DNA from: Patescibacteria group bacterium
Lineage (GTDB): Bacteria; Patescibacteriota; Patescibacteriia; Magasanikbacterales; GWA2-37-8
NCBI GenBank assembly: GCA_022710645.1
Contig: JAKLGL010000001.1
Span: forward strand, 20,614 to 84,613
Length of the DNA stretch: 64,000 bases
Reading direction: 5' to 3'
Shown: in pieces, positions 1 through 64,000 of the stretch
Position numbering within the stretch: the stretch's first letter is position 1
Layout: each line of letters begins with the position of its first letter
The notes under the pieces: model-generated
Database searches by the model: none
What the model saw: only the letters and a program-made list of their open reading frames with translations
What the model was told of the DNA's origin: nothing
Program-made: the position numbers and the translations under genes

Positions 1-185
1 CAAGCGTCGGATTTTTGAACACAACTCCTCATCTCTGGGCGCGAAATACACTCGCGCGCGTCGTCCGGTGAAACTCGTTTGGTCAAAAAAATTCAAAACC
101 AGATCTTTGGCTTGCAAAACGGAATGGAAAATAAAACAGATGAAAAGGGGAGAGAAAATGAAATTAATTAAAACGATAAAATAAA

Positions 186-215
186 CACTTCAGCCAGCGG
201 GTTGAAGTGTTTTTG
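186..215 (+). terminator. Rho-independent terminator (hairpin cacttca...tgaagtg followed by a T-run) ending an upstream plus-strand unit
   Basis: Inverted repeat followed by TTTTT, read directly from the sequence. Confidence 0.5.
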
Positions 216-218
216 GTA

Positions 219-248
219 TTGACAAAATCGTTAAAATATGCTATAATT
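219..248 (+). promoter_or_regulatory. sigma70-like promoter TTGACA-18-TATAAT
   Basis: TTGACA at 219-224 and TATAAT at 243-248. It lies upstream of the ORF at 309, whose RBS is AAGGAGG. Confidence 0.55.
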
Positions 249-308
249 AGCTGTCATTTTAGTTCTTTCAAATAAATAAACGTTTATTATCGTTATAAGG
301 AGGATGTC

Positions 309-971
309 ATGTTTTTATTTTTTCTTGTACTCGTACTCAATGTCGTGATTTCTGTCTGGAATTGCTATGCAGTAGGGATAGCTTGGAAGGACACGATGGC
401 TTTCGGTGGATGGTTCAATAAAACTCTTCTCTGGTCAGGGGTTATCCAGTCGGGTGTAGGATTTTCTATGCCGATAATGCTCATCTTGGGTTTTGGCGCT
501 TCTTTCTTCCTGTCATCCGGAGAAAACCCGATGTTCACACTGGAAGAAGCTGATCAAATCCTGCAGGGAATGTTTTCTCTCTGGTATGTTCTGGTAATTT
601 TTCCTGTCCTTGGATCAGGGTTGGCTATCTGGGCGCATTCGCTCCGTGAAGCTTATCGCAGGCGCGATTTCGGCAGTATTGCGGTAGCCGGATACAACAG
701 CTTTGCCCAGATTCACAACATGGTCAGCGCAGCCAATAACCTTGGCGGAGCGTTTGGAAATGTTGGCGAATTGTTTGGCAAGGCTTTGGATTCCAAAGGG
801 GGAAAAGGGAAAGATAAATTATTCATTCTCTTGATAATCCTGGTTATTGTAGCAATTATTGCCGGTTTCATGATCGCTTTTGCGTTGGTAAGGCATTACG
901 CCTCCAACACCGATTCCAGAATAGAGGAATATGGCGATCAGATTGAAAGGCAAAGATATGCCAACAGATAG
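309..971 (+). CDS. hypothetical integral membrane protein
   Basis: ORF of 220 aa with several hydrophobic segments. It has an AGGAGG RBS and a terminator hairpin at 991-1017. Confidence 0.5.
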   Translation: MFLFFLVLVLNVVISVWNCYAVGIAWKDTMAFGGWFNKTLLWSGVIQSGVGFSMPIMLILGFGASFFLSSGENPMFTLEEADQILQGMFSLWYVLVIFPVLGSGLAIWAHSLREAYRRRDFGSIAVAGYNSFAQIHNMVSAANNLGGAFGNVGELFGKALDSKGGKGKDKLFILLIILVIVAIIAGFMIAFALVRHYASNTDSRIEEYGDQIERQRYANR

Positions 972-1120
972 GGATAATAAACCTTTTCACAGCGGGGCTT
1001 TTGGCTCCGCTTTTTTTATATCATTTTATCTAATATAAATCCTTGCTTTTTTTCTCCAAGCCTGTTATGGTTTAAGCGGGTTCTTTATAAAATTATTAAC
1101 GGATTATATGGGAGTGTATC

Positions 1121-1720
1121 ATGAATTTCACACCTTTGGTTCAAAAAGCGATTGACATGTCCGCCAGATTGCACAACGGACAAAATCGCAAGAATGACGA
1201 AACTTTGCCTTATGTCAGTCACTGTTTTTCAGTAGCGTGCATTTTGAGTCAATACACAGGTAAACCCGAAGTCATCGCCGCCGGACTTCTGCATGATGTT
1301 CTGGAAGATGTCAAAGGGTACACTTACTATGACTTGTTGAGAGACTTTGGTCCGGAAGTGGCCAATCTCGTCAAAGCAGTATCCGAAGATAAGGATCCCA
1401 ATGCCAAAACGGACAAGCGGGCTTCTTGGATGAAGAGGAAAAAGGGATATCTGGAAAATCTGCAGAAACACGGCTCGGGAGCAATGCTCATTTGTGCCGC
1501 GGACAAGATTAACAACCTGAGATCTGTTACAGCTTGGTATTTAGAGACAGGGGAGAAAACTTGGGAAAAGTTTAATTCCTCGGTCAAAAATCAGATTTGG
1601 TATTATCAGGAAGTCTTGAGGATTTTGAAAATCGGTCTCCGCGGTAACACTATTATAAGTTCGCTGGAGAAAGAAATTGAAAGATTCCTTGATGTCTTGT
1701 TAAAAAGCAAATCCATTTAA
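1121..1720 (+). CDS. HD-domain phosphohydrolase, RelA/SpoT-type (p)ppGpp hydrolase-like (small alarmone hydrolase)
   Basis: The motif AGLLHDVLEDVK and the N-terminal 'LHNGQ.R..DETLPYVSH' match the SpoT/RelA HD hydrolase domain. At 199 aa it lacks a synthetase domain. Confidence 0.65.
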   Translation: MNFTPLVQKAIDMSARLHNGQNRKNDETLPYVSHCFSVACILSQYTGKPEVIAAGLLHDVLEDVKGYTYYDLLRDFGPEVANLVKAVSEDKDPNAKTDKRASWMKRKKGYLENLQKHGSGAMLICAADKINNLRSVTAWYLETGEKTWEKFNSSVKNQIWYYQEVLRILKIGLRGNTIISSLEKEIERFLDVLLKSKSI

Positions 1721-1789
1721 CATTTTTTCCGTCCTCAGTGGCGGATTTTTTTATCTTTTATTTAGCTGGTTTTAGCGAAAAATTATTTA

Positions 1790-1818
1790 TTGCAAAAGAA
1801 GAAGAATTGGAGTAAAAT
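1790..1818 (+). promoter_or_regulatory. sigma70-like promoter TTGCAA-17-TAAAAT upstream of hsdM
   Basis: Hexamers and spacing read from the sequence. Confidence 0.45.
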
Positions 1819-1843
1819 ATAGTCATCTTATTTAATAAAAATT

Positions 1844-3307
1844 ATGTTTGAACAATCATTAAAAAATATAGACGATATTCTTCACCAAGATTCTGGTTGT
1901 GCTACTGAACTTGATTATATTGAACAAACCTCATGGATTTTATTTTTGAAATATTTGGATGATTTGGAAAAAGATAGAGAAACCTCGGCAAAATTGGCAG
2001 GTAAAAAATATGAATATATTATTGACCCTCAATATCGTTGGGAAAAATGGGCGATGCCAAAAAATAAAGATGGCAAAATTGATCACAACACTGCTTTGTC
2101 AGGGGATGATTTGAAAGATTTTGTTAATGGTAAATTATTTCCTTATCTTAAAAAATTTAGAGCAGATGCATCAAGTCCGGATACGATTGAATATAAAATT
2201 GGGGAAATTTTTAGTGAATTAAAAAATAGAATAGAGAGCGGTCACAGACTTCGTGAAATTTTGGAAATAGTGGACGCGCTACATTTTCGTACTGATGCGG
2301 AAAAACACGAACTTTCTCATCTTTATGAAAGCAAAATTGCCAAAATGGGCAATGCTGGACGTAATGGTGGGGAATATTACACTCCAAGACCGCTTATTCG
2401 CACGATTGTAAAAATTGTCGCGCCGAAAATTGGAGAGAAAATTTACGACGGAGCATGTGGCAGCGCCGGCTTTTTGGTGGAAGCTTTTGATTATCTCAAA
2501 TCTGAAAATAAAGATCGTTCTACAAAAAATGATGAAATTTTGCAAAAGAAAACTTTTTACGGCAAAGAAATAAAATCCCTGGCTTATATCATCGGCACAA
2601 TGAATATGATCTTGCATGGCATTGAAGCGCCAAACATCACTCATACCAATACCTTGGCGCAAAATATCAATGATATTCAAGAAAAAGACAGGTTTGATGT
2701 TATCCTTGCCAATCCGCCATTTGGCGCAGGTATTGGCCGAGAAATTCAACAAAACTTTCCCATCAAAACAGGTGAGACTGCTTTTCTTTTTCTTCAACAC
2801 TTTATCAAAATTCTCAAAGCCGGTGGGCGAGCGGGTATTGTTATCAAAAATACTTTTCTTTCCAATACCGACAATGCTTCGGTTAGTTTGCGTAAACTAC
2901 TTTTAGAAAATTGTAATTTGCATACGATTTTAGATTTACCAGGTGGCGCTTTTCAAGGCGCTGGTGTAAAAACTATAGTTTTATTTTTTGAAAAAGGAAA
3001 ACCAACGAAAAATGTTTGGTATTACCAACTCAGCCTTGATCGAAATCTTGGCAAAGGTAATCCACTTAACGAAAATGACTTAGCGGAATTTGTAAAATTG
3101 CAAAAAACAAAAGCAGACAGTGAAAACTCTTGGAGTTTAGATGTGTCTAAAATTGATCAAAATACTTTTGATTTATCAGTTAAAAATCCGAATAAAAAAG
3201 AGGAAAATGTTTTGAGAGAACCGAAGGAGATTTTGGAGGAGATGGAAGAAATAGACGAGGAAAACAAAATAATATTTAAAAAAATCAAAAATTTAGTACA
3301 TGACTAA
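1844..3307 (+). CDS. hsdM: type I restriction-modification system, DNA methyltransferase subunit M
   Basis: HsdM-like N-terminal domain. The N6-adenine methyltransferase motif NPPFG is present, as is an AdoMet-binding DGACGSAGFL motif. Confidence 0.9.
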   Translation: MFEQSLKNIDDILHQDSGCATELDYIEQTSWILFLKYLDDLEKDRETSAKLAGKKYEYIIDPQYRWEKWAMPKNKDGKIDHNTALSGDDLKDFVNGKLFPYLKKFRADASSPDTIEYKIGEIFSELKNRIESGHRLREILEIVDALHFRTDAEKHELSHLYESKIAKMGNAGRNGGEYYTPRPLIRTIVKIVAPKIGEKIYDGACGSAGFLVEAFDYLKSENKDRSTKNDEILQKKTFYGKEIKSLAYIIGTMNMILHGIEAPNITHTNTLAQNINDIQEKDRFDVILANPPFGAGIGREIQQNFPIKTGETAFLFLQHFIKILKAGGRAGIVIKNTFLSNTDNASVSLRKLLLENCNLHTILDLPGGAFQGAGVKTIVLFFEKGKPTKNVWYYQLSLDRNLGKGNPLNENDLAEFVKLQKTKADSENSWSLDVSKIDQNTFDLSVKNPNKKEENVLREPKEILEEMEEIDEENKIIFKKIKNLVHD

Positions 3308-4802
3308 TGCTGATATTAAAATTTATTTTTCTGATTTTTTTGAAGTAGATCATAATAAATTAGAAAGTTATGGCGCTCTTGATATCTCGTTATTGTCAGA
3401 TAATCCAGCTTTTATTGACCCATTTTTAATATTTTATAGTAAAAATAAAGATTATCAACAATTACACCAATCTATTGTCAATTATTTAATCTTTTTAAAA
3501 AAACAAAGTGACGAAGGTAATTTTTCTAATTTATTTTATACATTTCCAGAAGTAAATGAAGTTTGGCTTGGTTTTTCAAAAAGTGGTAATAAAGGACTCG
3601 GTTTAGGACCATATTTTGCTAATGAATTAAATGAAAATCTAATCAATATTTTTAAGGGTAATAAAAATAAAATTACAAAAAGTACACACATTGAAAAACT
3701 TTGTATTATTGGAGAGCGAATTGGAGCGGATAAAATAAGTGATTTTACACTAAATTTGATAAAACATTATTTAGTAAAGTATACTGAAAAATTTGCCATT
3801 GAAAATTTAGACAATAAATACATTTCAAAATTTAGAATATCAAAATTATTTTTTGATTTCGAAAAAAGTAATTGGGTTGATGGTGAAGCTGTCCTTCCAA
3901 TAAATCCGCATGATAAGTCGAACTATGTTTTATTAACACCAAAAGATATTCTAGTGAAAGAGGAAGGGTGGATTTCAGTTAATGATTTTTTAAATAATGA
4001 CGGTTTAATTATAAGTAATATTTCAAATGATGATTTGCGTTATAAAATAAACCAATACTTTCTTTCTTTGATTCCTGATAAGCGTAATAGAAATGGTAAA
4101 CCTGAAAAAGACTTATCGAAGAAAAATACGAGAAATGCAATGAAAGAAACGGCAAAGAAATATCCCGAATTAATCGATTATTTTATTAAATGTAAAGAAG
4201 AAAACGGGCAGGGTGCGGTTGAAGCTAGTTTAGTTGATAATGACTTTTTGAAACAAGTGTTCTATCTTGGTATTAAAGCTATTACTAAAAATTTAAAAAT
4301 TGAAGGTTTTTATAAAACAAATATAAAAGACAATTCATTTTTAGAAACAATAGATAAAATTAAAAAATTTAAGTATGTAATGGAAAAAAGAGATGGGTAT
4401 ACTGTATTTTGGGATGATAAAAAATTAAGAAAATTTAAAGAGCCAGATGTAGACAAAATGATTGATTTAGTTTTCGCTTCTTCTGATTTTTCCATAGATA
4501 AACAAGTTAATAACGGAAGAGGCTCGTCGGATATTAAGGTTTCAAAAGGATCCGCTGATTGTACTATTATAGAAACAAAACTTGCAAAAAACCCTCAATT
4601 AGAAAATAATTTACAAAAACAGTTAAATATTTATAAAGAAGCAAATAATACAACAAATGGTGTTTATGTAATTTTATATTTTAATGAAGATGAATTTAAA
4701 AAGGTGCAAAAAATATTCAAAAAATTAGGAATAGATGATTGTGTTGACAAATGGATATTTTTAATTGATTGTAGAAAGAAAATATCCGCCTCAAAGGCTT
4801 AA
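3300..4802 (+). CDS. uncharacterised 500-aa protein embedded between hsdM and hsdS, with a C-terminal PD-(D/E)xK-like motif (putative nuclease-fold defence protein)
   Basis: It overlaps the hsdM stop by 8 bp, which suggests translational coupling. The C-terminus has '...EPDVDKMIDLVF...(about 30 aa)...CTIIETKLA', a D...ExK pattern. There is no Walker A. Confidence 0.55.
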   Translation: MTNADIKIYFSDFFEVDHNKLESYGALDISLLSDNPAFIDPFLIFYSKNKDYQQLHQSIVNYLIFLKKQSDEGNFSNLFYTFPEVNEVWLGFSKSGNKGLGLGPYFANELNENLINIFKGNKNKITKSTHIEKLCIIGERIGADKISDFTLNLIKHYLVKYTEKFAIENLDNKYISKFRISKLFFDFEKSNWVDGEAVLPINPHDKSNYVLLTPKDILVKEEGWISVNDFLNNDGLIISNISNDDLRYKINQYFLSLIPDKRNRNGKPEKDLSKKNTRNAMKETAKKYPELIDYFIKCKEENGQGAVEASLVDNDFLKQVFYLGIKAITKNLKIEGFYKTNIKDNSFLETIDKIKKFKYVMEKRDGYTVFWDDKKLRKFKEPDVDKMIDLVFASSDFSIDKQVNNGRGSSDIKVSKGSADCTIIETKLAKNPQLENNLQKQLNIYKEANNTTNGVYVILYFNEDEFKKVQKIFKKLGIDDCVDKWIFLIDCRKKISASKA

Positions 4803-4809
4803 TATTTTT

Positions 4810-5922
4810 ATGAAAAATATTATTACTGATAAAAATAATTGGCAAACAAAAAAACTTGGTGAACTTTGCGATATTACAACTGGCAATTCAAATACAGTCG
4901 ATGCTGTCAGTGATGGTCAATATGCTTTTTTTGATCGATCGAAAATAATTAAAAGGAGTCATAATTTTTTGTTTGATTCGGAAGCGTTGATTATTCCAGG
5001 AGAAGGTGCTGAATTTTTCCCTAGATATTATTCAGGAAAATTTAATTTACACCAAAGAGCTTATGCTTTGTTAAATTTTAATAAAAATACAAATGTTAAA
5101 TTTGTAGAATATTTTTTAATTTTTGAACACAAATATTTTGAAAGGGTTGCAGTTGGAGCTACTGCAAAGTCTTTAAGAAGAAGACATTTTGAAGATTTAG
5201 AAATTCCGCTTCCACCCCTCCCCGAACAACATCGCATCGTAAAAATTTTAGATGAAGTTTTTGAAAATATTACGGAAGCGAAAGAAAACGCTGAAAAAAA
5301 TCTTCAAAATTCAAAAGATCTTTTTGAATCGTATTTACAGAATGTATTTGCGAAAAAGGGGAATGGTTGGGAGGAAAAGACTTTAGGCGAGGTGTGTAGA
5401 TATGATAAAACACCATATAAAAAAAGTAATTTACCCTATGTTGGACTTGAAGATATAGAATCAAATTCAGGTAAATTTTTAGGTTCTTTGGATTCAAAAA
5501 AAGTAAAAAGTAATACTTTTCATTTTACACCAGAACATGTTTTATATGGCCGTTTAAGACCTTATTTAAATAAAGTGTTACTTCCAGATTTTGAAGGTCA
5601 TTGTTCAACAGAGATTTTTCCTATAAAGCCCAGCAAAGATTTATATAGAGGGTTTTTATTTTTTTGGCTTATTTCTAAAAAAATAGTTAAAAAAATAAAT
5701 GCCACTTGGACTGGAGCTCGAATGCCTAGGGCAAACATGAATGAAGTATTAGATTTTATAATCCCAATACCATCAATATCCGAACAAAAATCCATCGTTG
5801 CCAAACTTGACGCGCTTTCGGAACAAACTAAAAAACTGGAAGAAATTTATAAACAAAAATTAGCGGATTTGGAGGAATTAAAAAAGTCGGTGTTGAAAAA
5901 GGCTTTTAGCGGGGAATTATGA
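4810..5922 (+). CDS. hsdS: type I restriction-modification system, specificity subunit S
   Basis: Two target-recognition-domain halves separated by the conserved central 'LPPLPEQHRIVKILDEVF' helix, with a C-terminal 'LEELKKSVLKKAFSGEL'. The start was chosen at MKNIITD; the ORF track's 4765 start overlaps the preceding gene. Confidence 0.85.
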   Translation: MKNIITDKNNWQTKKLGELCDITTGNSNTVDAVSDGQYAFFDRSKIIKRSHNFLFDSEALIIPGEGAEFFPRYYSGKFNLHQRAYALLNFNKNTNVKFVEYFLIFEHKYFERVAVGATAKSLRRRHFEDLEIPLPPLPEQHRIVKILDEVFENITEAKENAEKNLQNSKDLFESYLQNVFAKKGNGWEEKTLGEVCRYDKTPYKKSNLPYVGLEDIESNSGKFLGSLDSKKVKSNTFHFTPEHVLYGRLRPYLNKVLLPDFEGHCSTEIFPIKPSKDLYRGFLFFWLISKKIVKKINATWTGARMPRANMNEVLDFIIPIPSISEQKSIVAKLDALSEQTKKLEEIYKQKLADLEELKKSVLKKAFSGEL

Positions 5923-6473
5923 AAGCCAGTGAATATCAAAATCAAATCGCAGAACTTTTAAAACAAATTTTTCCGGCTGAATTGGTAAAAAAGGAATGGG
6001 ATTCGTCTGTGACTTTTAATGACTTGTCTCATAATAAAATGGTTTATGCTCCACGTATAGATGTTGCAATTGGCCCGTTTAATAATCGTTTTAATTTAGA
6101 TGTTGGAGAAATGCCGAGCGATTTGATGAAAAAACATCCTTTTACTAGAATGATGTTTGAAAGGCATTATAATGATATAGATGATTTTGATAAGGTATGG
6201 AATAGTTTTTCTCGTTGTTATTTAGCGATCGAAGTGGAGTTTAGTGGTTCAGCAAAACATATTTTTGGTAGCATAATTAATGCAGTTACAAATGGATCTT
6301 TAGCTTTTATTATTACAAATAAAGAAAATTACAGTAAAGTAGATCGAATTATTAAGTATATTTGGCGACAAGAAAATCAAGAGGTAATAGAATTAAATAC
6401 TTTGAAAAATTTATTGGTATTTGAGGAAGGGGAATTTTTGGAAGTATTGAGGGAATATTTAAAAAAAGTATAA
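5919..6473 (+). CDS. hypothetical protein translationally coupled to hsdS (ATGA overlap), with a possible restriction-endonuclease-like fold
   Basis: 184-aa ORF whose start overlaps the hsdS stop by 4 bp. It has 'YAPRIDVAIGP' and 'LAIEVEFSGSAKH' acidic motifs. The fold assignment is speculative. Confidence 0.5.
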   Translation: MKASEYQNQIAELLKQIFPAELVKKEWDSSVTFNDLSHNKMVYAPRIDVAIGPFNNRFNLDVGEMPSDLMKKHPFTRMMFERHYNDIDDFDKVWNSFSRCYLAIEVEFSGSAKHIFGSIINAVTNGSLAFIITNKENYSKVDRIIKYIWRQENQEVIELNTLKNLLVFEEGEFLEVLREYLKKV

Positions 6474-6557
6474 AATAGGTATAACTAGACTTATTTAAGA
6501 AATTTTATACAAGAGAATTGTAAACAATTTATCTATAATTAGCCAAAAAAAGCAGTA

Positions 6558-6617
6558 TTGACATTACTTATATAATGTAATATACTAGTAATATAACATA
6601 CTAGTATAATCTAATAT
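6558..6617 (+). promoter_or_regulatory. Promoter region (TTGACA-17-TATACT, with a second TATAAT at 6605-6610) carrying two copies of the 8-bp palindrome TACTAGTA
   Basis: TTGACA at 6558-6563. The palindromes are in 'tatactagtaatataacatactagtataat'. The ATG at 6618 has no RBS and sits about 7 nt after the TATAAT, so the mRNA may be leaderless. Confidence 0.45.
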
Positions 6618-8051
6618 ATGAATCAAGAATTAATACAATATTTACAAAAACAAATAAGAACAGTTGAAGATAGGTTATATAAATATACTCACAATACCCA
6701 AGGAGGTAAATTACCTCAACGTTTTTTGTTTGTTAAAATTCAAAAATATCTCAATGATTTTTTAGGTAAAATTTCAGAAAACAGATTAATTATTATTCCT
6801 GGATTACGAGGTGTAGGTAAAACTACTTTGATGGCTCAAATTTGTAGTGATTTAATTGTAAATAAAAAAAATGTAAAAACATTATTCCTGTCATTAGATG
6901 AAGTAAAAAATCTTTTTAATGTTGGGATATCTGAAGTTATGCAAGCATATGAAGAAATTTTAGGTGAAGATTTGGAAAGTTTATCAGAAAATGTTGTTAT
7001 TTTTTTCGATGAAGTGCAAAGTGATCCAACCTGGGCAAAAGCATTGAAAATACTTCATGATAAAACATCCAAAATATTCTTTTGTTGTACAGGATCTTCA
7101 GCAGTAGTATTGCAATCAACCCCAGATATAGCTAGAGGTAGGGCTATATTTGAAAGAATGACCCCGATGTGTTTTATGGAATTTGAAATGGTTAAAGACA
7201 AAGTTTTTCCTACAAAACAATTAAAAAAAGATATATGGGATGCTGTTTATTTTTCCAAAGATGCTGTAGAGGTTTATGATAAATTATCAAAACTACAAAG
7301 TTTGGTAAATAATTATTGGAGCAAGGTGGATAGAAGAGATATGGAGAAATTTTTAGCATATGGATCTTTGCCATTTACTTTACAACTTCCAAACGAAACT
7401 ATTATTAATGATTCTATTTCTTTGTTATTGGATGGAATTATTAAAAAAGATTTACCGATGCTGAATGGTTTTGATGTTAAAACGTTATCACAAGTCAAAA
7501 GATTACTTTTTATTCTTGCTGAAAATGACACGACCAGTATCAATAAATTAGAGGAAATATTAGGTATTGATAGACTAACTATAGCGAGTTTATTGGATGC
7601 TTTAGAAAAAGCAGAATTGATTATAAAAATTTCGGCTTATGGTTCCAATATGTCGGTGGCAAAAAAACCAGCAAAATATCTTTTTATGTCTTCAGCTGTG
7701 CGTATGTCATTTTTTTCAATATCTGGAAATGAAAATACTTTTTCTACAAGAAAAGGAAAGCTCTTGGAAGATTCTGTAGGTACACATTTATATAGAGAAT
7801 TTATACTTAAAAATGATGGCGCTTTACGATATGATAGTTCGCAGAATGGCGCAGATTTTATTTTGCAAATTGCTAATAAAAAACAGATAATAATTGAAGT
7901 TGGTTTGGGTAAAAAAGACAGAAAACAAATTTTAAATAGCATGGAAAGAATTGATTCAGATTATGGCATAGTTTTTTCAAGTAATCCTTTAGTTATTGAT
8001 CAAGATAAAAAAATAGTCAATGTACCTTTGGATTATTATTTTTTAATGTAA
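6618..8051 (+). CDS. AAA+ ATPase of the AAA_14/DUF4143 (COG1373-like) type, embedded in the type I R-M locus
   Basis: Walker A 'GLRGVGKTTL' and Walker B 'VIFFDEVQ'. The C-terminal region 'NGADFILQ...IIIEVGLGKK' resembles the DUF4143 nuclease-like module. Confidence 0.7.
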   Translation: MNQELIQYLQKQIRTVEDRLYKYTHNTQGGKLPQRFLFVKIQKYLNDFLGKISENRLIIIPGLRGVGKTTLMAQICSDLIVNKKNVKTLFLSLDEVKNLFNVGISEVMQAYEEILGEDLESLSENVVIFFDEVQSDPTWAKALKILHDKTSKIFFCCTGSSAVVLQSTPDIARGRAIFERMTPMCFMEFEMVKDKVFPTKQLKKDIWDAVYFSKDAVEVYDKLSKLQSLVNNYWSKVDRRDMEKFLAYGSLPFTLQLPNETIINDSISLLLDGIIKKDLPMLNGFDVKTLSQVKRLLFILAENDTTSINKLEEILGIDRLTIASLLDALEKAELIIKISAYGSNMSVAKKPAKYLFMSSAVRMSFFSISGNENTFSTRKGKLLEDSVGTHLYREFILKNDGALRYDSSQNGADFILQIANKKQIIIEVGLGKKDRKQILNSMERIDSDYGIVFSSNPLVIDQDKKIVNVPLDYYFLM

Positions 8052-8055
8052 TCGT

Positions 8056-10395
8056 ATGAATGAATCAGAAACACGAGCTGAACTCATTGATCCCAAACTG
8101 AAAGCTAGTGGTTGGGGAGAAATAGAGGGCTCAAAAATTTTACGTGAATTTCGAATTACTGATGGACGTATTCAAACAGGTGGCACACGCACAAAGCCGG
8201 AAATAGCCGACTATATTTTGGTTTATAAAAATCAAAAGCTTGCGGTGATTGAAGCAAAAAAAGAAAGTTTGTCGGCTAGCGAGGGTGTAGCTCAAGCTAA
8301 AACTTATGCGGAAAAATTACAGATTGATTTTACTTATTCCACCAATGGCAAAGCAATTTACGAAATTTCAATGAAAACAGGTAAAGAAGGATTAGTGCGA
8401 GATTTTCCGACCCCCGACGAATTATGGAATAGAGTAAATGCAAAATCAAATGAATGGAAAGAAAAATTTGCAACTGTGCCAAACGAGGGAGATTATGGTA
8501 GTCGTTATTATCAAGAGATTGCGATAAACAATGTTTTGAATGCTGTGGCTGAAGGTAAAAATAGAATTCTTTTGACTATGGCAACTGGTACGGGTAAAAC
8601 CGCGGTAGCTTTTCAAATTGCTTGGAAACTTTTTCAAACGCGTTGGAATTTACAAAGAAATGGCGAACGCCGACCGAGAATTTTGTTTTTAGCTGATAGA
8701 AATATTTTGGCCGACCAAGCTTACAATGCTTTTTCTGCTTTTAAAGAAGACGCGCTTGTTCGAATTAATCCACTTGATATTCGTAAAAAGGGCAAAGTGC
8801 CAACTGGTGGAAGTATCTTTTTTACAATTTTTCAAACTTTCATGAGTGGTCCGAATAATACTTCATATTATGGAGATTATCCAGCGGACTTTTTTGATTT
8901 TATTATTATTGATGAGTGCCATCGTGGTGGAGCAAATGACGAAAGTAATTGGCGAGGAATTATGGAATATTTTGCTCCAGCAGTTCAACTTGGTTTAACC
9001 GCTACCCCACAAAGACGAGACAACGTTGATACCTATAGATATTTTGGGGAACCAGTTTATATTTATTCCCTCAAAGAAGGCGTAAACGATGGATTTTTAA
9101 CCCCGTTTAAAGTAAAAAGAATCAAAACTACCTTAGATGACTATGTTTATACGGTAGAAGATCAGATTGTGGAAGGGGAAGTTGAAGAAGGAAAAATTTA
9201 TGAAGAAGAAGATTTTAATAGAATTATAGAAATTCAAGAAAGAGAAGCAAAACGTGTAAAAATCATGTTTAGTGAAATAAATCAAAATGAAAAAACCATT
9301 GTGTTTTGTGCTACTCAAAGTCATGCTGCGGCTGTTCGCGATTTGATCAACCAATTGAAAGAAAATAAAGATCCAAATTATTGCGCTCGTGTAACAGCCA
9401 ATGATGGCGCGCGAGGAGATCAATTTTTACGTGATTTTCAAGATAATGAAAAAACTATTCCAACAATTTTGACCACTTCGCAAAAACTCTCAACTGGTGT
9501 GGATGCTCGCAATGTTCGCAATATTGTGTTGATGCGACCGGTAAATTCCATGATTGAATTTAAACAAATTATTGGACGCGGAACTCGTCTTTTTGATGGA
9601 AAAGAATTTTTTACTATTTTGGATTTTGTAGATGCTTATAAAAATTTTTCTGATCCAGCTTGGGACGGAGATCCTGTAGAAGTGATTGAAGAAAAACCTA
9701 CTAAAAAGAAGGTTGATAAAATAAAAGAGCCCAAAGCAAAATACGAACCGATTAGCGAAGAAGGAGAAGGCGAAGAACCAAAAAAGAAATTGGTTATTAA
9801 ATTAAGAAATGGAAAAGAACATGAAATTCAACACATGGTCTCAACTTCTTTTTGGAGTGCAGATGGCAAACCAATCACTTTGCAAGAATTATTAAATAGT
9901 ATGTATGAAAAATTGCCAGAATTTTTCAAAAATGAAGACGATTTACGTAGAATTTGGTCTAACCCTATTACTCGTAAAGCATTATTAGAAAAAATAGCTG
10001 ATGCAGGATATGGAAGAGAAGAATTGGAAACATTGCAAAAAATGATTGATGCAGAAAATAGCGATTTATTTGATGTTTTGTCTTTCTTTTTATATTCAGT
10101 TAAACCGATCACTAGAGAACAAAGAGTGGAAAAATCAAAGAAAACCATTTTTGATAAATTAGACAATGAACAAAAAGAATTTTTAGAATTTGTTTTGCAA
10201 AAATATATTGATAATGGCGTGGAAGAGTTGGAAGAAGAAAAATTACCTTTGTTGTTGAATTTAAAATATCATGCGATTGCCGATGCTATTAATCAGCTTG
10301 GTGATGTGGATAAAATTCGTTCGGTATTTTTTAGTTTCCAAAAGGAACTATATACTAAAGAAAAAATTAGTAATTTGTTTAGATGTTTTATTTAA
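8056..10395 (+). CDS. hsdR: type I restriction enzyme, R subunit (EcoEI-like short form)
   Basis: N-terminal 'ETRAELIDPKLKASGWG' HsdR_N motif. SF2 helicase motifs 'MATGTGKT' and the DECH box 'IIDECHRGG'. The C-terminal domain is EcoEI-R-like. Confidence 0.9.
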   Translation: MNESETRAELIDPKLKASGWGEIEGSKILREFRITDGRIQTGGTRTKPEIADYILVYKNQKLAVIEAKKESLSASEGVAQAKTYAEKLQIDFTYSTNGKAIYEISMKTGKEGLVRDFPTPDELWNRVNAKSNEWKEKFATVPNEGDYGSRYYQEIAINNVLNAVAEGKNRILLTMATGTGKTAVAFQIAWKLFQTRWNLQRNGERRPRILFLADRNILADQAYNAFSAFKEDALVRINPLDIRKKGKVPTGGSIFFTIFQTFMSGPNNTSYYGDYPADFFDFIIIDECHRGGANDESNWRGIMEYFAPAVQLGLTATPQRRDNVDTYRYFGEPVYIYSLKEGVNDGFLTPFKVKRIKTTLDDYVYTVEDQIVEGEVEEGKIYEEEDFNRIIEIQEREAKRVKIMFSEINQNEKTIVFCATQSHAAAVRDLINQLKENKDPNYCARVTANDGARGDQFLRDFQDNEKTIPTILTTSQKLSTGVDARNVRNIVLMRPVNSMIEFKQIIGRGTRLFDGKEFFTILDFVDAYKNFSDPAWDGDPVEVIEEKPTKKKVDKIKEPKAKYEPISEEGEGEEPKKKLVIKLRNGKEHEIQHMVSTSFWSADGKPITLQELLNSMYEKLPEFFKNEDDLRRIWSNPITRKALLEKIADAGYGREELETLQKMIDAENSDLFDVLSFFLYSVKPITREQRVEKSKKTIFDKLDNEQKEFLEFVLQKYIDNGVEELEEEKLPLLLNLKYHAIADAINQLGDVDKIRSVFFSFQKELYTKEKISNLFRCFI

Positions 10396-10398
10396 AAT

Positions 10399-10764
10399 AT
10401 GTCTAATAATAAACTAAAAATAACCATTGCTAGTGTATTTTTATTTATTATTTTTTCTTTTTATTCCTATTCCGACATCTGTTGTATGTTCGGCGCGACG
10501 AGATATTATGGTTGGCCTTTTTCCTTTATTTCTTTGAATAAAACCGTAGAAACTTATGAAGAGGCGAGTAGGATAAAAACCGATTGGTTTTGGAATTTGA
10601 AAAAAGACGGGTGGGAGTTTTCTTTTTCCGCTAACCCTATTTCACCAAAACCTTTTCAAGCCATCGCCTTGAATAATCCGGTGATAGGTATGGTATTTGA
10701 TGTAGGTTTGAGTTTTTTGTTGGTGTGGGGAATAAATAAAATTTATAAAAAATTTTTAAATTAA
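10399..10764 (+). CDS. hypothetical small membrane protein, 4 bp downstream of hsdR
   Basis: 121 aa with an N-terminal TM helix. It is tightly linked to hsdR. Confidence 0.4.
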   Translation: MSNNKLKITIASVFLFIIFSFYSYSDICCMFGATRYYGWPFSFISLNKTVETYEEASRIKTDWFWNLKKDGWEFSFSANPISPKPFQAIALNNPVIGMVFDVGLSFLLVWGINKIYKKFLN

Positions 10765-10774
10765 TTTTTATTTT

Positions 10775-11410
10775 ATGAATGGAAAAAATATTTTAATTAT
10801 TATTGGGGCTACTGCTTTGCTTGGTGCTGGAGTCTATGCTGGTTCAGAATTCATAGATTGGAAAGCAGAACACGATAAAATGGCGCAAGATATAGCAGAT
10901 AAAAATTTTTGGCAAGATAAACAAACTGAGTGGGAAGAAGATTTGGCTCGTAAAAATAATAAGGAAGAAATAAATTGGGATGAAGAAGGCGCGCAAATGA
11001 TGTATGAATTGTCAGATGAATCAGCTTTGGGAAAATATTTAGAAATAGATTGGGAAAAAGAAACAGATAAAATGTCTGATGATTTAAAAATTAAACTTTA
11101 CTCTGGTGTTTGGGAACAAATTGCTACTTATATGAATGGTGAATTGCAAGCAGATAGCGCTAAAGCAACTCTTGTTTTGAGTAAAGATAGTTATGAATCC
11201 AAAACCAGTTGCGTCTCTACCGGAGGTTTGAAAATTTTGGATGAAGTGATGGCAATGACAGTGAAAACAAATACTTGTTATGCTGGCATGATAGGTAGTA
11301 CTGTTGACTATAGTTACGAACTTTCCAAAGACGCGCAGATTTTAGTTTTGAATTATAGTCAAGGAGATTTTTCTATGCGTGAGGTTTTCAAAAGAGTGAA
11401 AAATAAATAA
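10775..11410 (+). CDS. hypothetical secreted protein (signal peptide)
   Basis: The N-terminal 'ILIIIGATALLGAGVYA' looks like a signal sequence. The rest is acidic and repetitive (W/E-rich). Confidence 0.45.
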   Translation: MNGKNILIIIGATALLGAGVYAGSEFIDWKAEHDKMAQDIADKNFWQDKQTEWEEDLARKNNKEEINWDEEGAQMMYELSDESALGKYLEIDWEKETDKMSDDLKIKLYSGVWEQIATYMNGELQADSAKATLVLSKDSYESKTSCVSTGGLKILDEVMAMTVKTNTCYAGMIGSTVDYSYELSKDAQILVLNYSQGDFSMREVFKRVKNK

Positions 11411-11413
11411 AGT

Positions 11414-12022
11414 TTGTATATGAAAAAACAAATCATCGTCATCCACGGCGGAGATAGTTTCAACAGTTACAAACAATATTTTTCCAATTTAAAAAACATC
11501 AAAATCAATTTTGAGAAAATGTTTCGTAAAGGTTGGAAAGATGGTCTCCCCAAAATGCTTGGCAAAAACTATCAAGTAATAATGCCGAGCATGCCCAATA
11601 AATCCAATGCCCGTTTTGAGGAATGGAAGATTTGGTTTGAAAAATTGTTCCCATTTTTGAATAGAGAAGTTGTGTTGGTCGGTCATTCGCTTGGCGCGAG
11701 TTTTTTATTGCGTTATTTATCCGAAAATAAATTCCCGAAAAAAATCAAAGCGACTTTTTTGGTTTCCGCGCCATATCAACAAAAGGGGATGCGTACCGAT
11801 TTGGGCGATGATTTTCGTTTTGGCCAAGATATGAGTTTGTTAATCAAACAATCCCCGAGGCTGGTTTTTTATCAGAGTCAAGACGATAAGGTCGTGCCTG
11901 TCTCCGATTTTGAAAAATTCAAAGATCTTTTTCCCGGCGCTTGTTTTGTAGAGTTCAAAGATAGAGGACATTTTGGTCAAGAAAATTTCCCGGAAATAGT
12001 CAGGGATATAAAGAAAATATAA
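11414..12022 (+). CDS. alpha/beta-fold serine hydrolase (YdeN/RBBP9-like)
   Basis: Nucleophile elbow 'VGHSLGAS' with downstream Asp and His candidates, in about 200 aa. Confidence 0.6.
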   Translation: MYMKKQIIVIHGGDSFNSYKQYFSNLKNIKINFEKMFRKGWKDGLPKMLGKNYQVIMPSMPNKSNARFEEWKIWFEKLFPFLNREVVLVGHSLGASFLLRYLSENKFPKKIKATFLVSAPYQQKGMRTDLGDDFRFGQDMSLLIKQSPRLVFYQSQDDKVVPVSDFEKFKDLFPGACFVEFKDRGHFGQENFPEIVRDIKKI

Positions 12023-12078
12023 TAAAGAGGATACTGGATATTAAAACCCCGGCTGAAAGGCCGGGTTTTATAATAGGA

Positions 12079-12107
12079 TTGACTTTTGTTAAATTTTATG
12101 TTATAAT
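12079..12107 (+). promoter_or_regulatory. sigma70-like promoter TTGACT-17-TATAAT for the GC-rich DUF218 gene
   Basis: Read directly from the sequence. It is preceded by the terminator hairpin ccggc...gccgg at about 12045-12068. Confidence 0.55.
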
Positions 12108-12159
12108 CTCGAGTTAGTGTTCTTTTTATTATAAATCCAAAATATCATGGAGGTGGCTC

Positions 12160-12786
12160 ATGCCGAGAGAAGGAAATGTTACGCGGGTGATTTTTGTCCC
12201 CGCTGAACAGATTGAAAAAGAAAATCGTCTTTCAGTGAGAACGACGATGCGTCTTGAACGAGCCCTGGCTCTTTTTAAGACGGGAGAGTATGATCTGATT
12301 ATTCTTTCGGGAGGTATTTTCAATCCTCTCGAAGTGCAGACAGTTTCTGCAGCCAGACTGATGAAGACCTGGCTTTTGCAGAAAGAGGTGAAAAGAGAGT
12401 GTATTATTACAGAGAATCATTCTCTCGACACCTACGAGAATATAAAGTTTTCATTCGGGCATCTCTGGTCGTGTTTCAAAGAAAAATATTCTCCCTTTTC
12501 CGGAGTTGTCGGTTGTGGCGCTGACCGTGCATCAATCATAGAGGGGAGCTTCAGGGGAGAAATCACCCTGATAAGTGACTACTGGCATTTAGAACGCTTT
12601 AAGGTTATTGTCGCACATTCGACATCTGTTTTTGCCACAATGCCGTGGATCTACGAAGATTCCGGCTATAAGCTTGATTTTATCGGGAGGATCAAGGAGA
12701 AAATTTTTCTCCTTATCACCAAAAATGACCCCGAAGGCACAGGGTGGTTGGCAAGGTTTAACCGCTATTGCCGCCGCCAACTATAA
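12160..12786 (+). CDS. DUF218 (YdcF/ElyC/SanA-like) domain protein with anomalously high GC
   Basis: 'LIILSGG...' and 'HSLDTYEN' motifs are typical of DUF218. Local GC is near 48% against a background near 35%. Confidence 0.65.
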   Translation: MPREGNVTRVIFVPAEQIEKENRLSVRTTMRLERALALFKTGEYDLIILSGGIFNPLEVQTVSAARLMKTWLLQKEVKRECIITENHSLDTYENIKFSFGHLWSCFKEKYSPFSGVVGCGADRASIIEGSFRGEITLISDYWHLERFKVIVAHSTSVFATMPWIYEDSGYKLDFIGRIKEKIFLLITKNDPEGTGWLARFNRYCRRQL

Positions 12787-12921
12787 AATTTTGTTTTTTG
12801 GATTTTTATAACCGTCTTGGCTTTATGTCACGACGGTTTTTTATTACTTGTATGCATTGATTTTTTCTCTTTTATTTTTAATCAAAAAATGTTATAATTT
12901 CTTCAAATAAAACTATTTATT

Positions 12922-13614
12922 ATGACCAAACCTCGTCGTGTTGCCATTTTTGACATTGACGGAACGATATTTCGCTCCAGTTTGTTGATAGAAGTGACGG
13001 AAGAATTAATAGAACAAGGAATATTTCCGACTAAGGTCAGAAATATTTATATGAAGCCTTATAAAAATTGGTCCAATCGTCGCGATACCTACGAAAAATA
13101 TATTGATTCGGTAGTTGTGGCTTTCATGAAAAATATCAAAGGCGTGGATTATAAAGCTTTTGCTAAAGTAGCAAACAAGGTGATAAACGCCAAAAAAGAC
13201 CGAGTTTATCGTTACACTCGCGATTTGGTGTATGAATTGAAAAAGAAAGGATTTTTCCTTTTAGCTATTTCTCAATCTCCCAAAGAATTGGTTCAAAATT
13301 TCGGTTATAAAATGGGTTTTGATAAAGTTTACGGTCGAGATTATGAAGTTGGTAAAAATGGTAAGCTTACCGGCAAAGTTTTGTTTTTGGATTTGATAGA
13401 AGATAAAGCCAATGTTTTGAAACGCGCGGTGGAAAGAAATAACCTGACTTTGAGAGGGTCTTACGGAGTCGGGGACAGCGAGGGTGATATTACTTTGTTG
13501 CAAATGGTAGAAAATCCTATTTGTTTCAATCCCAATAATAAACTATACCAACACGCCAAAAAACACGGTTGGGCTGTGGTGGTGGAGAGAAAAGATAATA
13601 TATATAAATTATGA
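12922..13614 (+). CDS. HAD-superfamily hydrolase (HAD-IB/phosphoserine-phosphatase-like)
   Basis: Motif I 'IFDIDGTIF' and a C-terminal 'GVGDSEGDITLL' motif IV. Confidence 0.75.
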   Translation: MTKPRRVAIFDIDGTIFRSSLLIEVTEELIEQGIFPTKVRNIYMKPYKNWSNRRDTYEKYIDSVVVAFMKNIKGVDYKAFAKVANKVINAKKDRVYRYTRDLVYELKKKGFFLLAISQSPKELVQNFGYKMGFDKVYGRDYEVGKNGKLTGKVLFLDLIEDKANVLKRAVERNNLTLRGSYGVGDSEGDITLLQMVENPICFNPNNKLYQHAKKHGWAVVVERKDNIYKL

Positions 13615-13715
13615 TACTTACTATATTAATAATATTGGTTTTGGTGATTATCGGAGTGGTGAGTCGGTATTTTATTGATTAATCAAATTAAAAAATAATT
13701 TATTAATAAAATTTT

Positions 13716-14165
13716 ATGACCAAAAAATTATCATTATTACTCGGGATTGTTATTGTCTTGGCCGGGGCAAGTGTTTTTTTGACACTTTATCCGGAAAAAA
13801 TCAGTAATCGTAATTTTGTAGATGAAGGACAAAAACAACCTGTCGGCATGGCTAATCCGGCGAGTGTAAATTGCGCGGAAAAGGGCGGAACTTTGGAAAT
13901 CAAAGAAAACGGTGTCGGACAATATGGATTATGTTTTTTTGATGATAATCGAGCTTGCGAAGAGTGGGCTTTGATGCGAGGCGAATGTCCGCTTGGCGGG
14001 ATGAAAACTACGGGATATGACACTGAAGAACAAAGATATTGCGCTTGGGTAGGAGGACATACGACGACTAACGAAGGTGGTGTTTGTACTTTTGATGACG
14101 GATCAACCTGCGCGCTTGATAAATTATATAAAGCGGAATGCAAAAGAGGTGAAATGAAAAATTAA
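13716..14165 (+). CDS. secreted DUF333 ('putative hemolysin') domain protein
   Basis: Signal peptide. Two repeats of 'NPASV.C...GG.......G..G.C.F.D...C..W....G.C' with conserved cysteines. Confidence 0.55.
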   Translation: MTKKLSLLLGIVIVLAGASVFLTLYPEKISNRNFVDEGQKQPVGMANPASVNCAEKGGTLEIKENGVGQYGLCFFDDNRACEEWALMRGECPLGGMKTTGYDTEEQRYCAWVGGHTTTNEGGVCTFDDGSTCALDKLYKAECKRGEMKN

Positions 14166-14168
14166 GTT

Positions 14169-15554
14169 ATGCACAAATATTCGATTAGACGAAAAAAAAG
14201 CGACGAACAAAAATTTACAGAAAAAAAAGACGATAAAAATCGTTTTTCTAATATTGAAATAAATGATGAATTTGCGGAAGCTCTGGATATTTTGGAAAAT
14301 CGCCGCGACCATATTTTTTTGACCGGTAAAGCCGGAACGGGCAAATCCACATTGCTTGAGTATTGGCGCGCCAAAACCGGACAAAATATCGCCGTGTTGG
14401 CGCCAACCGGCGTGGCTGCGCTCAATGTTCGCGGACAAACTATCCATTCTTTTTTTGGTTTTCGTCCGGGGATAACCCCGAATATGGTTCGTAAGCACGG
14501 ACAAGCCGGAGCCAATTCACTTTATGGTAAATTGGATGCATTGGTAATAGACGAGATTTCCATGGTGCGTGCCGATCTTTTGGATTGTATTGATAAGTTT
14601 ATGCGACTGAACGGCAAAGATCCGCGAAAACCTTTTGGCGGAACCAGAATGATATTTTTGGGAGATCTATATCAACTTCCGCCCGTGGTGACTGATGATG
14701 AAAAAGATTATTTCAACGATTATTACGCTTCACCGTATTTTTTCTCCGCCAAAGTTCTCAACGACAAAAGATTGCTTGGTGATGATTTTACTTTTAGGAT
14801 ATTAGAACTAAATAAAATTTACCGACAAAAAGACGGGGGATTTATAAAATTACTCAATCGGGTGCGAGAAAATTTGGTTGAAGAAGAGGATTTGAAATTA
14901 CTCAATAAACGCGTTGATCCGAATTTTGTCTGTCCGGAAGATGATTTCTATATTTATCTTACCGCTACCAATGCGCTCGCCGCGCAAATAAATGAAAATC
15001 GTTTACGAAAACTGCCGGATGCGGAAAGAACTTTCAAAGGTAAGATGGAAGGTGATTTTGAAGATCGGGTAATTCCGGCGGAAAATCTCCTCAAACTCAA
15101 AGTCGGCGCGCAAGTAATGTTGCTCAATAATGACAAAGAAAGTCGTTGGGTCAACGGCACTGTGGGAAAAGTGGTTGATATTGGTAGAGAAATAAAAGGC
15201 GCCAAAATTTCAGTGGAACTTGATGGGGGAGATATAGTGGAAGTTTTACCTTACACTTGGCACAATTACAAACATTTTTTGGATAAAGGAAAAAATAAAG
15301 TGGAAACCGAAATTGTCGGTACTTACACTCAATATCCACTCAAGCTCGCTTGGGCCGTGACTATTCACAAAGCGCAAGGCAAAACTTTTCAAAAAGCTAT
15401 CCTGGATATCGGTTGGGGAACGTTCGCGCACGGACAACTCTATGTTGCGCTTTCTCGTTGTTCCAATTTATCCGGACTTGTTCTCAAACAACCGCTTCTC
15501 AAACGACATGTTATCACCGATCCGGCTGTTACTGATTTTTTAAAAAATCAGTAA
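14169..15554 (+). CDS. PIF1/RecD2-like SF1 DNA helicase
   Basis: Walker A 'GKAGTGKSTLL' and 'LVIDEISMV'. C-terminal 'AVTIHKAQGKTF' and 'VALSRCSNLSGLVL', typical of the PIF1/RecD family. Confidence 0.8.
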   Translation: MHKYSIRRKKSDEQKFTEKKDDKNRFSNIEINDEFAEALDILENRRDHIFLTGKAGTGKSTLLEYWRAKTGQNIAVLAPTGVAALNVRGQTIHSFFGFRPGITPNMVRKHGQAGANSLYGKLDALVIDEISMVRADLLDCIDKFMRLNGKDPRKPFGGTRMIFLGDLYQLPPVVTDDEKDYFNDYYASPYFFSAKVLNDKRLLGDDFTFRILELNKIYRQKDGGFIKLLNRVRENLVEEEDLKLLNKRVDPNFVCPEDDFYIYLTATNALAAQINENRLRKLPDAERTFKGKMEGDFEDRVIPAENLLKLKVGAQVMLLNNDKESRWVNGTVGKVVDIGREIKGAKISVELDGGDIVEVLPYTWHNYKHFLDKGKNKVETEIVGTYTQYPLKLAWAVTIHKAQGKTFQKAILDIGWGTFAHGQLYVALSRCSNLSGLVLKQPLLKRHVITDPAVTDFLKNQ

Positions 15555-15645
15555 ATTAGCCAATTTCAAAATTACAAGATTTAAAGATTAAGCCGCCTTA
15601 TTGGCGGTTTTTTTATTTTTTATTTTAAAAATGGTATAATAATTC

Positions 15646-15700
15646 TGTCATTCTGAGTGAAACGAAGAATCCCTTCAATAAAACTTCAGAATAACGAAAA
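15646..15700. repeat. Dispersed imperfect-palindrome repeat, copy A (partly degenerate right arm)
   Basis: 'tgtcattctgagtgaaacgaagaatccc...cttcagaataacga' matches the left arm of the repeats at 17433, 20121 and 53766. Confidence 0.5.
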
Positions 15701-15742
15701 ATTTGTAATCTTTAAATCTTTTAATCTTTAAATAAATTTTGT

Positions 15743-16240
15743 ATGTCAAAATTTGTTAAATATTTTATAGCCATTGCTATTCCTTTATTAGCCAGTGGAA
15801 TAGGTTCTTTATTTACCACCCCGAGCATTCCAGGTTGGTATACAACGTTGGTTAAACCGAGTTTCAATCCGCCAAGTTGGGTATTCGGACCGGTTTGGAC
15901 GATACTTTTCATCATGATGGGTGTGGCGTTTGCTCTTATTTGGATGAATAAACAAGGAAATTGGTTTACCAGATTATTCAAAAAGGAACATTTTAGACAA
16001 TGGGCTTTTACCGCTTATTTTGTTCAATTGACGTTAAATGTTTTTTGGTCGATTTTTTTCTTCGGCCTTCATAATCCGCTTTTGGCTTTTATAGATATAG
16101 TATTTTTATGGTTTGCCATTGCTACCAATATTTATTTCTTTTATAAAATCAACAAAACAGCGGGTTATTTACTTATTCCTTATTTACTTTGGGTAAGTTT
16201 TGCTAGCGTACTTAACTTAACAATCGTACTAATTAACTAA
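15743..16240 (+). CDS. tspO: TspO/MBR family tryptophan-rich sensory protein
   Basis: Five TM helices with Trp-rich conserved segments 'PSWVFGPVWTILFIMMG' and 'LLIPYLLWVSFA'. Confidence 0.8.
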   Translation: MSKFVKYFIAIAIPLLASGIGSLFTTPSIPGWYTTLVKPSFNPPSWVFGPVWTILFIMMGVAFALIWMNKQGNWFTRLFKKEHFRQWAFTAYFVQLTLNVFWSIFFFGLHNPLLAFIDIVFLWFAIATNIYFFYKINKTAGYLLIPYLLWVSFASVLNLTIVLIN

Positions 16241-16309
16241 ATAATGATTACAAAAATTGCAAAAATTACAGAGATTGAAAATTCAATGTAAATTGTAAAT
16301 TAAAAATTT

Positions 16310-16783
16310 ATGAAAATATTGATTGTATATTTTAGTCGAACAGGGATGACGAAAAAAGTTGCGGAGGAGTTGAAAAATAAACTTGGCGCCGATATCGAGG
16401 AGATAACAGACCCGACGGACAGGCGTGGTGTGCTCGGATATTTCAAATGTGGAAAAGAAGCAATGCAAAAAATATCTGCACCGATTAACCCGATAAAATC
16501 GGATTTTAACGTCTATGATTTGGTGATCGTCGGTACTCCGGTTTGGGGTTGGAATATTTGTTCTCCGATCAGAGGTTTGATGGTTAAATATGGACAAGTT
16601 ATGAAGAAAATAGCTGTTTTTTGCACTCAGGGAGGCTCTGGAGCGGAGATTGCCGTAAAAACGATAGAAGAGCTGTCCGGCAAGAAAACCATCGCCAGTG
16701 TGGCGATAAATAACAAGGAAATGCAGAGTGCGGGGTTTGACAAAATATTGAACGATTTCGTGGAAAAAGTTACAATGAAGTAA
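16310..16783 (+). CDS. flavodoxin-family protein
   Basis: N-terminal 'MKILIVYFSRTGMTKKVAEEL' FMN-binding loop, in about 157 aa. Confidence 0.6.
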   Translation: MKILIVYFSRTGMTKKVAEELKNKLGADIEEITDPTDRRGVLGYFKCGKEAMQKISAPINPIKSDFNVYDLVIVGTPVWGWNICSPIRGLMVKYGQVMKKIAVFCTQGGSGAEIAVKTIEELSGKKTIASVAINNKEMQSAGFDKILNDFVEKVTMK

Positions 16784-16900
16784 GGGTGATGATTGAAAAA
16801 TTACAAGATTACAAGATTGCAAGATTCCTTTTGCAACTTTGTGTTTCGTTGTTTAATCTTTCAATCTTTAAATTTTTTAATTATCTAATTTTAAAAAAGT

Positions 16901-17425
16901 ATGGGTCCAAAAACAAAGAAAAACTTGGAAGAAGCTTTTTGCGGAGAAAGTAAAGCAAGAAATAAATATACTTATTATTCTTCCGTTGCTCGCAAAGCAG
17001 GTTATATCCAAATTGCAAATATTTTTGAAGAAACTGCTAATAACGAAAAAGAACATGCCAAACTCTGGGCTAAAGCTCTGGGAATGGTAAAAGATTTACC
17101 AGATGATCTCAAAGACGCTATTGAGGGTGAACTTTATGAAACCAATGAAATGTATCCGCGCATGGAAAAAGAAGCAATAGAAGAAGGAGAGACGGAAATC
17201 GCCAAAATGTTCAAAGAAGTCGGTGAAGTAGAAGAAAAACATGCTATTCGCTATCAAAAATTGTTAGAAAATTTAGAAAAAGGCGAAGTATTTAAAAAAG
17301 AAGATTCAAAACGTTGGAAATGTAACAATTGCGGATATATCCATGAAGGCGATGAAGCTCCGGATAAATGCCCGGCTTGTTCCCATCCGCAAGGATATTT
17401 TGAAGTATTTGTAGAGACCTACTAA
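16901..17425 (+). CDS. rbr: rubrerythrin
   Basis: Ferritin-like diiron ExxH motifs (EKEHAKLW, EEKHAIRY) and a C-terminal rubredoxin-like CNNCG...CPACS. Confidence 0.9.
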   Translation: MGPKTKKNLEEAFCGESKARNKYTYYSSVARKAGYIQIANIFEETANNEKEHAKLWAKALGMVKDLPDDLKDAIEGELYETNEMYPRMEKEAIEEGETEIAKMFKEVGEVEEKHAIRYQKLLENLEKGEVFKKEDSKRWKCNNCGYIHEGDEAPDKCPACSHPQGYFEVFVETY

Positions 17426-17432
17426 ATTTAAC

Positions 17433-17510
17433 TGTCATCCTGAGTGTAACGAAGGATCTGTAAGAAAAGATTTTGCCTGTTGCAGATTCTTCACTTCGTT
17501 CAGAATGACA
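17433..17510. repeat. Dispersed imperfect-palindrome repeat, copy B (between rbr and the dfx start)
   Basis: Left arm tgtcatcctgagtgtaacgaaggatctg and right arm cagattcttcacttcgttcagaatgaca are near reverse complements. Confidence 0.6.
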
Positions 17511-17518
17511 CCAATACT

Positions 17519-17893
17519 ATGGCTAGAATAAACGAAATTTATAAGTGTGCGACTTGCGGCAATATTGTCGAAGTCACACACGGAGGTGCCGGACAATTGG
17601 TTTGCTGCGGCAAGCCGATGCTTTGGATGGAGGAAAATACCATAGACGCGAGTTTGGAAAAACACGTGCCGGTGATTGAAATTTCGGAAGGAAAGATAAA
17701 AATCAAAGTCGGCACTGTGGAACATCCTATGACTGAGGAACATTATATTGAATGGATAGAATATGTCACAGCGGAAAAAGTAGATAGAAAATATCTCAAA
17801 CCCGGAGACAAGCCCGAAGCGGAATTCGGTTTGACTGATGATGGTTTTGCCAGAGCTTATTGCAATTTACATGGACTGTGGAAATCGAAATAA
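17519..17893 (+). CDS. dfx: desulfoferrodoxin / superoxide reductase (2Fe-SOR)
   Basis: N-terminal desulforedoxin 'YKCATCGNIVEV...LVCCGKPM' and a SOR domain 'EKHVPVIE...HPMTEEHYIEWIE'. Start chosen at MARINE; the ORF track's TTG-start extension runs through the repeat. Confidence 0.85.
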   Translation: MARINEIYKCATCGNIVEVTHGGAGQLVCCGKPMLWMEENTIDASLEKHVPVIEISEGKIKIKVGTVEHPMTEEHYIEWIEYVTAEKVDRKYLKPGDKPEAEFGLTDDGFARAYCNLHGLWKSK

Positions 17894-17937
17894 ATTGCAG
17901 AAATTACAGAGATAGCAAAGATTGCAGAAATTAAAAA

Positions 17938-17992
17938 ACCGCTGATGAAGCGGTTTTTTAATAAAAAAATCCGTTCACATTGCTGTGAACGG
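17938..17992. terminator. Two adjacent hairpins (ccgctgatgaagcgg+T7 and ccgttcacattgctgtgaacgg) forming a bidirectional terminator between dfx and the convergent minus-strand operon
   Basis: Inverted repeats with T-runs, read from the sequence. Confidence 0.55.
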
Positions 17993-18005
17993 AAGGAAAA
18001 GAACT

Positions 18006-18173
18006 TTATTCTTCGTTATCTTCGGATAAAGCGGTGATAACGGTCGCGCCGATTACTATCATAATAATAGCGACCGGCAATAGAATAGGATATTTAATAG
18101 GTTTAGGAAGTTTATCAAGCCAGTTGAAGAATTTTTCCAGGAGATATTCCCGGGAATTCATGGTCTCGGTCAT
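18006..18173 (-). CDS. unannotated small membrane peptide (55 aa)
   Basis: Below the 60-aa ORF-track cutoff. It has an ATG with a GGAG RBS ('ttttaaggag', 6 nt upstream) and a hydrophobic core 'PILLPVAIIMIVIGATVITAL'. It lies downstream of the 110-aa gene in the same orientation. Confidence 0.35.
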   Translation of the reverse strand: MTETMNSREYLLEKFFNWLDKLPKPIKYPILLPVAIIMIVIGATVITALSEDNEE

Positions 18174-18184
18174 AATACCCCTCC

Positions 18185-18514
18185 TTAAAAGTAACTGATG
18201 TTTTCCTCTTCAAAAAGACGGATGCTATTGAAAGCGTCAATGAACCAGGAGAGATGCGAGAAGAGAGGATTTTTTTTGAAATCTTCTTCTGTCTTGGTAA
18301 GCGCGATTTCCAGATCGGAAACCGTACTGACCAGTTTCTTGGCCAGGTAATGGTTGTCGGCACCTTGTGAAAACAGTCGGCTCATCAGAGCCGTTCTGCG
18401 TTTGACACAGGTGATTCGATAGCTGATGATAGCCGGAAGTTTTGTTTCTTCCGTTTTTTCCAAAAAAGAAACGAATTCTTTCATGGTTTTTGCGCTTTCT
18501 TCCTTCCAGTTCAT
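18185..18514 (-). CDS. hypothetical protein (110 aa)
   Basis: The internal Met start 'MNWKEESAK' is preceded by an AAGAGGAAGG RBS. The minus-strand promoter TTGACA-17-TATATT lies at plus 18573-18601. Confidence 0.45.
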   Translation of the reverse strand: MNWKEESAKTMKEFVSFLEKTEETKLPAIISYRITCVKRRTALMSRLFSQGADNHYLAKKLVSTVSDLEIALTKTEEDFKKNPLFSHLSWFIDAFNSIRLFEEENISYF

Positions 18515-18572
18515 GGCCTTCCTCTTTAAAAAGTGGATAAACACACTTTGTTGTCAAAAGAACGGATTAATA

Positions 18573-18601
18573 AATATACCAAAATTATCGGTTTTTGTCA
18601 A
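18573..18601 (-). promoter_or_regulatory. sigma70-like promoter TTGACA-17-TATATT (minus strand)
   Basis: Reverse complement of plus 18573-18601. Confidence 0.5.
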
Positions 18602-18608
18602 TATAAAA

Positions 18609-18640
18609 CTGTCCGCTTCAGACGGACAGTTTTTTAATAC
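18609..18640 (-). terminator. intrinsic terminator downstream of asnS
   Basis: Hairpin ctgtccg-cttcaga-cggacag flanked by T/A runs on both strands. Confidence 0.55.
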
Positions 18641-18654
18641 TTTATTATTGGGTG

Positions 18655-20052
18655 TTAAAAGATAATGTTATTGGGTGTTCGCGGATAGGTGATTACATCA
18701 CGCACGTTTTTCATCCCTGTGAAATACATTATAGCGCGTTCAAAGCCCAGTCCGAATCCGGTATGAGGGAAAGTGCCGAATTTGCGAGAATCCAAATACC
18801 AAGAATAATCATCCGGATTGAGGCCGTGATCTTTTAATTTTTGCGTTAAAATATCCAAACGTTCTTCACGTTGCGATCCGCCGATGATTTCACCGATTCC
18901 CGGCACGAGCAAGTCAGTGGCAGCCACGGTTTTGCCGTCATCGTTGAGGCGCATATAAAACGCTTTTATTTCTTTCGGATAGTTGTAGACAAATACCGGT
19001 TTTTTATAAACGGTTTCTGCAAGATATCTTTCATGTTCGCTTTGCAAACCATCTTCCCATTTTACCGGGTATTCAAATTTTACTTTGGCTTTTTTGAGAA
19101 TTTCAATCGCTTCCGTATAAGTAATTCTGGCAAAATCATCTTTTAGAATATTTTCCAATTTTTCTATCAATCCCGGTTCGATGAATTCGTTGAAAAATTT
19201 CATTTCATCCGGCGCTTTTTCTAATAAATCTTTGATAAGATATTTGACAAATTCTTCGGCCAAATCCATATCATCAAACAGATCGGCAAAAGCTATCTCC
19301 GGTTCAATCATCCAAAATTCATTGGCGTGACGAGCGGTATTGCTATTTTCCGCGCGAAATGTCGGCCCGAAAGTATAGACATTACGATAAGCAAAACACA
19401 TTGATTCCACGGCCAATTGTCCGGAAACGGTAAGATAAGCTTCTTTTCCGAGTAATTCTTCGGAATAATTGATTTTCCCTTCAGCGGTTTTGGGAAGTTT
19501 GTTCAGGTCAAGTGTAGTGACGCGAAACATTTCACCTGCGCCTTCAGCGTCGTTACTCGTGATTATCGGAGTGTGAATATAAGTAAAACCTTTGTTTTCA
19601 AAAAAACGATGGATAGCTTGCGCTACTATGGAACGCGCGCGGAAAGTAGCCATAAAAGTATTGGTGCGCGGACGTAGGTGGGGGACAGTGCGTAAAAATT
19701 CAAAAGAATGACGTTTGGTTTGGATGGGATTACTCAAATCAGAGACGCCGACGATTTCAATACTCTTGGCTTGAACTTCAAAAGCTTGTTTTTCACCTTC
19801 GGACTTCACCAATTTACCCTCAACAATGAGAGATGAACCGGTATAAATATTTTCCAATTCGGAAAAATTTGGCAATTTATCGGTTAAAACGATTTGAATA
19901 TTTTTGTAACATGAACCGTCGTTAAATTCGATAAAGGCAAATGTTTTGGAAGAACGGGAAGTGCGGACCCAACCGGAAAGGCGCACTTCTTTGTCCAAGA
20001 ATTTTTTTGGGTTTTCCCAAATTTGTTTTACTAAGACGTTATTTTTTGACAT
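18655..20052 (-). CDS. asnS: asparaginyl-tRNA synthetase
   Basis: Class IIb aaRS with an N-terminal OB fold. '[21 protein letters not shown]' is diagnostic of AsnRS rather than AspRS. Length 465 aa. Confidence 0.9.
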
Positions 20053-20120
20053 AAGCGGATGAAGTTTAGTTGAAAATTACCTGTTAATTATACAACAATT
20101 CATTATAAGATTGCAAGAAA

Positions 20121-20218
20121 TGTCATCCTGAACGCAGTGAAGGATCTGTAAGTAAAATAATTACTTTTTGCAGACCTACCTGCCGGTAGGCAGGTTCTTC
20201 GCTTCGCTCAGAATGACA
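20121..20218. repeat. Dispersed imperfect-palindrome repeat, copy C, with the embedded 20-bp palindromic module cctacctgccggtaggcagg (20175-20194)
   Basis: The same arms as copies B and D. The inner module is shared with 53723-53742. Confidence 0.6.
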
Positions 20219-20265
20219 ATAAAATTATTTCACGGGGTAAAAAAAAGACCCCGCAGGGTCTTGGG

Positions 20266-20679
20266 TTAATTGAAAGAAAAAATACGATTTTCTTTCGGAG
20301 GAGTGCTTACCGGAATTACCTGGTTTTTTTTCAGGTAACCGTAAATAAGAACTCCTTCCTTATTTGACCAACACTTCAAAGAAGCACAGCCGATGATTTT
20401 AGTCATCTCGATTTCTTTTTGGTGAAAGGTTTTTTTCTCGCAGATTACGCAAATGTTTTTTGGTAGTTTTTCGATATCCGTTTTTCTGTACAACGCGTAC
20501 AAAGTAACAGGTTCGCCTTCGACAAGCGGATTGTGACACCAAGGACACACAAAATGACTTGTCGTTACTACTTCTTTTTTTCTTCTCTGGAAAAATTTTT
20601 CCAAGAATTTTTCGAAAAAATTTCTCATGATATGCTCCGTATTGAAAGTTTGATAATAAAGAACGACTGCAGTATACAT
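20266..20679 (-). CDS. hypothetical Cys-rich (zinc-finger-like) protein
   Basis: CPWC...CVIC...C..C cysteine pairs. The terminator hairpin gaccccgcagggtc+T8 lies just downstream at 20240-20262. Start may be the internal M at 20626. Confidence 0.4.
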   Translation of the reverse strand: MYTAVVLYYQTFNTEHIMRNFFEKFLEKFFQRRKKEVVTTSHFVCPWCHNPLVEGEPVTLYALYRKTDIEKLPKNICVICEKKTFHQKEIEMTKIIGCASLKCWSNKEGVLIYGYLKKNQVIPVSTPPKENRIFSFN

Positions 20680-20710
20680 TCAACCGGTGTAAATGTAAAG
20701 GATGTTGAAG

Positions 20711-21016
20711 ATTAATAAAGGCGCGTGTACGGTCACGCGCCAAGGTGTTGATCTTTGCGTTTGTTTGTTCGATTGCCATGGCATAGGGTTGATCCTGGTT
20801 TTCGCATGTAAACAGAGTTCACATCTACTTGCCATCAGGAGGGCTCGAAAGAAACCGTATTCTTTCGGACAAACCAGCGGGCCCCCAAGAAGAGAGCTGC
20901 GCTGGGAGAATGGCCTCCCGGTTTTCACAGATAACGAATCGGCGACGATAATGTGGCGGATTTACCGCGGAGAAAAGAACCGTCGCCCCCTACTCAATCG
21001 CAAACACAAAGAACAA
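20711..21016 (-). ncRNA. candidate ~300-nt structured RNA or cis-regulatory leader in a GC-rich island (unclassified)
   Basis: Perfect TTGACA-17-TATAAT on the minus strand (plus 21047-21052 and 21023-21028). A strong terminator hairpin ggcgcgtg-tacggt-cacgcgcc plus a U-run lies at plus 20711-20741. GC is near 50%. ORFs overlap in three frames with no plausible protein. Confidence 0.4.
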
Positions 21017-21054
21017 CAGATGATTATAGCATAAAACAGAAGATTTGTCAATAT

Positions 21055-21083
21055 TTGCTTTATTATCAACCTTTGACTATAAT
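21055..21083 (+). promoter_or_regulatory. sigma70-like promoter TTGCTT-17-TATAAT, divergent from and back-to-back with the minus-strand ncRNA promoter
   Basis: Read from the sequence. It drives the 84-aa zinc-ribbon gene, whose RBS is GGGGGAGG. Confidence 0.5.
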
Positions 21084-21142
21084 ACAAACAGAAGGAAAAA
21101 GGCCAAAATAGGCCCTTTACCAACTTTCCGGGGGAGGATAAA

Positions 21143-21397
21143 ATGCCGGAAAACAACAAAAGTTGTCCTTTATGCGGCGGACAACTGAAAAAAAGCCGTG
21201 TAGGCAGTGTTGTCAACATCATGGTGGGCGAAATTCAACACCTTTTCGCCAAAGGGTTGACAATGGAAAAAAAACCGTTCCTTTCATTTAGGTGTTGGGG
21301 CTACCAATGTCAGAATTCTCAATGCGGAAATATCTTTTCCGCAAGACAACTTGAGCAAGAGAAGGAGGAGTATCTTCACCAAACAGCATGCGGGTAG
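21143..21397 (+). CDS. small zinc-ribbon protein (84 aa)
   Basis: CPLCGG...CWGYQCQNSQCG cysteine motifs. Strong RBS, and a terminator hairpin at about 21400-21470. Confidence 0.5.
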   Translation: MPENNKSCPLCGGQLKKSRVGSVVNIMVGEIQHLFAKGLTMEKKPFLSFRCWGYQCQNSQCGNIFSARQLEQEKEEYLHQTACG

Positions 21398-21523
21398 CTT
21401 TTGCCCAAAGGCGGTTCTTCTTTAACAGCGTTCGCGCTGTAAACTGAAGACCGCCTTTACTTTTTTTATAATTTATTTTAATATTTTAAAAGAACTTTTG
21501 ATAAACAGGAGGAAAGAGGAAAA

Positions 21524-21691
21524 ATGGAAAAGTTTTGTTCTCTAACCGGAGATATTGTTGGCGGTTGTGTGATAGTTTTTGTCATCGCCGTATCTCTGGT
21601 TATTGTTACAACGCCGGTGATTATCTGTCGCGGCGGCCTGGAAATTTTCTGGTTTTTTCAAACCAAAAAATACAAGGCAAAACAAGGCTCT
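21524..21691 (+). CDS. unannotated small membrane peptide (55 aa)
   Basis: RBS 'caggaggaaagagg' before the ATG. Hydrophobic core 'GCVIVFVIAVSLVIVTTPVII'. The terminator ccctttcgcgcgaaaggg+T follows immediately. Confidence 0.4.
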
Positions 21692-21740
21692 TTTTAACCC
21701 TTTCGCGCGAAAGGGTTTTTTATTATATTATTATATATAG

Positions 21741-21769
21741 TTGACAAAACCGCTATTATGTTCTATGAT
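21741..21769 (+). promoter_or_regulatory. sigma70-like promoter TTGACA-17-TATGAT
   Basis: Read from the sequence. It lies upstream of the 112-aa zinc-ribbon ORF, whose RBS is GGAGG. Confidence 0.5.
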
Positions 21770-21829
21770 TAGCTGTTCTTTAAAAATAAAATTATTCCCG
21801 ATTTTTTAATAAATAATGGAGGAAAAAGA

Positions 21830-22168
21830 ATGAATGGCTTCGATTATTTTAAAGGAATTGACCCAACAATCCCGGTGGAAAAGTGCAAAAAATGCGGAAG
21901 AGGGTTCATGATGCTTTTTGGAGAAATTCCGAGAGTAGATTATCCTTTCATTCCGCCAAATGAAGAGGATCCCGTTCTTGTCAATCTCTCGTTGAGAAAA
22001 CCAGGAGAAGACAAGGAAAAGTTAATTGCCGGAATAATCCGTCTTTTTTACAGGTGCAACTGTTGCGGTAACAAAGAAAACACCGCTACTGGCAGAGAAA
22101 AAAACGAGACGGAAATTATCGGTAAACATGGAACCACCCAACCCGGTGATAGCCTGGAAATGGAATAG
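21830..22168 (+). CDS. small zinc-ribbon protein (112 aa)
   Basis: CKKCGRG...CNCCGN motifs. It has its own promoter, RBS and terminator-like hairpin. Confidence 0.5.
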   Translation: MNGFDYFKGIDPTIPVEKCKKCGRGFMMLFGEIPRVDYPFIPPNEEDPVLVNLSLRKPGEDKEKLIAGIIRLFYRCNCCGNKENTATGREKNETEIIGKHGTTQPGDSLEME

Positions 22169-22289
22169 TTTTTTATTCAACCAAAGGCCTTGATCTCAAG
22201 GTCTTTTTTTATTTTGTTTTTTGTTTTAGCCAGGGTTGTCTTTTTTCTTCTTTTACGTTATGATAAAGACACTAAAATTAATAAATTTA

Positions 22290-25222
22290 TGTCAAAAAAC
22301 ACTTTAAATAAAGCGCAAAAAACAGCTATTGAATATGTTGATGGTCCGCTCATGATAGTGGCTGGCGCCGGTACGGGCAAAACTACGGTGATTACCAAAA
22401 AAATAGCCCACATTTTGGAAAACAAATTGGCAACTCCCGAACAAATTTTAGCTTTGACTTTCAATGAAAAAGCGGCGGCTGAAATGCAAGAGAGATTAGA
22501 TGAGATGCTATCTATCGGTTATACGGAAATGCAAATTTCCACTTTTCACGCTTTTGCGGAAAAGATTTTGGAAAACTACGGTTTGGATATCGGGCTTTCC
22601 AATCAGTTCAAAATTTTGACTGAAACTGACGCTTGGTTATTGATGAAAAAAAATTTGGACAAGTTTAATCTGGATTATTATCGTCCTTTGGGCAATCCGG
22701 TGCGTCATATTCACGAACTCATCAAACATTTCAGCAAGTGCAAAGATGAATTGATAACTCCGGAAAAATATCTGGAATACGCGGAAAATTTAAAATTGGA
22801 TAAAGATAACGTTGAAATCGAAGAAAAAACCCGATTGAGCGAGGTGGCCAACGCTTATCATGTTTACAATCGTCTTTTGCTGGATAGTAATGCTTTGGAT
22901 TTCGGAGATTTGATTTATTACAGCGTGGAATTATTGAAAAAAAGAAAAAATATTTTGCAACAATTTCATCGCCGATTCAAATATATTTTGGTGGATGAAT
23001 TTCAAGATGTGAATTACGCGCAATATGAATTGGTCAAAATATTGGTTGAAGGTGGCGCGCAATTGACCGTGGTCGGAGACGATGATCAGAGTATCTACGC
23101 TTTCCGTGGCGCCAATGTGAGTAATATTTTGCGTTTTAAAGAAGATTTCAAAAATTGCAAGGAAGTTGTTTTGACGGAAAATTATAGAAGCGGACAAGAA
23201 ATACTCGATGTTGCTTATAAAAGCGTTGCAAATAACAATCCGGATAGATTGGAAGTAAAATTAAATATTGATAAAAGACTCGTCGCTTCCGGAGAGATAA
23301 AAACAGGAGAAGTTATTCACGCTCATTTGGAAACTCTGGACGATGAAGCCAAATTTGTCATTGATGAAATAAAGAAAATAAAAGAAAAAAACAAAGATGT
23401 CACTTGGGACGATTTTGCCATTTTGGTGCGTGCCAATTCTCATGCCGACCCTTTTATAAATTTATTGCAAAATTTCGGCATCCCTTACGAATTTTTGAGC
23501 AGTAGCGGATTGTTTCGTCAAGAAGTTGTTTTGGATTGTTATAATTTTTTCAAAGCTATAGACGGTTATCATGAAAATACCGCAATTTATAGAATATTAC
23601 GTTTGCCGTTTTTGGAGGTAAGTGAAAATGATTTGCAAAAAATGCTTTTATTTGCCAAACGTAAAACCGTATCTTATTACGAAGCTCTGAAACGCGGCAA
23701 AGAATACGGACTCGGTAAAGAAGGCGAGAAAATTTTTGCGGAAATCCTCGATTTTTTACACGAGGGGATGAAACAACAGAAAAGCGAAAAACCCACCAGA
23801 ATTTTGTATAATTTTTTGGAAAATAGCGGTTATTTGAAATTTTTGGCGCGCGGCGAACAAGAAGGAAACAGAGAAGTTATTCGTCGAATTTATCAATTGA
23901 AGCAATATTTTGATTACGTGCAAAATTTCGAAAAAATGGTTCCGGGAGCCAAAGTTTCCGATTTTGTCGCGCATTTTGCCGATGTACTGGATGCCGGAGA
24001 TTTGGGTGTTCTCAAACAACCGCAAGAAAGTCCGGATTCGGTCAATATCATGACTGTACACATGTCCAAAGGTTTGGAATTCAAATATGTTTTTGTGGTT
24101 AATTTGGTGGAAGATAGATTTCCGACTAGAAAAAGAAATGAAGGTATAGATATGCCAATACCTCTTCTTCACGAACAGATGCCCGAAGGGGATTATCATC
24201 TGCAAGAAGAAAGAAGGTTGTTTTATGTGGCAATTACTCGCGCCAAAGAAAAACTTTATTTATTGTCCGGAAAAAATTACGGCGGATCTCGTGATAAAAA
24301 AATCAGTCGATTTTTGAACGAGCTCGGATATACGGTCGGTAAATATGACAAGAAAAAATCCACAAGCGCTTTACCAAAATTGGAAAAAGTCAACGAAGAA
24401 AAAGGTAAGTTTATTTATGATTTACCGAAAAGTTTTTCTTTTTCTCAAATCAGTTCTTATGAAGATTGTCCTTACCAATATAAATTGAAAAATATTTTGC
24501 AATTGCAGATTAAAGGCGGTCCGCAATTTTCTTTCGGCCAAAGTATGCATTCCACTTTGCAAAAATTTTATATCCGCATCAAAGACTTGAATTCCGCTAA
24601 ACAAGAAAGTTTATTTGGTTTACCGGAAAAAAATTCGAAAATCGACGGTGAAATAAAGGTTCCGACTTTGGAAGAATTGTTGAAAATGTATGAAGAATCG
24701 TTTATCGATGATTGGTATAATAGTGCCAAACAACGCGAAGATTATTTTTTGCGAGGTAAAGAAATATTGCGTGATTATTATCGTGTTAACGAAGGTAAAT
24801 GGACCGTGCCGGTAGCCTTGGAGCAAAGATTCAAATATAAATTGGGAAAGTATCTGATTTCCGGACGAATTGACAGGATAGATATGACACCGGATAAAAA
24901 ATTAAAAATCGTGGATTATAAAACCGGAAATCCAAAAGAAAAGCTGGAGACCGAAGATAAAAATCAATTGTTAATATATCAATTGGCGTTATCCTCTTTG
25001 CCGGAATTTAAAAATCTCGGAGAAGTGAACGCTTTGACCTATCTTTATTTGTCCGATCAAAGCGAACTGACTTTTATCGGCACGGAAAAAGAATTGGAAA
25101 AAATAAAAGAGAAAATCACGGAAATTATCGATGCTATAAATTCCGGTAATTTTGAAGCCGAGCCGAGTAAATTTACTTGCGCGCGTTGCGATTTTCGAGA
25201 TATTTGCGAATTCAGAGAATAA
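22290..25222 (+). CDS. UvrD/PcrA-family SF1 helicase fused to a C-terminal Cas4/AddB-like PD-(D/E)xK Fe-S nuclease domain
   Basis: Walker A 'AGAGTGKTTVI', then 'LVDEFQD' and 'VGDDDQSIY'. The C-terminus has 'IDRIDMT...IVDYKTG' and a 'C...CARCDFRDIC' cysteine cluster. Start at MSKNTLNK; the ORF-track 22190 extension is hydrophobic junk. Confidence 0.85.
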
Positions 25223-25514
25223 TATGAAATCACTTTTTTCTATTTTAAAAGAAAAAATTCAAGATACGCCGGTATTGCGCAGCGCCAATGCTTCTTTAAC
25301 TGTTGAAGAAGCCAATAAAATATTGGGTGAAATTTTCGGTCAAGAAGCCATGTCTTTTTTGCAAGCGCGTTATATCAAAAACGATATTTTACACATCTGG
25401 TGTCAAAGTCCGACCGTAGCCAGTGAAATACGACTTAATGAAAATGAAATTTTGGCTAAAATAAGAGAAAAAAATACTTCAGCTAAGATTATCAGAATAA
25501 AAACCATAGTTTAG
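25215..25514 (+). CDS. DUF721 (DciA-like) protein
   Basis: About 100 aa with 'LHIWCQSPTVASEIRLNENEILAKI', the typical DUF721 core. Confidence 0.45.
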   Translation, partial: ENNMKSLFSILKEKIQDTPVLRSANASLTVEEANKILGEIFGQEAMSFLQARYIKNDILHIWCQSPTVASEIRLNENEILAKIREKNTSAKIIRIKTIV

Positions 25515-25554
25515 CTTGCCAAAAGGGCTTTTCTTCTGTTAAAATCAATTTACT

Positions 25555-25941
25555 ATGAACTTAAAAGAATATCTATTTTCCATAGGTTTGGGCTCTTTAC
25601 TTTGTATTACGATTTGTATTTTGGTGGTCATGAATTTTGATCCGGAAATTAACGCTACTTTGCCTTTGGTTTTCTTTTATTCCAGTTTATTTATGGGAAT
25701 TTTTAGCGGTTTTTCTTTTTTTGCTATTTTGGCGAAAAAGATAAAATATCGCGAAGATGAAATAGTGTTTCGTCAAATCAAAAAAGTTTTTCGCCAAGCA
25801 TTGATTTTTTCTTGTTTAGTGTCCGGAATCTTATATTTGGCGCATATGGATTTGCTCAACTGGTTAACATTTTTACTTATAATTTTCTTTTACTTAATTT
25901 TTGAGGGGGTAATTTTCAGCAAGGGGGAGATGCAACAATAG
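25555..25941 (+). CDS. hypothetical membrane protein
   Basis: Four predicted TM helices. No recognisable motif. Confidence 0.4.
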   Translation: MNLKEYLFSIGLGSLLCITICILVVMNFDPEINATLPLVFFYSSLFMGIFSGFSFFAILAKKIKYREDEIVFRQIKKVFRQALIFSCLVSGILYLAHMDLLNWLTFLLIIFFYLIFEGVIFSKGEMQQ

Positions 25942-25944
25942 AAT

Positions 25945-26994
25945 ATGTTAGATAAAATTTTTAACAAATTTAGAAAAGATATCGGTATAGATTTAGGGAC
26001 CGCCAACACCTTGCTTTATTTCAAAGGGCGAGGAATTGTGATTAATGAACCCAGTGTGGTAGCCGTCAACACCAAGACTGAACAGATTTTGGCCGTCGGT
26101 AACGAAGCCAAAGATATGATCGGAAAAACTCCGCCTCATATTTTAACCACCAAACCTCTGACCAATGGTATTATTTCCGATTTTGAAGTTACGGAAAAAA
26201 TGATTACTTACTATATTGAAAAAATTAATGCCGGTAGTGTGGGTTTTGTCGCGCGACCGAAAGTGGTTATTGGCGCCCCGCTTGATTTGACGGAAGTGGA
26301 ACGTAAAGCGGTGAGCGATGCTGTTTTAAATTCCGGAGCTTCCAAAGTTTTTATCGTGGAAGAACCGATGTTGGCGGCCATAGGTTCTCGTATGCCGGTA
26401 AAAGATCCTGTCGGTAATTTCATCATTGATATCGGCGGTGGAACTACTGAAATCGCGGTTATTTCTTTGTCGGGTATAGTCAAAAGCAAATCTATCAAAA
26501 TAGCCGGCGATGAATTTAATCAAAATATCATGCAATACGCTCGTGATAATTTCAATTTATTGGTCGGTGAAAGACAAGCCGAAGAAATTAAAATTAAAAT
26601 CGGTTCGGCTGTAGAATTGCCTGAAAGAATGGAATTTCCTATGCGCGGTCGCGATATGGTCACCGGGTTGCCTAAAGAAGTTATCATCAACGACAAACAG
26701 GTGCGTGAAGCTCTTTCTCGTTCGCTCAAAGCTATTATAGACGATATAAAAGCAACGGTGGAAATAACCCCGCCGGAACTTATTGCTGATATTCATGAGC
26801 GAGGGATTTTGCTTACCGGAGGTGGAGCTTTGTTGCGAGGTATTGACCAGTTGGTTTCTCGAGCCACGGAATTGCCGGTGCGTGTGGCTGATGATCCGCT
26901 AACGGCCGTGGTACGCGGTTGCGGTATGTTGCTCGATGATGAAGAATTGTTGCAAAACGTGGCGGTATTTCCGACTCAAGACAATATAGATTAA
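25945..26994 (+). CDS. mreB: rod shape-determining protein MreB
   Basis: Actin-like ATPase with 'IGIDLGTANTLLY', 'DIGGGTTEIAVIS' and 'LTGGGALLRGI'. Confidence 0.9.
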   Translation: MLDKIFNKFRKDIGIDLGTANTLLYFKGRGIVINEPSVVAVNTKTEQILAVGNEAKDMIGKTPPHILTTKPLTNGIISDFEVTEKMITYYIEKINAGSVGFVARPKVVIGAPLDLTEVERKAVSDAVLNSGASKVFIVEEPMLAAIGSRMPVKDPVGNFIIDIGGGTTEIAVISLSGIVKSKSIKIAGDEFNQNIMQYARDNFNLLVGERQAEEIKIKIGSAVELPERMEFPMRGRDMVTGLPKEVIINDKQVREALSRSLKAIIDDIKATVEITPPELIADIHERGILLTGGGALLRGIDQLVSRATELPVRVADDPLTAVVRGCGMLLDDEELLQNVAVFPTQDNID

Positions 26995-26998
26995 AATT

Positions 26999-27802
26999 AT
27001 GCGTAAAAGTAATTGGCAAAAAACGACTATTTTGATCGGGGGAATAATTTTATTCCTCGTTTTTTTTAATTATCTTGGCTGGTTTGATTTCGGAAAAAAA
27101 GTATTACGTCAATTATTTGTGCCGTTTATCAGACAAAGTGGCGATTTCAGTGTCAAAATAAAAGACGATTATGAATTTTTTCAAAATCGTGAACAATTTT
27201 TCAATGCTTATCGCGCCGCACAATTATCTTTGCAAAAAAAAGACGAGAACGAAGCAAAGCTGAAATTATTGGAAGAAGAGAATAGTGAATTAAAAAAACA
27301 ACTGGGATTTAAAGATAAAACACATTACAACGTCGTGTTGACCAAAGTTATAGGTAATAATTTGGAAGGAACGGAAAAAACCATCATTATTGACAGGGGA
27401 GAAAATGAAGGGATAAAAGTGGGGGATCCGGCGGTGGTGGACGAGGGTGTGTTGGTGGGAAAAGTTATTAAAACCGAAAAAGATATATCTATAATTCGGT
27501 TGCTTAGCGACAATCAAAGTAAAGTAGCCTCAACCATCATCAATCGTGAAAAAAGTTTGGGCGTGGTCGAAGGTGGTTATGGTTTGTCGGTAAAAATGAA
27601 CTTTATTCCTCGCAACGAAGTGGTGCAAATAGGTGATTTGGTGGTTACTTCCGGGTTGGAGGAAGATACGCCCCGAGGTTTACTCATCGGAAAAGTGGCG
27701 GCCATAGAAAACGAAGCTTACCAACCTTTTCAACAAGCCATATTGACTCCGAGCGCCGATTATAATCGTTTTGTTTATATTAGTATCATCTTAACGCAAT
27801 AA
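26999..27802 (+). CDS. mreC: rod shape-determining protein MreC
   Basis: N-terminal TM, a coiled-coil and a C-terminal beta-barrel with 'GDLVVTSGLEE...P.GLLIGKV'. It follows mreB. Confidence 0.8.
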   Translation: MRKSNWQKTTILIGGIILFLVFFNYLGWFDFGKKVLRQLFVPFIRQSGDFSVKIKDDYEFFQNREQFFNAYRAAQLSLQKKDENEAKLKLLEEENSELKKQLGFKDKTHYNVVLTKVIGNNLEGTEKTIIIDRGENEGIKVGDPAVVDEGVLVGKVIKTEKDISIIRLLSDNQSKVASTIINREKSLGVVEGGYGLSVKMNFIPRNEVVQIGDLVVTSGLEEDTPRGLLIGKVAAIENEAYQPFQQAILTPSADYNRFVYISIILTQ

Positions 27803-27804
27803 TT

Positions 27805-28341
27805 ATGTTTAAGTTGATAATGTCTTTTTTGTTTAAAGCTGTATTGTTGGCCGGAATTTTTATCGCGCATATTTGGGTAAACAATGTATTGCCTTATCCT
27901 TTTGAACATATTAATTTGATTTTTGCTTTTCTTTTTATTTATTTATTAACCGATGAAAACGCTCAGGCGCTATGGTATGCTCTGATTCTCGGCCTTTTTT
28001 TGGAACTTTTTGTTTCCGCTTCTTTTGGTGTGACGATGTTATCTCTTTATTTTTGTATTTTATCCACTTCTTGGCTTTTAACTTATTTTTTGACCAATCG
28101 CAGTTTTTATATCGTTACTTTGGCCGCCGCGATAAGTATGTTCATTTATAGGATTTATTTTTTGGGATTAAATTCTATTTTTAACTTTTTTTTCAAAAGA
28201 AATTTTTTATATACTTCGCGTACAGCCGCGGATTATGCCTATGAGATGGCTCTGACCGCGCTTTTTGTCATGTTGGTTTACCTGTTGCTGTCGCGCATCA
28301 TAAAAAAATTAAACCCGAAATATTTGGGAAAATATGAGTAA
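27805..28341 (+). CDS. mreD: rod shape-determining protein MreD (putative)
   Basis: Polytopic small membrane protein sitting immediately between mreC and PBP2. Confidence 0.55.
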   Translation: MFKLIMSFLFKAVLLAGIFIAHIWVNNVLPYPFEHINLIFAFLFIYLLTDENAQALWYALILGLFLELFVSASFGVTMLSLYFCILSTSWLLTYFLTNRSFYIVTLAAAISMFIYRIYFLGLNSIFNFFFKRNFLYTSRTAADYAYEMALTALFVMLVYLLLSRIIKKLNPKYLGKYE

Positions 28342-30304
28342 AGAAGTTTTTGAATTTTTTGATAAAAGCGAAGGTGATCTCAGTGGTAAATATCGTCAAA
28401 CTTGGGTGGAAGAATCTTTCAGTTTTGAACAACAAACCGGAAAACAAAGAATTTTTTCCGCTACCAAAGATCACCTCGGCCCCTCGTTAAACGCCAAAAA
28501 AATATTTTATTTTTTTCTGGCGATTGTTTTTGGTGTTTTAATTTTAGTTTCCCGAGTTTTATTTTTACAAGCTGTCAAAGGTGAAGAATACCGCTTGCTT
28601 GCGGAGAATAATCGCGCTCGTATTCGTCCTATTCCGGCGGAACGCGGTATTATCTATGATCGTTTTCAAACACAATTAGTGCAAAATATCCCCAGTTTTT
28701 CTCTTTCCATAGTTCCTCAAGATTTTCCCAAAGATAAAGAATTGGCAAAAAAAACCATGGAGCGATTATCTTTTATGACGGGAGTTAAACAAGAAGAAAT
28801 AGAACGTCTTTTGGAAAAATATGGTTCATACAGTTATGAATCTTTGGTAATAAAAGAAAATCTTGATTATGAAACAGCTCTCAAGCTCTATATTGAAAAC
28901 GCCGATTTACCGGGAATTCTGATAGAGAAAGGCACAAAAAGACTTTATTTGAATCGTGATCCTGCCGAAAAAGAAGGAACTTTGAGTTTATCTCATTTAC
29001 TCGGATATTTGGGTAAACTCAATGATGATGATTTGACGCGACTTAAAAGCAAAGGTTATTTAACTACGGATAATTTGGGGAAAGCGGGCATTGAAAAAAC
29101 TTACGAAGAAGTCTTGCGCGGAGTTTATGGGAAGAAAAAAGTGGAAGTGGACGCTTTGGGTAAAGAGCAAAATGTTTTAGCCGAAGAACCGCCGACTCCG
29201 GGAAAAAATCTGGTTTTATCGCTTGATGCGCAGGCTCAAGTTAAATTGGAAAAATTATTAAGCGCACAATTAAAGAAAATAGGTAAAAGTAAAGGATCAG
29301 CTATAGCTATGAATCCGGAGACTGGAGAAATTTTGGCTATGGTTTCTTTACCGTCTTTTGATAATAATGATTTCTCCGGCGGTATTTCCACAGAACGATA
29401 TCGTCAATATCTTTATGACAAAAACAAACCTTTGTTTAATCGCGCTATCGGCGGCGCTTATCCTTCCGGTTCAACCGCCAAATTGGTGGTAGCGGCCGCA
29501 GCTTTGCAAGAACATGTAGTTTCTCGCACTACGGCTTTTCTTTCTACCGGAGGATTGGAAGTCGGAAATTGGTTTTTCAAAGATTGGCAAGCCGGAGGTC
29601 ATGGTATAACCAACGTGGTCAAAGCACTAGCCTGGTCGGTAAATACTTTCTTTTATTATGTAGGCGGCGGGTATAATAATTTCTCCGGTTTGGGAGCGGA
29701 CAAGATTATTCAATATATGAAAGAGTTTAATCTTGGAAAAAGCACAGGCATAGATTTACCAGGAGAAAATACCGGTTTTGTTCCGAGTAAACAATGGAAA
29801 CAAGAAACTAAAAATGAACGCTGGTATGTCGGAGATACATACAATCTGGCTATCGGGCAAGGGGATTTATTGGTGACTCCGTTGCAAGTAGCAGTTTGGA
29901 CCGGAGCGGTTGCTAATGGAGGTAAAGTGATAAAACCTCATCTGGCAAAATATGTTGTCGATACTTCCGAAAAAACAGCTTATGAAATTTCCACACAAGT
30001 CATCAATAGTGGATTTGTCTCTGAAAATAATATCAATATTGTTCGTGAAGGTATGCGTGAATGCGTGAAAACCGGCAGTTGTAAATTGTTGAATTCTTTG
30101 CCATTTTTGGCGGCTGGCAAAACCGGAACCGCTCAATGGAGTAAAAAAGCCGATCCGCACGCTTGGTTTACGGGTTTTGCGCCATATAATAACCCCAAAA
30201 TCGTCATTACTGTGCTTATAGAGGAGGGAAAAGAGGGTTCTACAGCCGCCATGCCGGTAGCCAACGAATTCTTACGTTGGTGGGGTCAAAAATACTTGAA
30301 ATAA
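28334..30304 (+). CDS. mrdA: penicillin-binding protein 2 (elongation transpeptidase)
   Basis: N-terminal TM and a PBP dimerisation domain. Transpeptidase motifs include 'SGSTAK' and 'KTGTAQ'. It sits in the mre context. Confidence 0.85.
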   Translation: MSKEVFEFFDKSEGDLSGKYRQTWVEESFSFEQQTGKQRIFSATKDHLGPSLNAKKIFYFFLAIVFGVLILVSRVLFLQAVKGEEYRLLAENNRARIRPIPAERGIIYDRFQTQLVQNIPSFSLSIVPQDFPKDKELAKKTMERLSFMTGVKQEEIERLLEKYGSYSYESLVIKENLDYETALKLYIENADLPGILIEKGTKRLYLNRDPAEKEGTLSLSHLLGYLGKLNDDDLTRLKSKGYLTTDNLGKAGIEKTYEEVLRGVYGKKKVEVDALGKEQNVLAEEPPTPGKNLVLSLDAQAQVKLEKLLSAQLKKIGKSKGSAIAMNPETGEILAMVSLPSFDNNDFSGGISTERYRQYLYDKNKPLFNRAIGGAYPSGSTAKLVVAAAALQEHVVSRTTAFLSTGGLEVGNWFFKDWQAGGHGITNVVKALAWSVNTFFYYVGGGYNNFSGLGADKIIQYMKEFNLGKSTGIDLPGENTGFVPSKQWKQETKNERWYVGDTYNLAIGQGDLLVTPLQVAVWTGAVANGGKVIKPHLAKYVVDTSEKTAYEISTQVINSGFVSENNINIVREGMRECVKTGSCKLLNSLPFLAAGKTGTAQWSKKADPHAWFTGFAPYNNPKIVITVLIEEGKEGSTAAMPVANEFLRWWGQKYLK

Positions 30305-30319
30305 TGCTATAATATATCC

Positions 30320-31045
30320 ATGTCCTATTATAATACTTATCTCAAAAAATTGAACTCTGTCTGTAAACGGAAAAAACTTGATTTGATAGAAATCGGTAGA
30401 GTTGGATTTAAAAAAGAATATCCGATTTATAAAATCGTTATCAATCCGCTTAAAAAGGGGAGAGTTGTTTGTTTTTCCGCCGGAATTCACGGATATGAAA
30501 TCGCCGGACCTTGGGCGGTTTTGGAATTTTTGAAAAAACTGAATGTTGAAAAATTAAAAAACAAACTAATCATTTTTCCAGTTGCCAATCCGTCCGGCTT
30601 TGACAAAAACATAAGACATAATTGGCAAAGAAAAAATCTGAACGCTTTATTTTGCAGTAAAAAAATGCCGGAAGAAAATAAAATTTTGTTGAATGCCTTA
30701 AAAAATGAAAAGGTACGCTTTTTCCACGCTTTACATGAAGATGTAGAAGAAAAATCTTTTTATCTGTATAATTTTGAGAAAAAGCCGGAGAAAATTTATC
30801 GTGATATTATCAAGCTTGCCAAAAAATACTTTCCAATAAATTTGGCAAAAGAAATTTATGGTGATAAATCTGTCGGAGGATTAATAATTAATCGAGCAGA
30901 TGGTTCTTTTGAAGATAGATTGTTTCGCGAAGGCACGCCATATAGTATGTGTACGGAAACTCCGGGAAAACACTCTCTTAAAAAACGCGTTGAATTAAGT
31001 GTAGTAATAATGGAAAAAGTGATTAAATTTATTAATAAAAAATAA
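30320..31045 (+). CDS. M14-family zinc carboxypeptidase-like protein (MpaA / succinylglutamate-desuccinylase-aspartoacylase superfamily)
   Basis: 'FSAGIHGYEIAG' is the HxxE zinc motif, and 'FHALHEDVE' holds a second His. Adjacent to PBP2. Confidence 0.5.
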   Translation: MSYYNTYLKKLNSVCKRKKLDLIEIGRVGFKKEYPIYKIVINPLKKGRVVCFSAGIHGYEIAGPWAVLEFLKKLNVEKLKNKLIIFPVANPSGFDKNIRHNWQRKNLNALFCSKKMPEENKILLNALKNEKVRFFHALHEDVEEKSFYLYNFEKKPEKIYRDIIKLAKKYFPINLAKEIYGDKSVGGLIINRADGSFEDRLFREGTPYSMCTETPGKHSLKKRVELSVVIMEKVIKFINKK

Positions 31046-31054
31046 ATAATTGTT

Positions 31055-31315
31055 ATGACTTTAAATGAATCATTTAAAAAAGCGGAAGAAATATTAGGCC
31101 CAACCAAAAAAGACATTGATACTGCAATTTTAAGTTTACAAGAATCTGCTACTAAAATTTGGCAGGCTGTGGAAAATGATCAAAAAGACAAAATAAATAC
31201 TCGCGCGGCGAACGCTTTGATTTCTGTATTTTATGTTATGCGTGAACTTGGAATTAATGATCCGGAAAATTGTTTGTCCATGAGATTTGAAGAAATTAAA
31301 AACGAAAATAAATAA
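31055..31315 (+). CDS. hypothetical small protein
   Basis: 86 aa with no diagnostic motif. Confidence 0.35.
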   Translation: MTLNESFKKAEEILGPTKKDIDTAILSLQESATKIWQAVENDQKDKINTRAANALISVFYVMRELGINDPENCLSMRFEEIKNENK

Positions 31316-31317
31316 TA

Positions 31318-31676
31318 TGATTAATATAAGTCCCATTAAAAAAATCATTGAAAATAACGCCGTGGCTTTTGCAACAGTTAATAGATTTGGCAAGCCGAAT
31401 GTTATCGGTACGGCCTGTCTTAAAGTTGTATCCAAAAATCAGGTTTTGATTACCGACAATTACATGAAACAAACAAAAGCCAATATAATGAAAAATAATA
31501 ATGTTTGTTTGGCGGTTTGGGATAAAAATTGGAAGGGCTTTAAAATTATCGGTAAAGCCAATTACTATTCCGTCGGCAAATGGAAAGAATTTGTTAAGGA
31601 AATGCCGGAAAACAAGGGAATGCCAGCCAAAGGCGCCATAATTATTACCGTTTCCAAAATAATTAAACTTGGATAA
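31318..31676 (+). CDS. pyridoxamine 5'-phosphate oxidase-like FMN-binding (split-barrel) protein
   Basis: 'AVAFATVNRFGKPNV...VCLAVWD' is typical of the PNPOx-like family. Start at MINISP. Confidence 0.6.
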
Positions 31677-31775
31677 AATAATATAATTTTTAACTTCATT
31701 GGTAAATTTAAACATCCCGATAAAACTACGGGGTGTTTTTTTTGGCTAATATTAGTACAAACCCTCATTAAACTA

Positions 31776-31804
31776 TTGACAAATTACCATTTTTGTGCTA
31801 TAAT
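31776..31804 (+). promoter_or_regulatory. consensus sigma70 promoter TTGACA-17-TATAAT
   Basis: Exact consensus hexamers with a 17-nt spacer. It lies upstream of the GC-rich 290-aa gene, whose RBS is AAGAGGTG. Confidence 0.6.
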
Positions 31805-31863
31805 CAACGGTTATTTCAAAATAACACAGTTCTTTTTATAAACAGTCCAAAAAGAGGTGTCTC

Positions 31864-32736
31864 ATGAACAACCAGAGCATTCAAAACCTGGAAAATCTTT
31901 TCCGGGAGGAACTTTCGAAGATGAATCTCGACGGCCGGCTCATGGATGAAAATCTGTGCGCTTTACTTAGCAACCAGGAGGAGGTTCGGAAAGAAATTGT
32001 CTATACCTTACTCAAACACCGGTTCTGCACGAAGTTCGGCTATGACCGCGAATACTTGGCCATAGTCAACAAAGATCACGAACAGCAGGTTGAATTGGGA
32101 AAGAAGAGGCTGGAAATGGTTCTTACATATTTCCCCGAACTCAAATTCGTCGACAACCATATCTTCGACCGACCGCTGGGGCTGGCCGAAGGTTACTTCG
32201 TCTTCCCTAAATGGGAAAAAATCGCGGGTTCGCCTTCCGTCGCGGCAAAGCGGATCGATGTCGTGTTGGAGGAAACCAAGCAAGCCAGTTGCTGTTCCTT
32301 CCATAATCTCGAACTCCGAGTCAACGAGAGAACCAGGGAGATGTACAAGAAACTGTGCGAACAGCAAAAAGGCGATGTTCTCATCGTGCCCGCACAACTG
32401 GGTGGAAAGCATCGTGACATTTCCGTCGTATCGGCCAGAGACAAATTCGCCGACAACGAGTTCGGTCTTATGCTCTACATGGGTGGCCTTTCCATGCTCA
32501 CCACTCCCGAACTGACAAAGCCCGCGACTCTTTTTCTGAACTATTATATCTGCTGCGGGGAAAATTATCTGGACGGAGAGATGGGCCTCAACTCCTGGAA
32601 CCACTCGCCGATATATTTCCAGCAGGAAATGGGCGGCAGACTCAGGATGACCCTGGGAGGAATTGCCCACGAAATTTCCAAAAACGGCGATTATCATGAA
32701 CGCTACGGCTGTATGACTGGATTTGTCCCGGAATAA
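31864..32736 (+). CDS. hypothetical protein (290 aa) on a GC-rich island
   Basis: GC is above 50% against a background near 35%. It has a dedicated consensus promoter and a strong terminator at 32763-32791. No motif recognised. Confidence 0.55.
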   Translation: MNNQSIQNLENLFREELSKMNLDGRLMDENLCALLSNQEEVRKEIVYTLLKHRFCTKFGYDREYLAIVNKDHEQQVELGKKRLEMVLTYFPELKFVDNHIFDRPLGLAEGYFVFPKWEKIAGSPSVAAKRIDVVLEETKQASCCSFHNLELRVNERTREMYKKLCEQQKGDVLIVPAQLGGKHRDISVVSARDKFADNEFGLMLYMGGLSMLTTPELTKPATLFLNYYICCGENYLDGEMGLNSWNHSPIYFQQEMGGRLRMTLGGIAHEISKNGDYHERYGCMTGFVPE

Positions 32737-32762
32737 TATCTCGCCCGGACTGTTTTTCCAAA

Positions 32763-32791
32763 GGGCATTCGCAAACGGATGCCCTTTTTTT
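32763..32791 (+). terminator. intrinsic terminator (gggcat...atgccc followed by T8)
   Basis: Read from the sequence. The next promoter, TTGACA-17-TACAAT at 32793-32821, follows immediately. Confidence 0.6.
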
Positions 32792-32887
32792 CTTGACACT
32801 GTTTTATTAAAAAGGTACAATAAAATAAACATATTCCGAAAACTTTCGGAATCTTATTTTTTACTAAAATTGAATTTAAAAAGAAAT

Positions 32888-33352
32888 ATGGCGGACAAAA
32901 TCCACTATTTAAGCAAAGAAAGTTTGGAAGCTCTGAAAAAAGAGTATGATGATGTCAAATACAATCAAATTCCCGCTGTAGCCAACAAAATAAATGAGGC
33001 TAAACAACAGGGTGATTTGTCTGAAAATGCCGAATATCATCAAGCCAAAGAAGAAATGGCCTGGGCGCAAGGTCGTCTTTTGGAATTGGACACAATAATC
33101 AACAACGCTCAGATCATAGAAAAAGAAAAAACCGGAGGAAAAATCGAAATAGGCAGTACGGTAAAAATAAAAATAAATAACACGGAAAAAACCTATCAAA
33201 TTGTCGGGGCTCAAGAAGCCGACCCTCTAAACGGCAAGATTTCCAATGAATCACCGCTTGGAAACGCTTTTTTGGGACATAAAGCCGGCGATAAAGTGGA
33301 AGTTCGCACACCAGCGGGTTTGCAAAATTACGAGATAAAAGAGGTTATTTAA
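32888..33352 (+). CDS. greA: transcription elongation factor GreA
   Basis: N-terminal coiled-coil 'LSKESLEALKKEYDDVKY...GDLSENAEYHQAKEEMAWAQGRLLEL' and a C-terminal FKBP-like domain. Start at MADKIHY. Confidence 0.85.
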   Translation: MADKIHYLSKESLEALKKEYDDVKYNQIPAVANKINEAKQQGDLSENAEYHQAKEEMAWAQGRLLELDTIINNAQIIEKEKTGGKIEIGSTVKIKINNTEKTYQIVGAQEADPLNGKISNESPLGNAFLGHKAGDKVEVRTPAGLQNYEIKEVI

Positions 33353-33452
33353 TACGAAATACCAGGAATCCCGTCTTTAACAGGCGGGATTCTTTACTTT
33401 TTGGGCAATTTTAGCTATAATTTTATTATAAAAATATAATTAAAATTTCAAT

Positions 33453-34919
33453 ATGACTGATAAAAATTTAAGCGAAGAAGCGGTCCGAACAGGCCGACTT
33501 GAAGAACTACAGCAACAAGGCATAAATCCTTATCCGAGTTCATGTAAAATGTCTCATTCTATCGCAGAGGCCAGAGCTTTGCCTATGGATAGTACTGTTA
33601 CATTGGTCGGTCGTTTAGTCGGCAGACGTGAAATGGGGAAATTGTGTTTCGCTCATTTGAAAGATTTTAGCGATAAAATTCAATTGGCCATATCGGAAAA
33701 AGATTTGGGTAAAGAAAAATTTAAATTTTTTACCAAAAATTTTGATATTGGTGATTTTCTAGAAATAACCGGGAAAATATTCACCACGCACAAAGGTGAG
33801 GTTTCTGTTTTAGTTGAAGAATACAGGCTTTTAACCAAAGCTTTATTGCCGATGCCGGAAAAATTTCACGGATTAAACGATATTGAAGTGCGCTACAGAC
33901 AACGTTATTTGGATTTATTGGCTAATGAAGAATCCATGAAGATTGCGATTGCTCGCAGTTTGCTGGTCAAAGAATTACGTAATTATTTCAATGAATTGGG
34001 TTTTTATGAAGTGGAAACTCCGATTTTGCAATCACTTTACGGAGGAGCCAACGCCAAACCTTTTACTACACATCATAATGCGCTCGGAGCGGATTTATAT
34101 TTACGTATCGCTCCGGAACTTTATTTAAAAAGATTGATTGTCGGTGGTTTTGAAAAAGTTTATGAAATCGCCAAATGTTTTCGCAATGAAGGTATAGACA
34201 ACAACCATAATCCGGAATTTACACAAATAGAATTTTATTGGGCTTATGCCAACTATCAAGATTTGATGAAATTGATGGAAGATTTATTGCCGAGACTTAT
34301 TAAAGCGATGAATTTACCGCTCAAGATGACTATTGGGGAGCAAGAAGTGGATTTTACTCCGCCTTATTCACGTTTAACCATGAGGGAAATCATTAAACAA
34401 TACGTCAAAATAGATATCGAGGATTATCCGGATCAAGCCTCTCTTTTCAAAAAAGCCGTTGAACTCAAAGTGGAAGGGATAGATAAAAATACCGGCCGAG
34501 GAAAATTGATTGATGAAATTTATAAAACTTACGCCAGACCGAAAATCATTAATCCTGTTTTTATGATTGATCATCCGGTAGAACTATCTCCTTTGGCTAA
34601 ACGCAAAACTGATAATCCAAATTATGCGGAAAGAATGCAATTGGTTTGTGTCGGTGGTAATGAATTGTGTAACGCTTTTTCCGAGCTTAATGATCCGCTT
34701 GATCAAGAAGCTCGTTTCAAAGAACAAGAAAAACTTCGTACAGCAGGGGATGATGAAGGTATGCGATATGATGCAGATTTTATCACCGCGCTCAAACACG
34801 GTATGCCGCCGACTGCCGGACTTGGTATGGGAATTGATCGTTTGGTAAAACTCCTGATGAACACCGACAATCTCAAAGAAGTGATTTTATTTCCCACTTT
34901 AAAACCTGAAGAAAAATAA
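33453..34919 (+). CDS. lysS: lysyl-tRNA synthetase (class II)
   Basis: OB-fold N-domain and class II motifs ('FRNEGID...', 'GMGIDRLVKLL'). Confidence 0.9.
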   Translation: MTDKNLSEEAVRTGRLEELQQQGINPYPSSCKMSHSIAEARALPMDSTVTLVGRLVGRREMGKLCFAHLKDFSDKIQLAISEKDLGKEKFKFFTKNFDIGDFLEITGKIFTTHKGEVSVLVEEYRLLTKALLPMPEKFHGLNDIEVRYRQRYLDLLANEESMKIAIARSLLVKELRNYFNELGFYEVETPILQSLYGGANAKPFTTHHNALGADLYLRIAPELYLKRLIVGGFEKVYEIAKCFRNEGIDNNHNPEFTQIEFYWAYANYQDLMKLMEDLLPRLIKAMNLPLKMTIGEQEVDFTPPYSRLTMREIIKQYVKIDIEDYPDQASLFKKAVELKVEGIDKNTGRGKLIDEIYKTYARPKIINPVFMIDHPVELSPLAKRKTDNPNYAERMQLVCVGGNELCNAFSELNDPLDQEARFKEQEKLRTAGDDEGMRYDADFITALKHGMPPTAGLGMGIDRLVKLLMNTDNLKEVILFPTLKPEEK

Positions 34920-34929
34920 TTTTTAAAAT

Positions 34930-36186
34930 ATGTTAGACATTAAATTCATTCGCGAAAATAAAGAATTGGTAAAACAAAATTGTCTTGACCGTCGTGCCAA
35001 AGCCGATATTGATTTGGTTTTATCTCTTGACGAAGCAAGAAAAAATTTATTGAAACAAGCGGAGGAATTACGCGGTTTACGCAACGCAAAATCCAAAGGC
35101 AAACCTACGGATGAAGAAATCGCGAAAATGCGCGAGGTGGGGGATAATATCGCAAAAATTGAAAAAGAATTAGGAGAAGTGGAAAAAAGATATTTGGAAG
35201 AAATGATGAAAATTCCCAATTTGACTCATCCGGAATCTCCGATTGGTGAAGAAGCTGATTTCAAAATAGTTTATAAAAATTTCGAACCGAAAGATTTTTC
35301 TTTCAAACCGCTTGATCACGAAGAATTGATGATCAAAAATGATTTGATAGATTTTGAAAGAGCCACCAAAACCAGCGGGGCTAAATTTTATTTTTTAAAA
35401 AATAATCTGGTTCGCCTGAATCAAGCGTTATTGAATTATGGTATGGATATTGCCGTGAAACACAGCTTTGTTTTATTGGAAACCCCGGACATGGCCAAAA
35501 ATGAAATTTTGCAAGGTATAGGTTTCAATCCGAGAAGCGGGGAAGAAACTCAGATTTATTCCATAGAAAATTCTGATTTGAGTTTGATAGGCACGGCGGA
35601 AATTACCGTCGGAGGATATCATTCCAACGAAATTTTGGATTTGAAAGACGGACCGAAAAAATACATCGCTTTATCTCATTGTTTTCGCACCGAGGCCGGA
35701 GCTTATGGTAAAACCAGCAAAGGACTTTATCGCGTTCATCAATTCACCAAATTGGAAATGTTTGTCTTTTGTAAACCGGAAGACAGTGAAAAATATCATG
35801 CAGAAATTTTGAAAGTAGAAAAAGAAATTATGGACGGATTGGAAATTCCGTATCAAGTCATAGATATTGCCAGTGCCGATTTGGGCGGTCCCGCTTATCG
35901 CAAATTTGATATAGAAGGGTATATGATTATGAAAGGCGACGATAAACATCAAGGTGGTTATGGAGAACTGACATCTTGTTCCAACTGTACCGATTATCAA
36001 GCCAGACGATTGAATATCAAATATAAAAAAGATGACGGTTCCAACGCCTTTGTACACACGTTAAACGGCACTGCCGTAGTACTAAGTCGTTTTCCGATAG
36101 TTATAGCGGAAAATCATCAACAAGCGGACGGAACTATAGAAGTGCCGAAAGCTCTCCAAAAATATTGCGGATTCAAAAAAATATAA
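34930..36186 (+). CDS. serS: seryl-tRNA synthetase
   Basis: N-terminal coiled-coil arm 'MLDIKFIREN' and class II catalytic motifs ('FRTEAG', 'TLNGTAVV.SR'). Confidence 0.9.
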   Translation: MLDIKFIRENKELVKQNCLDRRAKADIDLVLSLDEARKNLLKQAEELRGLRNAKSKGKPTDEEIAKMREVGDNIAKIEKELGEVEKRYLEEMMKIPNLTHPESPIGEEADFKIVYKNFEPKDFSFKPLDHEELMIKNDLIDFERATKTSGAKFYFLKNNLVRLNQALLNYGMDIAVKHSFVLLETPDMAKNEILQGIGFNPRSGEETQIYSIENSDLSLIGTAEITVGGYHSNEILDLKDGPKKYIALSHCFRTEAGAYGKTSKGLYRVHQFTKLEMFVFCKPEDSEKYHAEILKVEKEIMDGLEIPYQVIDIASADLGGPAYRKFDIEGYMIMKGDDKHQGGYGELTSCSNCTDYQARRLNIKYKKDDGSNAFVHTLNGTAVVLSRFPIVIAENHQQADGTIEVPKALQKYCGFKKI

Positions 36187-36189
36187 TTT

Positions 36190-37251
36190 ATGACTTCGGG
36201 AGGAAAAAGACCGTATCTTGATTTTAAAAAATACAGATACGACGAAGAAAAACGTCCGATTTTTTCTTTTCCCAAAAAACCGGCGATTAAACAAATCAAA
36301 AGTTTTGAAGCTGCGACCCCCGTCGAATCGGTTAATTTTATCGTTGGTAACAATCCTTTTCGCAAAGAGCCGAAAAAAAAGATTAATTATAAAAAGTTTT
36401 TCTTCGGTTTTTTCATTTTTTTCTTTTTAGCCGCGTGGTTTTGGCTTATTTTTTATTTACCTTATTTTGATATTGAAAATATTTATTATTCAGGCATAAA
36501 AACAACGAATGAGGCGACTTTAAAAACCTATGTCTACGACAATTTCATCAAATCCGGTAAATATTGGCATAGAAATAATTATTTTGTCACTGACGCGGAA
36601 GAGATCGTTATAGGTATAAAAAATAATTTTGATTTAAGCGATGTCAAAGTGACCAAGATTTTTCCCGATAAATTACAGATTGATGTGATAGAGAAGAGTC
36701 ACAGTATGGTTTTGTGCACGCAACGAGGTTATTATCTACTAGACAGCGATGGTGGTGTAATAAAGATTTTTTGGGAAAAAGAATTTACTAGCACAAGTAT
36801 TTTTACCACAGGAACCGTTCAAAATGAAGTTAACGGACCGACATCAACCACATCGAGCATGCCGGTAGCTGAAGAAATATTCAAACCGACAAGACAAAAA
36901 ATAGATAAAGAATATCAAAATTTACCACTGTTTTGCATTGACGAAGAAAAAAAACTATCTTTAGTCAATAAAAATGTCGTTTCCGAAGCTTTTCTCAAAA
37001 ACATCATTGATTGGCATGAAGCTTTAATCAAGGAGGGGATAGGATCTCCGGAATATTTTCTGGGACAGCTCAATCAATGGACCGGCTTTGAAGCTTATTT
37101 CAAAGATAAGAAATGGCATTTAAAATTATCTCCGGAAAATATCCAATCGCAAATTATAAAAATCAAAGCTGTTATTGAAAGTAAAGAAAGCATATCTCAA
37201 ATCAAAGAATATATAGATGTTCGCTTTGGAGATAGAGTGACTTGGAAGTAA
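36190..37251 (+). CDS. FtsQ/DivIB-like (POTRA-domain) membrane-anchored protein
   Basis: Single N-terminal TM, followed by a POTRA-like 'YWHRNNYFVTDAEEIVIGIKNNFDLSDVKVTKIFPDKLQIDVIEKSHSMVL'. Confidence 0.45.
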   Translation: MTSGGKRPYLDFKKYRYDEEKRPIFSFPKKPAIKQIKSFEAATPVESVNFIVGNNPFRKEPKKKINYKKFFFGFFIFFFLAAWFWLIFYLPYFDIENIYYSGIKTTNEATLKTYVYDNFIKSGKYWHRNNYFVTDAEEIVIGIKNNFDLSDVKVTKIFPDKLQIDVIEKSHSMVLCTQRGYYLLDSDGGVIKIFWEKEFTSTSIFTTGTVQNEVNGPTSTTSSMPVAEEIFKPTRQKIDKEYQNLPLFCIDEEKKLSLVNKNVVSEAFLKNIIDWHEALIKEGIGSPEYFLGQLNQWTGFEAYFKDKKWHLKLSPENIQSQIIKIKAVIESKESISQIKEYIDVRFGDRVTWK

Positions 37252-37335
37252 GAGAAGCGGTGATTTGCAAGATTTTAAACAATGTGAAATAATATACCTA
37301 ACTTCGTATAACAGAGGATAACCGAAGTAAAGACT

Positions 37336-38307
37336 ATGCAAAAATCAAATACATCGCTAATAAAGCATATCCCAACCTTTTTGGAATACTGTGAGGTAGA
37401 AAAAGGTCTTTCTCCCGTATCCTCCAAAAACTATCACAATTTTTTAAAAGTTTTTATTGAATGGCTTGATAAATCCAAATTAAACAATCTCTTACCACAC
37501 GAATTGACACCTGAACATATTTGGAGTTACCGCCTCTTTTTATCTCGTAAACAGGACTACAAGGGCGCCTATCTCAAAAAGACTTCTCAGAGCTATTATC
37601 TTCGAGCTTTACGAAATTTCCTGAAATATCTGACAGACAAAGACATTGTCACATTACCGTCGGAAAAAATAAAATTACCAAAATTGACTGATAAAGACAA
37701 ACAAATTAAATTTTTGAGTTTTGATCAGGTAGAAAAACTACTATCCATGCCAGACACTTCAAATACCGAAGGGTTACGCGATAGAACCATCCTTGAAGTA
37801 CTCTTCTCCACTGGTATGCGTGTCTCAGAGCTTACTTCGCTTAACCTAAAACAGTTTAATGTTAATGATTTAATAGCTGGAAAAATTCCAGATTTTACCG
37901 AACTTAATATTATAGGTAAAGGCGGTAAGATGCGCACGGTTTATTTTTCCAAAAGATCCCTGGAATGGTTGGCTAAATATCTCAAAGAACGCAAAGATAT
38001 GCTCCCTCCCCTGTTTATCAATTACTTCAAAGCTGCCAAAGACGAGGATGCCAGACGTTTATCACCCAGATCGGTTGAAAGTATCGTGCGTAAATATACG
38101 ATGATGGCCGGATTGCCGGTAGAAGCCACACCACATACTCTGAGACACAGTTTTGCCACTGATTTACTCTCCCACGGCGCTGATTTACGTTCAGTCCAGG
38201 AACTCTTGGGTCATAGCAATGTTGCCACTACTCAAATCTATACTCACGTAACCAACGCCGGATTAAAAAATGTTTATAAAAGCTTTCATAGTGGAGCGAA
38301 GAAATAA
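37336..38307 (+). CDS. xerD: tyrosine site-specific recombinase XerC/XerD
   Basis: Catalytic residues in context 'TPHTLRHSFATDLLSHGADLRSVQELLGHSNVATTQIYTHV'. Core-binding N-domain present. Confidence 0.85.
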   Translation: MQKSNTSLIKHIPTFLEYCEVEKGLSPVSSKNYHNFLKVFIEWLDKSKLNNLLPHELTPEHIWSYRLFLSRKQDYKGAYLKKTSQSYYLRALRNFLKYLTDKDIVTLPSEKIKLPKLTDKDKQIKFLSFDQVEKLLSMPDTSNTEGLRDRTILEVLFSTGMRVSELTSLNLKQFNVNDLIAGKIPDFTELNIIGKGGKMRTVYFSKRSLEWLAKYLKERKDMLPPLFINYFKAAKDEDARRLSPRSVESIVRKYTMMAGLPVEATPHTLRHSFATDLLSHGADLRSVQELLGHSNVATTQIYTHVTNAGLKNVYKSFHSGAKK

Positions 38308-38309
38308 AT

Positions 38310-38795
38310 ATGAAATTTCTGTCCGATCAAGAAGAAAAACAAGCACTGGATTATATTGAAAAAGCGGCTAAAATAGCTCTCTATTCAACCTGTGAACGTG
38401 CTCGTTGCGGTTGTGTAATAATAAAAGACAATAAAATCATCGGCGAAGGATTCAATAATCCGCCCCAAAATAAAATTGAACAAAAAAGATGTTCTATTTC
38501 TAAAGATACTTACCATAAAAAGGTTACGGATAAAACTTGTTGCGTCCACGCTGAACAACGAGCAATTATGGATGCATTAAGAAATAATCCAAATGAACTG
38601 AACGGATCAAGATTGTATTTTGTTCGATTAGATAAAGACGGTAATTCTCAAAAAGCCGGCAAACCTTATTGTACTATTTGCAGTAAAATGGCGTTGGATG
38701 TTGGAGTAGTTGAATTTGTTTTATGGCATGACCAGGGTGTATGCGTTTATAATACCGATGAATACAATCTTCTTTCGTATCAATACCAAGATTAA
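38310..38795 (+). CDS. dCMP/cytidine deaminase family zinc enzyme
   Basis: 'CVHAEQRAIMDAL' (H-A-E) and 'PYCTICSKMA' (PCxxC) zinc motifs. Confidence 0.75.
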   Translation: MKFLSDQEEKQALDYIEKAAKIALYSTCERARCGCVIIKDNKIIGEGFNNPPQNKIEQKRCSISKDTYHKKVTDKTCCVHAEQRAIMDALRNNPNELNGSRLYFVRLDKDGNSQKAGKPYCTICSKMALDVGVVEFVLWHDQGVCVYNTDEYNLLSYQYQD

Positions 38796-38849
38796 TTGAA
38801 AGACTAATAAAAACGCCCTGATAAAACAGGGTGTTTTTTTATTTATATT

Positions 38850-40085
38850 TTAATCTTTCAAATATCCCGTAGGATCTACCGGGATGCCGCTTTTACGAAC
38901 TTCAAAGTGCAAATGAGGGCCGGTGGTGAAAGGTCCGGCGCCAACAGTGCCAGGTTTACCGCCGGAATAACCTATGATATCACCCCTGTTTACAAAATCA
39001 TCTTCATTAACGGAAATAGAGCTTAGATGACCGTATACAGTAGATAAGTTTCCGGTATGAATAAGTAAAACATAACTATAACAAGATGAAGAGGTGCATC
39101 TTTTGGTGCGCCCGACATATCCCGCAGTTGCGGCGCGAACCGCTGTTCCTTGAGAAGCGCGGATATCTATAGCATTATGTTCAAAAACATTTCTGAAAGA
39201 ATAGGTAGAATCATGAAAAGACGCGGTAATATAATGCGAAGGAACTGGCCAACTTAATTCTCCGGATCCGCTCAAATTTTTGAATTTTTCCTGTTCAGCA
39301 AGTTTTTTGCGCACCTGTTCTTCGTAAGATCGAACTTCCCCTTCTATTACTTGATATTGTCTTTTCAAACTTTCAAGCAAAGTTTGATATTTCATTTCCG
39401 AAGCTCTGGTTTCGGCCAAAAGATCTTGTTTATCTCCGGATTGTTCTTTGAAATCAAGTTTTTTATTTTCTAAAGCAAATTTCTGTTCTTCATAAATTTT
39501 CTTTTTGGCTTCCACTTGAGATTTTTTATCAGCCAGATCTTCCGCAGTTACGCGCAAATTCTTGACCGACCTTCCTAAATCCACATAAATACTTTCAAGG
39601 TATTGGACTTGATTGTAGAAATCGGCAAAAGTATCGTTAGTAAGCAGTATTTCCAAATAATTTTTCTGATCATTGGCGTGGATATTGCGTATAATCTGAG
39701 AAATGATGACTTTTTGTCTATCCATGGCTTTTTGTTTATCTTCAATAGACAATTGTAAAGCCTCTATCTCCAACTTGGTTTCATCGATTTTCAATTGAAT
39801 CATTTTGATTTCAGCTTCGGTTTGCTTGATTTTATTCTCCAAAATACTAAGCTGGTTTTTCAAAGATACGGCTTCGGTTTGTTTCTGACTGATATTTTTC
39901 TTATAAACACTTATGGTATCTTCCAGTTGTTTGATTTTATCTTTGCGGGCACTAATCTCTTTATTTAAAGATTCTATTTCATCCTTATTGCTGGCCAAAT
40001 TGGCGGTTTGCGAATAAACAAAAATCGGCGCCAAAAACAATGTCGCGATAAAACAAACTATAAATAATTTTAAACTTTTAGGCAT
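38850..40085 (-). CDS. M23 (LytM) peptidoglycan endopeptidase with an N-terminal coiled-coil (EnvC-like)
   Basis: Signal peptide and long heptad-repeat region. The C-terminus has 'HTGNLSTVYGHL...GPHLHFEV', the M23 HxxxD/HxH motifs. Confidence 0.8.
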   Translation of the reverse strand: MPKSLKLFIVCFIATLFLAPIFVYSQTANLASNKDEIESLNKEISARKDKIKQLEDTISVYKKNISQKQTEAVSLKNQLSILENKIKQTEAEIKMIQLKIDETKLEIEALQLSIEDKQKAMDRQKVIISQIIRNIHANDQKNYLEILLTNDTFADFYNQVQYLESIYVDLGRSVKNLRVTAEDLADKKSQVEAKKKIYEEQKFALENKKLDFKEQSGDKQDLLAETRASEMKYQTLLESLKRQYQVIEGEVRSYEEQVRKKLAEQEKFKNLSGSGELSWPVPSHYITASFHDSTYSFRNVFEHNAIDIRASQGTAVRAATAGYVGRTKRCTSSSCYSYVLLIHTGNLSTVYGHLSSISVNEDDFVNRGDIIGYSGGKPGTVGAGPFTTGPHLHFEVRKSGIPVDPTGYLKD

Positions 40086-40178
40086 GACAATATTATAACA
40101 TATTTTGGAATTTGTGCGAAGAACAAAAAATACCCGCTTTTGGCAAGGTATTTTTTGTTAGAAATTATTTTTATAAAA

Positions 40179-41663
40179 CTACATTTTGGCTATTGCCAAT
40201 TCAATTCTACTAACAGTTTCTTCTTTTCCCAAAACTTCGGCGATTTCAAACGGTGGCGGAGATTTTTCCATTCCCGACAAAGCCACACGCATTGGCCAGA
40301 GCACACTGCCGTTGCTATAACCTTTTTCTGTTATCCACTCCCCTATCTTTTCTTGTAAATTTTTAGATTCAAATTCTTGAACACTAAAATTGTTCAATAA
40401 TTCTTTCAATTCAGGTAATACTTTCTTGACTTCTTCCAAACTACCTTTTTTCCAGACTAAAAGCTCTTTTTGATAATCCGGGACTTGCAACAAAAATCCT
40501 ATACTTTGTGCCAATTCAACCAAAGTATTTACTCTGCCTTTTTCCAAATTCAAAGCTTTCACCAACCATTCTTCTTTACCAGACAACTGTTTTTCCGTCA
40601 TTACACCGGAAGACAAGATAAAAGGAACGGTCAAATTAACCAATTCTTTTTCATTAAGTTTGGAAATATATTGTGAATTGTACCAATCCAATTTTTCCAG
40701 ATTGAAAACCGCACCTGACTTACCTATTTTTTCCAAAGAAAATTCTTTTGTTAATTCTTCCAATGTAAATATTTCTCGTTCGTCGCCCGGATTCCAACCC
40801 AAAAATACGACAAAATTAATCATTGCTTCCGGTAAATAACCTTTTTTACGATAATCTTCCACAGAAACATCACCTTGACGTTTGCTAAGTTTACTTTTGT
40901 CAGAATTAAGAAGTAGTGGCAAATGAGCCATTTTCGGAGCTTCCCAGCCGAACATTTTATAAAGATTAATATGTTTTGGAACACTACTTATCCATTCATC
41001 ACCGCGAATAATATGGGTTATTCCCATATAATGATCATCCACCACTACCGCTAAATGATAAGTGGGAAATCCGTCGGATTTCAATAAAACTTGATCATCC
41101 ACTAATTCGTTTTTTATTCTAACTTCCCCTTTAACTTCGTCAAAAAACACAGTTTCCCCCGTTAACGGCATTTTCATACGAACCACGTATTTTTCTCCGG
41201 CCGCGATTCTTTTTTTGGCCTCTTCTATAGAAATATCGCGACAATGTCTATCATAGCCTGTAGGTAATTTATTCAGCTGTTGAAATTGACGCAATTCTTC
41301 CAACCTTTCTCCGGTACAAAAACAATAATAAGCATGGCCTTTTTCAACCAATTCATCTATGTGTTTTTTGTAAATTTCCAAACGTTCCGATTGTATATAA
41401 GAGCCTCCGCAATCTCCTGTCTGATAAATATCTCCGTTTTCTTTTCTTTGCACACCTTCATCGGGAATAACACCAGCCCAATAAAGAGATTTCAAAATAT
41501 TGGCGATACCGTCGGCGACATATCTTTCTCTGTCCGTATCTTCAATACGCAAAACAAATTTACCCTCATTTTTTTTAGCAAATAGATACGAATATAGGGC
41601 TGTTCTTAAACCTCCCACATGCAAATAACCTGTCGGGCTTGGAGCAAATCTAGTTTTTATCAT
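40179..41663 (-). CDS. gltX: glutamyl-tRNA synthetase
   Basis: N-terminal 'RFAPSPTGYLHVGGLRTALY' HIGH region, 'KLSKR' KMSKS, and a GluRS anticodon-binding domain. Confidence 0.9.
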   Translation of the reverse strand: MIKTRFAPSPTGYLHVGGLRTALYSYLFAKKNEGKFVLRIEDTDRERYVADGIANILKSLYWAGVIPDEGVQRKENGDIYQTGDCGGSYIQSERLEIYKKHIDELVEKGHAYYCFCTGERLEELRQFQQLNKLPTGYDRHCRDISIEEAKKRIAAGEKYVVRMKMPLTGETVFFDEVKGEVRIKNELVDDQVLLKSDGFPTYHLAVVVDDHYMGITHIIRGDEWISSVPKHINLYKMFGWEAPKMAHLPLLLNSDKSKLSKRQGDVSVEDYRKKGYLPEAMINFVVFLGWNPGDEREIFTLEELTKEFSLEKIGKSGAVFNLEKLDWYNSQYISKLNEKELVNLTVPFILSSGVMTEKQLSGKEEWLVKALNLEKGRVNTLVELAQSIGFLLQVPDYQKELLVWKKGSLEEVKKVLPELKELLNNFSVQEFESKNLQEKIGEWITEKGYSNGSVLWPMRVALSGMEKSPPPFEIAEVLGKEETVSRIELAIAKM

Positions 41664-41665
41664 AA

Positions 41666-42403
41666 TTATTTTATAAATTTATTTTTTATAACAATATAAG
41701 GAAATATCGTGATCGCATTCCAAATTCTTTGAATACGACTCGGTTGTTTTATGAGACGATACAACCATTCTAAACCGATTTTGCGTAAAAAACAAGGGGC
41801 GCGACGCACAGTTCCGGAAAGATAATCAAATGACCCCCCTACCCCCATCGCTATTTTAATGTTTGGCATTTTACTCAAATTTTCCGATATCCATCGTTCT
41901 TGTTTATTCATTCCGAAAGCGACAAAGAGAATACCTGCCTTTGATTCATTTATACTTTGAATTGTCCTTTCATTTTCTTCCTTATCATAGGATAATATTG
42001 AATTGATTTGAATTCCTTTATTATAACCGGTGATTTCCAAACCCGGAATTTGTATTTGCAAATTTTCTGCGGTTTTTTTCACAACTTCATCATTTCCAGA
42101 ACCCAACAAATAAACATTGATATTTTTCTCTGCGGAAATTTTACAAATCTCTATCATAAAATCCACTCCAGTAATCCGGGGACAACCGGAAAATAAACTG
42201 AGGCCGAACCCGTCGCAAATATTCAAATCTCCGGCATTCAAAATATTTTTAAAATCATCGTCTTTTTGGGCTTGCACGATAAATTCCGGATTTGGAGTAA
42301 AAATTTTATATTGTTTTGTCGAACTCAAAAAATCACCAACTCTATCTTTGGCTTGTTTTAAATCCAAACCGTCTAATTTTACATTGCAAAAAACCATAGA
42401 CAT
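41666..42403 (-). CDS. tagA: WecB/TagA/CpsF-family glycosyltransferase
   Basis: 'IAMGVGGSFDYLSGTVRRAP...WLYRL' conserved C-terminal block. Start chosen at MSMVF. Confidence 0.7.
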   Translation of the reverse strand: MSMVFCNVKLDGLDLKQAKDRVGDFLSSTKQYKIFTPNPEFIVQAQKDDDFKNILNAGDLNICDGFGLSLFSGCPRITGVDFMIEICKISAEKNINVYLLGSGNDEVVKKTAENLQIQIPGLEITGYNKGIQINSILSYDKEENERTIQSINESKAGILFVAFGMNKQERWISENLSKMPNIKIAMGVGGSFDYLSGTVRRAPCFLRKIGLEWLYRLIKQPSRIQRIWNAITIFPYIVIKNKFIK

Positions 42404-42981
42404 TACTTTTCTCTGAAAGTCGTAGATGTAAAAATATAAATATCGCTGTTTTTTTCCATCCAAGCATTGGCCGGCAAACCGGCTTTTTCAATACACAGAG
42501 CTTCGAGCATCGTGCCTAAATCCCAATTTTCTCTTTTAGCCACTTCAGGCAAAAATACCCCGCTTTTTTTACCTTGTATTATCATTACTCCGTGTTTATC
42601 CAATTCTATTTCTTGTATATTTTTTATTTTATGCAACGGAGAAAGAATGGAAATTTCTATTTTAATCTCCGGCAATTCATTTAAAACCAAAGGTTTAAAT
42701 CGATTATCTTTGACTGCTGCTTCTATCGCCATATCTACCACTGTTTCATTCAGGGGTTTATCAGTTTCCATCAACCCTATACAACCGCGCAACTCATTAC
42801 TCTTCCATAACGTAACAAAAATACCGACTTTTCTTTTTAACATCTGATTGTTGGTGATAGCCTGAATAACCCAACCTTCTTGTAAGTATGTCTCTATAGC
42901 TACTCTGGCCCATTCTAACAGTTGTTTTTTCTCATTTTCATTATATATCGGCTCAGAAAGTAAAACGTTCTTTTTAATCAT
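42403..42981 (-). CDS. AMMECR1-domain protein
   Basis: 'GIFVTLWKSNELRGCIGLME' is the AMMECR1 signature. Start chosen at MIKKNVLL to avoid overlapping the upstream ABC gene. Confidence 0.75.
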   Translation of the reverse strand: MIKKNVLLSEPIYNENEKKQLLEWARVAIETYLQEGWVIQAITNNQMLKRKVGIFVTLWKSNELRGCIGLMETDKPLNETVVDMAIEAAVKDNRFKPLVLNELPEIKIEISILSPLHKIKNIQEIELDKHGVMIIQGKKSGVFLPEVAKRENWDLGTMLEALCIEKAGLPANAWMEKNSDIYIFTSTTFREK

Positions 42982-42985
42982 ATTT

Positions 42986-44758
42986 TTACACGATAAAACC
43001 CCCGGCTTGTATATGCCAAAGTTTAGCATAAAGACCGTTTGCTTTGATCAAATCACTATGGTTTCCTTCTTCGATTATTTTTCCTTCTTCCATAACAATA
43101 ACTCTATCCATTTTGGCAATGGTTGATAATCGATGAGCGACAACTATCACTGTTTTTTCTTTCATCAAATTTTCCAAAGCTTTTTGAATCAACTGTTCAG
43201 ACTCGGAATCAAGCGAAGAAGTGGCTTCGTCCATTATCAAAATAGGCGCGTTTTTCAAAATCGCTCGAGCAATAGCCACGCGTTGTCTTTCACCACCGGA
43301 AAGCTTGATACCTCGTTCACCGACTTCAGTATTATAACCTTCCTTTAATTTAATGATAAAATCATGAGCATAAGCTTTTTTGGCCGCTTCTTCAACTTCT
43401 TCTTTGGTAGCACCTTTCTTACCATAAGCAATATTTTCAAAAAGTGATCGGTGAAACAAAGCCGGATCTTGAGGAACGAATGAAATATTTTCCCATAAAC
43501 TTTCTTTGGTAACTTTGGAAATATCTTGTCTGTCAATATTTATTTTTCCTTTATTCAAGTTATACATGCGTAATAGGAGTTTTATTACTGTAGATTTTCC
43601 AGAACCGCTTGGACCGACTAAAGCAAGTTTTTCATTATCTTTAACCGTTAAAGAAAAATTTTCAAATATTTTATTATTTTCTTTATAACCGAAATTTACT
43701 TTATCAAATACTATTTCTCCTTTGGTAACTTTGATATTTTTGGCATTTTCAATATCCTTAACCTCGGTTTCTTTGGTAATTATCGCAGTCATTTCTGTAG
43801 CATCGGCCATGGATTCATAAAGTCGTTGAATGGATCTTCCCAACCCCCAAACATTCATCATAATCATCACCACATAAGCTTGAATCATCACAAAATCACC
43901 GATGGTCAAGATATCTTTTTGAAAAAATCCGATAGCCAAATAATTGATACCAACTTCCAATAAAATAAACAAGAAACCTTGAATAGCAAAAAACAAAATA
44001 CTATAACGCCAACTTTTCAAATTGAGTAAGCGAATAGTTTCATTTTTATTTTCTAAATTTTTTATTTCTTCTTCCGTTTTTCCAAAAAGTTTAACATTGG
44101 AGTAGTTAGCGAAAACGTCAGCCGCATATCCGGTAGTCTTATTACCTTCTTTGTTGCTTTCAATATCTATTTTCATTTTTCCTTTTAACACTAGTAAATT
44201 CAACAAAATAAAGAATAACAACCAAACCAAAACACTGTAAGCCAAAATCGGATTACGTCCATATAAAACCACACAAATACCGCCGGTGCCTATAAATAAA
44301 TTACTTAATTCAAAAAATATAATATCATTAAGTGTAAAAAACGCTCCAGCAAATTTGTTTATTTTTCGAACCAAAGATCCGATAAATTGATCATTAAAAA
44401 AAGAAAAAGAATGTTCCAACATGCGAATGACGCAAAATTGTTGAATATCTTTATCACCATATGTTTCAAAATAACTAACAACAAAAAAATACGCTCGTTG
44501 AAAAATGAAAGATACTAATTTCAGAACAAAAACAATTAATAAAACTTTTATTGCAGTATCAAAAATACCAACAGACAAGAAATCAACTATCTTTTTATAA
44601 TAAATCGGAACAATAATTTCCAAAACCTGGTTAATGACGGTAAAAATAACCATCAATACCAAAAATTGCCATCTTTTTTTGTAGAAAGAGGCAAAAATCC
44701 TCAGGGTTTGTTTTACCAAACCGAAATCCAATTTTTCTTGTTTTTCTTGTTCTTCCAT
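42986..44758 (-). CDS. ABC exporter, fused permease/ATPase (MsbA/MdlB-like)
   Basis: Six-TM N-domain. C-terminal NBD with Walker A 'GPSGSGKST', signature 'LSGGERQRVAIARA' and Walker B 'ILIMDEATS'. Confidence 0.85.
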   Translation of the reverse strand: MEEQEKQEKLDFGLVKQTLRIFASFYKKRWQFLVLMVIFTVINQVLEIIVPIYYKKIVDFLSVGIFDTAIKVLLIVFVLKLVSFIFQRAYFFVVSYFETYGDKDIQQFCVIRMLEHSFSFFNDQFIGSLVRKINKFAGAFFTLNDIIFFELSNLFIGTGGICVVLYGRNPILAYSVLVWLLFFILLNLLVLKGKMKIDIESNKEGNKTTGYAADVFANYSNVKLFGKTEEEIKNLENKNETIRLLNLKSWRYSILFFAIQGFLFILLEVGINYLAIGFFQKDILTIGDFVMIQAYVVMIMMNVWGLGRSIQRLYESMADATEMTAIITKETEVKDIENAKNIKVTKGEIVFDKVNFGYKENNKIFENFSLTVKDNEKLALVGPSGSGKSTVIKLLLRMYNLNKGKINIDRQDISKVTKESLWENISFVPQDPALFHRSLFENIAYGKKGATKEEVEEAAKKAYAHDFIIKLKEGYNTEVGERGIKLSGGERQRVAIARAILKNAPILIMDEATSSLDSESEQLIQKALENLMKEKTVIVVAHRLSTIAKMDRVIVMEEGKIIEEGNHSDLIKANGLYAKLWHIQAGGFIV

Positions 44759-44824
44759 ATATAAAATAGATTAACTGACTTATTTTACCTTAAATTAAGA
44801 AAAAATTCAAATAAATAAAGGTAT

Positions 44825-44852
44825 TTGACAAAATTTTAGTCTATGCTACAAT
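44825..44852 (+). promoter_or_regulatory. sigma70-like promoter TTGACA-16-TACAAT upstream of clpB
   Basis: Read from the sequence. The CIRCE-like element follows immediately. Confidence 0.5.
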
Positions 44853-44853
44853 A

Positions 44854-44880
44854 TTATCACTCTACTCTATGGAGTGATAA
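44854..44880 (+). promoter_or_regulatory. CIRCE-like inverted repeat TTATCACTC-N9-GAGTGATAA (putative HrcA operator)
   Basis: A perfect 9-bp inverted repeat with a 9-nt spacer. It matches the CIRCE consensus TTAGCACTC-N9-GAGTGCTAA at 7 of 9 positions per arm. It sits between the promoter and clpB. Confidence 0.55.
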
Positions 44881-44948
44881 TAGCTCGTCCTGGAGTTTTT
44901 CTGTCCCTTATGGACTTTATGGACTTTATAGACTTTTAACTTATTTAT

Positions 44949-47582
44949 ATGTTTCCAAACAATTTTACCCACAAATCTCAAGAAATAATTCAACTTGCAG
45001 CACAAATTGCCGGGGCTAACGGACAACCTCAAGTGGAACCCCCTCATTTAATATTAGCCATGTTGCAAGATGAAGAAGGTATAGTGTCTTCGATTTTTAG
45101 CAAATTAAACATTTCTCTTGCCAATATTCATGCAGATATGGAAAAATTGGTAAACAAATTACCAAAAAATCCCGGCGCTTCTCCCCTGCTTAACAACGGT
45201 CAATTGATGTTGTCACAAGCTATGGTTTTTATCATGCAAAATTCCGCAGAAATCGCCAAAAAAATGGGTGACGATTATATTAGTGTGGAACATTTATTTT
45301 TATCTCTTTTGAGCGGAAAAAATCCCATAAGCGAGCTATTGTCGGTTTATAAAATAAACTATGATGAAATTTTAAAAGTATTGGCTTCTATCCGTGGAAA
45401 TCAAAAAGTAGATTCTCCCGAACCGGAAAGCAAATACAACGCTTTGCAAAAATATGGAAAAAATTTAACCGAACTTGCACGAAAAGAAAAAATAGATCCG
45501 GTGATAGGTCGTGACGATGAAATTCGTCGTGTGATGCAAATACTCACTCGCCGGACCAAAAATAATCCCGTATTAATCGGCGAACCAGGCACGGGAAAAA
45601 CAGCTATTGCCGAAGGTCTGGCTCAAAGAATCATCAATAACGATGTTCCCGAATCGTTAAAAAATAAAGAATTGATAACACTGGATATTTCCGCTTTGGT
45701 TGCCGGGTCTAAATTTCGCGGTGAGTTTGAAGATCGTCTCAAAGCCGTATTGAAAGAAGTTAATGCCGCAAACGGTAAAATAATTTTGTTTATTGATGAA
45801 TTGCACACTATTGTCGGAGCCGGAAGTTCCGAAGGTTCTATTGATGCGGCCAATATGCTCAAACCCATGCTTGCTCGCGGCGAATTACGCGCTATCGGCG
45901 CCACCACTCTCAAAGAATATCAAAAATATATTGAAAAAGATGCGGCTTTAGAACGTCGTTTTCAACCGGTAATAGTAGTCGAACCCAATGAAGAAGACGC
46001 TATCGCTATCTTACGCGGAATTAAAGAAAAATACGAAGTTCATCATGGTGTCCGTATTACCGATTCGGCGATTGTTTCCGCTGTAAAACTTTCGGAACGT
46101 TATATCTCCGATCGTTTTTTACCGGATAAAGCCATTGATTTGGTAGACGAAGCCGCTTCCGCTTTGCGTTTACAAGTAGAATCAATGCCCGAAGAGTTAG
46201 ATCGTCTGAAACGTCAAATAATGAAATTGGAAATTGAAAAAAGGGCTTTAGCGAATGAAAAGACCGAAGATGTCAAGGAACAACTTTTCAAATTGGAAAA
46301 AGAACTTGCCGAAACAAAAGAAAAAGCTACAGAACTTGAAGCCAAATGGAAAAATGAAAAGGAGGCTATTGAAAAAATTCACGATTTAAAAAAAGAAATA
46401 GACAAAACTAAACAACAAGCCGATATTGAGGAACGTAAAGGCGATCTGCAAAAAGTCGCCGAGTTGCGTTATGGAAAAATTCCGGAATTGGAAAAAGAAG
46501 TTAAAAATAGCGAAAAAAAATTACGTGAAATGCAAAAAAATCGCGGCATCTTAAAAGAAGAAATTACGGAAAACGATATAGCAACCGTAGTCGCCCGTTG
46601 GACCGGTATTCCGGTAACCAAAATGTTACAAAGCGACACGGAAAAACTTGCTCACATGGAAGAAGAGCTGAAAAAACGTGTTATCGGACAAGACGAAGCC
46701 GTTTCCGCGGTTTCTCGAGCTATTCGTCGTTCTCGAGCCGGAATCTCCGAACCAAACAAACCTATAGGATCGTTTATTTTCTTGGGTCCGACAGGGGTAG
46801 GTAAAACGGAATTAGCAAAGACTTTGGCGGAATTTCTATTTGATACACCGGAAGCTCTGGTGCGCGTGGACATGAGCGAATATATGGAAAAACATAGCGT
46901 TAGTAAAATCATAGGTTCTCCGCCGGGATATGTGGGTTATGACGAAGGCGGACAGTTAACGGAAATAGTTCGTCGTCGACCATATAGTGTAATTTTGTTT
47001 GATGAAATCGAAAAAGCTCATGGGGATATTTTCAATATCATGTTACAGATACTTGACGATGGACATATAACCGATGCTAAGGGACGTACGGTTAACTTCA
47101 AAAATACGGTTATTATTATGACAAGCAATATCGGAAGCGAATCAATATTAAATTTACGCAAAAACAGCGAATTTGGATTTACTTCCAACAATAAAAACCG
47201 ACAAAATGAAGAAAATAAAATAAAAGAAAAAATAACCGATTCTTTACGGGACCATTTCAAACCGGAATTTCTCAATCGTATTGATGAAACGATAATTTTC
47301 CATTCTCTAAACGAAAAAGATATAGAAAAAATAGTGGAATTACAACTTCTTCAAGTGGAAAAACGTCTGGCGGAAAAGAAAATCTATCTTGCTTTTGATG
47401 AAAAAATCAAAAAACATCTGACTGAAAAAGGTTATGATGTAAACTATGGAGCCAGACCTCTCAAACGAGTCGTTCAAAACGAACTCTTGGACAAACTTTC
47501 TTTATTGATTATCGAGGGTAAAATCAAAGAAGGACAAAAAGTCAAAATATCTCTGAACAAAAATGAAATCACGATAAAATAA
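44949..47582 (+). CDS. clpB: ATP-dependent chaperone ClpB
   Basis: Clp N-domain, two AAA+ modules ('[10 protein letters not shown]', '[11 protein letters not shown]') and an intervening coiled-coil M-domain. Length 877 aa. Confidence 0.9.
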
Positions 47583-47660
47583 ATCCGGTTACAATCACTG
47601 AAAAAATATAAAACAACCTCTTTAAAAGGGGTTGTTTTATATTTGAAAAAATGTTAAAAT

Positions 47661-50069
47661 ATGACTGGAGAAAAATTCAATAAAACAATTATGAAACTAT
47701 TACGTATTATAGTCTTTTTTGCTTATATTTTTGGTCTTCTTTTACCGGGACTTTCTTTAGCGCAAGCCGATTTCAATCCAAATCTCATCATTACCGACGA
47801 AGAAATGCAGATGTGTTCGGCTTTAGGTGTAAATGAGATTCAGAAATTCCTGGAAGCCAAGGGTAGTTATCTGTCAACTTACTCGGCTTTAGATATAGAT
47901 AATGCTTATAAATCCGCCGCGCAAATAATTTACGAAGCTGCTCAACGAAATAAGATAAATCCCAAATTTCTTTTGGTAACTTTGCAAAAAGAACAAAGTT
48001 TGATTACCGATGATTCCCCTACTCAAAAACAACTTGATTGGGCGACCGGGTATGCTGTTTGCGATTCTTGTTCCATGAATGATCCGAAAATTCAAAAACA
48101 TAAAGGATTTGCCAATCAGGTTGACAATGCAGCCGGTATAATTCGTTGGTATTATGAAAACACCAATAACGGTATTGTCAAAAAAATAAATTCTCCGGTA
48201 TTTATAGACAATCAACAAGTCGTACCTCAAAGTTGGGCGACCGCTTTTCTTTATACTTATACCCCTCATCTTCACGGCAATAAAAATTTCTGGCGTATTT
48301 GGAATACTTGGTTTGCCGGTGTTTATCCCAATGGTACTATTTTATTATCAGCTTCTTCTTCGCAATATTATTTAGTATCCGATGGTAAAAAAAGACTGTT
48401 TAAAAACAAAAATGTATTAATTTCCAGAATTGACCCTAGTCTGGCGGTCGTTATTTCCGATATTGATTTGAATAATTATTCCGACGGTACACCGATATCT
48501 TATCCAAACTATTCCATACTGAAAACCGAATCCGGTTATTATTTATTGGACTATGATACCCTGCGTCCTTTTGCGGATGAACAAACGGTTAAAAAATTAG
48601 GTTATAATCCTCAAGAAATATTGGAAGCCTCGGATGCCGATTTTGTCGGTTATGAAATAGGTCAAACCATAACCGCATCGACCACAAACCCTCAAGGTAT
48701 AATCTACAAAATTACCGATGCGCAGAATGCTCATTTTTTATTGAAAGACGGCACTTTATTTCCTCTTCTTTCCGCCGAAGTGGCCAAAACAAACTTTCCC
48801 GGATTATCAATTGAAAATCACCTGAAAAAAGAAATTCTTAAATATCCTATTTCGGATAAACTTATCACTTTTACAGATGGGACTTTACTCAAAATGAAGG
48901 ATAGTAAAACTTTATATGTAGTTGATAAAAATAAAAAAAGAAAAATCAGCGACGAAGAAACTTTTTCCGCCATGGGTTATAATGTAAAAAATTTAATAAC
49001 TGTAGAACTTTCCACGCTTTTGGCTATGGCTGAAGGAGAACCTCTGTACGTGAACAACAGTTTGGCCTCTTCACAAAATAAATTTTTAGGTGATAGCGAA
49101 GTACCGGTCGAAGACCTGTATAGAAGCAATCTCCCTTCTTATTTAGTCGCCGAATATCCGAGTGGACGTATCATTTCCGGTAAAAATATTGATACGCAAA
49201 GACCCATAGCTTCATTAACTAAAATCATAACGGCTTATGAAGCTTTGTCATCTGATTTTAATTTGACAAAAACTTCAATATTTAACAGCAAAACACAGAC
49301 AGCCGAAGGAAATCCTTTGAAATTAACCAATGGCGATAAAATTAAAAATAAAGATTTACTTTATGGCATGCTTGTCGGTTCGGCCAATAATGCTTCCAGA
49401 ATGATTGCTCAAAACAGCGGGGTCGCTGAAAATGTTTTCATACAAAACATGAACGCGCGATTGCAAAATTGGGGCGCTGACAATACAACTTTAAACGACA
49501 CTTCCGGATTAAGTGAAAAAAACGTTTCCACCGCCCGCGATCTTTTGAAAATTTTCACCAAAGTTTTGGATAAAAAAGAAATCAAAGAAGCTCTAAGTTT
49601 AAAAACTTACAAATTTTCCAAAACTTCCGGTAAAACGACTAATTATTTAACCTTATCCAACACTAATAAACTTTTGGATTCAACGAAAAATTTATACAAA
49701 ATCACTGCCAGTAAAACCGGTTATACGCAAGAAGCAGGATCGACTTTAATCATGCTTATCGAGGCGCCAAGTAAAGATAAAATAAGTTTATTGTCTGAAA
49801 AATTAAAGTTCGGAGAACGAAGTTCCAAAGTGAAAGAACTACAAGGACTACTTCGTACAGCCGGATTTTTTAAGCACCCCTCCGATTCCGGTTATTATGG
49901 CACAGTTACCAAAGAAGCTTTGGATAAATATTTAAAATCTTTGAATAAAAAACAATTTATAGTAATCACGTTGGGAAATCCGGATTATAACAACCGGTTT
50001 GTCGAACCTGACAAAATTGCTCAATGGGCGGCGGCTGAAAAATACGCTCAACTCGCCTCTCAAAAATAA
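47661..50069 (+). CDS. secreted protein with an S11 D-Ala-D-Ala carboxypeptidase (PBP5-like) domain, a C-terminal peptidoglycan-binding domain and a large uncharacterised N-terminal region
   Basis: Signal peptide. 'ASLTKIITAYEAL' (SxxK), 'SANNAS' and 'SKTGYT' (KTG). C-terminal 'VKELQGLLRTAGFF...GYYGTVTKEALDKYL' is PG_binding_1-like. The first ~450 aa are unassigned. Confidence 0.6.
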   Translation: MTGEKFNKTIMKLLRIIVFFAYIFGLLLPGLSLAQADFNPNLIITDEEMQMCSALGVNEIQKFLEAKGSYLSTYSALDIDNAYKSAAQIIYEAAQRNKINPKFLLVTLQKEQSLITDDSPTQKQLDWATGYAVCDSCSMNDPKIQKHKGFANQVDNAAGIIRWYYENTNNGIVKKINSPVFIDNQQVVPQSWATAFLYTYTPHLHGNKNFWRIWNTWFAGVYPNGTILLSASSSQYYLVSDGKKRLFKNKNVLISRIDPSLAVVISDIDLNNYSDGTPISYPNYSILKTESGYYLLDYDTLRPFADEQTVKKLGYNPQEILEASDADFVGYEIGQTITASTTNPQGIIYKITDAQNAHFLLKDGTLFPLLSAEVAKTNFPGLSIENHLKKEILKYPISDKLITFTDGTLLKMKDSKTLYVVDKNKKRKISDEETFSAMGYNVKNLITVELSTLLAMAEGEPLYVNNSLASSQNKFLGDSEVPVEDLYRSNLPSYLVAEYPSGRIISGKNIDTQRPIASLTKIITAYEALSSDFNLTKTSIFNSKTQTAEGNPLKLTNGDKIKNKDLLYGMLVGSANNASRMIAQNSGVAENVFIQNMNARLQNWGADNTTLNDTSGLSEKNVSTARDLLKIFTKVLDKKEIKEALSLKTYKFSKTSGKTTNYLTLSNTNKLLDSTKNLYKITASKTGYTQEAGSTLIMLIEAPSKDKISLLSEKLKFGERSSKVKELQGLLRTAGFFKHPSDSGYYGTVTKEALDKYLKSLNKKQFIVITLGNPDYNNRFVEPDKIAQWAAAEKYAQLASQK

Positions 50070-50078
50070 TTTTACATT

Positions 50079-50870
50079 ATGTCTTTAGTTTTTGCCGGCA
50101 TTACGCCTCATCCGCCAATGCTTTTACCCACCATAGGAAAAGATGAAACGAAAAAAATAGATAAAACCAAAAAAGCTTTTTCCGTCATGGAACAAAGATT
50201 GTACGCTTCACACCCCGATGTGATTATCATTATTTCCCCTCACGGAAGTTATTTTGTAGATGCTTTTACGGTAAATTCTTGTCCTGAATACGAAACCGAT
50301 TTCAAAGAGTTCGGGGATATTTCAACCAAAATAAAATTCAAAGGAGAAACATCTTTGGCTTACAAAATACGCAAAGCTGCGTTTTCTCAAAATTTACCGA
50401 CCGCAACCATCAGTGAATTCAAATTGGATCACGGTAGCGGCGTGCCGCTTTATTTTCTAACCTCTCACTTAAAAAACTTCAGCTTGCTACAATTGGGATT
50501 CTGCGATCTATCCCACAAAAATCATGTGGAATTTGGAAATGTACTACAAGAATTGATCCTAAGTAGCAACAAAAGGATCGCTGTGATAGCTTCCGGAGAC
50601 ATGTCTCACTCTCTAACTTCCGATTCTCCGGCCGGTTTTTCTCCGGAAGGAAAGAAATTTGATGCAAAAATACAAGAACTGCTTTCTCAACAAAGCATTT
50701 CTGGGTTTTTGCAACTTTCGCCTGATTTTATCAATGCCGCAGCCGAATGCGGTTTACGCTCTCTGCTTATATTATTGGGTATTATTCAGGGTGTCAGATG
50801 TTCATATCACCAACTCAATTACGAAGCGCCTTTCGGTGTCGGTTATCTGACGGCTTTTTACGAATTTTAA
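50079..50870 (+). CDS. Memo-like / LigB-superfamily (class III extradiol dioxygenase fold) protein
   Basis: 'IIISPHGSY' and 'ASGDMSHSL' resemble the MEMO1 'GPSHH' and 'SSDFSHYG' motifs. The assignment is tentative. Confidence 0.45.
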   Translation: MSLVFAGITPHPPMLLPTIGKDETKKIDKTKKAFSVMEQRLYASHPDVIIIISPHGSYFVDAFTVNSCPEYETDFKEFGDISTKIKFKGETSLAYKIRKAAFSQNLPTATISEFKLDHGSGVPLYFLTSHLKNFSLLQLGFCDLSHKNHVEFGNVLQELILSSNKRIAVIASGDMSHSLTSDSPAGFSPEGKKFDAKIQELLSQQSISGFLQLSPDFINAAAECGLRSLLILLGIIQGVRCSYHQLNYEAPFGVGYLTAFYEF

Positions 50871-50876
50871 AAAAAT

Positions 50877-52745
50877 ATGAGGGCTCAAATCATACTCTTT
50901 CGGAGGATGCCGCCAAAAATCTCCCATTTTGATTATTTGGTCCCGGAAAATTTAAAAAAAGAAATTAAAGTCGGACAATTGGTGGAAGTTCCCTTTCGCT
51001 CCGGTAACGAATACGGCTTGGTCCATTCGTTGGATCAAAAAACACTTCTGAATTCCAAAACAAAATTACGCTATTTAAATCGCATTTGTTTTTCGAATTG
51101 TTTTTTACCCGACAACACATCATATTTTTTTAAAGAAATTTCCGAATTTTACGGTACTGATTTGGGTTTTATTTATAAATTCAGCTTGCCAAAATTCACC
51201 AAAAAATTTATTGCAAGTTTAACTTCTGCGGATTTTCCTTTGGAAAAAACAAAAAGAGAAACCGAAAAACCGCAAACGATTGTTTTACAAAATGAAAAAC
51301 ACAAAGATGACTTTTTAAACAAAATATTATCAAATTCCGCACAACATCTTATTTTAGTTCCGGAAAAATCCGATATTGCTCCGCTTTATGAAAATTTAAA
51401 AAAAGTTTTTCCGATAGAAATTCTTTCCAGCGAAATTACGGATAAAAACACAACCGCGCTCTGGCGAAAAATAAGACACGGTGAAAATATCGTAATCATA
51501 GGTACGCGCAAAGCTTTGTTTTTACCTTGGACAAATTTAAAAACAATCACCATTATTGATGAAGGTAATGAAAATTACAAATCTTTTGATATGGCTCCGC
51601 GTTATCACACTCGAGACGCCGCTCTGCTACTCTCCTCTTTTTGCAAATGCGCAGTTTATCTCGTTTCTCACACGCCTTCCGTATCTTCTTTTTATTTCAG
51701 TAAACAAAAAATATACAACATTGTCGGAGAACCGACCAAAATAAAAAATTCTTTTAAAATTATAGACCTTAATTTGGAAAAACGCGCCAAAAACTATTCT
51801 CCTTTGAGTTTTGAATTATCCGAAGAACTAAAAGGTTTACAAAGAAACGAATCGGCTTTTTTATTTTTAAACAAAAAAGGAAGCGCCGGTTATTTATTTT
51901 GCGGAGATTGTAAAAAGCCTTTTGTGTGTTCTACTTGCGGGCGGCCACTGTCTTATTTTGCCTCCAAAAAAGAATTACGTTGTAATTTTTGCGAAACCGT
52001 TCAACCTCTTTTTGATTCCTGTCCCAATTGTCAAAGTTTAAATATGAAAATGCGCAACCCTGGCACTGAAAGTGTGGAAAAAGAATTGCGCAAAGAAAAG
52101 GCACTACAACATTTTCAAATAGTTCGTCTTGATTCTGAAAATGAAGAAAATTATTCTTTCGTACGAAAACCCGGTACTATCTATATAGGAACAGAGATGG
52201 CTTGGGGACTGATACCTTGGAGAGAAATTAAGCTCGTAGGTTTTCTTAACACCGATTCTTCTCTTGTTTCTTCCGAATACAAAAATTTGGAGCATTTATG
52301 GCAAAAAATACGGGATTCTTTTTATAAAAGCGACATTGAAACAAAAATTATTTTACAAACATCACACCCCGATCATTATCTGTTTTCAGCTTTAAACGAA
52401 CCAAATATTTTTTACGAAAATCAATTAAAAGAAAGATCTTTATTTCAATATCCACCCTTCAATTTTTGGCTAAAAATAGCTATTTTGTCTCCAAACGCAA
52501 ATTCCGCCATAAGAGAAGCTACAGACTTGAAAAATCGTCTTTCATCCTTGACAAACAGCTTAAAAAACGCTAAGATAAGCGGTCCTCATCAAGCAACTCC
52601 TTTTTTACAAAAAGGAAAATACCGTTATATTTTACTTATACGTCTCGGATATGAAAATTATCGTTCTTCGGTCAAAGAAATAAACAAACTTATTCCAAAT
52701 AATTGGAAGATTGATCCAAACCCAAATACACTACTTTCCGTATAA
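50877..52745 (+). CDS. priA: primosomal protein N' (PriA)-like, lacking Walker A and DExH helicase motifs
   Basis: PriA 3'-DNA-binding N-domain. The segment 'LILVPE...IVIIGTRKALFLP...IIDEGNENYKSFD..PRYHTRDAA' is colinear with PriA helicase domain 1, but GxGKT is absent and DEEH is DEGN. A 4xCys zinc-binding region follows (CGDC...CSTC...CNFC...CPNC). Confidence 0.65.
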   Translation: MRAQIILFRRMPPKISHFDYLVPENLKKEIKVGQLVEVPFRSGNEYGLVHSLDQKTLLNSKTKLRYLNRICFSNCFLPDNTSYFFKEISEFYGTDLGFIYKFSLPKFTKKFIASLTSADFPLEKTKRETEKPQTIVLQNEKHKDDFLNKILSNSAQHLILVPEKSDIAPLYENLKKVFPIEILSSEITDKNTTALWRKIRHGENIVIIGTRKALFLPWTNLKTITIIDEGNENYKSFDMAPRYHTRDAALLLSSFCKCAVYLVSHTPSVSSFYFSKQKIYNIVGEPTKIKNSFKIIDLNLEKRAKNYSPLSFELSEELKGLQRNESAFLFLNKKGSAGYLFCGDCKKPFVCSTCGRPLSYFASKKELRCNFCETVQPLFDSCPNCQSLNMKMRNPGTESVEKELRKEKALQHFQIVRLDSENEENYSFVRKPGTIYIGTEMAWGLIPWREIKLVGFLNTDSSLVSSEYKNLEHLWQKIRDSFYKSDIETKIILQTSHPDHYLFSALNEPNIFYENQLKERSLFQYPPFNFWLKIAILSPNANSAIREATDLKNRLSSLTNSLKNAKISGPHQATPFLQKGKYRYILLIRLGYENYRSSVKEINKLIPNNWKIDPNPNTLLSV

Positions 52746-52748
52746 AAT

Positions 52749-53201
52749 ATGTCAACAAATTACGATAATTATCAAATTTCATTAAAACTTATTCTTCAAA
52801 ATAAAGAGAATAAATTTTTATTGTTAAAAGTTGAGGACGGAGGCGGATATCACGGATATTATGATTTTCCCGGAGGCAGAATTAACGAGGAAGAATTTAC
52901 TGTCGGACTATCTGAAATTTTAAAACGTGAAACAAGTGAAGAAATAGGAACTACGATAAAATACGAATTAATATCCAAAACACCGATTGCTTATGGAAGA
53001 CACAAATGGTTTTCAAAAAGACAAAATAAATTAGCAAATTGTTTTTATCTCGTCTTTGAAGGAAAACTCTTGGAAGGAGATGTAAAAATAAGCAACGAAC
53101 ATGCTTCATACGTTTGGATGTCTTATGAAGATATAAAAAATAATTTAGAAACATTATTTGTTTCAGGAATTTTAGAATGCGCTAAAATGTATTTTAAATA
53201 A
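52749..53201 (+). CDS. NUDIX hydrolase
   Basis: Nudix box 'GGRINEEEFTVGLSEILKRETSEEIGT'. Confidence 0.7.
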   Translation: MSTNYDNYQISLKLILQNKENKFLLLKVEDGGGYHGYYDFPGGRINEEEFTVGLSEILKRETSEEIGTTIKYELISKTPIAYGRHKWFSKRQNKLANCFYLVFEGKLLEGDVKISNEHASYVWMSYEDIKNNLETLFVSGILECAKMYFK

Positions 53202-53202
53202 T

Positions 53203-53691
53203 ATGTTATTACAAATATTGACGGAACCGAATAAAATCTTGCGTCAAGTCGGAAAAAAATTGACGTTAGAAGAAATCGGTTCCAAAAAGTTCAAAAAATT
53301 CATCAAAGATTTAACCGAGACCATGTATATTCGCGACGGTGTCGGTATTGCCGCTCCACAAGTCGGAGAATCGGTTATGTTTTGCGTTATTGCCAAAGAT
53401 TTTACTCCGACCAAAGAGAAAGATTTGATTTTGATAAATCCTGTTTGGGAGAAAAAAAGCATAACCAAGCTAATTGATGAAGAAGGTTGTTTATCCGTAC
53501 CCGGAATTTACGGGTTGGTAAAACGTTATAAAAAAATAAAAGTTAAAGCACTCGATGAAAACGGTAAAGAAATTTGTTTTGAGGCTGAAAACTTCCCCGC
53601 TCGCGTTATACAACATGAAATCGACCACCTTAACGGAATTTTATTTATAGATAAGGCCACAAAATTAAGACAAGCGGAAAAAACGCTTTAA
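53203..53691 (+). CDS. def: peptide deformylase
   Basis: 'GVGIAAPQVG', 'EGCLSVPG' and 'QHEIDHLNG' are the three Def motifs. Confidence 0.9.
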   Translation: MLLQILTEPNKILRQVGKKLTLEEIGSKKFKKFIKDLTETMYIRDGVGIAAPQVGESVMFCVIAKDFTPTKEKDLILINPVWEKKSITKLIDEEGCLSVPGIYGLVKRYKKIKVKALDENGKEICFEAENFPARVIQHEIDHLNGILFIDKATKLRQAEKTL

Positions 53692-53722
53692 TAAAATTGA
53701 AAAGATTACAAAAATTACAGAG

Positions 53723-53742
53723 CCTACCTGCCGGTAGGCAGG
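53723..53742. repeat. 20-bp palindromic module cctacctgccggtaggcagg (second copy)
   Basis: Identical to 20175-20194. It lies 25 bp upstream of repeat copy D. Confidence 0.55.
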
Positions 53743-53765
53743 ATTTCAAAGATTATTACATTTAT

Positions 53766-53845
53766 TATCATCCTGAGTCGTAGACGAAGGATCTGCAAAA
53801 AGCAATAATGCTACTTACAGATTCTTCACTTTGTTCAGAATGACA
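53766..53845. repeat. Dispersed imperfect-palindrome repeat, copy D (between def and fmt)
   Basis: Arms atcatcctgagtcgtagacgaaggatctg and cagattcttcactttgttcagaatgaca, the same family as 17433 and 20121. Confidence 0.6.
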
Positions 53846-53857
53846 ACCAAAATATAT

Positions 53858-54751
53858 ATGACAAAAATAGTTTTCTTCGGAACACAGGAATTTGCCAAAG
53901 GAATATTGGAATCATTATTGAACGATTCTGATTTTGAAGTTGTTGGCGTATTTACTCAACCTGATAAACCGGTCGGACGTAAACAAGAAATACAGATGTC
54001 ACCGGTAAAAATTTTAGCCTTGGAAAAAAACATTCCTATTTTTCAACCTGAGAGTTTAAAAAATTATGAAATGCCAAATTTGGGTGCGGATTTAAATATT
54101 GTTTGCCAATATGGTTTGATAATTCCACAAACAGTTTTGGACTCAGCAAAACACGGAAGTATAAATATTCACACATCATTACTTCCAAAATATCGTGGCG
54201 CCTCCCCTATCCAATCCGCTATTTTAAATGGTGAGAAAGAAACCGGCACAACCATCATGCTCATGGACAGTAAAATGGATCACGGTCCGATTTTGATGCA
54301 AGAAAAAATTACTATTGATCCGGATGATACTTATTTGACATTAAGCGACAAAATGTTGCCAACAGCTTCAACTTTGCTTTTAAATACTATCAAAGATTAT
54401 TTGAAAGGAATTGTAAAACCTCAAGAACAAGATCATGACAAAGCTATACTTTGCAAAATGTTTACACGTGAAGATGGAAAAATAGATTTCAATAAATCGG
54501 CACAAGAAATTTACAACCAATTCCGCGGATTTTATGTCTGGCCCGGAGTGTTTACTTTTTTTGGAGATAAAAGGGTAAAACTTTTGAATATCAAACCAGT
54601 TGAAAAAAAATCAGAACCGGGAAAATTCATTACTGAAAACGGAAGATTATTTATCGGATGTGCAGACGGAGCGATAGAAATTTTCAAACTTCAACCTGAA
54701 GGCAAAAATCCCATGACTGCCGAGGCGTTTGTGAATGGATACATTAAATAA
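53858..54751 (+). CDS. fmt: methionyl-tRNA formyltransferase
   Basis: N-terminal 'IVFFGTQEFA' and 'HTSLLPKYRGASPIQSAILNGEKETGTTIM' formyltransferase core. It follows def. Confidence 0.85.
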   Translation: MTKIVFFGTQEFAKGILESLLNDSDFEVVGVFTQPDKPVGRKQEIQMSPVKILALEKNIPIFQPESLKNYEMPNLGADLNIVCQYGLIIPQTVLDSAKHGSINIHTSLLPKYRGASPIQSAILNGEKETGTTIMLMDSKMDHGPILMQEKITIDPDDTYLTLSDKMLPTASTLLLNTIKDYLKGIVKPQEQDHDKAILCKMFTREDGKIDFNKSAQEIYNQFRGFYVWPGVFTFFGDKRVKLLNIKPVEKKSEPGKFITENGRLFIGCADGAIEIFKLQPEGKNPMTAEAFVNGYIK

Positions 54752-54856
54752 TTTTCAATTTAAAATTTACAATTTTTAATAAATTTTCAATTATCCAATT
54801 ATCAATTGTAAATTGAAACATTGTAAATTCAATGAAAATTAAAAATTAAAAATTTC

Positions 54857-56221
54857 ATGTTTTCTTCTTACCCCACATATTTACTCTTACTCGACTACGC
54901 ATTACTGCGTATTTTTTCCTTTTATTTTCAACCAGGTTCGTTGTTAAATACTGTTTTGACCATTTTCTTTTTGAGTGTAACTGTCGCTTTACTTATTGCT
55001 CGTCGTAAAGAAGGCTGGTATTTTATCGCATTTGAAATTATTTTAGGTGGAGCTGGAGGGTTTTTATCCGCTTTTGGATTATCGCTTCGTACTTTGCTTT
55101 TACTTTCTTCAGCTTTGATTTTTATTACTCAAAAAATAAAAAGTAAAAAAATACTTCCTTTGCTAAAAGAAAATAAAATTATCAATATAATTTTTGGTCT
55201 ATTACTTCTTTTTGCCGGTATTTCTGCTCTTGTCGGATTTAAAAACGGCCATAGTTTGAATTTGATTTTTGCCGATGCTCTTCCCTATTTTTTTATTTTT
55301 TATTATTTCCCGCTCAAAGATCTTTTATTGGATTCAGAATTTGCACCTTTTGCCAAAAAAATGATTTTGACCGCAATTATCGGCAACGCGCTTTTCATCT
55401 TAATAACTTTTATCGGTTATTCCTCCGGATCTTTGGTAATGTTTGATCCATATTACCATTGGTATCGCGATATCGCTCTTGGAAAAATCACCGAGATGGG
55501 CGGAAATTTCTTTCGCCTGGTTCTCAACGAACAATTACTTCTCGCGCCAGTTTTGCTTTATTGGCTTTATAAAACCATCAAAGAAAAAATCACTTGGCAA
55601 AATATTGCCGTATTATCTGCTTTGCTTTTTGTCCTCGGGATAAATTTCACACGTATTTATCATCTGGCTATAATTTTCGGCGCTTTATTTTTAATCACCA
55701 AACTAAATTGGAAAAAAGCTTTTTCTGTATTTTTTATTTCCGCATTTATTTATTTATTTATTTTTTGCAGTACAAATTTAATTATCTCCAGTGGTAAAGA
55801 CACGGGGTTAAATTTACTTCTTGGTCGCGCTCAAAGTGTGATTGATCCAAATTCAGAAAACAGTTCTCTTTCCCGCATAATGTTATTGCCAAAAATTTGG
55901 GAAAAAATAAAAGCTAGTCCAATTATCGGCAACGGTTTGGGTGATACTCTCACGGTTTATTCTCCGGTTTTCAAAAAAGAAATTACTACATCACATTATG
56001 ATTGGGGCTATTTGGAAATTATTGGCGAAACCGGAATTATCGGACTGATTATCTGGCTCGTATTGATTTGGATATTACTCAAACAAACAAAAAACGACAA
56101 ACTTTCTCTGTCGCTTCTAATTTCTCTTTTGATTATCAATATTACCTCCCCGGCTTTGTTTCATGTGATGGGAATGATTCTGATAATTTTTCTTCTAAAC
56201 AAAAAACATCACTTAGATTAA
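54857..56221 (+). CDS. O-antigen ligase/polymerase (Wzy_C)-family polytopic membrane protein
   Basis: About 12 TM helices with a large loop. It heads a glycosyltransferase/flippase cluster. Confidence 0.55.
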   Translation: MFSSYPTYLLLLDYALLRIFSFYFQPGSLLNTVLTIFFLSVTVALLIARRKEGWYFIAFEIILGGAGGFLSAFGLSLRTLLLLSSALIFITQKIKSKKILPLLKENKIINIIFGLLLLFAGISALVGFKNGHSLNLIFADALPYFFIFYYFPLKDLLLDSEFAPFAKKMILTAIIGNALFILITFIGYSSGSLVMFDPYYHWYRDIALGKITEMGGNFFRLVLNEQLLLAPVLLYWLYKTIKEKITWQNIAVLSALLFVLGINFTRIYHLAIIFGALFLITKLNWKKAFSVFFISAFIYLFIFCSTNLIISSGKDTGLNLLLGRAQSVIDPNSENSSLSRIMLLPKIWEKIKASPIIGNGLGDTLTVYSPVFKKEITTSHYDWGYLEIIGETGIIGLIIWLVLIWILLKQTKNDKLSLSLLISLLIINITSPALFHVMGMILIIFLLNKKHHLD

Positions 56222-56917
56222 GTGATGTTTTTTGTAGATAATCTCTTTCGCTTCTTCGTACTTTTTCACTTCTTTGCTTTTCCACGGTAGTTTATAAAAA
56301 AACTTCGGTAACCAAGAACTGATTCCTTTTCGTCCACGGACGATTTTTTTGTACAAAATTTCATTTATCCATTCTCCTTTTTTCCCCGCTAACGCGAGCC
56401 CTAACCAAAAATCCCAATCTTGGAATTTTTTCAAACTCTCATCAAACGGAACAAAATCTTTTCTTCTTATCAAACTGGTAATATCTATAAAATTAAATTT
56501 TTTCAATTTTTCCAGATTAAACGGACAATTTTTAAAAGTCTTCCAGCCGAATTTAAATCCGCTATAAACAAAACTGATTTCCGGCTTTTTTTCCAAAATT
56601 TTCACCATTTTAGCAACCATTGTCGATTCCCCGATAGTATCAGCATCCCAAAAGATAACATACTCTCCGGAAGAGGCCAAAAAACCCTCATTTCTGGCCT
56701 TTGGAGCCCCGAAATTAGCCTGATTGAGTATTTTTACGCTCACCCCGTTTATAACACCAATTTGGACCAATTTTGGTACTATTTCCTCAAACCCATCGGT
56801 ACTACCGTCATTTACAATTATTACTTCCAAAGGACGATAATTTTGCCCCATAATTGACTCTAAAGCCGGGATAATTGTGTGTTTGTGATTAAAGATTGGA
56901 ATTATTACCGAGACCAT
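56213..56917 (-). CDS. family 2 glycosyltransferase
   Basis: 'VSVIIPIFNHKHTI...IIVNDGSTDG' and 'WDADT' (DxD-like). Confidence 0.8.
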   Translation of the reverse strand: MVSVIIPIFNHKHTIIPALESIMGQNYRPLEVIIVNDGSTDGFEEIVPKLVQIGVINGVSVKILNQANFGAPKARNEGFLASSGEYVIFWDADTIGESTMVAKMVKILEKKPEISFVYSGFKFGWKTFKNCPFNLEKLKKFNFIDITSLIRRKDFVPFDESLKKFQDWDFWLGLALAGKKGEWINEILYKKIVRGRKGISSWLPKFFYKLPWKSKEVKKYEEAKEIIYKKHHLI

Positions 56918-56920
56918 AAA

Positions 56921-58033
56921 TTATTCTAGTTTTGCAATTTGTTTCTCCCAGTTGAATTCTTGAATTATGCGTCGCCTTCCCGCCTCTCCCATCTGCTTGG
57001 CATAATCGGAATTTTTCAAAATTTCAGTTATTGCCGAAATCACTCCTTGATCTTGATAAACATCCACCAAAATTCCCGTAACCAGATTTTCCACCACTTC
57101 TTCCACTCCGCCCACACGGCCAGCGATGACCGGTAAACCGGAAGCTGAAGCTTCCAAAAAAGCCGTTCCCCAACCTTCTTCACTTTCTTCGTCTTTGTGA
57201 GTTAACAAAACAAAAGCATCGGCAAGTTGATAATATTTAGGTAATTCGTTTAACGGAATGAATCCCAAGATACGTACGACATTTTGCAAATAATTCTTCT
57301 GTATATTCTTGATTATATCTTCCTTTTTCGGACCATCGCCGATAATAATCCAGACTAAATTCGGAACCTTTTCCAAAATTTTCGGTAACAATCTTACCAT
57401 ATGCGGAAAACCTTTGCCGTCCGCCATTCTACCGACGGAAATCAAAACTTTTTTTCCTTTTAACGCCAGTTTAGCTCGTAAAATTTCCAATTCTTCTTCT
57501 TTATTTTTTTTCAAAAAGAAATCCGACGGACAAGGATGTAAAACAACTATTTTATTTTCCAATTCTTCAAACTTAGCAGATAATTTATTTTTCAAAAAAT
57601 CTCCGCTAACTACGATTTTTTCCGCATTATTGCAAACCATTTTTATTTTACCGGCTTTTCTTTTCAGTCCTACAACCAAATCCGTTCCGTGAAAAAAAAT
57701 CGTATAAGGAATTTTAAAAAACTTTTTGCATAAATACGCGACATAACCGGACGGCAAAGCGTGATGAACATAAATTTTTTCCACTTTTTCTTTTTTTATA
57801 ATCTTACGCACCTGCCAAAACATTTTTAACCATCTGGGCCAAATAACTTTGAAATAAGGGTTGTAACGATATGTTTTCCAATCGTTTTTGGCGTCAAATT
57901 CTTTATCACCTTGTTGTTTGGGCGCGTAAACGCAAATTTCTTCCGAATCAAAATGAGCGGCAAAATTATAAGTATAAGAAGCGATACCGCCGATTTTTGG
58001 CGGATACTCCAAGGTTATCAGTAAAATTTTCAT
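56921..58033 (-). CDS. family 4 (GT-B) glycosyltransferase
   Basis: C-terminal 'EGWGTAFLEASASGLPVIAGRVGGVEEVV' is the GT4 signature. Confidence 0.8.
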   Translation of the reverse strand: MKILLITLEYPPKIGGIASYTYNFAAHFDSEEICVYAPKQQGDKEFDAKNDWKTYRYNPYFKVIWPRWLKMFWQVRKIIKKEKVEKIYVHHALPSGYVAYLCKKFFKIPYTIFFHGTDLVVGLKRKAGKIKMVCNNAEKIVVSGDFLKNKLSAKFEELENKIVVLHPCPSDFFLKKNKEEELEILRAKLALKGKKVLISVGRMADGKGFPHMVRLLPKILEKVPNLVWIIIGDGPKKEDIIKNIQKNYLQNVVRILGFIPLNELPKYYQLADAFVLLTHKDEESEEGWGTAFLEASASGLPVIAGRVGGVEEVVENLVTGILVDVYQDQGVISAITEILKNSDYAKQMGEAGRRRIIQEFNWEKQIAKLE

Positions 58034-59454
58034 ATTAGTTTTTTAACATTCAAATCGTCGCGAGTTAAACCGCCAAACACAAACACGGCGGCAAGATAGA
58101 CAAAAATTCCCGCAACAATACACAAAATAAAATGCCAATAATTTTGCAAATAAATAACTACCGCAGCCATAATCACCGACGGCCAAAAACATTTATCAAC
58201 TAACAATATTATTTCTTTTATCGGGAGTAAAATCACTTTTCGCACTCGCCACAAAGTAAAAGCAAACAAAATTCCATTACTCAGAAGCGCGGAAACGGCC
58301 GCACCCATTACGGCAAACTTGGGTAACAACCACAAATTCAAACACACACTCAAAATCAAAGCGAAAAATAAAAGTAAAGTCTGTTCTGTTTGTTTATTCA
58401 CCGCATTGAGTAGTGCCGCCATAGTATAATTGAGATAACTGAAAATCAAACTAAAAATCAAAACTTTAAGCACAGCAGCAGACGGCGCATAGGCGGAGGT
58501 GTAAAAAGAAACTATAAAATTATCGGCAATCGCATAAATTCCAAACATCAAAGGCATGACAATAAGCAAAAGATATCGCCAACCTTTGAGTAATAGCTCT
58601 GCTATACGTTCTTTATTTTCACCGGTGTGCAAGGCGGAAATTACCGGATACAAACTGGCGGTTAAAGCCGTCGGAATAAACTGAAAGGCGAAAACTATTT
58701 TATACGGGACACTCCAATATCCGAGCTGAGTTTTATCCAAGATTTTACTCATTAACAAAGAATCACTGAAAGAATACAGTTTACCGATAATCGCAGCGGC
58801 AAAAAAAGGCAAAGCCATCAAAAAGAAAGGTTTCAAAATTTCTTTTTGCCAAACGGGACGAAAACGCCAATTGACGTTTTTGGCGGTAAAATATCCGGCA
58901 TAAAATACACTCAAGAAACTCGGAATCGTATAAGCTAAAATCAAAAAATATAGAGGCCACTGCAAAATCAATGCGGTCGTGCCTATAATCATAGTCAAAA
59001 CTTGGGACATAAATATACCCAATGCTTCATATTTCAGTTTTTCCGCCGCTCGTAAAGAAGCGTAGAAAAGATTTTGCAAACTATCAAAAATTACCGTGAT
59101 TCCGGCAACATAAATCAATTGTTTGGTATTTTCAGCATACCCGAGAATATTGGCAAACAAAATTATCAAGACATATGAAAAAATTCCTAGAATGAATTTC
59201 AAACTAAGCAAACTGTTGAGATAATTATTTCCTTTTTCTTGATCGCGCGCCAATTCGCGAACCAAAACATTATTCAAACCAAAATCAGCCACTACCAAAA
59301 ATATGGTGGAAAAAGACAAAGCGAAAAAGTAATCGCCTGTGTTCTCTACCCCGATGATTCGCGCGATAATGATGAAGTAAACAAAAGAAACGACTCTCTG
59401 AGCTATAGAGGCCGCGGTCATAAAAGTCGTATTTTTTGCCACACTTGAAGCCAT
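58030..59454 (-). CDS. oligosaccharide flippase (Wzx/MOP superfamily) polysaccharide biosynthesis protein
   Basis: About 14 TM helices, 474 aa, in a glycosyltransferase context. Confidence 0.7.
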   Translation of the reverse strand: MASSVAKNTTFMTAASIAQRVVSFVYFIIIARIIGVENTGDYFFALSFSTIFLVVADFGLNNVLVRELARDQEKGNNYLNSLLSLKFILGIFSYVLIILFANILGYAENTKQLIYVAGITVIFDSLQNLFYASLRAAEKLKYEALGIFMSQVLTMIIGTTALILQWPLYFLILAYTIPSFLSVFYAGYFTAKNVNWRFRPVWQKEILKPFFLMALPFFAAAIIGKLYSFSDSLLMSKILDKTQLGYWSVPYKIVFAFQFIPTALTASLYPVISALHTGENKERIAELLLKGWRYLLLIVMPLMFGIYAIADNFIVSFYTSAYAPSAAVLKVLIFSLIFSYLNYTMAALLNAVNKQTEQTLLLFFALILSVCLNLWLLPKFAVMGAAVSALLSNGILFAFTLWRVRKVILLPIKEIILLVDKCFWPSVIMAAVVIYLQNYWHFILCIVAGIFVYLAAVFVFGGLTRDDLNVKKLI

Positions 59455-59543
59455 AAATATATTTTATCTCATTATATCAGCAAATTCGGCTTTTTACAAA
59501 CAAAAAACACCCCCGAATTGAGGGTGCTTTTTTGAAGTATTTT

Positions 59544-59972
59544 TTAACGTTTGCTCCATTGCGGTGCTCTGCGGGCTTTTTTGAGACCCGGTTTCTTTCT
59601 TTCTTTGATACGAGGATCGCGAGTTAATAAACCAGCGACTTTCAAAGATTTTTTGAAATCAATATTCCATTTTACCAAAGCGCGAGCGATGCCGTGTTGT
59701 ACAGCTTTTGCTTGACCGTTTTTTCCTCCGCCGTTAACTTTGGCGGAAATATTCAAATCTTTTTCTTTACCCAAAATTTTCAAAGGAACCAAAACGATTT
59801 CTTGTTCGGAAAGAGTGAAATATTGTTTAAGCTCTTTTCCGTTAACAATAATTTTTCCTTCGCCTTTGTCCAAACGCACGCGAGCGGTAGCCATTTTACG
59901 GCGTCCGACAGCGCGGTTTTCTTCTTTTTTCTCTTTTACGCTTTTAAGCGCGGTTTTAACTGTTTTTACCAT
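59544..59972 (-). CDS. rpsI: 30S ribosomal protein S9
   Basis: C-terminal 'KKARRAPQWSKR' and 'GGGKNGQAKAVQHGIARAL'. Confidence 0.9.
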   Translation of the reverse strand: MVKTVKTALKSVKEKKEENRAVGRRKMATARVRLDKGEGKIIVNGKELKQYFTLSEQEIVLVPLKILGKEKDLNISAKVNGGGKNGQAKAVQHGIARALVKWNIDFKKSLKVAGLLTRDPRIKERKKPGLKKARRAPQWSKR

Positions 59973-59978
59973 AGAGGA

Positions 59979-60326
59979 TTATTTAAAAGATATTCTTAAC
60001 AATCTGCCGTCGCGTAGTTTATTTTTCGGCAACATTTTGGTTACCGCAAGAATCACCACTTTTTTTGGATCTTCTTTCATCACTTTTTTAGCCGGAGTTT
60101 CTTTCAAACCACCCGGATAATTACTGTGATGGCGATAAACTTTTTGATCGAGTTTTTTGCCGGTAAATTTTATTTTATCGACATTTAAGATAGCAACCTT
60201 GTCGCCTTTATCCAAACGCGGCTCATAACCGACTTTGTGTTTACCCATCAAAATCATCGCGATTTTGGTGGCCAAACGTCCGGGAGCCATGCCGGCGGCG
60301 TCAATTTCAATTTTCTTTCTGTTCAT
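59979..60326 (-). CDS. rplM: 50S ribosomal protein L13 (compact form)
   Basis: 'IDAAGMAPGRLATKIAMILMGKHK' and 'YRHHSNYPGGLKE' match L13. At 115 aa it is shorter than typical. Confidence 0.8.
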   Translation of the reverse strand: MNRKKIEIDAAGMAPGRLATKIAMILMGKHKVGYEPRLDKGDKVAILNVDKIKFTGKKLDQKVYRHHSNYPGGLKETPAKKVMKEDPKKVVILAVTKMLPKNKLRDGRLLRISFK

Positions 60327-60337
60327 AACGCAAAAAA

Positions 60338-60688
60338 TTAAATAAATTCAACAACCGCTTCTTCGGCTCCATCGCCTTTACGGTTTTTTAAAGCGGTTAT
60401 GCGAGTATATCCGCCTTTGATTTCTTTATATTTCGGGCCGTATACTTCCATCATTTTTTTGACGGCATTTTCAGTATAAAGAGTTTTAGAAATTTGACGA
60501 CGAGCGGTCAAATTATTTTTTCCGGCCACTGTCACCAATTTCTCAACCAAAGAACGTACGGCTTTGGCTTTGGCTTTGGTAGTTTTGATTTTTCCGTAGA
60601 TAATCAAACTTTCCGCCAAATTAGCGAGCAAAGAGCGACGTCCGGCTGTTTTTCTATCCAATGTAATTTTTTTACTTTGATGTCTCAT
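60338..60688 (-). CDS. rplQ: 50S ribosomal protein L17
   Basis: 'MRHQSKKITLDRKTAGRRSLLANLAESLIIYGKIKTTKAKAK' is a typical L17 N-terminus. Confidence 0.9.
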   Translation of the reverse strand: MRHQSKKITLDRKTAGRRSLLANLAESLIIYGKIKTTKAKAKAVRSLVEKLVTVAGKNNLTARRQISKTLYTENAVKKMMEVYGPKYKEIKGGYTRITALKNRKGDGAEEAVVEFI

Positions 60689-60696
60689 ATAGGGGT

Positions 60697-61527
60697 TTAC
60701 TTACTTTTTTTACTGACTTTCTTAACTTTTTTTGCGACTTTTTCTTCCCCCTTTTTAGTTTTAATTGTATCTTCTTCGTCAATACCTTCGATTTCTTTTT
60801 CCGCGGAAATTTCCGGTTCACGCATCATTTCTTCTTCGGTTTTAATACCGGAAGCCACAATGCGGAAATGTTCCATCAAAATATCGTTGGCTTGTTGTAT
60901 GGCGTATTTGGGAGAAATAGAGCCATTGGTTTCAATGGTCAATGTCAATTTTTCATAGTTGGTGATATCGCCCACGCGAGTATATTCGACATGGTAACCG
61001 ACATCTTTGACCGGAGTATAAATGGAATCTATCAAGATAGTTCCCAAATCTACAGCTTGTTTATCTTTTTCTTCCACAGTGCGAAAACCGCGACCGACAC
61101 CGACAGTAATTTCCATTTCAAAAGTTTTGTTGGAAGTCAAATTGGCAATAACCAAATCCGAATTGATAATTTCCACCGCGGAATTTTTTTCAAAATCTCC
61201 GGCTTTTACTTCACCCGGACCTTTTTTGGTCAAAGACAAAGTAACCGGTTCTTCAGAATAAACTTTTACCACCAATTGTTTGAGATTTAACATTACTTCC
61301 ACTGCATCTTCTTTCATTCCTTCCATGGTCGAAAATTCATGTTGTATACCTTTAATTTTAAAGGATTCTACAGCCGCACCTGGTAAAGAAGATAAAAGTA
61401 CTCGACGCAAAGCGTTACCCAGAGTTGTGCCGTAACCGTAATAACACGGACTTACGGTAACCACCCCGATATTACCTTGTTCGCCTTCTTTAAATTCCAC
61501 TTTTGACGGTAATAATAAGTTCTCCAT
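60697..61527 (-). CDS. rpoA: DNA-directed RNA polymerase alpha subunit (short form)
   Basis: Alpha-NTD dimerisation and beta-binding motifs ('TLGNALRRVLLSSLPG'). The Lys-rich C-tail replaces a canonical alpha-CTD. Length 276 aa. Confidence 0.85.
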   Translation of the reverse strand: MENLLLPSKVEFKEGEQGNIGVVTVSPCYYGYGTTLGNALRRVLLSSLPGAAVESFKIKGIQHEFSTMEGMKEDAVEVMLNLKQLVVKVYSEEPVTLSLTKKGPGEVKAGDFEKNSAVEIINSDLVIANLTSNKTFEMEITVGVGRGFRTVEEKDKQAVDLGTILIDSIYTPVKDVGYHVEYTRVGDITNYEKLTLTIETNGSISPKYAIQQANDILMEHFRIVASGIKTEEEMMREPEISAEKEIEGIDEEDTIKTKKGEEKVAKKVKKVSKKSK

Positions 61528-61549
61528 ATGGTTTTAAATTAAAAAATTT

Positions 61550-62176
61550 TTAGCGTGAATAATACTCAATGATAGATTTGGCGTTAAAGCCCGGATCTTC
61601 AACTTGAGGAACGTTTAAAACCTTTGCGGAGATATCTTTGCTGTTTACAGCCAACCAAGCCGGAGCTTCTATTTTGGAAAGTCTTTCGGAAATATTTTCA
61701 AAACCTTTTTTATTTTTTCCTTTAGCGCTCAAAGCCACAACATCACCTATTTTGGTATTGAAAGACGGTACATCGACTTTTTTACCGTTAACAACAATCA
61801 ATCCGTGGGAAACTATTTGACGAGCTGCCAAACGAGATTTTCCCAAACCCATACGATAAACAACATTGTCCAAACGACTTTCTAAAGCGGCTAATAAAAT
61901 TTTGGAAGTATCGCCGACTTTTTTGGAAGATTTTTCCACGTAATTGGCAAATTGTCTTTCTATCAAACCGTAAACTCTTTTAGCTTTTTGTTTTTCACGC
62001 AACTGAGCACCGTATCCGGAAAGTTTTCCGCGACGAGAATCAGGTCCGTGTTGACCGGGAGCGTAACTGCGTTTGGCAAAAGGACATTTTGGACCCAAAC
62101 ATTTATCTCCTTTGAGCAATAATTTTACTCCGGCACGACGACATTTGGCGCAATTTGTATTAATTTTTTTAGACAT
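61550..62176 (-). CDS. rpsD: 30S ribosomal protein S4
   Basis: N-terminal zinc ribbon 'CAKCRRAGVKLLLKGDKC' and an S4 RNA-binding domain. Confidence 0.9.
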   Translation of the reverse strand: MSKKINTNCAKCRRAGVKLLLKGDKCLGPKCPFAKRSYAPGQHGPDSRRGKLSGYGAQLREKQKAKRVYGLIERQFANYVEKSSKKVGDTSKILLAALESRLDNVVYRMGLGKSRLAARQIVSHGLIVVNGKKVDVPSFNTKIGDVVALSAKGKNKKGFENISERLSKIEAPAWLAVNSKDISAKVLNVPQVEDPGFNAKSIIEYYSR

Positions 62177-62203
62177 ATCTATAATTTAAAGATTTCAGAA
62201 GTA

Positions 62204-62605
62204 TTAAACGCGACGCGGCTTCGGAGCGCGGCAGCCGTTGTGAGGAATCGGAGTTACATCGTTGATAGAAATCACATTGATGCCATTGGTATGAAAAGCG
62301 CGAATAGCACCTTCACGTCCTTGACCGATACCTTTGATAAATACAGTAACTTCTTTTACTCCGTAATCCGCGATTTTGTCAGTTAAATTTTTGACTACCA
62401 CGGAAGCGGCGTAAGGAGTTGCTTTTTTCGGACCTTTAAAACCAGCCATACCGGCGGAAGCCCAACCAAGAGCATTACCGTTCGGATCAGTGACTGTAAT
62501 AATAGTATTATTATAAGAAGCCAAAATATGCGCTACGGCGCGCGGTACTTGTTTGACAACTTTTTTCTTTTTAGCTTTTACAGCTTTAGCTTGTTCTTGA
62601 GCCAT
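62204..62605 (-). CDS. rpsK: 30S ribosomal protein S11
   Basis: 'VTDPNGNALGWASAGMAGFKGPKKATPYAA'. Confidence 0.9.
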   Translation of the reverse strand: MAQEQAKAVKAKKKKVVKQVPRAVAHILASYNNTIITVTDPNGNALGWASAGMAGFKGPKKATPYAASVVVKNLTDKIADYGVKEVTVFIKGIGQGREGAIRAFHTNGINVISINDVTPIPHNGCRAPKPRRV

Positions 62606-62620
62606 ATATCAAATTAATTA

Positions 62621-63007
62621 TTATGTTTTAATACCGGATTTGGCGCGACCGCTACCCATAGTCTTTCTGGTATTACCACGAACGGTGCGAGAATTTGTTT
62701 TGGTGCGTTGTCCGCGAACCGGCAAATGGCGCATATGACGCACGCCACGGTAACATTTAATATCTTTGAGACGTTTGATGTTAGCTCCGATTTCACGACG
62801 TAAATCGCCTTCGGTTACATGTTCTTTTTCCACCAAAGCGCGAATTTTGTCTTCTTGTTCCGGAGTCAAATCTTTGGTGCGAAGTTCACCGTCAACTTTG
62901 GCTTGTTTTAATATTTTTTCCGCCAAAGTAGGACCGACGCCGAAAATATAACGCAAAGAAATACGAATTTTCTTTTCTTTGGGTATATTGGTACCTGCTA
63001 TACGCAT
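62621..63007 (-). CDS. rpsM: 30S ribosomal protein S13
   Basis: 'MRIAGTNIPKEKKIRISLRYIFGVG'. Confidence 0.9.
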   Translation of the reverse strand: MRIAGTNIPKEKKIRISLRYIFGVGPTLAEKILKQAKVDGELRTKDLTPEQEDKIRALVEKEHVTEGDLRREIGANIKRLKDIKCYRGVRHMRHLPVRGQRTKTNSRTVRGNTRKTMGSGRAKSGIKT

Positions 63008-63035
63008 AATATATGTACATTACTTAAAAAATAAA

Positions 63036-63149
63036 TTAACCTTGACGCTGTTTATGCTTTTTGTTTGCACAAATCACATAGACCCTTCCTTTGCGTCTGA
63101 CCACTTTACATTTTTGGCAAATTTTCTTTGCCGATGGACGTACTTTCAT
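63036..63149 (-). CDS. rpmJ: 50S ribosomal protein L36
   Basis: Not in the ORF track because it is under 60 aa. The minus-strand translation is [37 protein letters not shown], with a C..C...C..H zinc motif. Confidence 0.8.
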
Positions 63150-63258
63150 AAAACATTTTAAATTACACAAAAACATCAACCACTGCCGCGATATCGACGC
63201 TCGACTCTATTGTCAAGCTACACCGCAGTGGTTGATATTTCTTTTTTAATTATATTTT

Positions 63259-63474
63259 TTAAAACCGATAAGTAATTCTGCCTTTAGTCAAATCGTAAGG
63301 AGTCATTGCGATTTTAACTTGATCGCCAAGACTCAAACGAATTTTGTTGAGGCGCATTTTACCGGACAAGTGAGCCAAAACCATTTGACCGCTTTCAAGT
63401 TTAACTTTGAAAGTCCCAGCTGGTAAAAGCTCTTCAATTGTCCCTTTTATCTCAATAGCATCGTTATTCGCCAT
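63259..63474 (-). CDS. infA: translation initiation factor IF-1
   Basis: S1-like OB fold '[45 protein letters not shown]'. Confidence 0.9.
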
Positions 63475-63571
63475 TTGAAAAGGATTATTTATATGAATAT
63501 ATTAAACTATTTTTTAAAATTAGTCAAGGGTTAGCCAAAAACCAGTTACTTACTTATTATTTTGGCTAATA

Positions 63572-63937
63572 TTAGCTATTTTGGTCATTAACCATTGGAA
63601 TTTGGTCATTCTTCACTTTATACACCCATTCTTTATACAACAAAAAATTCCAAGAAACTGCCAAAGCAATATTAGCCATTCTGACCAGTAAATAATTAAA
63701 TCCGAATTTATGATTAAATAGCCACATCCAAAAAACCGCAAAAATATAATTTCCCAAAGCGACTGTCAAAAATTTTATCATTTGTTTATGCGCTTCTCCG
63801 CCGGCTTTAAAACTCATTTTCTTATTCATCAAAAATACATAAAGCAAAATAAAAGCTTGATTAACAACTACCGCTACCACTGGTAATAAACCGAAAAATT
63901 CTTTCAAAATCCACAGAGACAACATATCAAAAAACAA
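63572..63937 (-). CDS. GtrA-family membrane protein (polysaccharide synthesis associated)
   Basis: Four TM helices over about 120 aa, with a C-terminal 'NFLLYKEWVYK' typical of GtrA-like proteins. Confidence 0.5.
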   Translation of the reverse strand: MFFDMLSLWILKEFFGLLPVVAVVVNQAFILLYVFLMNKKMSFKAGGEAHKQMIKFLTVALGNYIFAVFWMWLFNHKFGFNYLLVRMANIALAVSWNFLLYKEWVYKVKNDQIPMVNDQNS

Positions 63938-64000
63938 AGCGGAAATTCCAACACTGAAATATCTGACAAATTGACCTCGATGAAACCAAAGATATGTTAA

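Follow-up and report, generated by a model that had tools for sequence, protein, structure and literature searches.

The palindromic elements in the window each consist of two copies of a 25-nt hairpin unit joined head to head, with one arm on each strand. Here, the window is the whole 64,000-nt stretch of DNA that was analysed, which comes from a Candidatus Magasanikbacteria MAG of 36% GC. The elements are repeats of a known class, in a variant that appears undescribed, and they are not regulators of dfx or fmt. The arms are probably strand-specific DNA hairpin repeats of the CGTC/TGTC-tagged REP or SRM (Ssn-related motif) class, processed and spread or maintained via an Ssn-family nuclease.

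Repeats in the window

Three complete palindromic elements lie in the window, along with a half-decayed one and a 20-mer present in two exact copies (Table 1). Neither the palindromes nor the 20-mer pair is expected by chance. The pattern GTCATYCTGAR-N(5-30)-GAAGRATC has five matches in the window and none in 100 dinucleotide-preserving shuffles, and a looser scan of the window adds a sixth arm (20193-20217, minus strand). The four copies listed in a first-pass annotation (15646-15700, 17433-17510, 20121-20218 and 53766-53845) read as given there, and all are indeed intergenic. The copy at 15646 had been called degenerate. This applies to its right arm, of which 12 nt remain, but the other arm is intact. 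Similarly, the left arm starting with tgtcat, described as common to the copies, is seen in the others, but the arm at 53767 is 27 nt long and starts with ATC, not GTC. The head is GTC in six of the seven window arms, and every window arm terminates in ...AGRAT-C. The arm at 20193 retains its 3' C because the 20-mer supplies that base.

The dimers are 78-98 bp long. Two of them were correctly placed directly before start codons: dimer 17433-17510 ends 9-12 nt upstream of the dfx ATG, and dimer 53766-53845 ends 12 nt upstream of the fmt ATG. In the former, the spacer ends TGTAA...TTGCA prolong the inverted repeat. The composite dimer has the terminator of the minus-strand ORF 20266-20679 on one side and, on the other, the promoter-like site of a class II aminoacyl-tRNA synthetase gene (D/K/N type; 18655-20052, minus strand).

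Table 1. Repeat arms and associated modules in the window
Feature	Position	Strand	Remarks
Single intact hairpin unit, T-GTCATTCTGAGTGAAACGAAGAATC	15646..15671 (25-nt arm 15647-15671)	+	Between pif1-like helicase terminator and tspO
Degenerate right-arm remnant, 12 nt, cttcagaataac vs consensus gttcagaatgac	15684..15695	-	
Left arm, C..G type, rubrerythrin-desulfoferrodoxin dimer	17434..17458	+	
26-nt spacer, rubrerythrin-desulfoferrodoxin dimer	17459..17484	.	Repeat families D7, D12
Right arm, T..A type, rubrerythrin-desulfoferrodoxin dimer	17485..17509	-	
Left arm, composite dimer	20122..20146	+	
20-mer CCTACCTGCCGGTAGGCAGG within composite dimer	20175..20194	.	
Right arm, composite dimer, GTCATTCTGAGCGAAGCGAAGAACC	20193..20217	-	Final two bases come from 20-mer
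Solo 20-mer CCTACCTGCCGGTAGGCAGG	53723..53742	.	Downstream of def; repeat family D2
27-nt left arm, def-fmt dimer	53767..53793	+	ATC head; longer inner stem GTC-GTA-GAC
Right arm, T..A type, def-fmt dimer	53820..53844	-	

The 20-mer forms a small palindromic module of its own, found nested within the dimers or beside them. As reported earlier, it occurs exactly twice in the window, at 20175 and 53723, and can adopt two alternative hairpins, which are 6 bp each and mutually exclusive. It is absent from the shuffles, and no further match is found in the window at up to three mismatches. The copy at 20175 does not lie loose in the loop, where it had been placed. Instead, it is a clean 20-nt insertion in the right arm between GCAGA and TTCTTC (positions 23/24), at the arm base. 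In a sister species (locus L338), the position filled by this copy is occupied by CCTGCCTGCCGGCAGGCAGG. The solo copy splits a short-repeat tract downstream of def, between ATTACAGAG and ATTKMAAA.

The unit is a single-arm hairpin

The basic repeat unit is the single 25-nt arm, which is itself a hairpin. It is not the long inter-arm palindrome with a stem of about 25 bp that the first-pass annotation took as the unit. The unit has the formula T-GTC-ATYCT-GA-[GC-GNA-GC]-GA-AGRAT-C. T-GTC is followed by a 5-bp stem (ATYCT/AGRAT), a tandem G·A/A·G, a 2-bp inner stem, a GNA triloop and, after the closing strand, a 3' C.

Covariation shows this structure. Pair 6/22 is T-A or C-G in 153 of 155 viral arms and 153 of 157 genome arms. 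The inner pairs of the genome arms covary between G-C and A-T (119/28) and between C-G and T-A, and the loop is G-N-A in 131 of these 157 arms. A second sample was collected via the nuclease protein described below, using anchors that exclude the paired positions. All four Watson-Crick types are found there at pair 6-22 (17/16/3/1), with two pair types each at 8-20 and 11-17, and the internal loop is GA/GA in 73 of 73 arms. The arm has the hairpin palindrome of an SRM, with covariation at pairs 6-22, 8-20, 11-17 and 12-16. In nearest-neighbour DNA folding, a lone arm reaches -0.8 to -1.9 kcal/mol and is not more stable than shuffled sequence. Because this energy is marginal, the evidence for the structure comes from the covariation, together with the stability that sheared G·A pairs and GNA triloops are known to have.

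The two arms of a window dimer differ from each other exactly at positions 6/22, which form C·A or G·T between arms and Watson-Crick pairs within each arm. The covarying hairpin of each arm and the coincidence of the inter-arm mismatches with the covarying positions had both been missed previously.

Association with GIY-YIG nuclease genes

Only one ORF family recurs beside the arms across the genome loci listed. It encodes a single-domain GIY-YIG protein (PF01541) of about 95 aa and is tightly bracketed by arms. An arm lies within 200 nt of 63 of the 80 metagenomic homologues (79%), and 41 (51%) have arms on both sides. In the usual layout, a plus arm lies 15-60 nt upstream of the start, with a minus arm following 5-40 nt past the stop. 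Arm density is 5.0/kb close to the nuclease gene vs 0.15/kb farther off, a 33-fold enrichment. GTC is preceded by T in 100 of 101 arms adjoining ssn genes.

The arm-associated protein shares 46% identity, along its full length, with a 94-aa ORF of N. gonorrhoeae, which is flanked by the canonical NTS repeats CGTCATTCCCGCG..GCGGGAATC. Y6, Y17 and E64 of the gonococcal ORF coincide exactly with residues mutated in the published SsnA (PMC11893778). Furthermore, the Ssn homologue WP_083616022.1 on a Planktothrix plasmid (locus L332) has flanking arms identical to the window arm at 15647. The arms are thus tightly associated with SsnA homologues.

No SsnA-like (cd10448-type) gene was found in 84 kb of the source genome (the window plus flanks of 10 kb at either end, together no more than about a quarter of the contig). 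The sole GIY-YIG gene in these 84 kb is of the UPF0213 type and has no flanking arms. Among the 120 arm-bearing viral loci listed, none has an Ssn gene.

Distribution and turnover

Among the at least 120 genome loci listed, the unit is found in more than 12 bacterial phyla; it also occurs in viral contigs. The hosts include Patescibacteria, Cyanobacteriota, Bacteroidota, Chloroflexota and Acidobacteriota. Compared between sister genomes, as had been proposed, the elements show lineage-specific presence and absence. Seven elements were counted in the 84 kb of the source genome. The def-fmt spacer is 166 nt in the window, whereas in three sister species the genes overlap or are separated by 27 nt or 3 nt. 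Conversely, a sister locus (L337) carries a dimer where the window site is empty. Since the spacer is 0-27 nt in the three sisters, the elements are insertions specific to the lineage rather than conserved leaders; orthologous conservation had been named as the finding that would point to leader structures.

Alternative explanations

The window copies may be functionless, inert relics, seeded in an ancestor or by horizontal transfer from an Ssn-type element that has since been lost. The lack of an Ssn gene within the 84 kb fits this explanation, as do the half-deleted copy (15646), the mutated head (53767) and the arm interrupted by the 20-mer (20193). However, most arms retain every invariant position, dimers occur at other sites in sister species, and the 84 kb cover only that minor share of the contig. 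Several arms of the source genome are identical to each other (e.g., 20122 and those at 6795 and 7067 of locus L328), which suggests recent copying. We consider the relic explanation unlikely.

A role of the inter-arm hairpins as RNA, in the form of attenuators, processing sites or mRNA stabilisers for dfx and fmt, is rather improbable; attenuator or stabiliser behaviour had been raised earlier as something to check. Folded as RNA, the dimers are stable (-25 to -48 kcal/mol; z-scores -4.8 to -7.8). Two of them lie within co-directional gene pairs just upstream of start codons, and some single arms in phages lie 10-25 nt upstream of the ribosome-binding site. However, none of the dimers is followed by a T-tract, and there are no terminator-like calls. 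With a terminator on one side and a promoter-like site on the other, the dimer at 20121 is probably outside any transcript. The def-fmt element is wholly missing in sister species, as no conserved leader would be. Single arms have no orientation bias to flanking ORFs (21 vs 22 in viral loci, 13 vs 11 in genome loci). The covariation supports the intra-arm hairpin, while the inter-arm stem is mismatched at the same positions. In Rfam, the window has no match at gathering thresholds. At E values up to 1, four sub-threshold matches appear (E 0.44-0.62; 15-27 bits vs gathering scores of 40-51), one of which, AaHKsRNA82 (15583-15672), overlaps the arm at 15647. We take these four as chance.

Mobilisation as REPs/REPINs by a RAYT, an IS200/IS605-like Y1 HUH enzyme, would agree with the REPIN-like architecture of imperfect hairpin units in inverted doublets and with the absence of target-site duplications. 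The 20-mer also contains GTAG and is inserted without duplication beside CAGA(G). The arms, however, carry the tag TGTC and not GTAG, with the T almost invariant. No Y1 transposase recurs beside arms among the 240 loci listed; the recurrent neighbour is the GIY-YIG gene. CGTC-type REPs have no associated transposase according to Di Nocera et al. (PMC3733652). Mobilisation by a RAYT is thus very unlikely.

Classical MITEs, i.e., deletion derivatives of a DDE-transposase IS with the arms as terminal inverted repeats, were part of the first-pass description and would likewise be short, intergenic and polymorphic between species, but this origin is hardly credible: target-site duplications are absent at all four window copies, many copies are single arms, an arm that is near-identical across more than 12 phyla and covaries internally is unexpected for the ends of one IS family, and no DDE transposase recurs nearby among the 240 loci listed. 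The REP-like, dispersed and modular character proposed alongside it holds, in the form of head-to-head dimers of a TGTC-tagged hairpin repeat.

Proposed mechanism

For the Ssn-processed hairpin repeats that we favour, the arm would fold once the DNA becomes single-stranded during replication, DNA uptake, conjugation or repair. The small single-domain GIY-YIG Ssn nuclease may then bind the folded arm and cut a few nt 5' of GTC. For a head-to-head dimer, this would place a predicted cut site on either side of the element. Other genomes have the nuclease gene itself between inverted arms. With this arm-ssn-arm layout and the flanking cut sites, the dimers look like gene-less derivatives of the arm-ssn-arm unit. 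Such gene-less dimers could spread, or be kept, through that nuclease.

SsnA is a site-specific ssDNA nuclease that binds GTC-hairpin-C repeats (PMC11893778). In Neisseria, cleavage requires the GTC head, and binding requires the C that follows the palindrome and is the most critical base for it (PMC11893778). Both are invariant in the motif, apart from the one window arm with ATC. Neisseria SsnA loses its activity when the stem sequence is altered while the hairpin is kept (PMC11893778), and its recognition is therefore not simply transferable to the G·A variant. We infer that the variant is bound and cleaved by its own nuclease, and likewise how it spreads and any host function that it may have (e.g., restriction of incoming ssDNA).

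More tentatively, the tandem-G·A hairpin may define a distinct pan-bacterial Ssn specificity class. Arm-ssn-arm units and gene-less head-to-head dimers might then form an IS/MITE-like mobile system driven by a 95-aa GIY-YIG ssDNA endonuclease and not by a transposase. The system would be active in bacteria of the candidate phyla radiation and also occur in phage genomes. We regard this wider scheme as possible but doubtful.

Significance

For the window itself, the result is an ordinary one, repeats of a known class. The published SRM pattern, HGTCWYN(0-2)YYVSBRHN(0-5)WNVSBRGN(0-2)RNCYNB (Chenal et al., Nat Commun 2025, PMC11893778), matches none of 316 strict arms. As a regex, it finds six sites in a Neisseria locus and four in a Rhizobium locus. 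The motif class that escapes this pattern flanks the majority of members in one large branch of the Ssn family. By implication, present counts of SRMs across genomes are too low. A description from 2025 presents the Ssn nucleases as the first endonucleases that are site-specific and act on ssDNA only (PMC11893778). Their use as tools is being proposed, and each enzyme-motif pair is a potential new specificity. The variant would widen the known recognition repertoire to a non-Watson-Crick hairpin with sheared G·A pairs and a GNA loop. The G·A hairpin is seen in Patescibacteria, Cyanobacteriota and Bacteroidota, and the motif alone in all the phyla and viral contigs given above. In metagenome-assembled genomes, the unit also accounts for a very common source of spurious small ORFs and of palindromes that break assemblies, and the nuclease supplies a concrete candidate for the spread of these repeats.

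Comparison with known systems

Bacterial MITEs, such as the Correia elements of Neisseria, are also small, lie in intergenic positions, carry inverted repeats and show polymorphism between strains or species. Unlike these, the present elements have no target-site duplication or IS-derived ends, exist as single arms, and have a covarying fold within each arm.

The REP/REPIN and RAYT systems of E. coli and Pseudomonas share the hierarchy from hairpin units to inverted doublets, ssDNA recognition, intergenic location and a single-copy enzyme gene with its own repeats on its flanks. They differ in the tag (GTAG vs TGTC) and the enzyme (HUH Y1 vs GIY-YIG). REP families are usually genus-specific, whereas the present unit is nearly identical across phyla.

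The CGTC-tagged REP superfamily (Di Nocera, De Gregorio, Rocco, BMC Genomics 2013, PMC3733652) includes Neisseria dRS3 and Rickettsia RPE-4/6, and its tag is "changed to TGTC in many repeats". In common with these repeats are the CGTC/TGTC tag, a stem opening with A-T and T-A, a short 3' tail, a predominance of head-to-head dimers with frequent heterodimers, and the lack of a known dedicated transposase. The CGTC-REPs have Watson-Crick stems of 8-9 bp and loops of 4-5 nt (PMC3733652), whereas the present unit has two invariant G·A mismatches and a 3-nt loop. The pipeline of Di Nocera et al. rejected repeats with more than one stem mismatch (PMC3733652), and the G·A class would therefore be filtered out.

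The SRM/NTS repeats likewise have a (C/T)GTC head and a palindrome that opens with AT, closes with AT and is directly followed by C. They are strand-specific, intergenic, often paired and often flank the nuclease gene on both sides. The partner in both cases is a single-domain GIY-YIG protein of about 94 aa; the one associated with the present arms shows the identity to the gonococcal SsnA orthologue given above. The association frequencies are similar, with a motif on any side or both sides for 79% and 51% of the homologues here and 71% and 42% of the published ones (PMC11893778). Instead of the GC-rich Watson-Crick helix of the SRM/NTS repeats, the present unit combines an A/T-rich stem of 5 bp with the invariant tandem G·A/A·G, a second stem of 2 bp and the GNA triloop.

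Repeat Elements in the Window

The four repeat stretches of the window read as the first-pass annotation had described them, and every copy is intergenic. The pattern GTCATYCTGAR-N(5-30)-GAAGRATC has five matches in the 64-kb window versus none in 100 dinucleotide-preserving shuffles, and a scan that tolerates mismatches brings the arm count to six. A repeat finder recovers the arm family independently (families D4, D7, D12, and I1). The next 10 kb to the right of the window carry three further elements, and no arm elements were found in the next 10 kb to the left; the source genome thus has seven elements with 12 arms over 84 kb. The G+C content of the window is 35.9%. The source is a Candidatus Magasanikbacteria (Patescibacteria) MAG, which has also been recovered from anaerobic-digester metagenomes.

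Features in and around the window (window coordinates unless a locus is named)
Feature	Position	Strand	Context
Repeat site 1			between PIF1-like helicase gene and tspO
Repeat site 2			between rubrerythrin and desulfoferrodoxin genes
Repeat site 3			between small ORF and class II (D/K/N-type) aminoacyl-tRNA synthetase gene, both minus strand
Repeat site 4			between def and fmt
Sixth arm	20193-20217	minus	
Arm outer ends ATGACA	53840-53845, 15646-15651		
Terminator	15590-15610		
Terminator	20262-20245	minus	
Promoter-like site	20116-20087	minus	
Short-unit tracts	15562-15589, 15700-15735, 16254-16281, 16791-16826, 17892-17937, 53694-53721		intergenic
Type I restriction-modification operon	1844-10395		HsdM, HsdS, HsdR
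UPF0213-type GIY-YIG gene	1-184 (L327 9628-9876)	plus	starts 64 nt before window
52-codon ORF	L327 9400-9600		just left of window
GTC-hairpin-C motif	L338 3241-3290		sister species, directly 3' of UPF0213 stop
Ssn ORF running through arm	L157 6260-6602		Gracilibacteria

The Arm as a Hairpin Unit

The repeat unit is a single 25-nt arm and not a long palindrome. An arm can fold back on itself and consists, in order, of GTC, the stem A-T-Y-C-T, G-A, an inner stem (usually G-C), the loop G-N-A, the return of the inner stem, G-A, the stem A-G-R-A-T, and C. Each full dimer of the window, in which two arms stand head-to-head, combines a left arm carrying C6 and G22 with a right arm that, in its own orientation, carries T6 and A22. 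Within an arm the two bases therefore form a Watson-Crick pair, but across the dimer they meet as C·A or G·T.

Public collections of viral and genome contigs were scanned with GTCATYCTGA-N7-GAAGRATC, giving at least 120 loci each, with at least 155 and 157 arms, respectively. Among the matches listed, positions 6 and 22 are T-A or C-G in 153 of 155 viral and 153 of 157 genome arms. The unconstrained N7 in the genome arms listed reads GCGNAGC, ACGNAGT, GTGAAAC, and similar. Among these 157 arms, its first and last bases form a G-C pair in 119 and A-T in 28, its second and sixth bases form C-G in 140 and T-A in 4, and the G-N-A loop is present in 131. By our own estimate, a pattern of this size would yield about 140 chance matches across the whole 596-Gb genome collection; the structure found inside the matches shows that nearly all are genuine.

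A sample with less bias comprised 38 distinct arms from loci gathered via the associated protein, located with anchors outside the paired positions. Pair 6-22 occurs there as all four Watson-Crick types (17/16/3/1), and pairs 8-20 and 11-17 each occur as two types (29/5 and 30/7, respectively). Controls with shifted partners are paired in at most about half of this sample. In arms from the protein-derived loci, the internal-loop dinucleotides are GA/GA in 73 of 73 when left unimposed. Mismatches of the tandem type 5'-GA/3'-AG adopt sheared pairing, and in DNA the sequence C-GNA-G folds into a mini-hairpin of very high stability. The arm is strand-specific, since its reverse complement would carry T·C/C·T. 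Nearest-neighbour DNA folding of a single arm predicts the expected fold at -0.8 to -1.9 kcal/mol, not better than shuffles; these modelled ssDNA thermodynamics are uninformative and do not by themselves establish the hairpin.

About 40% of the genome arms listed have an inverted partner within 110 nt, and dimer spacers measure 2-90 nt. All five source dimers (three in the window and two in the right flank) combine a C..G arm with a T..A arm. No general preference for heterodimers is seen in the genome loci listed, with 6 hetero- versus 15 homodimers.

Distribution of Arms

The genome matches listed include Paceibacterota, Saccharibacteria, and Gracilibacteria within the Patescibacteria. Further phyla among them are Bacteroidota, Chloroflexota, Acidobacteriota, Nitrospirota, Bacillota, several Pseudomonadota classes, Planctomycetota, Verrucomicrobiota, Gemmatimonadota, Omnitrophota, Bdellovibrionota, Cyanobacteriota, Chlorobiota, and others. 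Related phage contigs (IMG/VR L032, L037, L038, L083, L100, L107, and L114) carry single arms upstream of homologous ORFs, some of them 10-25 nt before the ribosome-binding site. The Ssn nuclease gene introduced below was not found in these seven contigs, and a search for such genes in viral contigs gave one partial match only.

Association with a GIY-YIG Nuclease Gene

ORFs within 200 nt of arms were clustered across 240 motif-selected loci among the matches listed. A protein of about 95 aa with one GIY-YIG domain (PF01541) was the sole ORF family recurring across different genomes in the genome loci listed. Arms tightly bracket its gene in MAGs of Saccharibacteria (L130), Gracilibacteria (L157), and, in degraded form, Cyclobacteriaceae (L140), as well as in Hymenobacter glaciei (L243). 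Clustering of these arm-adjacent ORFs over all 240 listed loci gave no recurring transposase family.

In the reverse approach, a metagenome scan with an alignment of the ~95-aa proteins returned 80 loci at 52-73% identity. An arm lies within 200 nt of the gene in 63 of the 80. Where the contig leaves room, an upstream arm is present in 52 of 78 and a downstream arm in 47 of 74, and 41 loci have arms on both sides. Arm density is 5.0 per kb within 200 nt of the gene versus 0.15 per kb beyond 400 nt. The commonest layout has a plus-strand arm just 5' of the start codon and a minus-strand arm just 3' of the stop, so that the gene is enclosed by inverted arms. A search for mobility units among metagenomic locus pairs, with one ssn unit in different contexts, gave one pair, without arms. 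A gene of this type (cd10448) was not found in 84 kb of the source genome.

The Gracilibacteria Ssn ORF runs through an inverted arm; it takes its stop codon from the arm (TGA within GAGTGAC) and encodes the C-terminus ...RDSSLRSE. Arms translated like this probably give rise to annotated small ORFs that are spurious or extended.

Gain, Loss, and Regulatory Readings

The gene order priA-nudix-def-fmt-wzy is kept in three sister species, and fmt is 79-84% identical. The def-fmt junction of the window spans 166 nt with short A/T repeats, the 20-mer, and a dimer, versus 27 nt in L336, 3 nt in L337, and overlapping genes in L335. Conversely, L337 has a dimer between two glycosyltransferase genes whose window counterparts are 3 nt apart. 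These differences indicate that elements come and go over the time in which species diverge. Same-species assemblies (L001-L003, L329, and L330) are identical at the elements, with no strain polymorphism. The possibility raised in the first-pass annotation, that the repeats are orthologously conserved leader structures, is not borne out by this comparison.

A regulatory role at the RNA level had also been considered. The dimers fold well as RNA, and no T-tract or terminator-like call was obtained at any of them; the genuine terminators are separate features (table). The dimer at 20121 lies between the minus-strand terminator and the promoter-like site. In a crude ORF-based test, single arms among the matches listed have no orientation bias (21 same versus 22 opposite in viral loci, 13 versus 11 in genome loci). 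Rfam gave no match at gathering thresholds, and the sub-threshold matches were at chance level, with E up to 1. Hammerhead, K-turn, and C/D-box readings of CUGA...GA fail on inspection: the spacing is wrong, the inner stem is not preceded by NGA, and a 3-nt bulge is lacking. As regards local genes, the window repeats are ordinary repeat DNA and not a regulator. The arm outer end ATGACA scores as an outward-reading -35-like hexamer, which is probably incidental.

The 20-nt Module

The 20-mer CCTACCTGCCGGTAGGCAGG occurs in exactly two copies, as originally noted, with no other copy within 3 mismatches in the window and none in shuffles. The dimer at 20121 reads GCAGA-[20-mer]-TTCTTC, versus GCAGATTCTTC in the dimer at 17433; the 20-nt insertion is clean, without duplication, and lies inside the base of the right arm. 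The solo copy at 53723 splits a short-repeat tract (ATTACAGAG|...|ATTTCAAAG) that reads ATTACAGAGATTGAAAA in uninterrupted copies. The sister species L338 has, in a dimer at an unrelated site, the perfect 20-nt palindrome CCTGCCTGCCGGCAGGCAGG, which occupies precisely the internal position that the 20-mer has in the dimer at 20121. Outside the window, close to its left edge and 40 nt upstream of the UPF0213-type GIY-YIG gene, there is a third variant, CCTGCCTGTCGGCAGGCAGG. Both window copies have the A4/T13 change pair, which is compensatory for the first 6-bp hairpin, and so go back to a single source copy. The 20-mer as a cognate site of the UPF0213-type gene is not supported, since three other UPF0213 contexts have no such adjacent hairpin.

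Neighbouring Features

The 82-aa UPF0213-type gene across the left window edge matches the PDB 1YWL/1ZG2 family (E 2e-16) and has no flanking arms. Between widely differing Patescibacteria classes, its homologues keep 70-87% identity, whereas fmt drops to 55-58%, which suggests horizontal spread or unusual constraint. The motif GTCATCCTTGC...GCAGGGATC of L338, which has a nested inner hairpin, hints that UPF0213 genes may carry sites like Ssn-related motifs (SRMs) too. The 52-codon ORF ends a few bases before the 20-mer variant CCTGCCTGTCGGCAGGCAGG and may be a gene truncated by insertion; its start may resemble a four-helix-bundle/23S-rRNA-intervening-sequence protein.

Tracts built of ~8-9-nt units (ATTRCARAG; AATCTNTNN in the opposite orientation) recur in intergenic DNA, often immediately 5' of a start codon. 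They are also seen in sister species, in the def-fmt spacer of L336 and 5' of the L339 UPF0213 gene. The restriction-modification operon holds inserted DUF8370/DUF8371 and AAA_14/DUF4143 (nSTAND-like) genes in a defence-island-like arrangement.

Relation to TGTC-Tagged REPs and SsnA

Di Nocera et al. (2013) described CGTC-tagged REPs, whose tag is often TGTC, whose stems start with A-T and T-A, and which mostly form head-to-head dimers; a dedicated transposase is not known, and their pipeline dropped repeats with more than one stem mismatch (PMC3733652). According to Chenal et al. (2025), Neisseria SsnA is a 94-aa single-domain GIY-YIG protein (cd10448) that binds the NTS repeat CGTCATTCCCGCGMAVGCGGGAATCYRG solely as ssDNA, on one strand only, and cleaves a few nucleotides upstream of it (PMC11893778). 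Cleavage is governed by the base triplet GTC directly 5' of the NTS palindrome, and the C 3' of the palindrome is the most critical base for binding. In that study, 71% of Ssn homologues had motifs nearby and 42% had them on both sides (PMC11893778).

The arm-associated protein matches an N. gonorrhoeae ORF at 46% identity (E 4e-16, 95% coverage). Canonical NTS copies surround this 94-residue ORF, in which Y6, Y17, and E64 correspond to the sites of mutation in PMC11893778; on these grounds, the arm-associated protein is a member of the SsnA family. In plasmid-collection homologues, motif and enzyme vary together. The Rhizobium homologue's motif is CGTCATCCCAGGGCTTGACCCTGGGATCCA, the Spirosoma motif GTCATCCCGAGGAACGAGGGATC has the G·A tandem as in the arms, and the 25-nt unit within the Planktothrix motif TGTCATTCTGAGTGAAACGAAGAATCTC has the same sequence as the arm at 15647 in the window.

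None of 316 strict arms matched the published degenerate SRM pattern; the motifs of Neisseria and Rhizobium were recovered by this regex. Literature searches by arm sequence or its spurious-peptide translations returned only primer noise. The window repeats are of a known kind, TGTC-tagged REPs or Ssn-related motifs, and the G·A variant appears not to be captured by published definitions. By analogy with the Neisseria work, we infer that the G·A variant would be bound and cleaved, and its mode of spread and any host role would be read from the same model. More widely, across phyla, hairpins of a non-Watson-Crick class bracket the members of a large Ssn nuclease branch.

What the first reader, a model, noticed from the sequence alone, without database searches (positions are those of the whole stretch)
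20266..22170. Cluster of independently transcribed small Cys-rich or zinc-ribbon proteins and a 55-aa membrane peptide
Three small proteins carry CxxC pairs: 137 aa on the minus strand, and 84 aa and 112 aa on the plus strand. An unannotated 55-aa TM peptide lies among them. Each has its own near-consensus promoter, strong RBS and terminator, and back-to-back divergent promoters sit at 21023-21083. The density of autonomous mini-genes around a GC-rich ncRNA is unusual and reminiscent of accessory or prophage-remnant modules or small regulatory zinc-finger proteins.
Basis: seen in the sequence. Interest (0 to 1): 0.5.

Follow-up and report, generated by a model that had tools for sequence, protein, structure and literature searches.

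The report
Conserved small zinc-protein genes, CPR bacterium
Between two housekeeping genes of an uncultured Candidatus Magasanikbacteria bacterium lie four separately signalled small genes beside an unclassified structured RNA; three of them are real genes shared with sister species, one is a recent species-specific addition, nothing points to a prophage, and their function is still unknown.

Summary
The four ORFs are real, with corrections. The "137-aa" protein (A) is 120 aa. The membrane peptide (C) is 57 aa. The minus-strand promoter of the divergent pair drives a ~300-nt RNA, not a protein gene. C has only a -10 box.

The window is from a Candidatus Magasanikbacteria MAG. No Pfam, NCBIfam or PADLOC model and no phage or plasmid sequence matches significantly.

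A word-index search made A, B and D look like orphans. A full HMMER search then found five A homologues (29-51% identity), which led to syntenic loci from relatives.

- **A (120 aa):** conserved CxWC...GCx4C motif. It or a paralogous domain sits next to asnS in five species.
- **B (84 aa):** conserved in both relatives whose contig covers its position, 83% and about 50% identity, with a C2H2-like C-terminal half.
- **C (57 aa):** 49% identical in one relative, and a weaker positional analogue exists in another.
- **D (112 aa):** lies on a ~460-490-nt insertion absent from both relatives that cover its position.
- **RNA:** promoter, terminator and three sequence islands are conserved, stems co-vary, and there is no Rfam match.

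dN/dS for A, B and C is 0.13-0.18.

This is a vertically inherited chromosomal block of lineage-restricted small zinc proteins, not a prophage remnant. Interest is modest.

The parts
20266..20628 (-). Gene A: 120-aa basic (pI 9.4) Cys-rich protein. It has an N-terminal amphipathic basic helix and conserved CPWC (C28/C31) and GCx4C (C81/C86). It lies immediately upstream of asnS.
   Evidence: ORF. Homologues at 51/40/36/33/29% identity by full HMMER. Invariant columns. dN/dS 0.16 against sp2. RBS GGAG.
20671..20699 (-). Promoter of gene A (TTTACA-17-TATACT).
   Evidence: It is conserved as TTTACA-17-TATAAT in sp2 and sp4 (alignment A2).
20245..20262 (-). Intrinsic terminator after gene A (AAGACCCTGCGGGGTCTT plus T-run).
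   Evidence: An identical hairpin follows the sp2 A gene.
20711..21016 (-). Unclassified structured RNA of about 300 nt, GC 0.50. Its ends are inferred from the promoter and the terminator (stem 20720-20741).
   Evidence: Fold z = -5.6. No Rfam match. No coding signal. Conserved islands and co-varying stems in 3 species.
21023..21051 (-). Promoter of the RNA: TTGACA-17-TATAAT with TG, 12/12 consensus.
   Evidence: TTGAC...TTTTATGCTA(T/A)A is conserved in sp2 and sp4.
21055..21083 (+). Promoter of gene B (TTGCTT-17-TATAAT), back to back with the RNA promoter.
   Evidence: Read. The -10 is invariant, and the -35 is conserved in sp2.
21097..21118 (+). Stem-loop in the 5' UTR of gene B.
   Evidence: AAAGG...CCTTT pairing is kept in sp2 and sp4, as read by eye from alignment A2.
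21143..21397 (+). Gene B: 84-aa protein with CPxCGG (C8/C11), H33, C51, C56-x4-C61-x3-F and a C-terminal Hx3C. It probably has two zinc sites. The C-terminal half is C2H2-like.
   Evidence: Homologues at 83% (sp2) and 49-53% (sp4) identity. dN/dS 0.135. Weak C2H2 and Zn-ribbon hits.
21407..21467 (+). Terminator after gene B: 24-nt arms plus a T-run.
   Evidence: I5. A similar hairpin follows B in sp4.
21524..21697 (+). Gene C: 57-aa single-pass membrane peptide with a basic C-terminal tail ending KQGSF.
   Evidence: Maximum KD19 hydropathy 2.97. 49% identical in sp2, dN/dS 0.18. A 75-aa TM peptide ending GRYGTF sits at the same position in sp4.
21696..21717 (+). Terminator after gene C.
21718..22182 (+). 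Species-specific insertion carrying D's promoter (21741-21769), RBS and ORF. The boundaries are good to about +/-35 nt.
   Evidence: blastn leaves window 21726-22216 unaligned, where sp2 has 16 nt. Alignment.
21830..22168 (+). Gene D: 112-aa acidic (pI 5.5) protein with CKKC and CNCC. No homologue was found, and it is absent from the syntenic position in sp2 and sp4.
   Evidence: It has the best codon score of the four, 0.18.
22183..22206 (+). Terminator after D. A degenerate counterpart exists in sp2.

Best explanation
This is a vertically inherited chromosomal block in a narrow clade of Candidatus Magasanikbacteria (CPR). It contains separately signalled small genes arranged around an unclassified ~300-nt structured RNA.

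**What is shown.**
- Order in the window: asnS <- A <- RNA | B -> C -> D -> AddA-like helicase.
- A, B and C are protein-coding genes under purifying selection.
- D lies on a recent insertion that is absent from the two relatives covering its position.

**What is inferred.**
- A and B are cytoplasmic zinc-stabilised mini-domains.
  - A uses CxWC plus GCx4C.
  - B has two sites: C8/C11/H33/C51 and C56/C61/H79/C83.
- They most likely act as nucleic-acid- or protein-binding regulators or adaptors. B, with its C2H2-like half and its promoter back to back with the RNA promoter, is the best candidate for a DNA- or RNA-binding factor.
- A-like domains have multiplied on both sides of asnS in this clade.
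- C is a small membrane peptide.
- All four genes use strong Shine-Dalgarno sites in a genome where most genes have none. This suggests translation from discrete 5'-UTR-bearing transcripts.
For: **Source.** The MAG is annotated as Candidatus Magasanikbacteria. The same sequence is 100% identical in five contigs.

**Gene A.**
- Full HMMER over 1.84 billion representatives finds five real homologues of 108-120 aa, with E from 1.7e-33 to 3e-5.
- The invariant columns are M1, C28, W30, C31, T42, L46, G80, C81, C86, G97 and L99.

**Synteny.**
- sp2 (L094, L102) and sp4 (L099) keep helicase-(C)-B | RNA-A-asnS.
- sp3 (L097) keeps A-asnS.

**Selection.**
| Gene | dN/dS |
|---|---|
| A | 0.16 |
| B | 0.135 (pN 0.085, pS 0.44) |
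| C | 0.18 |
| asnS | 0.08 |
| helicase | 0.07 |

**A-like domains next to asnS.**
- In L103, asnS is 91% identical to the window's copy and is followed 33 nt later by an A paralogue.
- In sp3, the 243-aa gene after asnS carries a TM segment plus a C-terminal A-like domain with both Cys pairs.

**Gene B.** Invariant Cys/His pattern. Sub-threshold similarity to C2H2 fingers and zinc ribbons.

**Gene D.** Its insertion is shown.

**Expression signals.**
- Promoters and RBSs of A, B and the RNA are conserved across three species.
- A Shine-Dalgarno site is present in 4 of 4 small genes against 5 of 45 long genes, Fisher p = 6e-4.

**Composition.** Cys is enriched 7-10 fold.
Against: - No function is demonstrated. 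Zinc binding and nucleic-acid binding are inferred from Cys/His spacing only.
- All family-level matches for B are below the curated cut-offs.
- AlphaFold2 single-sequence models of A and D were unusable (pLDDT 36 and 43).
- Codon-usage scores of A, B and C (0.07, -0.06, 0.05) lie between real genes (0.32 +/- 0.14) and shadow ORFs (-0.16 +/- 0.16). NCBI's annotation does not call B.
- All relatives are close (AsnRS 88-91% identical). The A-asnS adjacency could therefore be inherited rather than functional.
- dS is near saturation for A and C.
- D has no comparative support at all.
Confidence: 0.6

Rival explanations
1. The RNA and the small proteins form one functional module. For example, A or B binds the structured RNA as an RNP. 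Alternatively, the RNA acts as a protein-responsive attenuator or leader upstream of A-asnS. B might also regulate the divergent RNA promoter.
For: - The RNA ends in a terminator about 90 nt upstream of A on the same strand. It shares a back-to-back promoter region with B, and this arrangement is kept in three species.
- A and B are basic (pI 9.4 and 8.6).
- The RNA is strongly structured (z = -5.6).
Against: - A has its own conserved promoter between the RNA terminator and its start codon.
- A-like paralogues downstream of asnS in L103 and sp3 follow asnS directly, with no such RNA in between.
- There is no T-box or other riboswitch match.
- No binding data exist.
Confidence: 0.15
2. The cluster is a prophage or mobile-element remnant, or an accessory island.
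For: - It contains dense autonomous mini-genes with atypical codon usage and atypical Shine-Dalgarno use.
- There is one borderline PHROG hit for A (phrog_4005, E = 1e-3, function unknown).
- D is a self-contained inserted cassette.
- A MITE-like element lies next to A.
Against: - There are no tblastn hits in 50,697 phage records. D's only match is a chance one inside a 330-aa ORF.
- Plasmids were searched for D only, with no hit. IMG/VR was searched for B and D only, with none. There is no PADLOC hit.
- No integrase or att-like repeats were found.
- The block is syntenic between housekeeping genes in sp2 and sp4, and A-asnS is kept in sp3.
Confidence: 0.05
3. D is not a functional gene. It could be a chance ORF on inserted DNA, or a very young de novo ORF.
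For: - No homologue was found.
- It is absent from sp2 and sp4.
- It is not a detectable paralogue of A or B.
- The structure model has low confidence.
Against: - A 112-codon ORF is very unlikely by chance here (0.04 expected per shuffle).
- It has an 11/12 promoter, a GGAGG at 7 nt and a terminator.
- It has the best codon score of the four, 0.18, above every shadow ORF.
- Both JGI and NCBI call it.
- The only homology search run on D was the word-index one, which missed A's 51%-identical homologue. "Orphan" is therefore unproven.
Confidence: 0.25
4. C is a type I toxin-like membrane peptide and the locus is a toxin-antitoxin or addiction module.
For: - C is 57 aa with a single hydrophobic helix and a basic tail.
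- It has a strong SD.
- Weak minus-strand promoter-like sites lie nearby, at 21784..21755 and 21504..21475.
Against: - No antisense RNA is evident.
- C is syntenic and under purifying selection like an ordinary small membrane protein.
- There is no PADLOC or Pfam toxin match.
Confidence: 0.05

Closest known systems
Ogr/Delta-like zinc-finger transcription activators of P2/P4 phages (Pfam PF04606)
   Same: B has CPLC...(R) near the N-terminus. Later it has YQC-QNSQ-C-GNI-F, which matches the family's C-x4-C-x3-F half-motif. Its size, about 80 aa, is similar.
   Different: The Pfam score is 13.1 bits against a 26.3 cut-off. The two Cys pairs are 44 residues apart in B. The Pfam family description, as I recall it, gives about 22. 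B has extra conserved H33, C51 and a C-terminal Hx3C. No phage context exists.
C2H2-type zinc fingers (eukaryotic type; prokaryotic Ros/MucR relatives)
   Same: A profile of B's residues 51-79 aligns with the Y-x-C-x(2,4)-C-G-K-x-F-S...L...H pattern of designed and natural C2H2 fingers. The sp4 member hits zf-C2H2_4 at E = 5e-4.
   Different: The spacing from the second Cys to His is 15-17 residues rather than 12. The last ligand is Cys (Hx3C). Each individual finger match is insignificant (i-Evalue of at least 0.23). No fold model could be made.
Small zinc-ribbon proteins of unknown function (Zn_ribbon_8 / FmdB CxxC_CxxC_SSSS family)
   Same: They are short proteins with a CPxCG knuckle. All three B members give weak Zn_ribbon_8 hits, the best at E = 2.6e-4.
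   Different: The window's B scores 14.0 bits against the 34.4 cut-off. A has no zinc-ribbon family hit at all, and its second ligand pair is GCx4C.
Small bacterial membrane peptides and type I toxins
   Same: C is 57 aa with one TM helix and a basic tail.
   Different: No antisense RNA or toxin family match was found. C is conserved in synteny.
Housekeeping or regulatory structured RNAs (6S RNA, T-box leaders, RNase P RNA)
   Same: The RNA has a strong promoter, a closing 5'/3' helix (clear in the window, weaker in sp4 and sp2), high GC in an AT-rich genome, and a position upstream of an aminoacyl-tRNA synthetase gene.
   Different: No Rfam match appears even at E = 10. The predicted fold is branched, not rod-like. 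The RNA diverges beyond blastn recognition between species whose neighbouring genes are 83% identical.

Membership tests
Ogr/Delta-like zinc finger (PF04606), for B | Pfam gathering score of 26.3 bits | tested here: not met
   13.1 bits, E = 0.092, matching only residues 54-69.
Ogr/Delta-like zinc finger (PF04606), for B | C-x2-C-x3-A-x2-R-x15-C-x4-C-x3-F spacing (Pfam description, recalled from memory) | tested here: not met
   Both half-motifs are present (CPLC..R19; C56-x4-C61-x3-F65). However, the Cys pairs are 44 residues apart, and sp4 has C-x2-C.
C2H2 zinc finger, for B's C-terminal half | C-x2-4-C-x12-H-x3-5-H ligand spacing with F/L core residues | tested here: inconclusive
   Cx4C (Cx2C in sp4), F65 and L70 are present. 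His comes 15-17 residues after the second Cys, and the last ligand is Cys. zf-C2H2_4 gives E = 5e-4 for 1 of 3 members. PDB profile hits reach 2.5e-5 only by summing repeats.
Zinc ribbon (Zn_ribbon_8 / FmdB), for B | Pfam gathering score of 34.4 bits, or NCBIfam TIGR02605 cut-off of 31.3 | tested here: not met
   14.0 and 13.0 bits for the window's B. The best family member reaches E = 2.6e-4.
Any Pfam, NCBIfam or PDB family, for A | A significant sequence or profile match | tested here: not met
   The best Pfam E-value is 0.003 (PyrI_C, one member). There are no PDB hits with the family profile at E up to 10.
Zinc-binding protein (generic), for A and B | Four conserved Cys/His ligands | tested here: met
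   A: C28, C31, C81 and C86 are invariant in 6 sequences. B: C8, C11, H33, C51, C56 and C61 are invariant in 3.
Zinc-binding protein (generic), for A and B | Bound zinc | not testable with these tools
   This needs metal analysis of purified protein.
Prophage or mobile-element remnant | Phage- or plasmid-related genes, an integrase, flanking att repeats, or variable presence among relatives | tested here: not met
   There are no phage hits for A, B or D. Plasmids were searched for D only and viral contigs for B and D only. There is no PADLOC hit and no flanking repeats. A, B and C are syntenic in relatives. Only D is variable.
Type I toxin, for C | A small hydrophobic peptide plus an overlapping antisense RNA antitoxin | tested here: inconclusive
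   The peptide feature is met. Only weak antisense promoter-like sites exist. There are no expression data.
Rfam RNA families (including T-box, 6S, RNase P, tmRNA, SRP) | A covariance-model match | tested here: not met
   No hit at gathering score in 64 kb. Nothing on the RNA's strand reached E of 10 or better in the window or E of 5 or better in the sp2 and sp4 loci. ARAGORN finds no tmRNA or tRNA.

The most novel reading that the evidence does not exclude
The ~300-nt structured RNA and the zinc proteins A and/or B form a CPR-lineage-specific ribonucleoprotein or regulatory circuit tied to asnS. For example, the RNA could be a protein-sensed attenuator or an RNA sponge controlling asparaginyl-tRNA synthetase and neighbouring genes. 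The rapidly diversifying A-like domains around asnS would be its specificity factors.
Probability: 0.1. Interest if true: 0.65.

Novelty: new member of a known kind. Interest (0 to 1): 0.35.

Why it matters
- CPR bacteria carry very many small hypothetical genes that are usually ignored or mis-called.
- Here three such genes are shown to be real, selected and syntenic. They define two small Cys/His-motif families with no Pfam or NCBIfam model. One of them is repeatedly placed next to asnS.
- They sit beside a strongly promoted structured RNA with no Rfam family.
- The locus also exposes annotation errors.
  - B is not called by NCBI.
  - Spurious ORFs are called over the RNA in sp2 and over B in sp4.
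- There is also a search pitfall. The word-index search made genes with 51% and 83% identical homologues look like orphans.
- If the RNA and proteins act together, this would be a new regulatory module in a poorly understood phylum. If not, these are ordinary lineage-specific small proteins.

Tried and rejected
1. **The search for related loci with AsnRS in genome contigs.** It returned only 57-64% identical loci, mostly Firmicutes.
2. **The search for related loci with the helicase in metagenome contigs.** It returned two unrelated UvrD/PcrA loci at 29-31% identity. This scan was also spent.
3. **The search for homologous proteins for A, B and D.** Only self hits came back. This was later shown to be a sensitivity failure, not orphan status.
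5. **AlphaFold2 on single sequences of A and D.** pLDDT was 36 and 43, so no fold search was run.
6. **Within-species variation.** All five same-species contigs are 100% identical over the cluster region compared, and later look-ups returned the same contigs again. No polymorphism test was possible.
7. **Paralogy among A, B and D.** None was detectable.
8. **Phage, plasmid and viral searches.** These were tblastn, IMG/VR, PHROGs and PADLOC. Nothing convincing appeared. The Salmonella jumbo-phage hit for D lies inside a 330-aa ORF and is chance.
9. **Long-protein "hits" to A (P0006, P0011, P0014...).** These are translated tandem repeats, not homologues.
10. **The RNA as a known class or a coding region.**
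    - Rfam gave no match.
    - The P4 consensus, the tRNA-like end, the SRP domain IV motif and the T-box sequence were looked for by eye and not found.
    - tblastx showed no coding signal.
11. **The inverted repeat flanking the cluster (I1).** It arises only because asnS and the helicase both begin MSKN...
Full report
**1. What is in the sequence**

The window has 36% GC. Region 20266-22170 lies between asnS (18655..20052, minus strand; class II tRNA synthetase domain hit at E = 1e-67) and an AddA-like UvrD plus PD-(D/E)XK helicase-nuclease (22289..25222, plus strand). DciA and MreB, MreC and PBP2 follow.

- A: 20266..20679(-)
- B: 21143..21397(+)
- C: 21524..21697(+), 57 aa
- D: 21830..22168(+)

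They are unlikely to be chance.
- The region holds 6 ATG-ORFs of at least 84 aa, against 0.21 expected in shuffles (0 of 1000 shuffles reach it).
- The proteins contain 4.5-7.1% Cys, against 0.66% in the window's long genes.

The consensus scan gives these signals:

| Feature | Promoter | Terminator |
|---|---|---|
| GC-rich region (minus strand) | 21051..21023, perfect TTGACA-17-TATAAT with TG | 20741..20720 |
| A | 20699..20671, 10/12 | 20262..20245 |
| D | 21741..21769, 11/12 | 22183..22206 |
| C | none with a -35 | 21696..21717 |

From direct reading of the sequence:
- B has TTGCTT-17-TATAAT (21055-21083) and a long terminator hairpin at 21407-21458.
- C has only a TATAAT at 21467-21472 and no -35.

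All four ORFs have GGAG/GGAGG 5-11 nt before the ATG.

**2. Source and the first, misleading homology result**

Exact look-ups place the window in a MAG annotated as Candidatus Magasanikbacteria (GCA_035454185.1), in two JGI metagenomes and in a Logan assembly. All copies are 100% identical over the cluster region compared, so there is no within-species variation to use.

- Pfam, NCBIfam and PADLOC give nothing significant for A-D, and PHROGs gives only one borderline hit for A, E = 1e-3.
- The word-index homology search returned only self hits for A, B and D.
- My two collection scans, with AsnRS and with the helicase, brought no syntenic relatives.

**3. The full HMMER search changes the picture**

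phmmer with the 120-aa A protein against 1.84 billion representatives found five genuine homologues of 108-120 aa:

| Protein | Identity to A | E-value |
|---|---|---|
| P0004 | 51% | 1.7e-33 |
| P0005 | 40% | 7e-21 |
| P0007 | 29% | 5.2e-7 |
| P0009 | 36% | 2.8e-5 |
| P0010 | 33% | 3.0e-5 |

The other hits are translated tandem repeats.

The alignment shows these features.
- An N-terminal basic amphipathic helix.
- Invariant C28-x-W30-C31.
- Invariant G80-C81-x4-C86.
- The window's CVIC is not conserved.
- All homologues start at the Met of the 120-aa form.

The 137-aa ATG lies inside A's own promoter, so A is 120 aa.

Looking up the contigs of these homologues gave syntenic loci from relatives.
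- **sp2** (L094, L095, L096, L102): helicase 89% and AsnRS 89% aa identity.
- **sp3** (L097, L098): AsnRS 88%.
- **sp4** (L099-L101): helicase 77%.
- **L103**: AsnRS 91%.

**4. Conservation of each gene**

tblastn and ORF listing show the following.

*Gene B*
- It is 83% identical in sp2 (84 aa).
- It is 49-53% identical in sp4 (77 aa; the figure depends on the alignment method).
- Gene callers missed it in both species. In sp4 an overlapping 184-aa ORF was called instead.

*Gene C*
- It is 49% identical in sp2 (57 aa).
- In sp4 a 75-aa single-pass peptide with its own GGGGG RBS occupies the same position. It ends ...GRYGTF, compared with ...KQGSF and ...KQGTF.

*Gene D*
- It has no counterpart.
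- In sp2 and sp4 the C terminator is followed almost directly by the helicase promoter.
- Window positions ~21718/21726 to ~22182/22216 correspond to 16 nt in sp2.
- By parsimony D was gained in the window's lineage.
- I cannot call D an orphan in general. The only database search run on it was the one that missed A's 51%-identical homologue.

*Selection (Nei-Gojobori)*

| Comparison | dN/dS | Notes |
|---|---|---|
| A, window-sp2 | 0.16 | |
| B, window-sp2 | 0.135 | pN 0.085, pS 0.44 |
| C, window-sp2 | 0.18 | |
| asnS | 0.08 | |
| helicase | 0.07 | |

A, B and C are therefore protein-coding and under purifying selection. A and C evolve fast, at about 50% aa identity where their neighbours keep 89%.

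*Codon usage*
- In-frame codon scores are 0.07 (A), -0.06 (B), 0.05 (C) and 0.18 (D).
- Real genes score 0.32 +/- 0.14 and shadow ORFs score -0.16 +/- 0.16.
- In each case the annotated frame is the best of the six.
- Composition is atypical, which fits Cys-rich, fast-evolving small proteins.

**5. What the proteins look like**

*Protein A* (pI 9.4) has four invariant Cys in a CxWC...GCx4C arrangement.
- No Pfam or PDB relative was found, even with the family profile.
- A-like domains cluster around asnS.
  - A stand-alone copy lies upstream of asnS in the window, sp2, sp3 and sp4.
  - A paralogue lies 33 nt downstream of asnS in L103.
  - A C-terminal A-like domain, with both Cys pairs, is fused to a TM segment in the 243-aa gene downstream of asnS in sp3 (HMM E = 3.5e-6 against all ORFs).
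- All these genomes are close relatives, so adjacency by descent cannot be separated from functional coupling. The two different arrangements suggest local duplication and turnover.

*Protein B* (pI 8.6) has these conserved features.
- Invariant C8-P-x-C11-G-G-Q-L-K, R19, I31-Q-H33-L, R50-C51, G-Y-Q-C56, C61-G, F65-S and Q69-L70.
- A C-terminal H-x3-C once a 2-residue shift is allowed.
- This fits two four-ligand sites.
- The family profile aligns residues 51-79 with C2H2 fingers (Aart at 2.5e-5 by summed repeats; 2dlk at 1.3e-3).
- The sp4 member hits zf-C2H2_4 at 5e-4, and all three members hit Zn_ribbon_8, the best at 2.6e-4.
- The Ogr/Delta half-motif C-x4-C-x3-F is present, but the score (13.1 against 26.3 bits) and the spacing fail.
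- These are leads, not memberships.

*Protein C* is a single-pass membrane peptide (KD19 2.97).

*Protein D* (pI 5.5) has CKKC and CNCC and is not a detectable paralogue of A or B.

AlphaFold2 single-sequence models of A and D were unusable.

**6. The RNA between A and B**

*In the window*
- On the minus strand, the consensus promoter and the terminator delimit about 300 nt of 50% GC.
- The sequence folds far better than shuffles (-116.6 kcal/mol, z = -5.6).
- It has a long 5'/3' closing helix.
- Rfam gives nothing at gathering score in the 64 kb. Nothing on the RNA's strand appears at E up to 10 in the window or E up to 5 in the sp2 and sp4 loci. ARAGORN finds nothing.

*In sp2 and sp4*
- A ~300-nt GC-rich (0.47-0.49) segment sits at the same place.
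- The promoter is conserved (TTGAC...TTTTATGCTA(T/A)A), as are a terminator and A's downstream promoter.
- The bodies have diverged beyond blastn recognition between the window and sp2, although flanking genes are 83% identical.
- tblastx shows no coding signal.

*Conserved islands at matching distances from the start*
- GAUUC directly after a hairpin.
- GAUGG..GUA at position 185 in all three.
- CCAGG(AUCAACCCU) at positions 220-240.

*Co-varying stems*

| Stem | Window | sp4 | sp2 |
|---|---|---|---|
| Hairpin before GAUUC | GGCGACG/CGUCGCC | GUGGUG/CACCAC | GCGACAG/CUGUCGU |
| Next helix | UAGGG/CCCUA | CAGGG/CCCUG | not found |
| Terminator | GGCGCGUG/CACGCGCC | GAGGCGCGUG/CACGCGCCUC | GGGUGCGC/GCGCACCC |

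This is a real, fast-evolving, structured and probably highly expressed RNA without a known family. With three sequences the structure is only suggestive.

**7. Interpretation**

- The block is inherited chromosomal DNA of a narrow Magasanikbacteria clade, not a prophage remnant.
- The best-supported reading is a set of lineage-restricted small proteins.
  - Two are conserved Cys/His mini-domains (A, B), most likely zinc-stabilised binders of nucleic acid or protein.
  - One is a membrane peptide (C).
  - One is a recent cassette (D).
- All four use strong SD sites in a genome where only 5 of 45 long genes have one and several appear leaderless (Fisher p = 6e-4).
- A functional link among the RNA, A, B and asnS is possible but untested.
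- Novelty is limited to new small families of a familiar kind plus an unclassified RNA.

Noticed in passing
window 20711-21051 (-); L094 5188-5510 (+); L099 4908-5205 (+): A ~300-nt GC-rich structured RNA with a perfect sigma-70 consensus promoter and an intrinsic terminator. It has no Rfam family. It is conserved in position, promoter, terminator and three sequence islands in three species, with co-varying stems. Its body diverges much faster than the neighbouring genes.
   Followed up: partly
window 20121-20218, 17433-17510; single ends at 15646-15671 and 53820-53845: MITE-like intergenic elements of about 80-100 bp bounded by inverted repeats TGTCATYCTGARCGNAGYGAAGRAYC (6 matches, 0 expected). 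The copy between A and asnS is absent from sp2. The Logan assembly breaks next to it, roughly 30-40 nt away.
   Followed up: partly
whole window (starts of 45 long ORFs): Only about 5 of 45 long genes have a GGAG-type Shine-Dalgarno. Several have a TATAAT 6-10 nt before the ATG (for example starts at 6618, 30320 and 40085(-)), suggesting leaderless mRNAs. By contrast all four small genes have strong SDs, and those of A and B are conserved in sp2 and sp4.
   Followed up: partly
window 18006-18514 (-); L094 7625-8719; L097 1994-2725; L103 1062-1766: The region downstream of asnS is also a variable small-gene zone.
- Window: 109-aa and 55-aa (TM) ORFs.
- sp2: an extra 202-aa gene.
- sp3: a 243-aa TM protein with an A-like domain.
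- L103: an A paralogue plus a 78-aa TM protein.
   Followed up: partly
L084 (NCBI record), L094 5174-5407 (-), L099 4172-4726 (-): Annotation errors.
- NCBI does not call B.
- In sp2 a 77-aa ORF is called antisense to the RNA, while B is missed.
- In sp4 a 184-aa ORF is called across B and the TM peptide in a wrong frame.
   Followed up: yes
window 18655-20052 (-): The best AsnRS matches among GTDB species representatives are only 57-64% identical and are mostly Firmicutes. Clade relatives are 88-91% identical. This raises the possibility of an old horizontal origin of asnS in this lineage.
   Followed up: no
window 21143-22168 (+): B, C and D all lie in the same reading frame, separated by stops. 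This is probably coincidence (a 1 in 9 chance).
   Followed up: no
window 6618-10395 (+): An AAA_14/DUF4143 ATPase with a weak nSTAND3 hit, followed by an HsdR-like type I restriction helicase, lies about 10 kb upstream (Pfam marks). It may be a defence locus.
   Followed up: no
method: The word-index protein search returned only self hits for A and B, although 51% and 83% identical homologues exist in public assemblies. B's relatives are not called as genes there. "No homologue" from that tool is unreliable for short proteins.
   Followed up: yes

What the first reader, a model, noticed from the sequence alone, without database searches (positions are those of the whole stretch)
20711..21052. 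Candidate ~300-nt structured RNA with a perfect consensus promoter and intrinsic terminator in a GC-rich patch
On the minus strand, TTGACA-17nt-TATAAT is an exact consensus. About 300 nt downstream lies a strong terminator, ggcgcgtg-tacggt-cacgcgcc plus a U-run. The intervening sequence is about 50% GC in a 35% GC genome. It contains multiple internal hairpins, for example ggcgacgg...ccgtcgcc, and is covered by mutually overlapping ORFs in three frames with no credible protein. A 137-aa Cys-rich gene starts about 35 nt after the terminator on the same strand. The element is therefore either a stand-alone ncRNA or a long terminator-containing riboswitch or attenuator leader. I could not match it to RNase P, tmRNA, SRP, 6S or T-box signatures by eye.
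Basis: seen in the sequence. Interest (0 to 1): 0.8.

Follow-up and report, generated by a model that had tools for sequence, protein, structure and literature searches.

The report
Orphan structured RNA gene in CPR bacterium
This is a real, strongly promoted, stand-alone gene for a folded ~270-300-nt RNA of unknown function in a Candidatus Magasanikbacteria genome; it matches no catalogued RNA family and sits where close relatives carry a different, pseudoknotted RNA that is also uncatalogued.

Summary
A 12/12 sigma-70 promoter with an extended -10 and an 8-bp GC terminator bracket a 50% GC segment on the minus strand of a 36% GC genome. It folds unusually well and has no coding signal.

Rfam 15 and ARAGORN find nothing. 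The organism is a CPR bacterium (Candidatus Magasanikbacteria).

Four close relatives carry, in the same slot, a different ~320-nt RNA that I call "X". It uses the same promoter type, the same terminal-stem ends and a similar terminator. X also occurs in Candidatus Taylorbacteria and two other metagenome contigs. It has a covariation-supported pseudoknotted core and is Rfam-negative.

The window RNA ("W") lacks X's invariant core and is not detected by X models. A second W-type RNA turned up in another relative (L112). Its sequence is barely alignable to W, yet it has the same helices, with 12 of 31 pairs changed on both sides. It also shares junction motifs: GAUUCGUU, AAAAC, UGAUGG and CCAGGAUCAACCCU.

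W is therefore a functional stand-alone structured ncRNA, not a leader. It is probably a reduced derivative of X that lost one pseudoknot helix. Its function is unknown. Resemblance to RNase P was tested and is not supported.

The parts
21046..21051 (-). -35 hexamer TTGACA
   Evidence: Promoter scan, 12/12 match. The same TTGACA is present upstream of the RNA in L084, L085, L087, L096, L105 and L112.
21023..21031 (-). Extended -10, TGcTATAAT
   Evidence: TG_before_second = yes. Relatives have TGnTAATAT, TAGTAT, TAACAT or TAAAAT, so the window copy is the closest to consensus.
20746..21017 (-). Body of the RNA ('W'), about 272 nt from the inferred start to the end of the closing stem P1. The primary transcript would run on to about 20712.
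   Evidence: Fold with z = -4.77. Coordinates. W-type covariance model R2 matches 21003-20773 at 30.5 bits, E 2e-5. The start site is inferred from the -10 position, not measured.
20995..21016 (-). P1 5' strand, UUGUUCUUUGUGUUUGCGAUUG
   Evidence: Pairs with 20775-20746 in the MFE fold. The outer 8-9 bp are shared with relatives' RNA X (GUUGUUCUUUAG/CUAAAGAACAA) and with W2, with one compensatory change.
20746..20775 (-). P1 3' strand, CAAUCGAACAAACAAACGCAAAGAUCAACA
20988..20993 (-). P2' 5' strand, GUAGGG. It pairs with CCCUAU at 20783-20788.
   Evidence: MFE fold. W2 has ACAGGG/CCCUGU, giving one double and one single change that keep pairing.
20941..20987 (-). Hairpin H1 (GGCGACG...CGUCGCC, with an inner GCGG/CCGC hairpin)
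   Evidence: W2 has UGUGGUG/CACCACG at the same anchored position, with 4 of 7 pairs changed on both sides.
20921..20940 (-). Junction strand GAUUCGUU-AUCUGU-GAAAAC, carrying the motifs GAUUCGUU and AAAAC conserved in W2
   Evidence: Alignments A4 and A5. The R2 alignment shows both motifs matched in W and W2.
20836..20920 (-). Helix P3' (CGGGAGG 20914-20920 with CCUCCUG 20836-20842) enclosing hairpins H2 (20874-20905) and H3 (20844-20868)
   Evidence: W2 has CAAAGAAAU/GUUUCUUUG in the same anchored place, with 5 of 7 pairs changed on both sides. Near-clade X RNAs have CGGAGC/GCUCCG, CGAAGC/GCUUCG or CCAAAGC/GCUUUGG just before (A)AUGG (reading).
20783..20835 (-). 3' junction: AUGG, hairpin H4 (20806-20826), CCAGGAUCAA (20789-20798) and the P2' 3' strand CCCUAU (20783-20788)
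   Evidence: CCAGGAUCAACCCU is identical in W2. The W-W2 local alignment gives z about 4.2-4.7, 0/300 shuffles.
20712..20741 (-). Intrinsic terminator GGCGCGUG-ACCGUA-CACGCGCC plus UUUAUUAA
   Evidence: Similar terminators follow the RNA in L087, L085, L096, L084, L105 and L112.

Best explanation
The locus is a stand-alone gene for a stable, highly expressed, structured non-coding RNA ('W', about 272 nt plus terminator).

How it is made and folded. It is transcribed from a perfect extended -10 sigma-70 promoter and stopped by its own intrinsic terminator. The RNA folds into a multi-helix molecule. Its two ends are locked together by a long closing stem (P1). Its helices (P2', H1, P3' with H2 and H3, a short UGG/CCA helix with H4) radiate from one central junction.

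Where the function sits. Only the junction strands are conserved in sequence: GAUUCGUU, AAAAC, UGAUGG and CCAGGAUCAACCCU. The helices are free to change as long as they stay paired. So the RNA most likely works in trans through a folded junction core, as a specific protein- or ligand-binding platform or an RNA-processing scaffold. It most likely does not work by antisense pairing or by controlling the gene downstream.

Where it came from. It is most likely a reduced derivative of a wider, previously uncatalogued CPR RNA family ('X'). X occupies the same slot in close relatives and has a pseudoknotted core (helices Px crossing Py). The W type has lost both strands of Py, together with the invariant nucleotides around it.

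Shown: the signals, the fold, the absence of a known family or coding signal, a conserved structure with compensatory changes, and the syntenic replacement of X.

Inferred: descent from X, trans action, and the junction as the active part. The biochemical function is unknown.
For: Signals and fold:
- The promoter is 12/12 with TG, and the terminator is present.
- The fold gives z = -4.77 on the sense strand against -2.1 on the antisense strand.

No known family and no coding signal:
- Rfam has no match at gathering score or at E <= 10.
- ARAGORN finds nothing.
- ORF translations have no homologues among 5.8 billion proteins.
- The same sequence is present in the JGI and NCBI assemblies.

Second W-type RNA in L112:
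- It has the same order: promoter, RNA, terminator, promoter, small Cys protein gene, repeat element, asnS.
- On the anchored core alignment 96.8% of cells are paired and 12 of 31 pairs changed on both sides. Slid controls give 35-57% paired.
- The W-W2 local alignment gives z 4.2-4.7.
- Model R2 recovers both RNAs full length.

RNA X in the same slot in L084, L085, L087 and L096:
- It shares the -35 and TG -10 promoter type, the outer P1 sequence and a similar terminator.

X as a real family:
- It also occurs in Candidatus Taylorbacteria and two other metagenome contigs.
- On its core alignment 97% of cells are paired and 22 of 34 pairs changed on both sides, with 0/500 shuffles reaching this and slid controls at 29-46%.

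Link between W type and X:
- The W2 interior against X87 gives global z = 3.65, 1/300 shuffles.
- W2 keeps CCCUGUCUUCG where X has CCCCUGUCUCGG.
- Near-clade X shares helix P3' just before (A)AUGG.
- No contig from the JGI sample that holds this genome matched the X core pattern, which suggests that W is the only gene of this kind in that genome.
Against: - The W interior has no statistically detectable similarity to any X interior (z about 0).
- W lacks X's invariant motifs.
- The X HMM and X covariance model do not hit W or W2, and the W model does not hit X. Descent from X therefore rests on synteny, shared termini and weak colinear motifs.
- Only two W-type sequences are known.
- The core alignments A3 and A5 were assembled by hand around sequence anchors, with artificial linkers, so they lean towards the proposed structure.
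- The helicase tree places the two W-type genomes in different sub-clades. A simple single vertical origin therefore needs recombination at the locus.
- There are no expression data, and the start site is inferred.
- The function is unknown.
Confidence: 0.62

Rival explanations
1. W is an RNA family unrelated to X that displaced X inside the same expression cassette. On this reading only the promoter, the outermost P1 nucleotides and the terminator are shared. It would still be a functional stand-alone ncRNA.
For: - The interiors are not alignable (z about 0).
- Reciprocal covariance models do not cross-detect.
- The W-type locus also carries a relocated small Cys gene and a repeat element, which suggests a cassette-like rearrangement.
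- W type occurs in two genomes that are not sisters on the helicase tree.
Against: - Precise replacement of an interior while keeping about 9 bp of both P1 strands is hard to achieve by illegitimate recombination.
- W2 shows weak but above-chance global similarity to X87, X85 and X96 (z 2.4-3.7).
- The motif order is colinear with X: A-rich strand, then P3', (A)AUGG, a helix, CCAGGnnnAA(UU)CCC(C)UGUCU.
Confidence: 0.2
2. W is a decaying relic of the X gene. On this reading the promoter and terminator survive, but the RNA no longer has a function.
For: - Both strands of the Py pseudoknot helix and all invariant X motifs are lost.
- W and W2 have diverged much faster in sequence than X RNAs over similar protein distances: z < 2 globally, against z = 48 for X84-X87.
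- One relative (L090) has no RNA in this slot at all.
Against: - Twelve pairs are kept by compensatory change between W and W2.
- Junction motifs are identical in both.
- The -10 hexamer is closer to consensus than in any X gene.
- GC stays at 50% in a 36% GC genome.
- The interior still folds better than shuffles.
Confidence: 0.08
3. W is a cis-acting leader or attenuator (or the RNA half of an RNA-protein pair such as a type III toxin-antitoxin) that controls the small Cys-rich protein gene immediately downstream.
For: - RNA, terminator, then the small Cys gene lie on the same strand in both W-type genomes.
- The U-tract of the terminator is interrupted (UUUAUUAAU), so some read-through is possible.
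Against: - A promoter-like site lies between the terminator and the gene in both genomes: TTTACA-17-TATACT, and TTTACA-17-TATAAT.
- No sequence competes with the terminator stem.
- The RNA ends are locked in P1.
- There are no tandem repeats as in ToxI.
- In X-type genomes the homologous protein gene lies downstream of asnS, not next to the RNA.
- There is no Rfam riboswitch or T-box match.
Confidence: 0.06
4. X, and by descent W, is an extremely divergent RNase P RNA of these CPR lineages.
For: - CPR RNase P RNAs often fall below Rfam thresholds (PMC8172020).
- X has a P1-closed architecture. Two crossing long-range helices lie next to the 3' end, with a hairpin between their 5' strands. That is the same topology as P2/P3/P4.
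- Short look-alike strings are present: GGAAUACCGGG, GAGCAAAGG and UGAAUGG.
Against: - RF00010, RF00011 and other RNase P models give no match even at E <= 10 on 361-471-nt inputs.
- The X profile and model R1 do not hit E. coli rnpB.
- Block-by-block similarity to M1 RNA is at chance level (p 0.29-0.98).
- The P4-like helices covary freely instead of being invariant.
- There is no ACAGAA...GGCUUA element.
- Few metagenome contigs carry the X core, although dozens of Magasanikbacteria genomes are in the collection.
- W type lost the pseudoknot.
Confidence: 0.04

Closest known systems
RNA 'X' of related CPR genomes (unnamed and defined here: L084 9172-8854, L085 3075-2748, L087 8623-8294, L096 6240-6565, L105 9367-9708, L100 1176-1469, L098 3162-2887)
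   Same: - Same genomic slot between the Zn-ribbon gene and asnS.
- Same TTGACA plus TGn -10 promoter type.
- Same outer P1 sequence and a similar GC-rich terminator.
- A closing stem joining the ends.
- A hairpin right after the first long-range strand.
- Helix P3' before (A)AUGG.
- A CCAGGnnnAA..CCC element near the 3' end.
   Different: - W has no Ha or Hb hairpins and no GGGAAUR.
- It has no Py pseudoknot (AGCAAAG paired with GGGUCUGGCUnnn) and no CGAAUUCCCC.
- It is not detected by X HMM or CM models.
- It is about 50 nt shorter.
- Its sequence evolves much faster.
Large orphan structured bacterial ncRNAs found as GC-rich intergenic islands (OLE, ROOL, GOLLD and raiA classes; own knowledge and PMC11109978, PMC12286853)
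   Same: - A stand-alone, GC-rich, multi-helix RNA in an AT-rich genome.
- Conserved junction nucleotides with covarying helices.
- No known function and a patchy distribution.
   Different: - No sequence or model match to any of them in Rfam 15.
- Much smaller than OLE, ROOL or GOLLD.
- Found in CPR bacteria.
Bacterial RNase P RNA (Rfam RF00010/RF00011)
   Same: - Housekeeping-style promoter and a closing P1 stem.
- In X, two crossing long-range helices near the 3' end, as with P2/P4.
- Similar size class.
   Different: - No CR-I or CR-V sequences and no bulged-U P4.
- No Rfam score.
- Chance-level block similarity to E. coli M1.
- W has no pseudoknot.
6S RNA / tmRNA / SRP RNA
   Same: Abundant stand-alone bacterial RNAs with paired 5' and 3' ends.
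   Different: - W is a branched junction molecule, not a rod with a central bubble.
- It has no tRNA-like domain, tag ORF or CCA end (ARAGORN negative).
- It has no SRP domain IV motif.
- There are no Rfam hits.

Membership tests
CPR RNA family X (defined here) | Same genomic slot and expression signals (TTGACA plus TGn -10 promoter, GC-rich terminator) and the outer P1 sequence | tested here: met
   Searches show shared GUUGUUCUUU...AAAGAWCAA ends, promoter and terminator.
CPR RNA family X (defined here) | Invariant 3' core CGAAUUCCCC-N6/7-GGGGUCUGGCU | tested here: not met
   The best matches in W have 5 of 11 and 4 of 12 mismatches. All X RNAs have 0-1.
CPR RNA family X (defined here) | Pseudoknot helix Py (NNNAGC followed by AAAG, paired with GCUNNN just before the P1 3' strand) | tested here: not met
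   W and W2 have neither strand. Py is supported in X by 3 pairs with double changes.
CPR RNA family X (defined here) | Long-range helix Px followed by a hairpin, with its 3' strand after the ..AA..CCC element | tested here: inconclusive
   W and W2 have P2' (GUAGGG/CCCUAU and ACAGGG/CCCUGU) in the equivalent topological place, followed by hairpin H1. Equivalence to Px is inferred, not shown.
CPR RNA family X (defined here) | Significant score with a family profile or covariance model | tested here: not met
   nhmmer with X profiles gives no hit to W. Model R1 finds all 7 X loci but not W or W2 at E <= 10. The interior alignment gives z about 0. Only W2 against X87, X85 and X96 gives z 2.4-3.7.
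W-type RNA (window plus L112) | Helices P1, P2', H1, P3' and UGG/CCA kept by compensatory change, and junction motifs GAUUCGUU, AAAAC, UGAUGG and CCAGGAUCAACCCU | tested here: met
Bacterial RNase P RNA | Rfam RF00010/RF00011 (or archaeal or type T) model score | tested here: not met
   No match at gathering score or at E <= 10 for W, X84, X105 or W2.
Bacterial RNase P RNA | Conserved CR-I (GGAAAGUCCGGG, with bulged U in P4) and CR-V (ACAGAA..CCGGCUUA) sequences | tested here: not met
   Both are absent from W. The X look-alikes are at chance level against E. coli M1 (p 0.29-0.98), and the helices covary.
tmRNA | tRNA-like domain with a CCA end and a tag reading frame | tested here: not met
   ARAGORN finds none in the window or the loci. 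No Rfam tmRNA match covers W.
6S RNA / SRP RNA | Family model score; a rod with a central bubble (6S); the domain IV motif (SRP) | tested here: not met
   No Rfam hits. The predicted fold is a branched junction.
T-box or riboswitch leader | A known aptamer or T-box sequence, and a terminator that competes with an antiterminator upstream of the regulated gene | tested here: not met
   No Rfam match. No competing pairing is seen (sequence). A separate promoter precedes the downstream gene in both genomes.
Protein-coding gene | An ORF with homologues or a conserved frame | tested here: not met
   No homologues. No gene is called in W or W2 by the source annotations.

The most novel reading that the evidence does not exclude
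W and X together are a previously undescribed class of large structured RNAs specific to CPR/Patescibacteria. The ancestral form (X) has a pseudoknotted, near-invariant core of the kind seen in ribozymes or highly specific RNP cores. A natural 'pseudoknot-less' form (W type) has replaced it at the same locus in some lineages. This gives a built-in comparison for finding out what the core does.
Probability: 0.45. Interest if true: 0.8.

Novelty: new member of a known kind. Interest (0 to 1): 0.66.

Why it matters
Structured RNAs of 250-350 nt with conserved junctions and pseudoknots are rare. Historically they have turned out to be ribozymes, riboswitches or RNP cores. CPR bacteria make up a large share of bacterial diversity and are almost unexplored for non-coding RNA.

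Two related but structurally distinct RNAs are found here at one locus. Neither matched any of the 4227 Rfam 15 families in my scans, and neither turned up in the paper searches I ran.
- X spans at least two CPR classes (Magasanikbacteria and Taylorbacteria) and has a covariation-supported pseudoknot.
- W is a reduced form that keeps only part of that architecture.

If confirmed, this adds a new RNA class to small-genome bacteria. It also shows a case of rapid remodelling of an RNA gene in situ. The practical lesson is that homology searches by sequence or by single-type covariance models would miss half of the family.

Tried and rejected
1. Known RNA families. Rfam was run at gathering score on the whole window and on loci. 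It was also run at E <= 10 on the W, X84, X105 and W2 regions. Nothing relevant was found. ARAGORN was negative.

2. RNase P. By eye I saw GGAAUACCGGG, GAGCAAAGG and UGAAUGG, and a P2/P4-like topology in X. I also considered a circular-permutation reading. Both were rejected, for four reasons. Each block matches E. coli M1 only at chance level. The X profile and CM do not hit rnpB. The helices covary. CR-V is missing.

3. By-eye 'remnants' of X inside W. These are not statistically supported (z about 0), so I do not rely on them.

4. Synteny search with AsnRS in genome contigs.

5. Homologues of the downstream 120-aa protein. Only the protein itself was found.

6. Spurious-ORF trick, searching translated RNA frames in the protein database. 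Nothing was found.

7. X core pattern in viral contigs. Nothing.

8. blastn of W against phages and plasmids. Only chance hits.

9. Another X copy elsewhere in the 64-kb window. None.

10. MITE or inverted-repeat origin of the W interior. No other copy was found in any sequence held.

11. Type III toxin-antitoxin. W has no tandem repeats, and the protein gene has a separate promoter.

12. MAFFT alignment of the X 3' domains. It misaligned helix Pz, so a model from real full-length sequences was not built. Mini-models from hand-anchored cores were used instead.

13. Literature searches for such an RNA in CPR. Nothing was found.
Full report
**1. The observation**

- The promoter is on the minus strand. 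TTGACA (21051-21046), 17 nt and TATAAT (21028-21023) form the only 12/12 promoter match in the 3 kb scanned. It is preceded by TG, giving an extended -10.
- The terminator GGCGCGUG-ACCGUA-CACGCGCC (20741-20720; 8 pairs, 7 GC) is followed by UUUAUUAAUC.
- The stretch between them is 49-52% GC, against 35.9% for the window.
- From the inferred start (about 21017) to the end of the U-tract is about 305 nt.
- The sense strand folds to -112.1 kcal/mol, with z = -4.77 and 0/100 shuffles as stable. The antisense strand gives z = -2.1.
- A 22-bp stem (P1) pairs the first 22 nt with the last 30 nt before the terminator. The interior alone gives z = -2.4.
- Several ORFs overlap the region in different frames.
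  - Their translations, searched together against 5.8 billion proteins, found nothing.
  - Neither JGI nor NCBI annotation calls a gene there.

**2. No known family**

- Rfam 15 gives no match at gathering score in the whole 64-kb window.
- On the 801 bases around the finding it gives only noise at E <= 10.
- ARAGORN finds no tRNA or tmRNA.

**3. Source and neighbours**

- Exact protein look-ups place the window in a Candidatus Magasanikbacteria MAG. The records are GCA_035454185.1 and JGI 3300009776 Ga0116154_10000058. This is a CPR/Patescibacteria bacterium.
- The RNA lies between a divergently transcribed 84-aa Zn-ribbon gene and a small Cys-rich protein gene, which is followed by asnS.
- The Cys-rich gene is 120 aa by the NCBI call. 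It has a promoter-like site of its own (TTTACA-17-TATACT, 20699-20671) and its own terminator.

**4. The same slot in relatives holds another RNA, 'X'**

- I used homologues of the neighbouring UvrD/AddB-type helicase to fetch syntenic loci.
- L084 (83% helicase identity), L085 (79%), L087 (74%) and later L096 carry a GC-rich RNA gene of about 320-330 nt between the Zn-ribbon gene and asnS.
  - It has TTGACA plus a TGn -10 promoter.
  - It has the closing stem GUUGUUCUUUAG/CUAAAGAACAA.
  - It has a terminator of the GGCGCG...CGCGCC type.
- The window RNA ('W') shares these outer parts, but its interior does not align.
- L090 (77%) has no RNA in the slot.
- X is also absent from Rfam.

**5. X is a real, wider family with a pseudoknot**

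- My one metagenome scan used the invariant X 3' core, CGAATTCCCC-N5-9-GGGGNCTGGCT. It gave 19 loci.
- By profile search and inspection, five of these carry X homologues.
  - L096 and L110 carry the same close X sequence.
  - L105, L100 and L098 are distant homologues.
- L098 belongs to Candidatus Taylorbacteria (AlaRS OHA20843.1). X therefore spans at least two CPR classes.
- Conserved strings are listed here; brackets mark strands of the long-range helices:
  - GGGAAUA-[CCGGGAU]
  - [NNNAGC]-AAAG
  - GGUCGUC
  - UGAAU-[GG...CC]-A
  - GRCCGAAUUCCCC-[AUCCCGG]-GGGUCUG-[GCUNNN]
- Four helices covary: P1, Px, Py and Pz. Px and Py cross, so they form a pseudoknot.
- I tested this on a hand-anchored core alignment (A3, 7 sequences).
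  - 97% of cells are paired.
  - 22 of 34 pairs show changes on both sides.
  - 0/500 shuffles reach these values.
  - Slid controls give 29-46% paired.
- Caveat: A3 was built by me around sequence anchors with artificial linkers, and one C was duplicated in the L098 row. It therefore leans towards the structure.
- Genes flanking X differ among lineages: asnS, alaS, thiI/polX and an HD-domain gene. X is a stand-alone gene.

**6. Is X RNase P RNA?**

Reasons to ask:
- CPR RNase P RNAs are known to be diverged and often fall below Rfam thresholds (PMC8172020).
- X has the P1/P2/P3/P4-like topology and a few look-alike strings.

The tests do not support it:
- No RNase P model scores at E <= 10 on inputs of 361-471 nt.
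- The X profile and the X mini-model R1 do not hit E. coli rnpB.
- Each X block matches M1 RNA only at chance level (p 0.29-0.98).
- The candidate P4 equivalents covary freely instead of being invariant.
- Only 3 JGI and 2 ENA contigs matched the core pattern, although dozens of Magasanikbacteria helicase homologues come from JGI data. This hints at a patchy distribution. The pattern was strict, so this is weak evidence.

**7. W against X**

- The W interior has no detectable similarity to any X interior (alignment z -1.4 to +1.0). X-X controls give z 3-48, with one exception at 1.1.
- W lacks the invariant X motifs.
- X profiles and model R1 do not detect it.
- There is no X copy elsewhere in the window.
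- No contig of the JGI sample that contains this genome matched the X core.

**8. A second W-type RNA**

- L112 (helicase 77% identical) has the same layout as the window, in this order:
  - Zn-ribbon gene;
  - promoter TTGACA-17-TAAAAT with TG;
  - an RNA of about 246 nt ('W2');
  - a 10-bp terminator, GAGGCGCGUG..CACGCGCCUC;
  - promoter TTTACA-17-TATAAT;
  - a 109-aa Cys protein;
  - a hairpin-rich repeat element;
  - asnS.
- W and W2 are so diverged that single-sequence nhmmer does not connect them.
- They do share identical junction strings: GAUUCGUU, AAAAC, UGAUGG and CCAGGAUCAACCCU. The local alignment gives z 4.2-4.7.
- Directly next to these anchors both RNAs form the same helices with different sequences.

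| Helix | W | W2 |
|---|---|---|
| P2' | GUAGGG/CCCUAU | ACAGGG/CCCUGU |
| H1 | GGCGACG/CGUCGCC | UGUGGUG/CACCACG |
| P3' | CGGGAGG/CCUCCUG | CAAAGAAAU/GUUUCUUUG |

- The outer P1 also shows one swap, U-A to A-U.
- On the anchored core alignment A5, 96.8% of cells pair and 12 of 31 pairs changed on both sides. Slid controls give 35-57% paired.
- A mini-model built from A5 recovers both RNAs full length at 30.5 and 23.5 bits, and recovers nothing else in 244 kb. This recovery is by construction, so only the lack of other hits is informative.
- W2 also folds better than shuffles (z = -2.8).

**9. How W relates to X**

Evidence for descent:
- The slot, promoter type, outer P1 and terminator are the same.
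- W2 is weakly but measurably similar to near-clade X interiors (global z 3.65, 2.7 and 2.4).
- W2 keeps CCCUGUCUUCG where X has CCCCUGUCUCGG.
- Near-clade X RNAs have helix P3' right before (A)AUGG: CGGAGC/GCUCCG, CGAAGC/GCUUCG and CCAAAGC/GCUUUGG (reading).
- The element order is the same in both types:
  1. an A-rich strand;
  2. helix P3';
  3. AUGG;
  4. a helix;
  5. CCAGGnnnAA..CCC.
- W type lacks both strands of Py and its flanking invariant nucleotides, which is a coherent joint loss. It also lacks the 5' hairpins Ha and Hb.

Evidence against a simple picture:
- The two types do not cross-detect.
- On the helicase tree the window groups with L084 (X type), and L112 groups with L090 (empty slot).
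- The first 100 aa of AsnRS put the window closest to L112.
- The small Cys gene sits between the RNA and asnS only in the two W-type loci. Its homologues lie downstream of asnS in L085, L087 and L096.
- The RNA/Cys-gene/asnS block therefore seems to have its own history, through recombination between related genomes.

My estimate is roughly 70:30 in favour of W type being a remodelled X rather than an unrelated RNA that displaced it.

**10. How it most likely works**

Shown:
- a very strong promoter;
- its own terminator;
- ends locked by P1;
- helices kept by compensation;
- sequence conservation confined to the strands of the central junction.

Inferred:
- W is an abundant, stable, trans-acting RNA.
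- Its function resides in the folded junction, as a binding site for a protein or small ligand or as a processing or scaffold core.
- It is not an antisense regulator.
- It is not a leader of the next gene, because that gene has its own promoter in both genomes and nothing competes with the terminator stem.
- Having lost X's pseudoknot, W probably keeps only part of X's activity or has shifted function.

The biochemical role of both RNAs is unknown.

**11. Verdict**

- It is a stand-alone structured ncRNA with no Rfam match and no report in the papers I searched.
- It belongs to a two-member 'W type' that replaces, and probably derives from, a wider CPR RNA family with a pseudoknotted core.

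The main limits are:
- only two W-type sequences;
- hand-built core alignments;
- no expression data;
- only one strict metagenome scan.

Noticed in passing
L084 9172-8854 (-), L085 3075-2748 (-), L087 8623-8294 (-), L096 6240-6565 (+), L105 9367-9708 (+), L100 1176-1469 (+), L098 3162-2887 (-): A 276-342-nt RNA family ('X') with no Rfam match. It has a strong promoter, a terminator and four covarying helices, including a pseudoknot (Px crossing Py). It has near-invariant strings: AGCAAAG, UGAAUGG, CGAAUUCCCC and GGGUCUGGCU. It is present in Magasanikbacteria and Taylorbacteria.
   Followed up: yes
L112 1184-939 (-): Second W-type RNA (W2), followed by a 109-aa Cys protein gene (812-483) with the same layout as the window.
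   Followed up: yes
window 15647-15669 (+), 17487-17509 (-), 20195-20217 (-), 53822-53844 (-): A dispersed 23-nt repeat, GTCATTCTGAGCGAAGCGAAGAA (0-3 mismatches, 4 copies, none expected by chance). The copy at 20195 lies next to a hairpin, CCTGCCTACCGGCAGG, between the Cys gene and asnS. L112 has a comparable hairpin-rich element (about 380-470). It may be a REP- or MITE-like element.
   Followed up: partly
window 20266-20628 (-), 21143-21397 (+), 21830-22168 (+): Three small Cys-rich (Zn-ribbon-like) proteins of 120, 84 and 112 aa flank the RNA, and none has a Pfam family. The 84-aa protein is conserved next to the slot in all seven related genomes. The 120-aa family changes position relative to asnS between W-type and X-type loci.
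   Followed up: partly
window 18655-20052 (-): The best relatives of the AsnRS outside this clade are Calditrichia, Clostridia and Bacilli sequences at only 58-64% identity. No other CPR AsnRS appeared among the 80 loci kept. This suggests the gene was acquired horizontally by this Magasanikbacteria sub-clade.
   Followed up: no
window 1-64000: No tRNA, tmRNA or Rfam-recognised RNA of any kind in 64 kb.
   Followed up: no
L105 9434-9448 (+): Inside the L105 copy of X, the variable hairpin Hc is a perfect T-arm look-alike (GGGGUUCAAUUCCCC). It draws weak tmRNA and mascRNA model hits. Other X members do not conserve it.
   Followed up: no
L100 1514-1606: A long, near-perfect palindrome built from GGGACTAGGGGCTAGGGATTAGG-like units lies just downstream of the X gene. 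It draws spurious microRNA model hits.
   Followed up: no
L090 4510-4690: In this close relative the slot between the Zn-ribbon gene and asnS is only about 170 nt and holds no RNA gene. The RNA gene is therefore gained, lost or moved among closely related genomes.
   Followed up: partly
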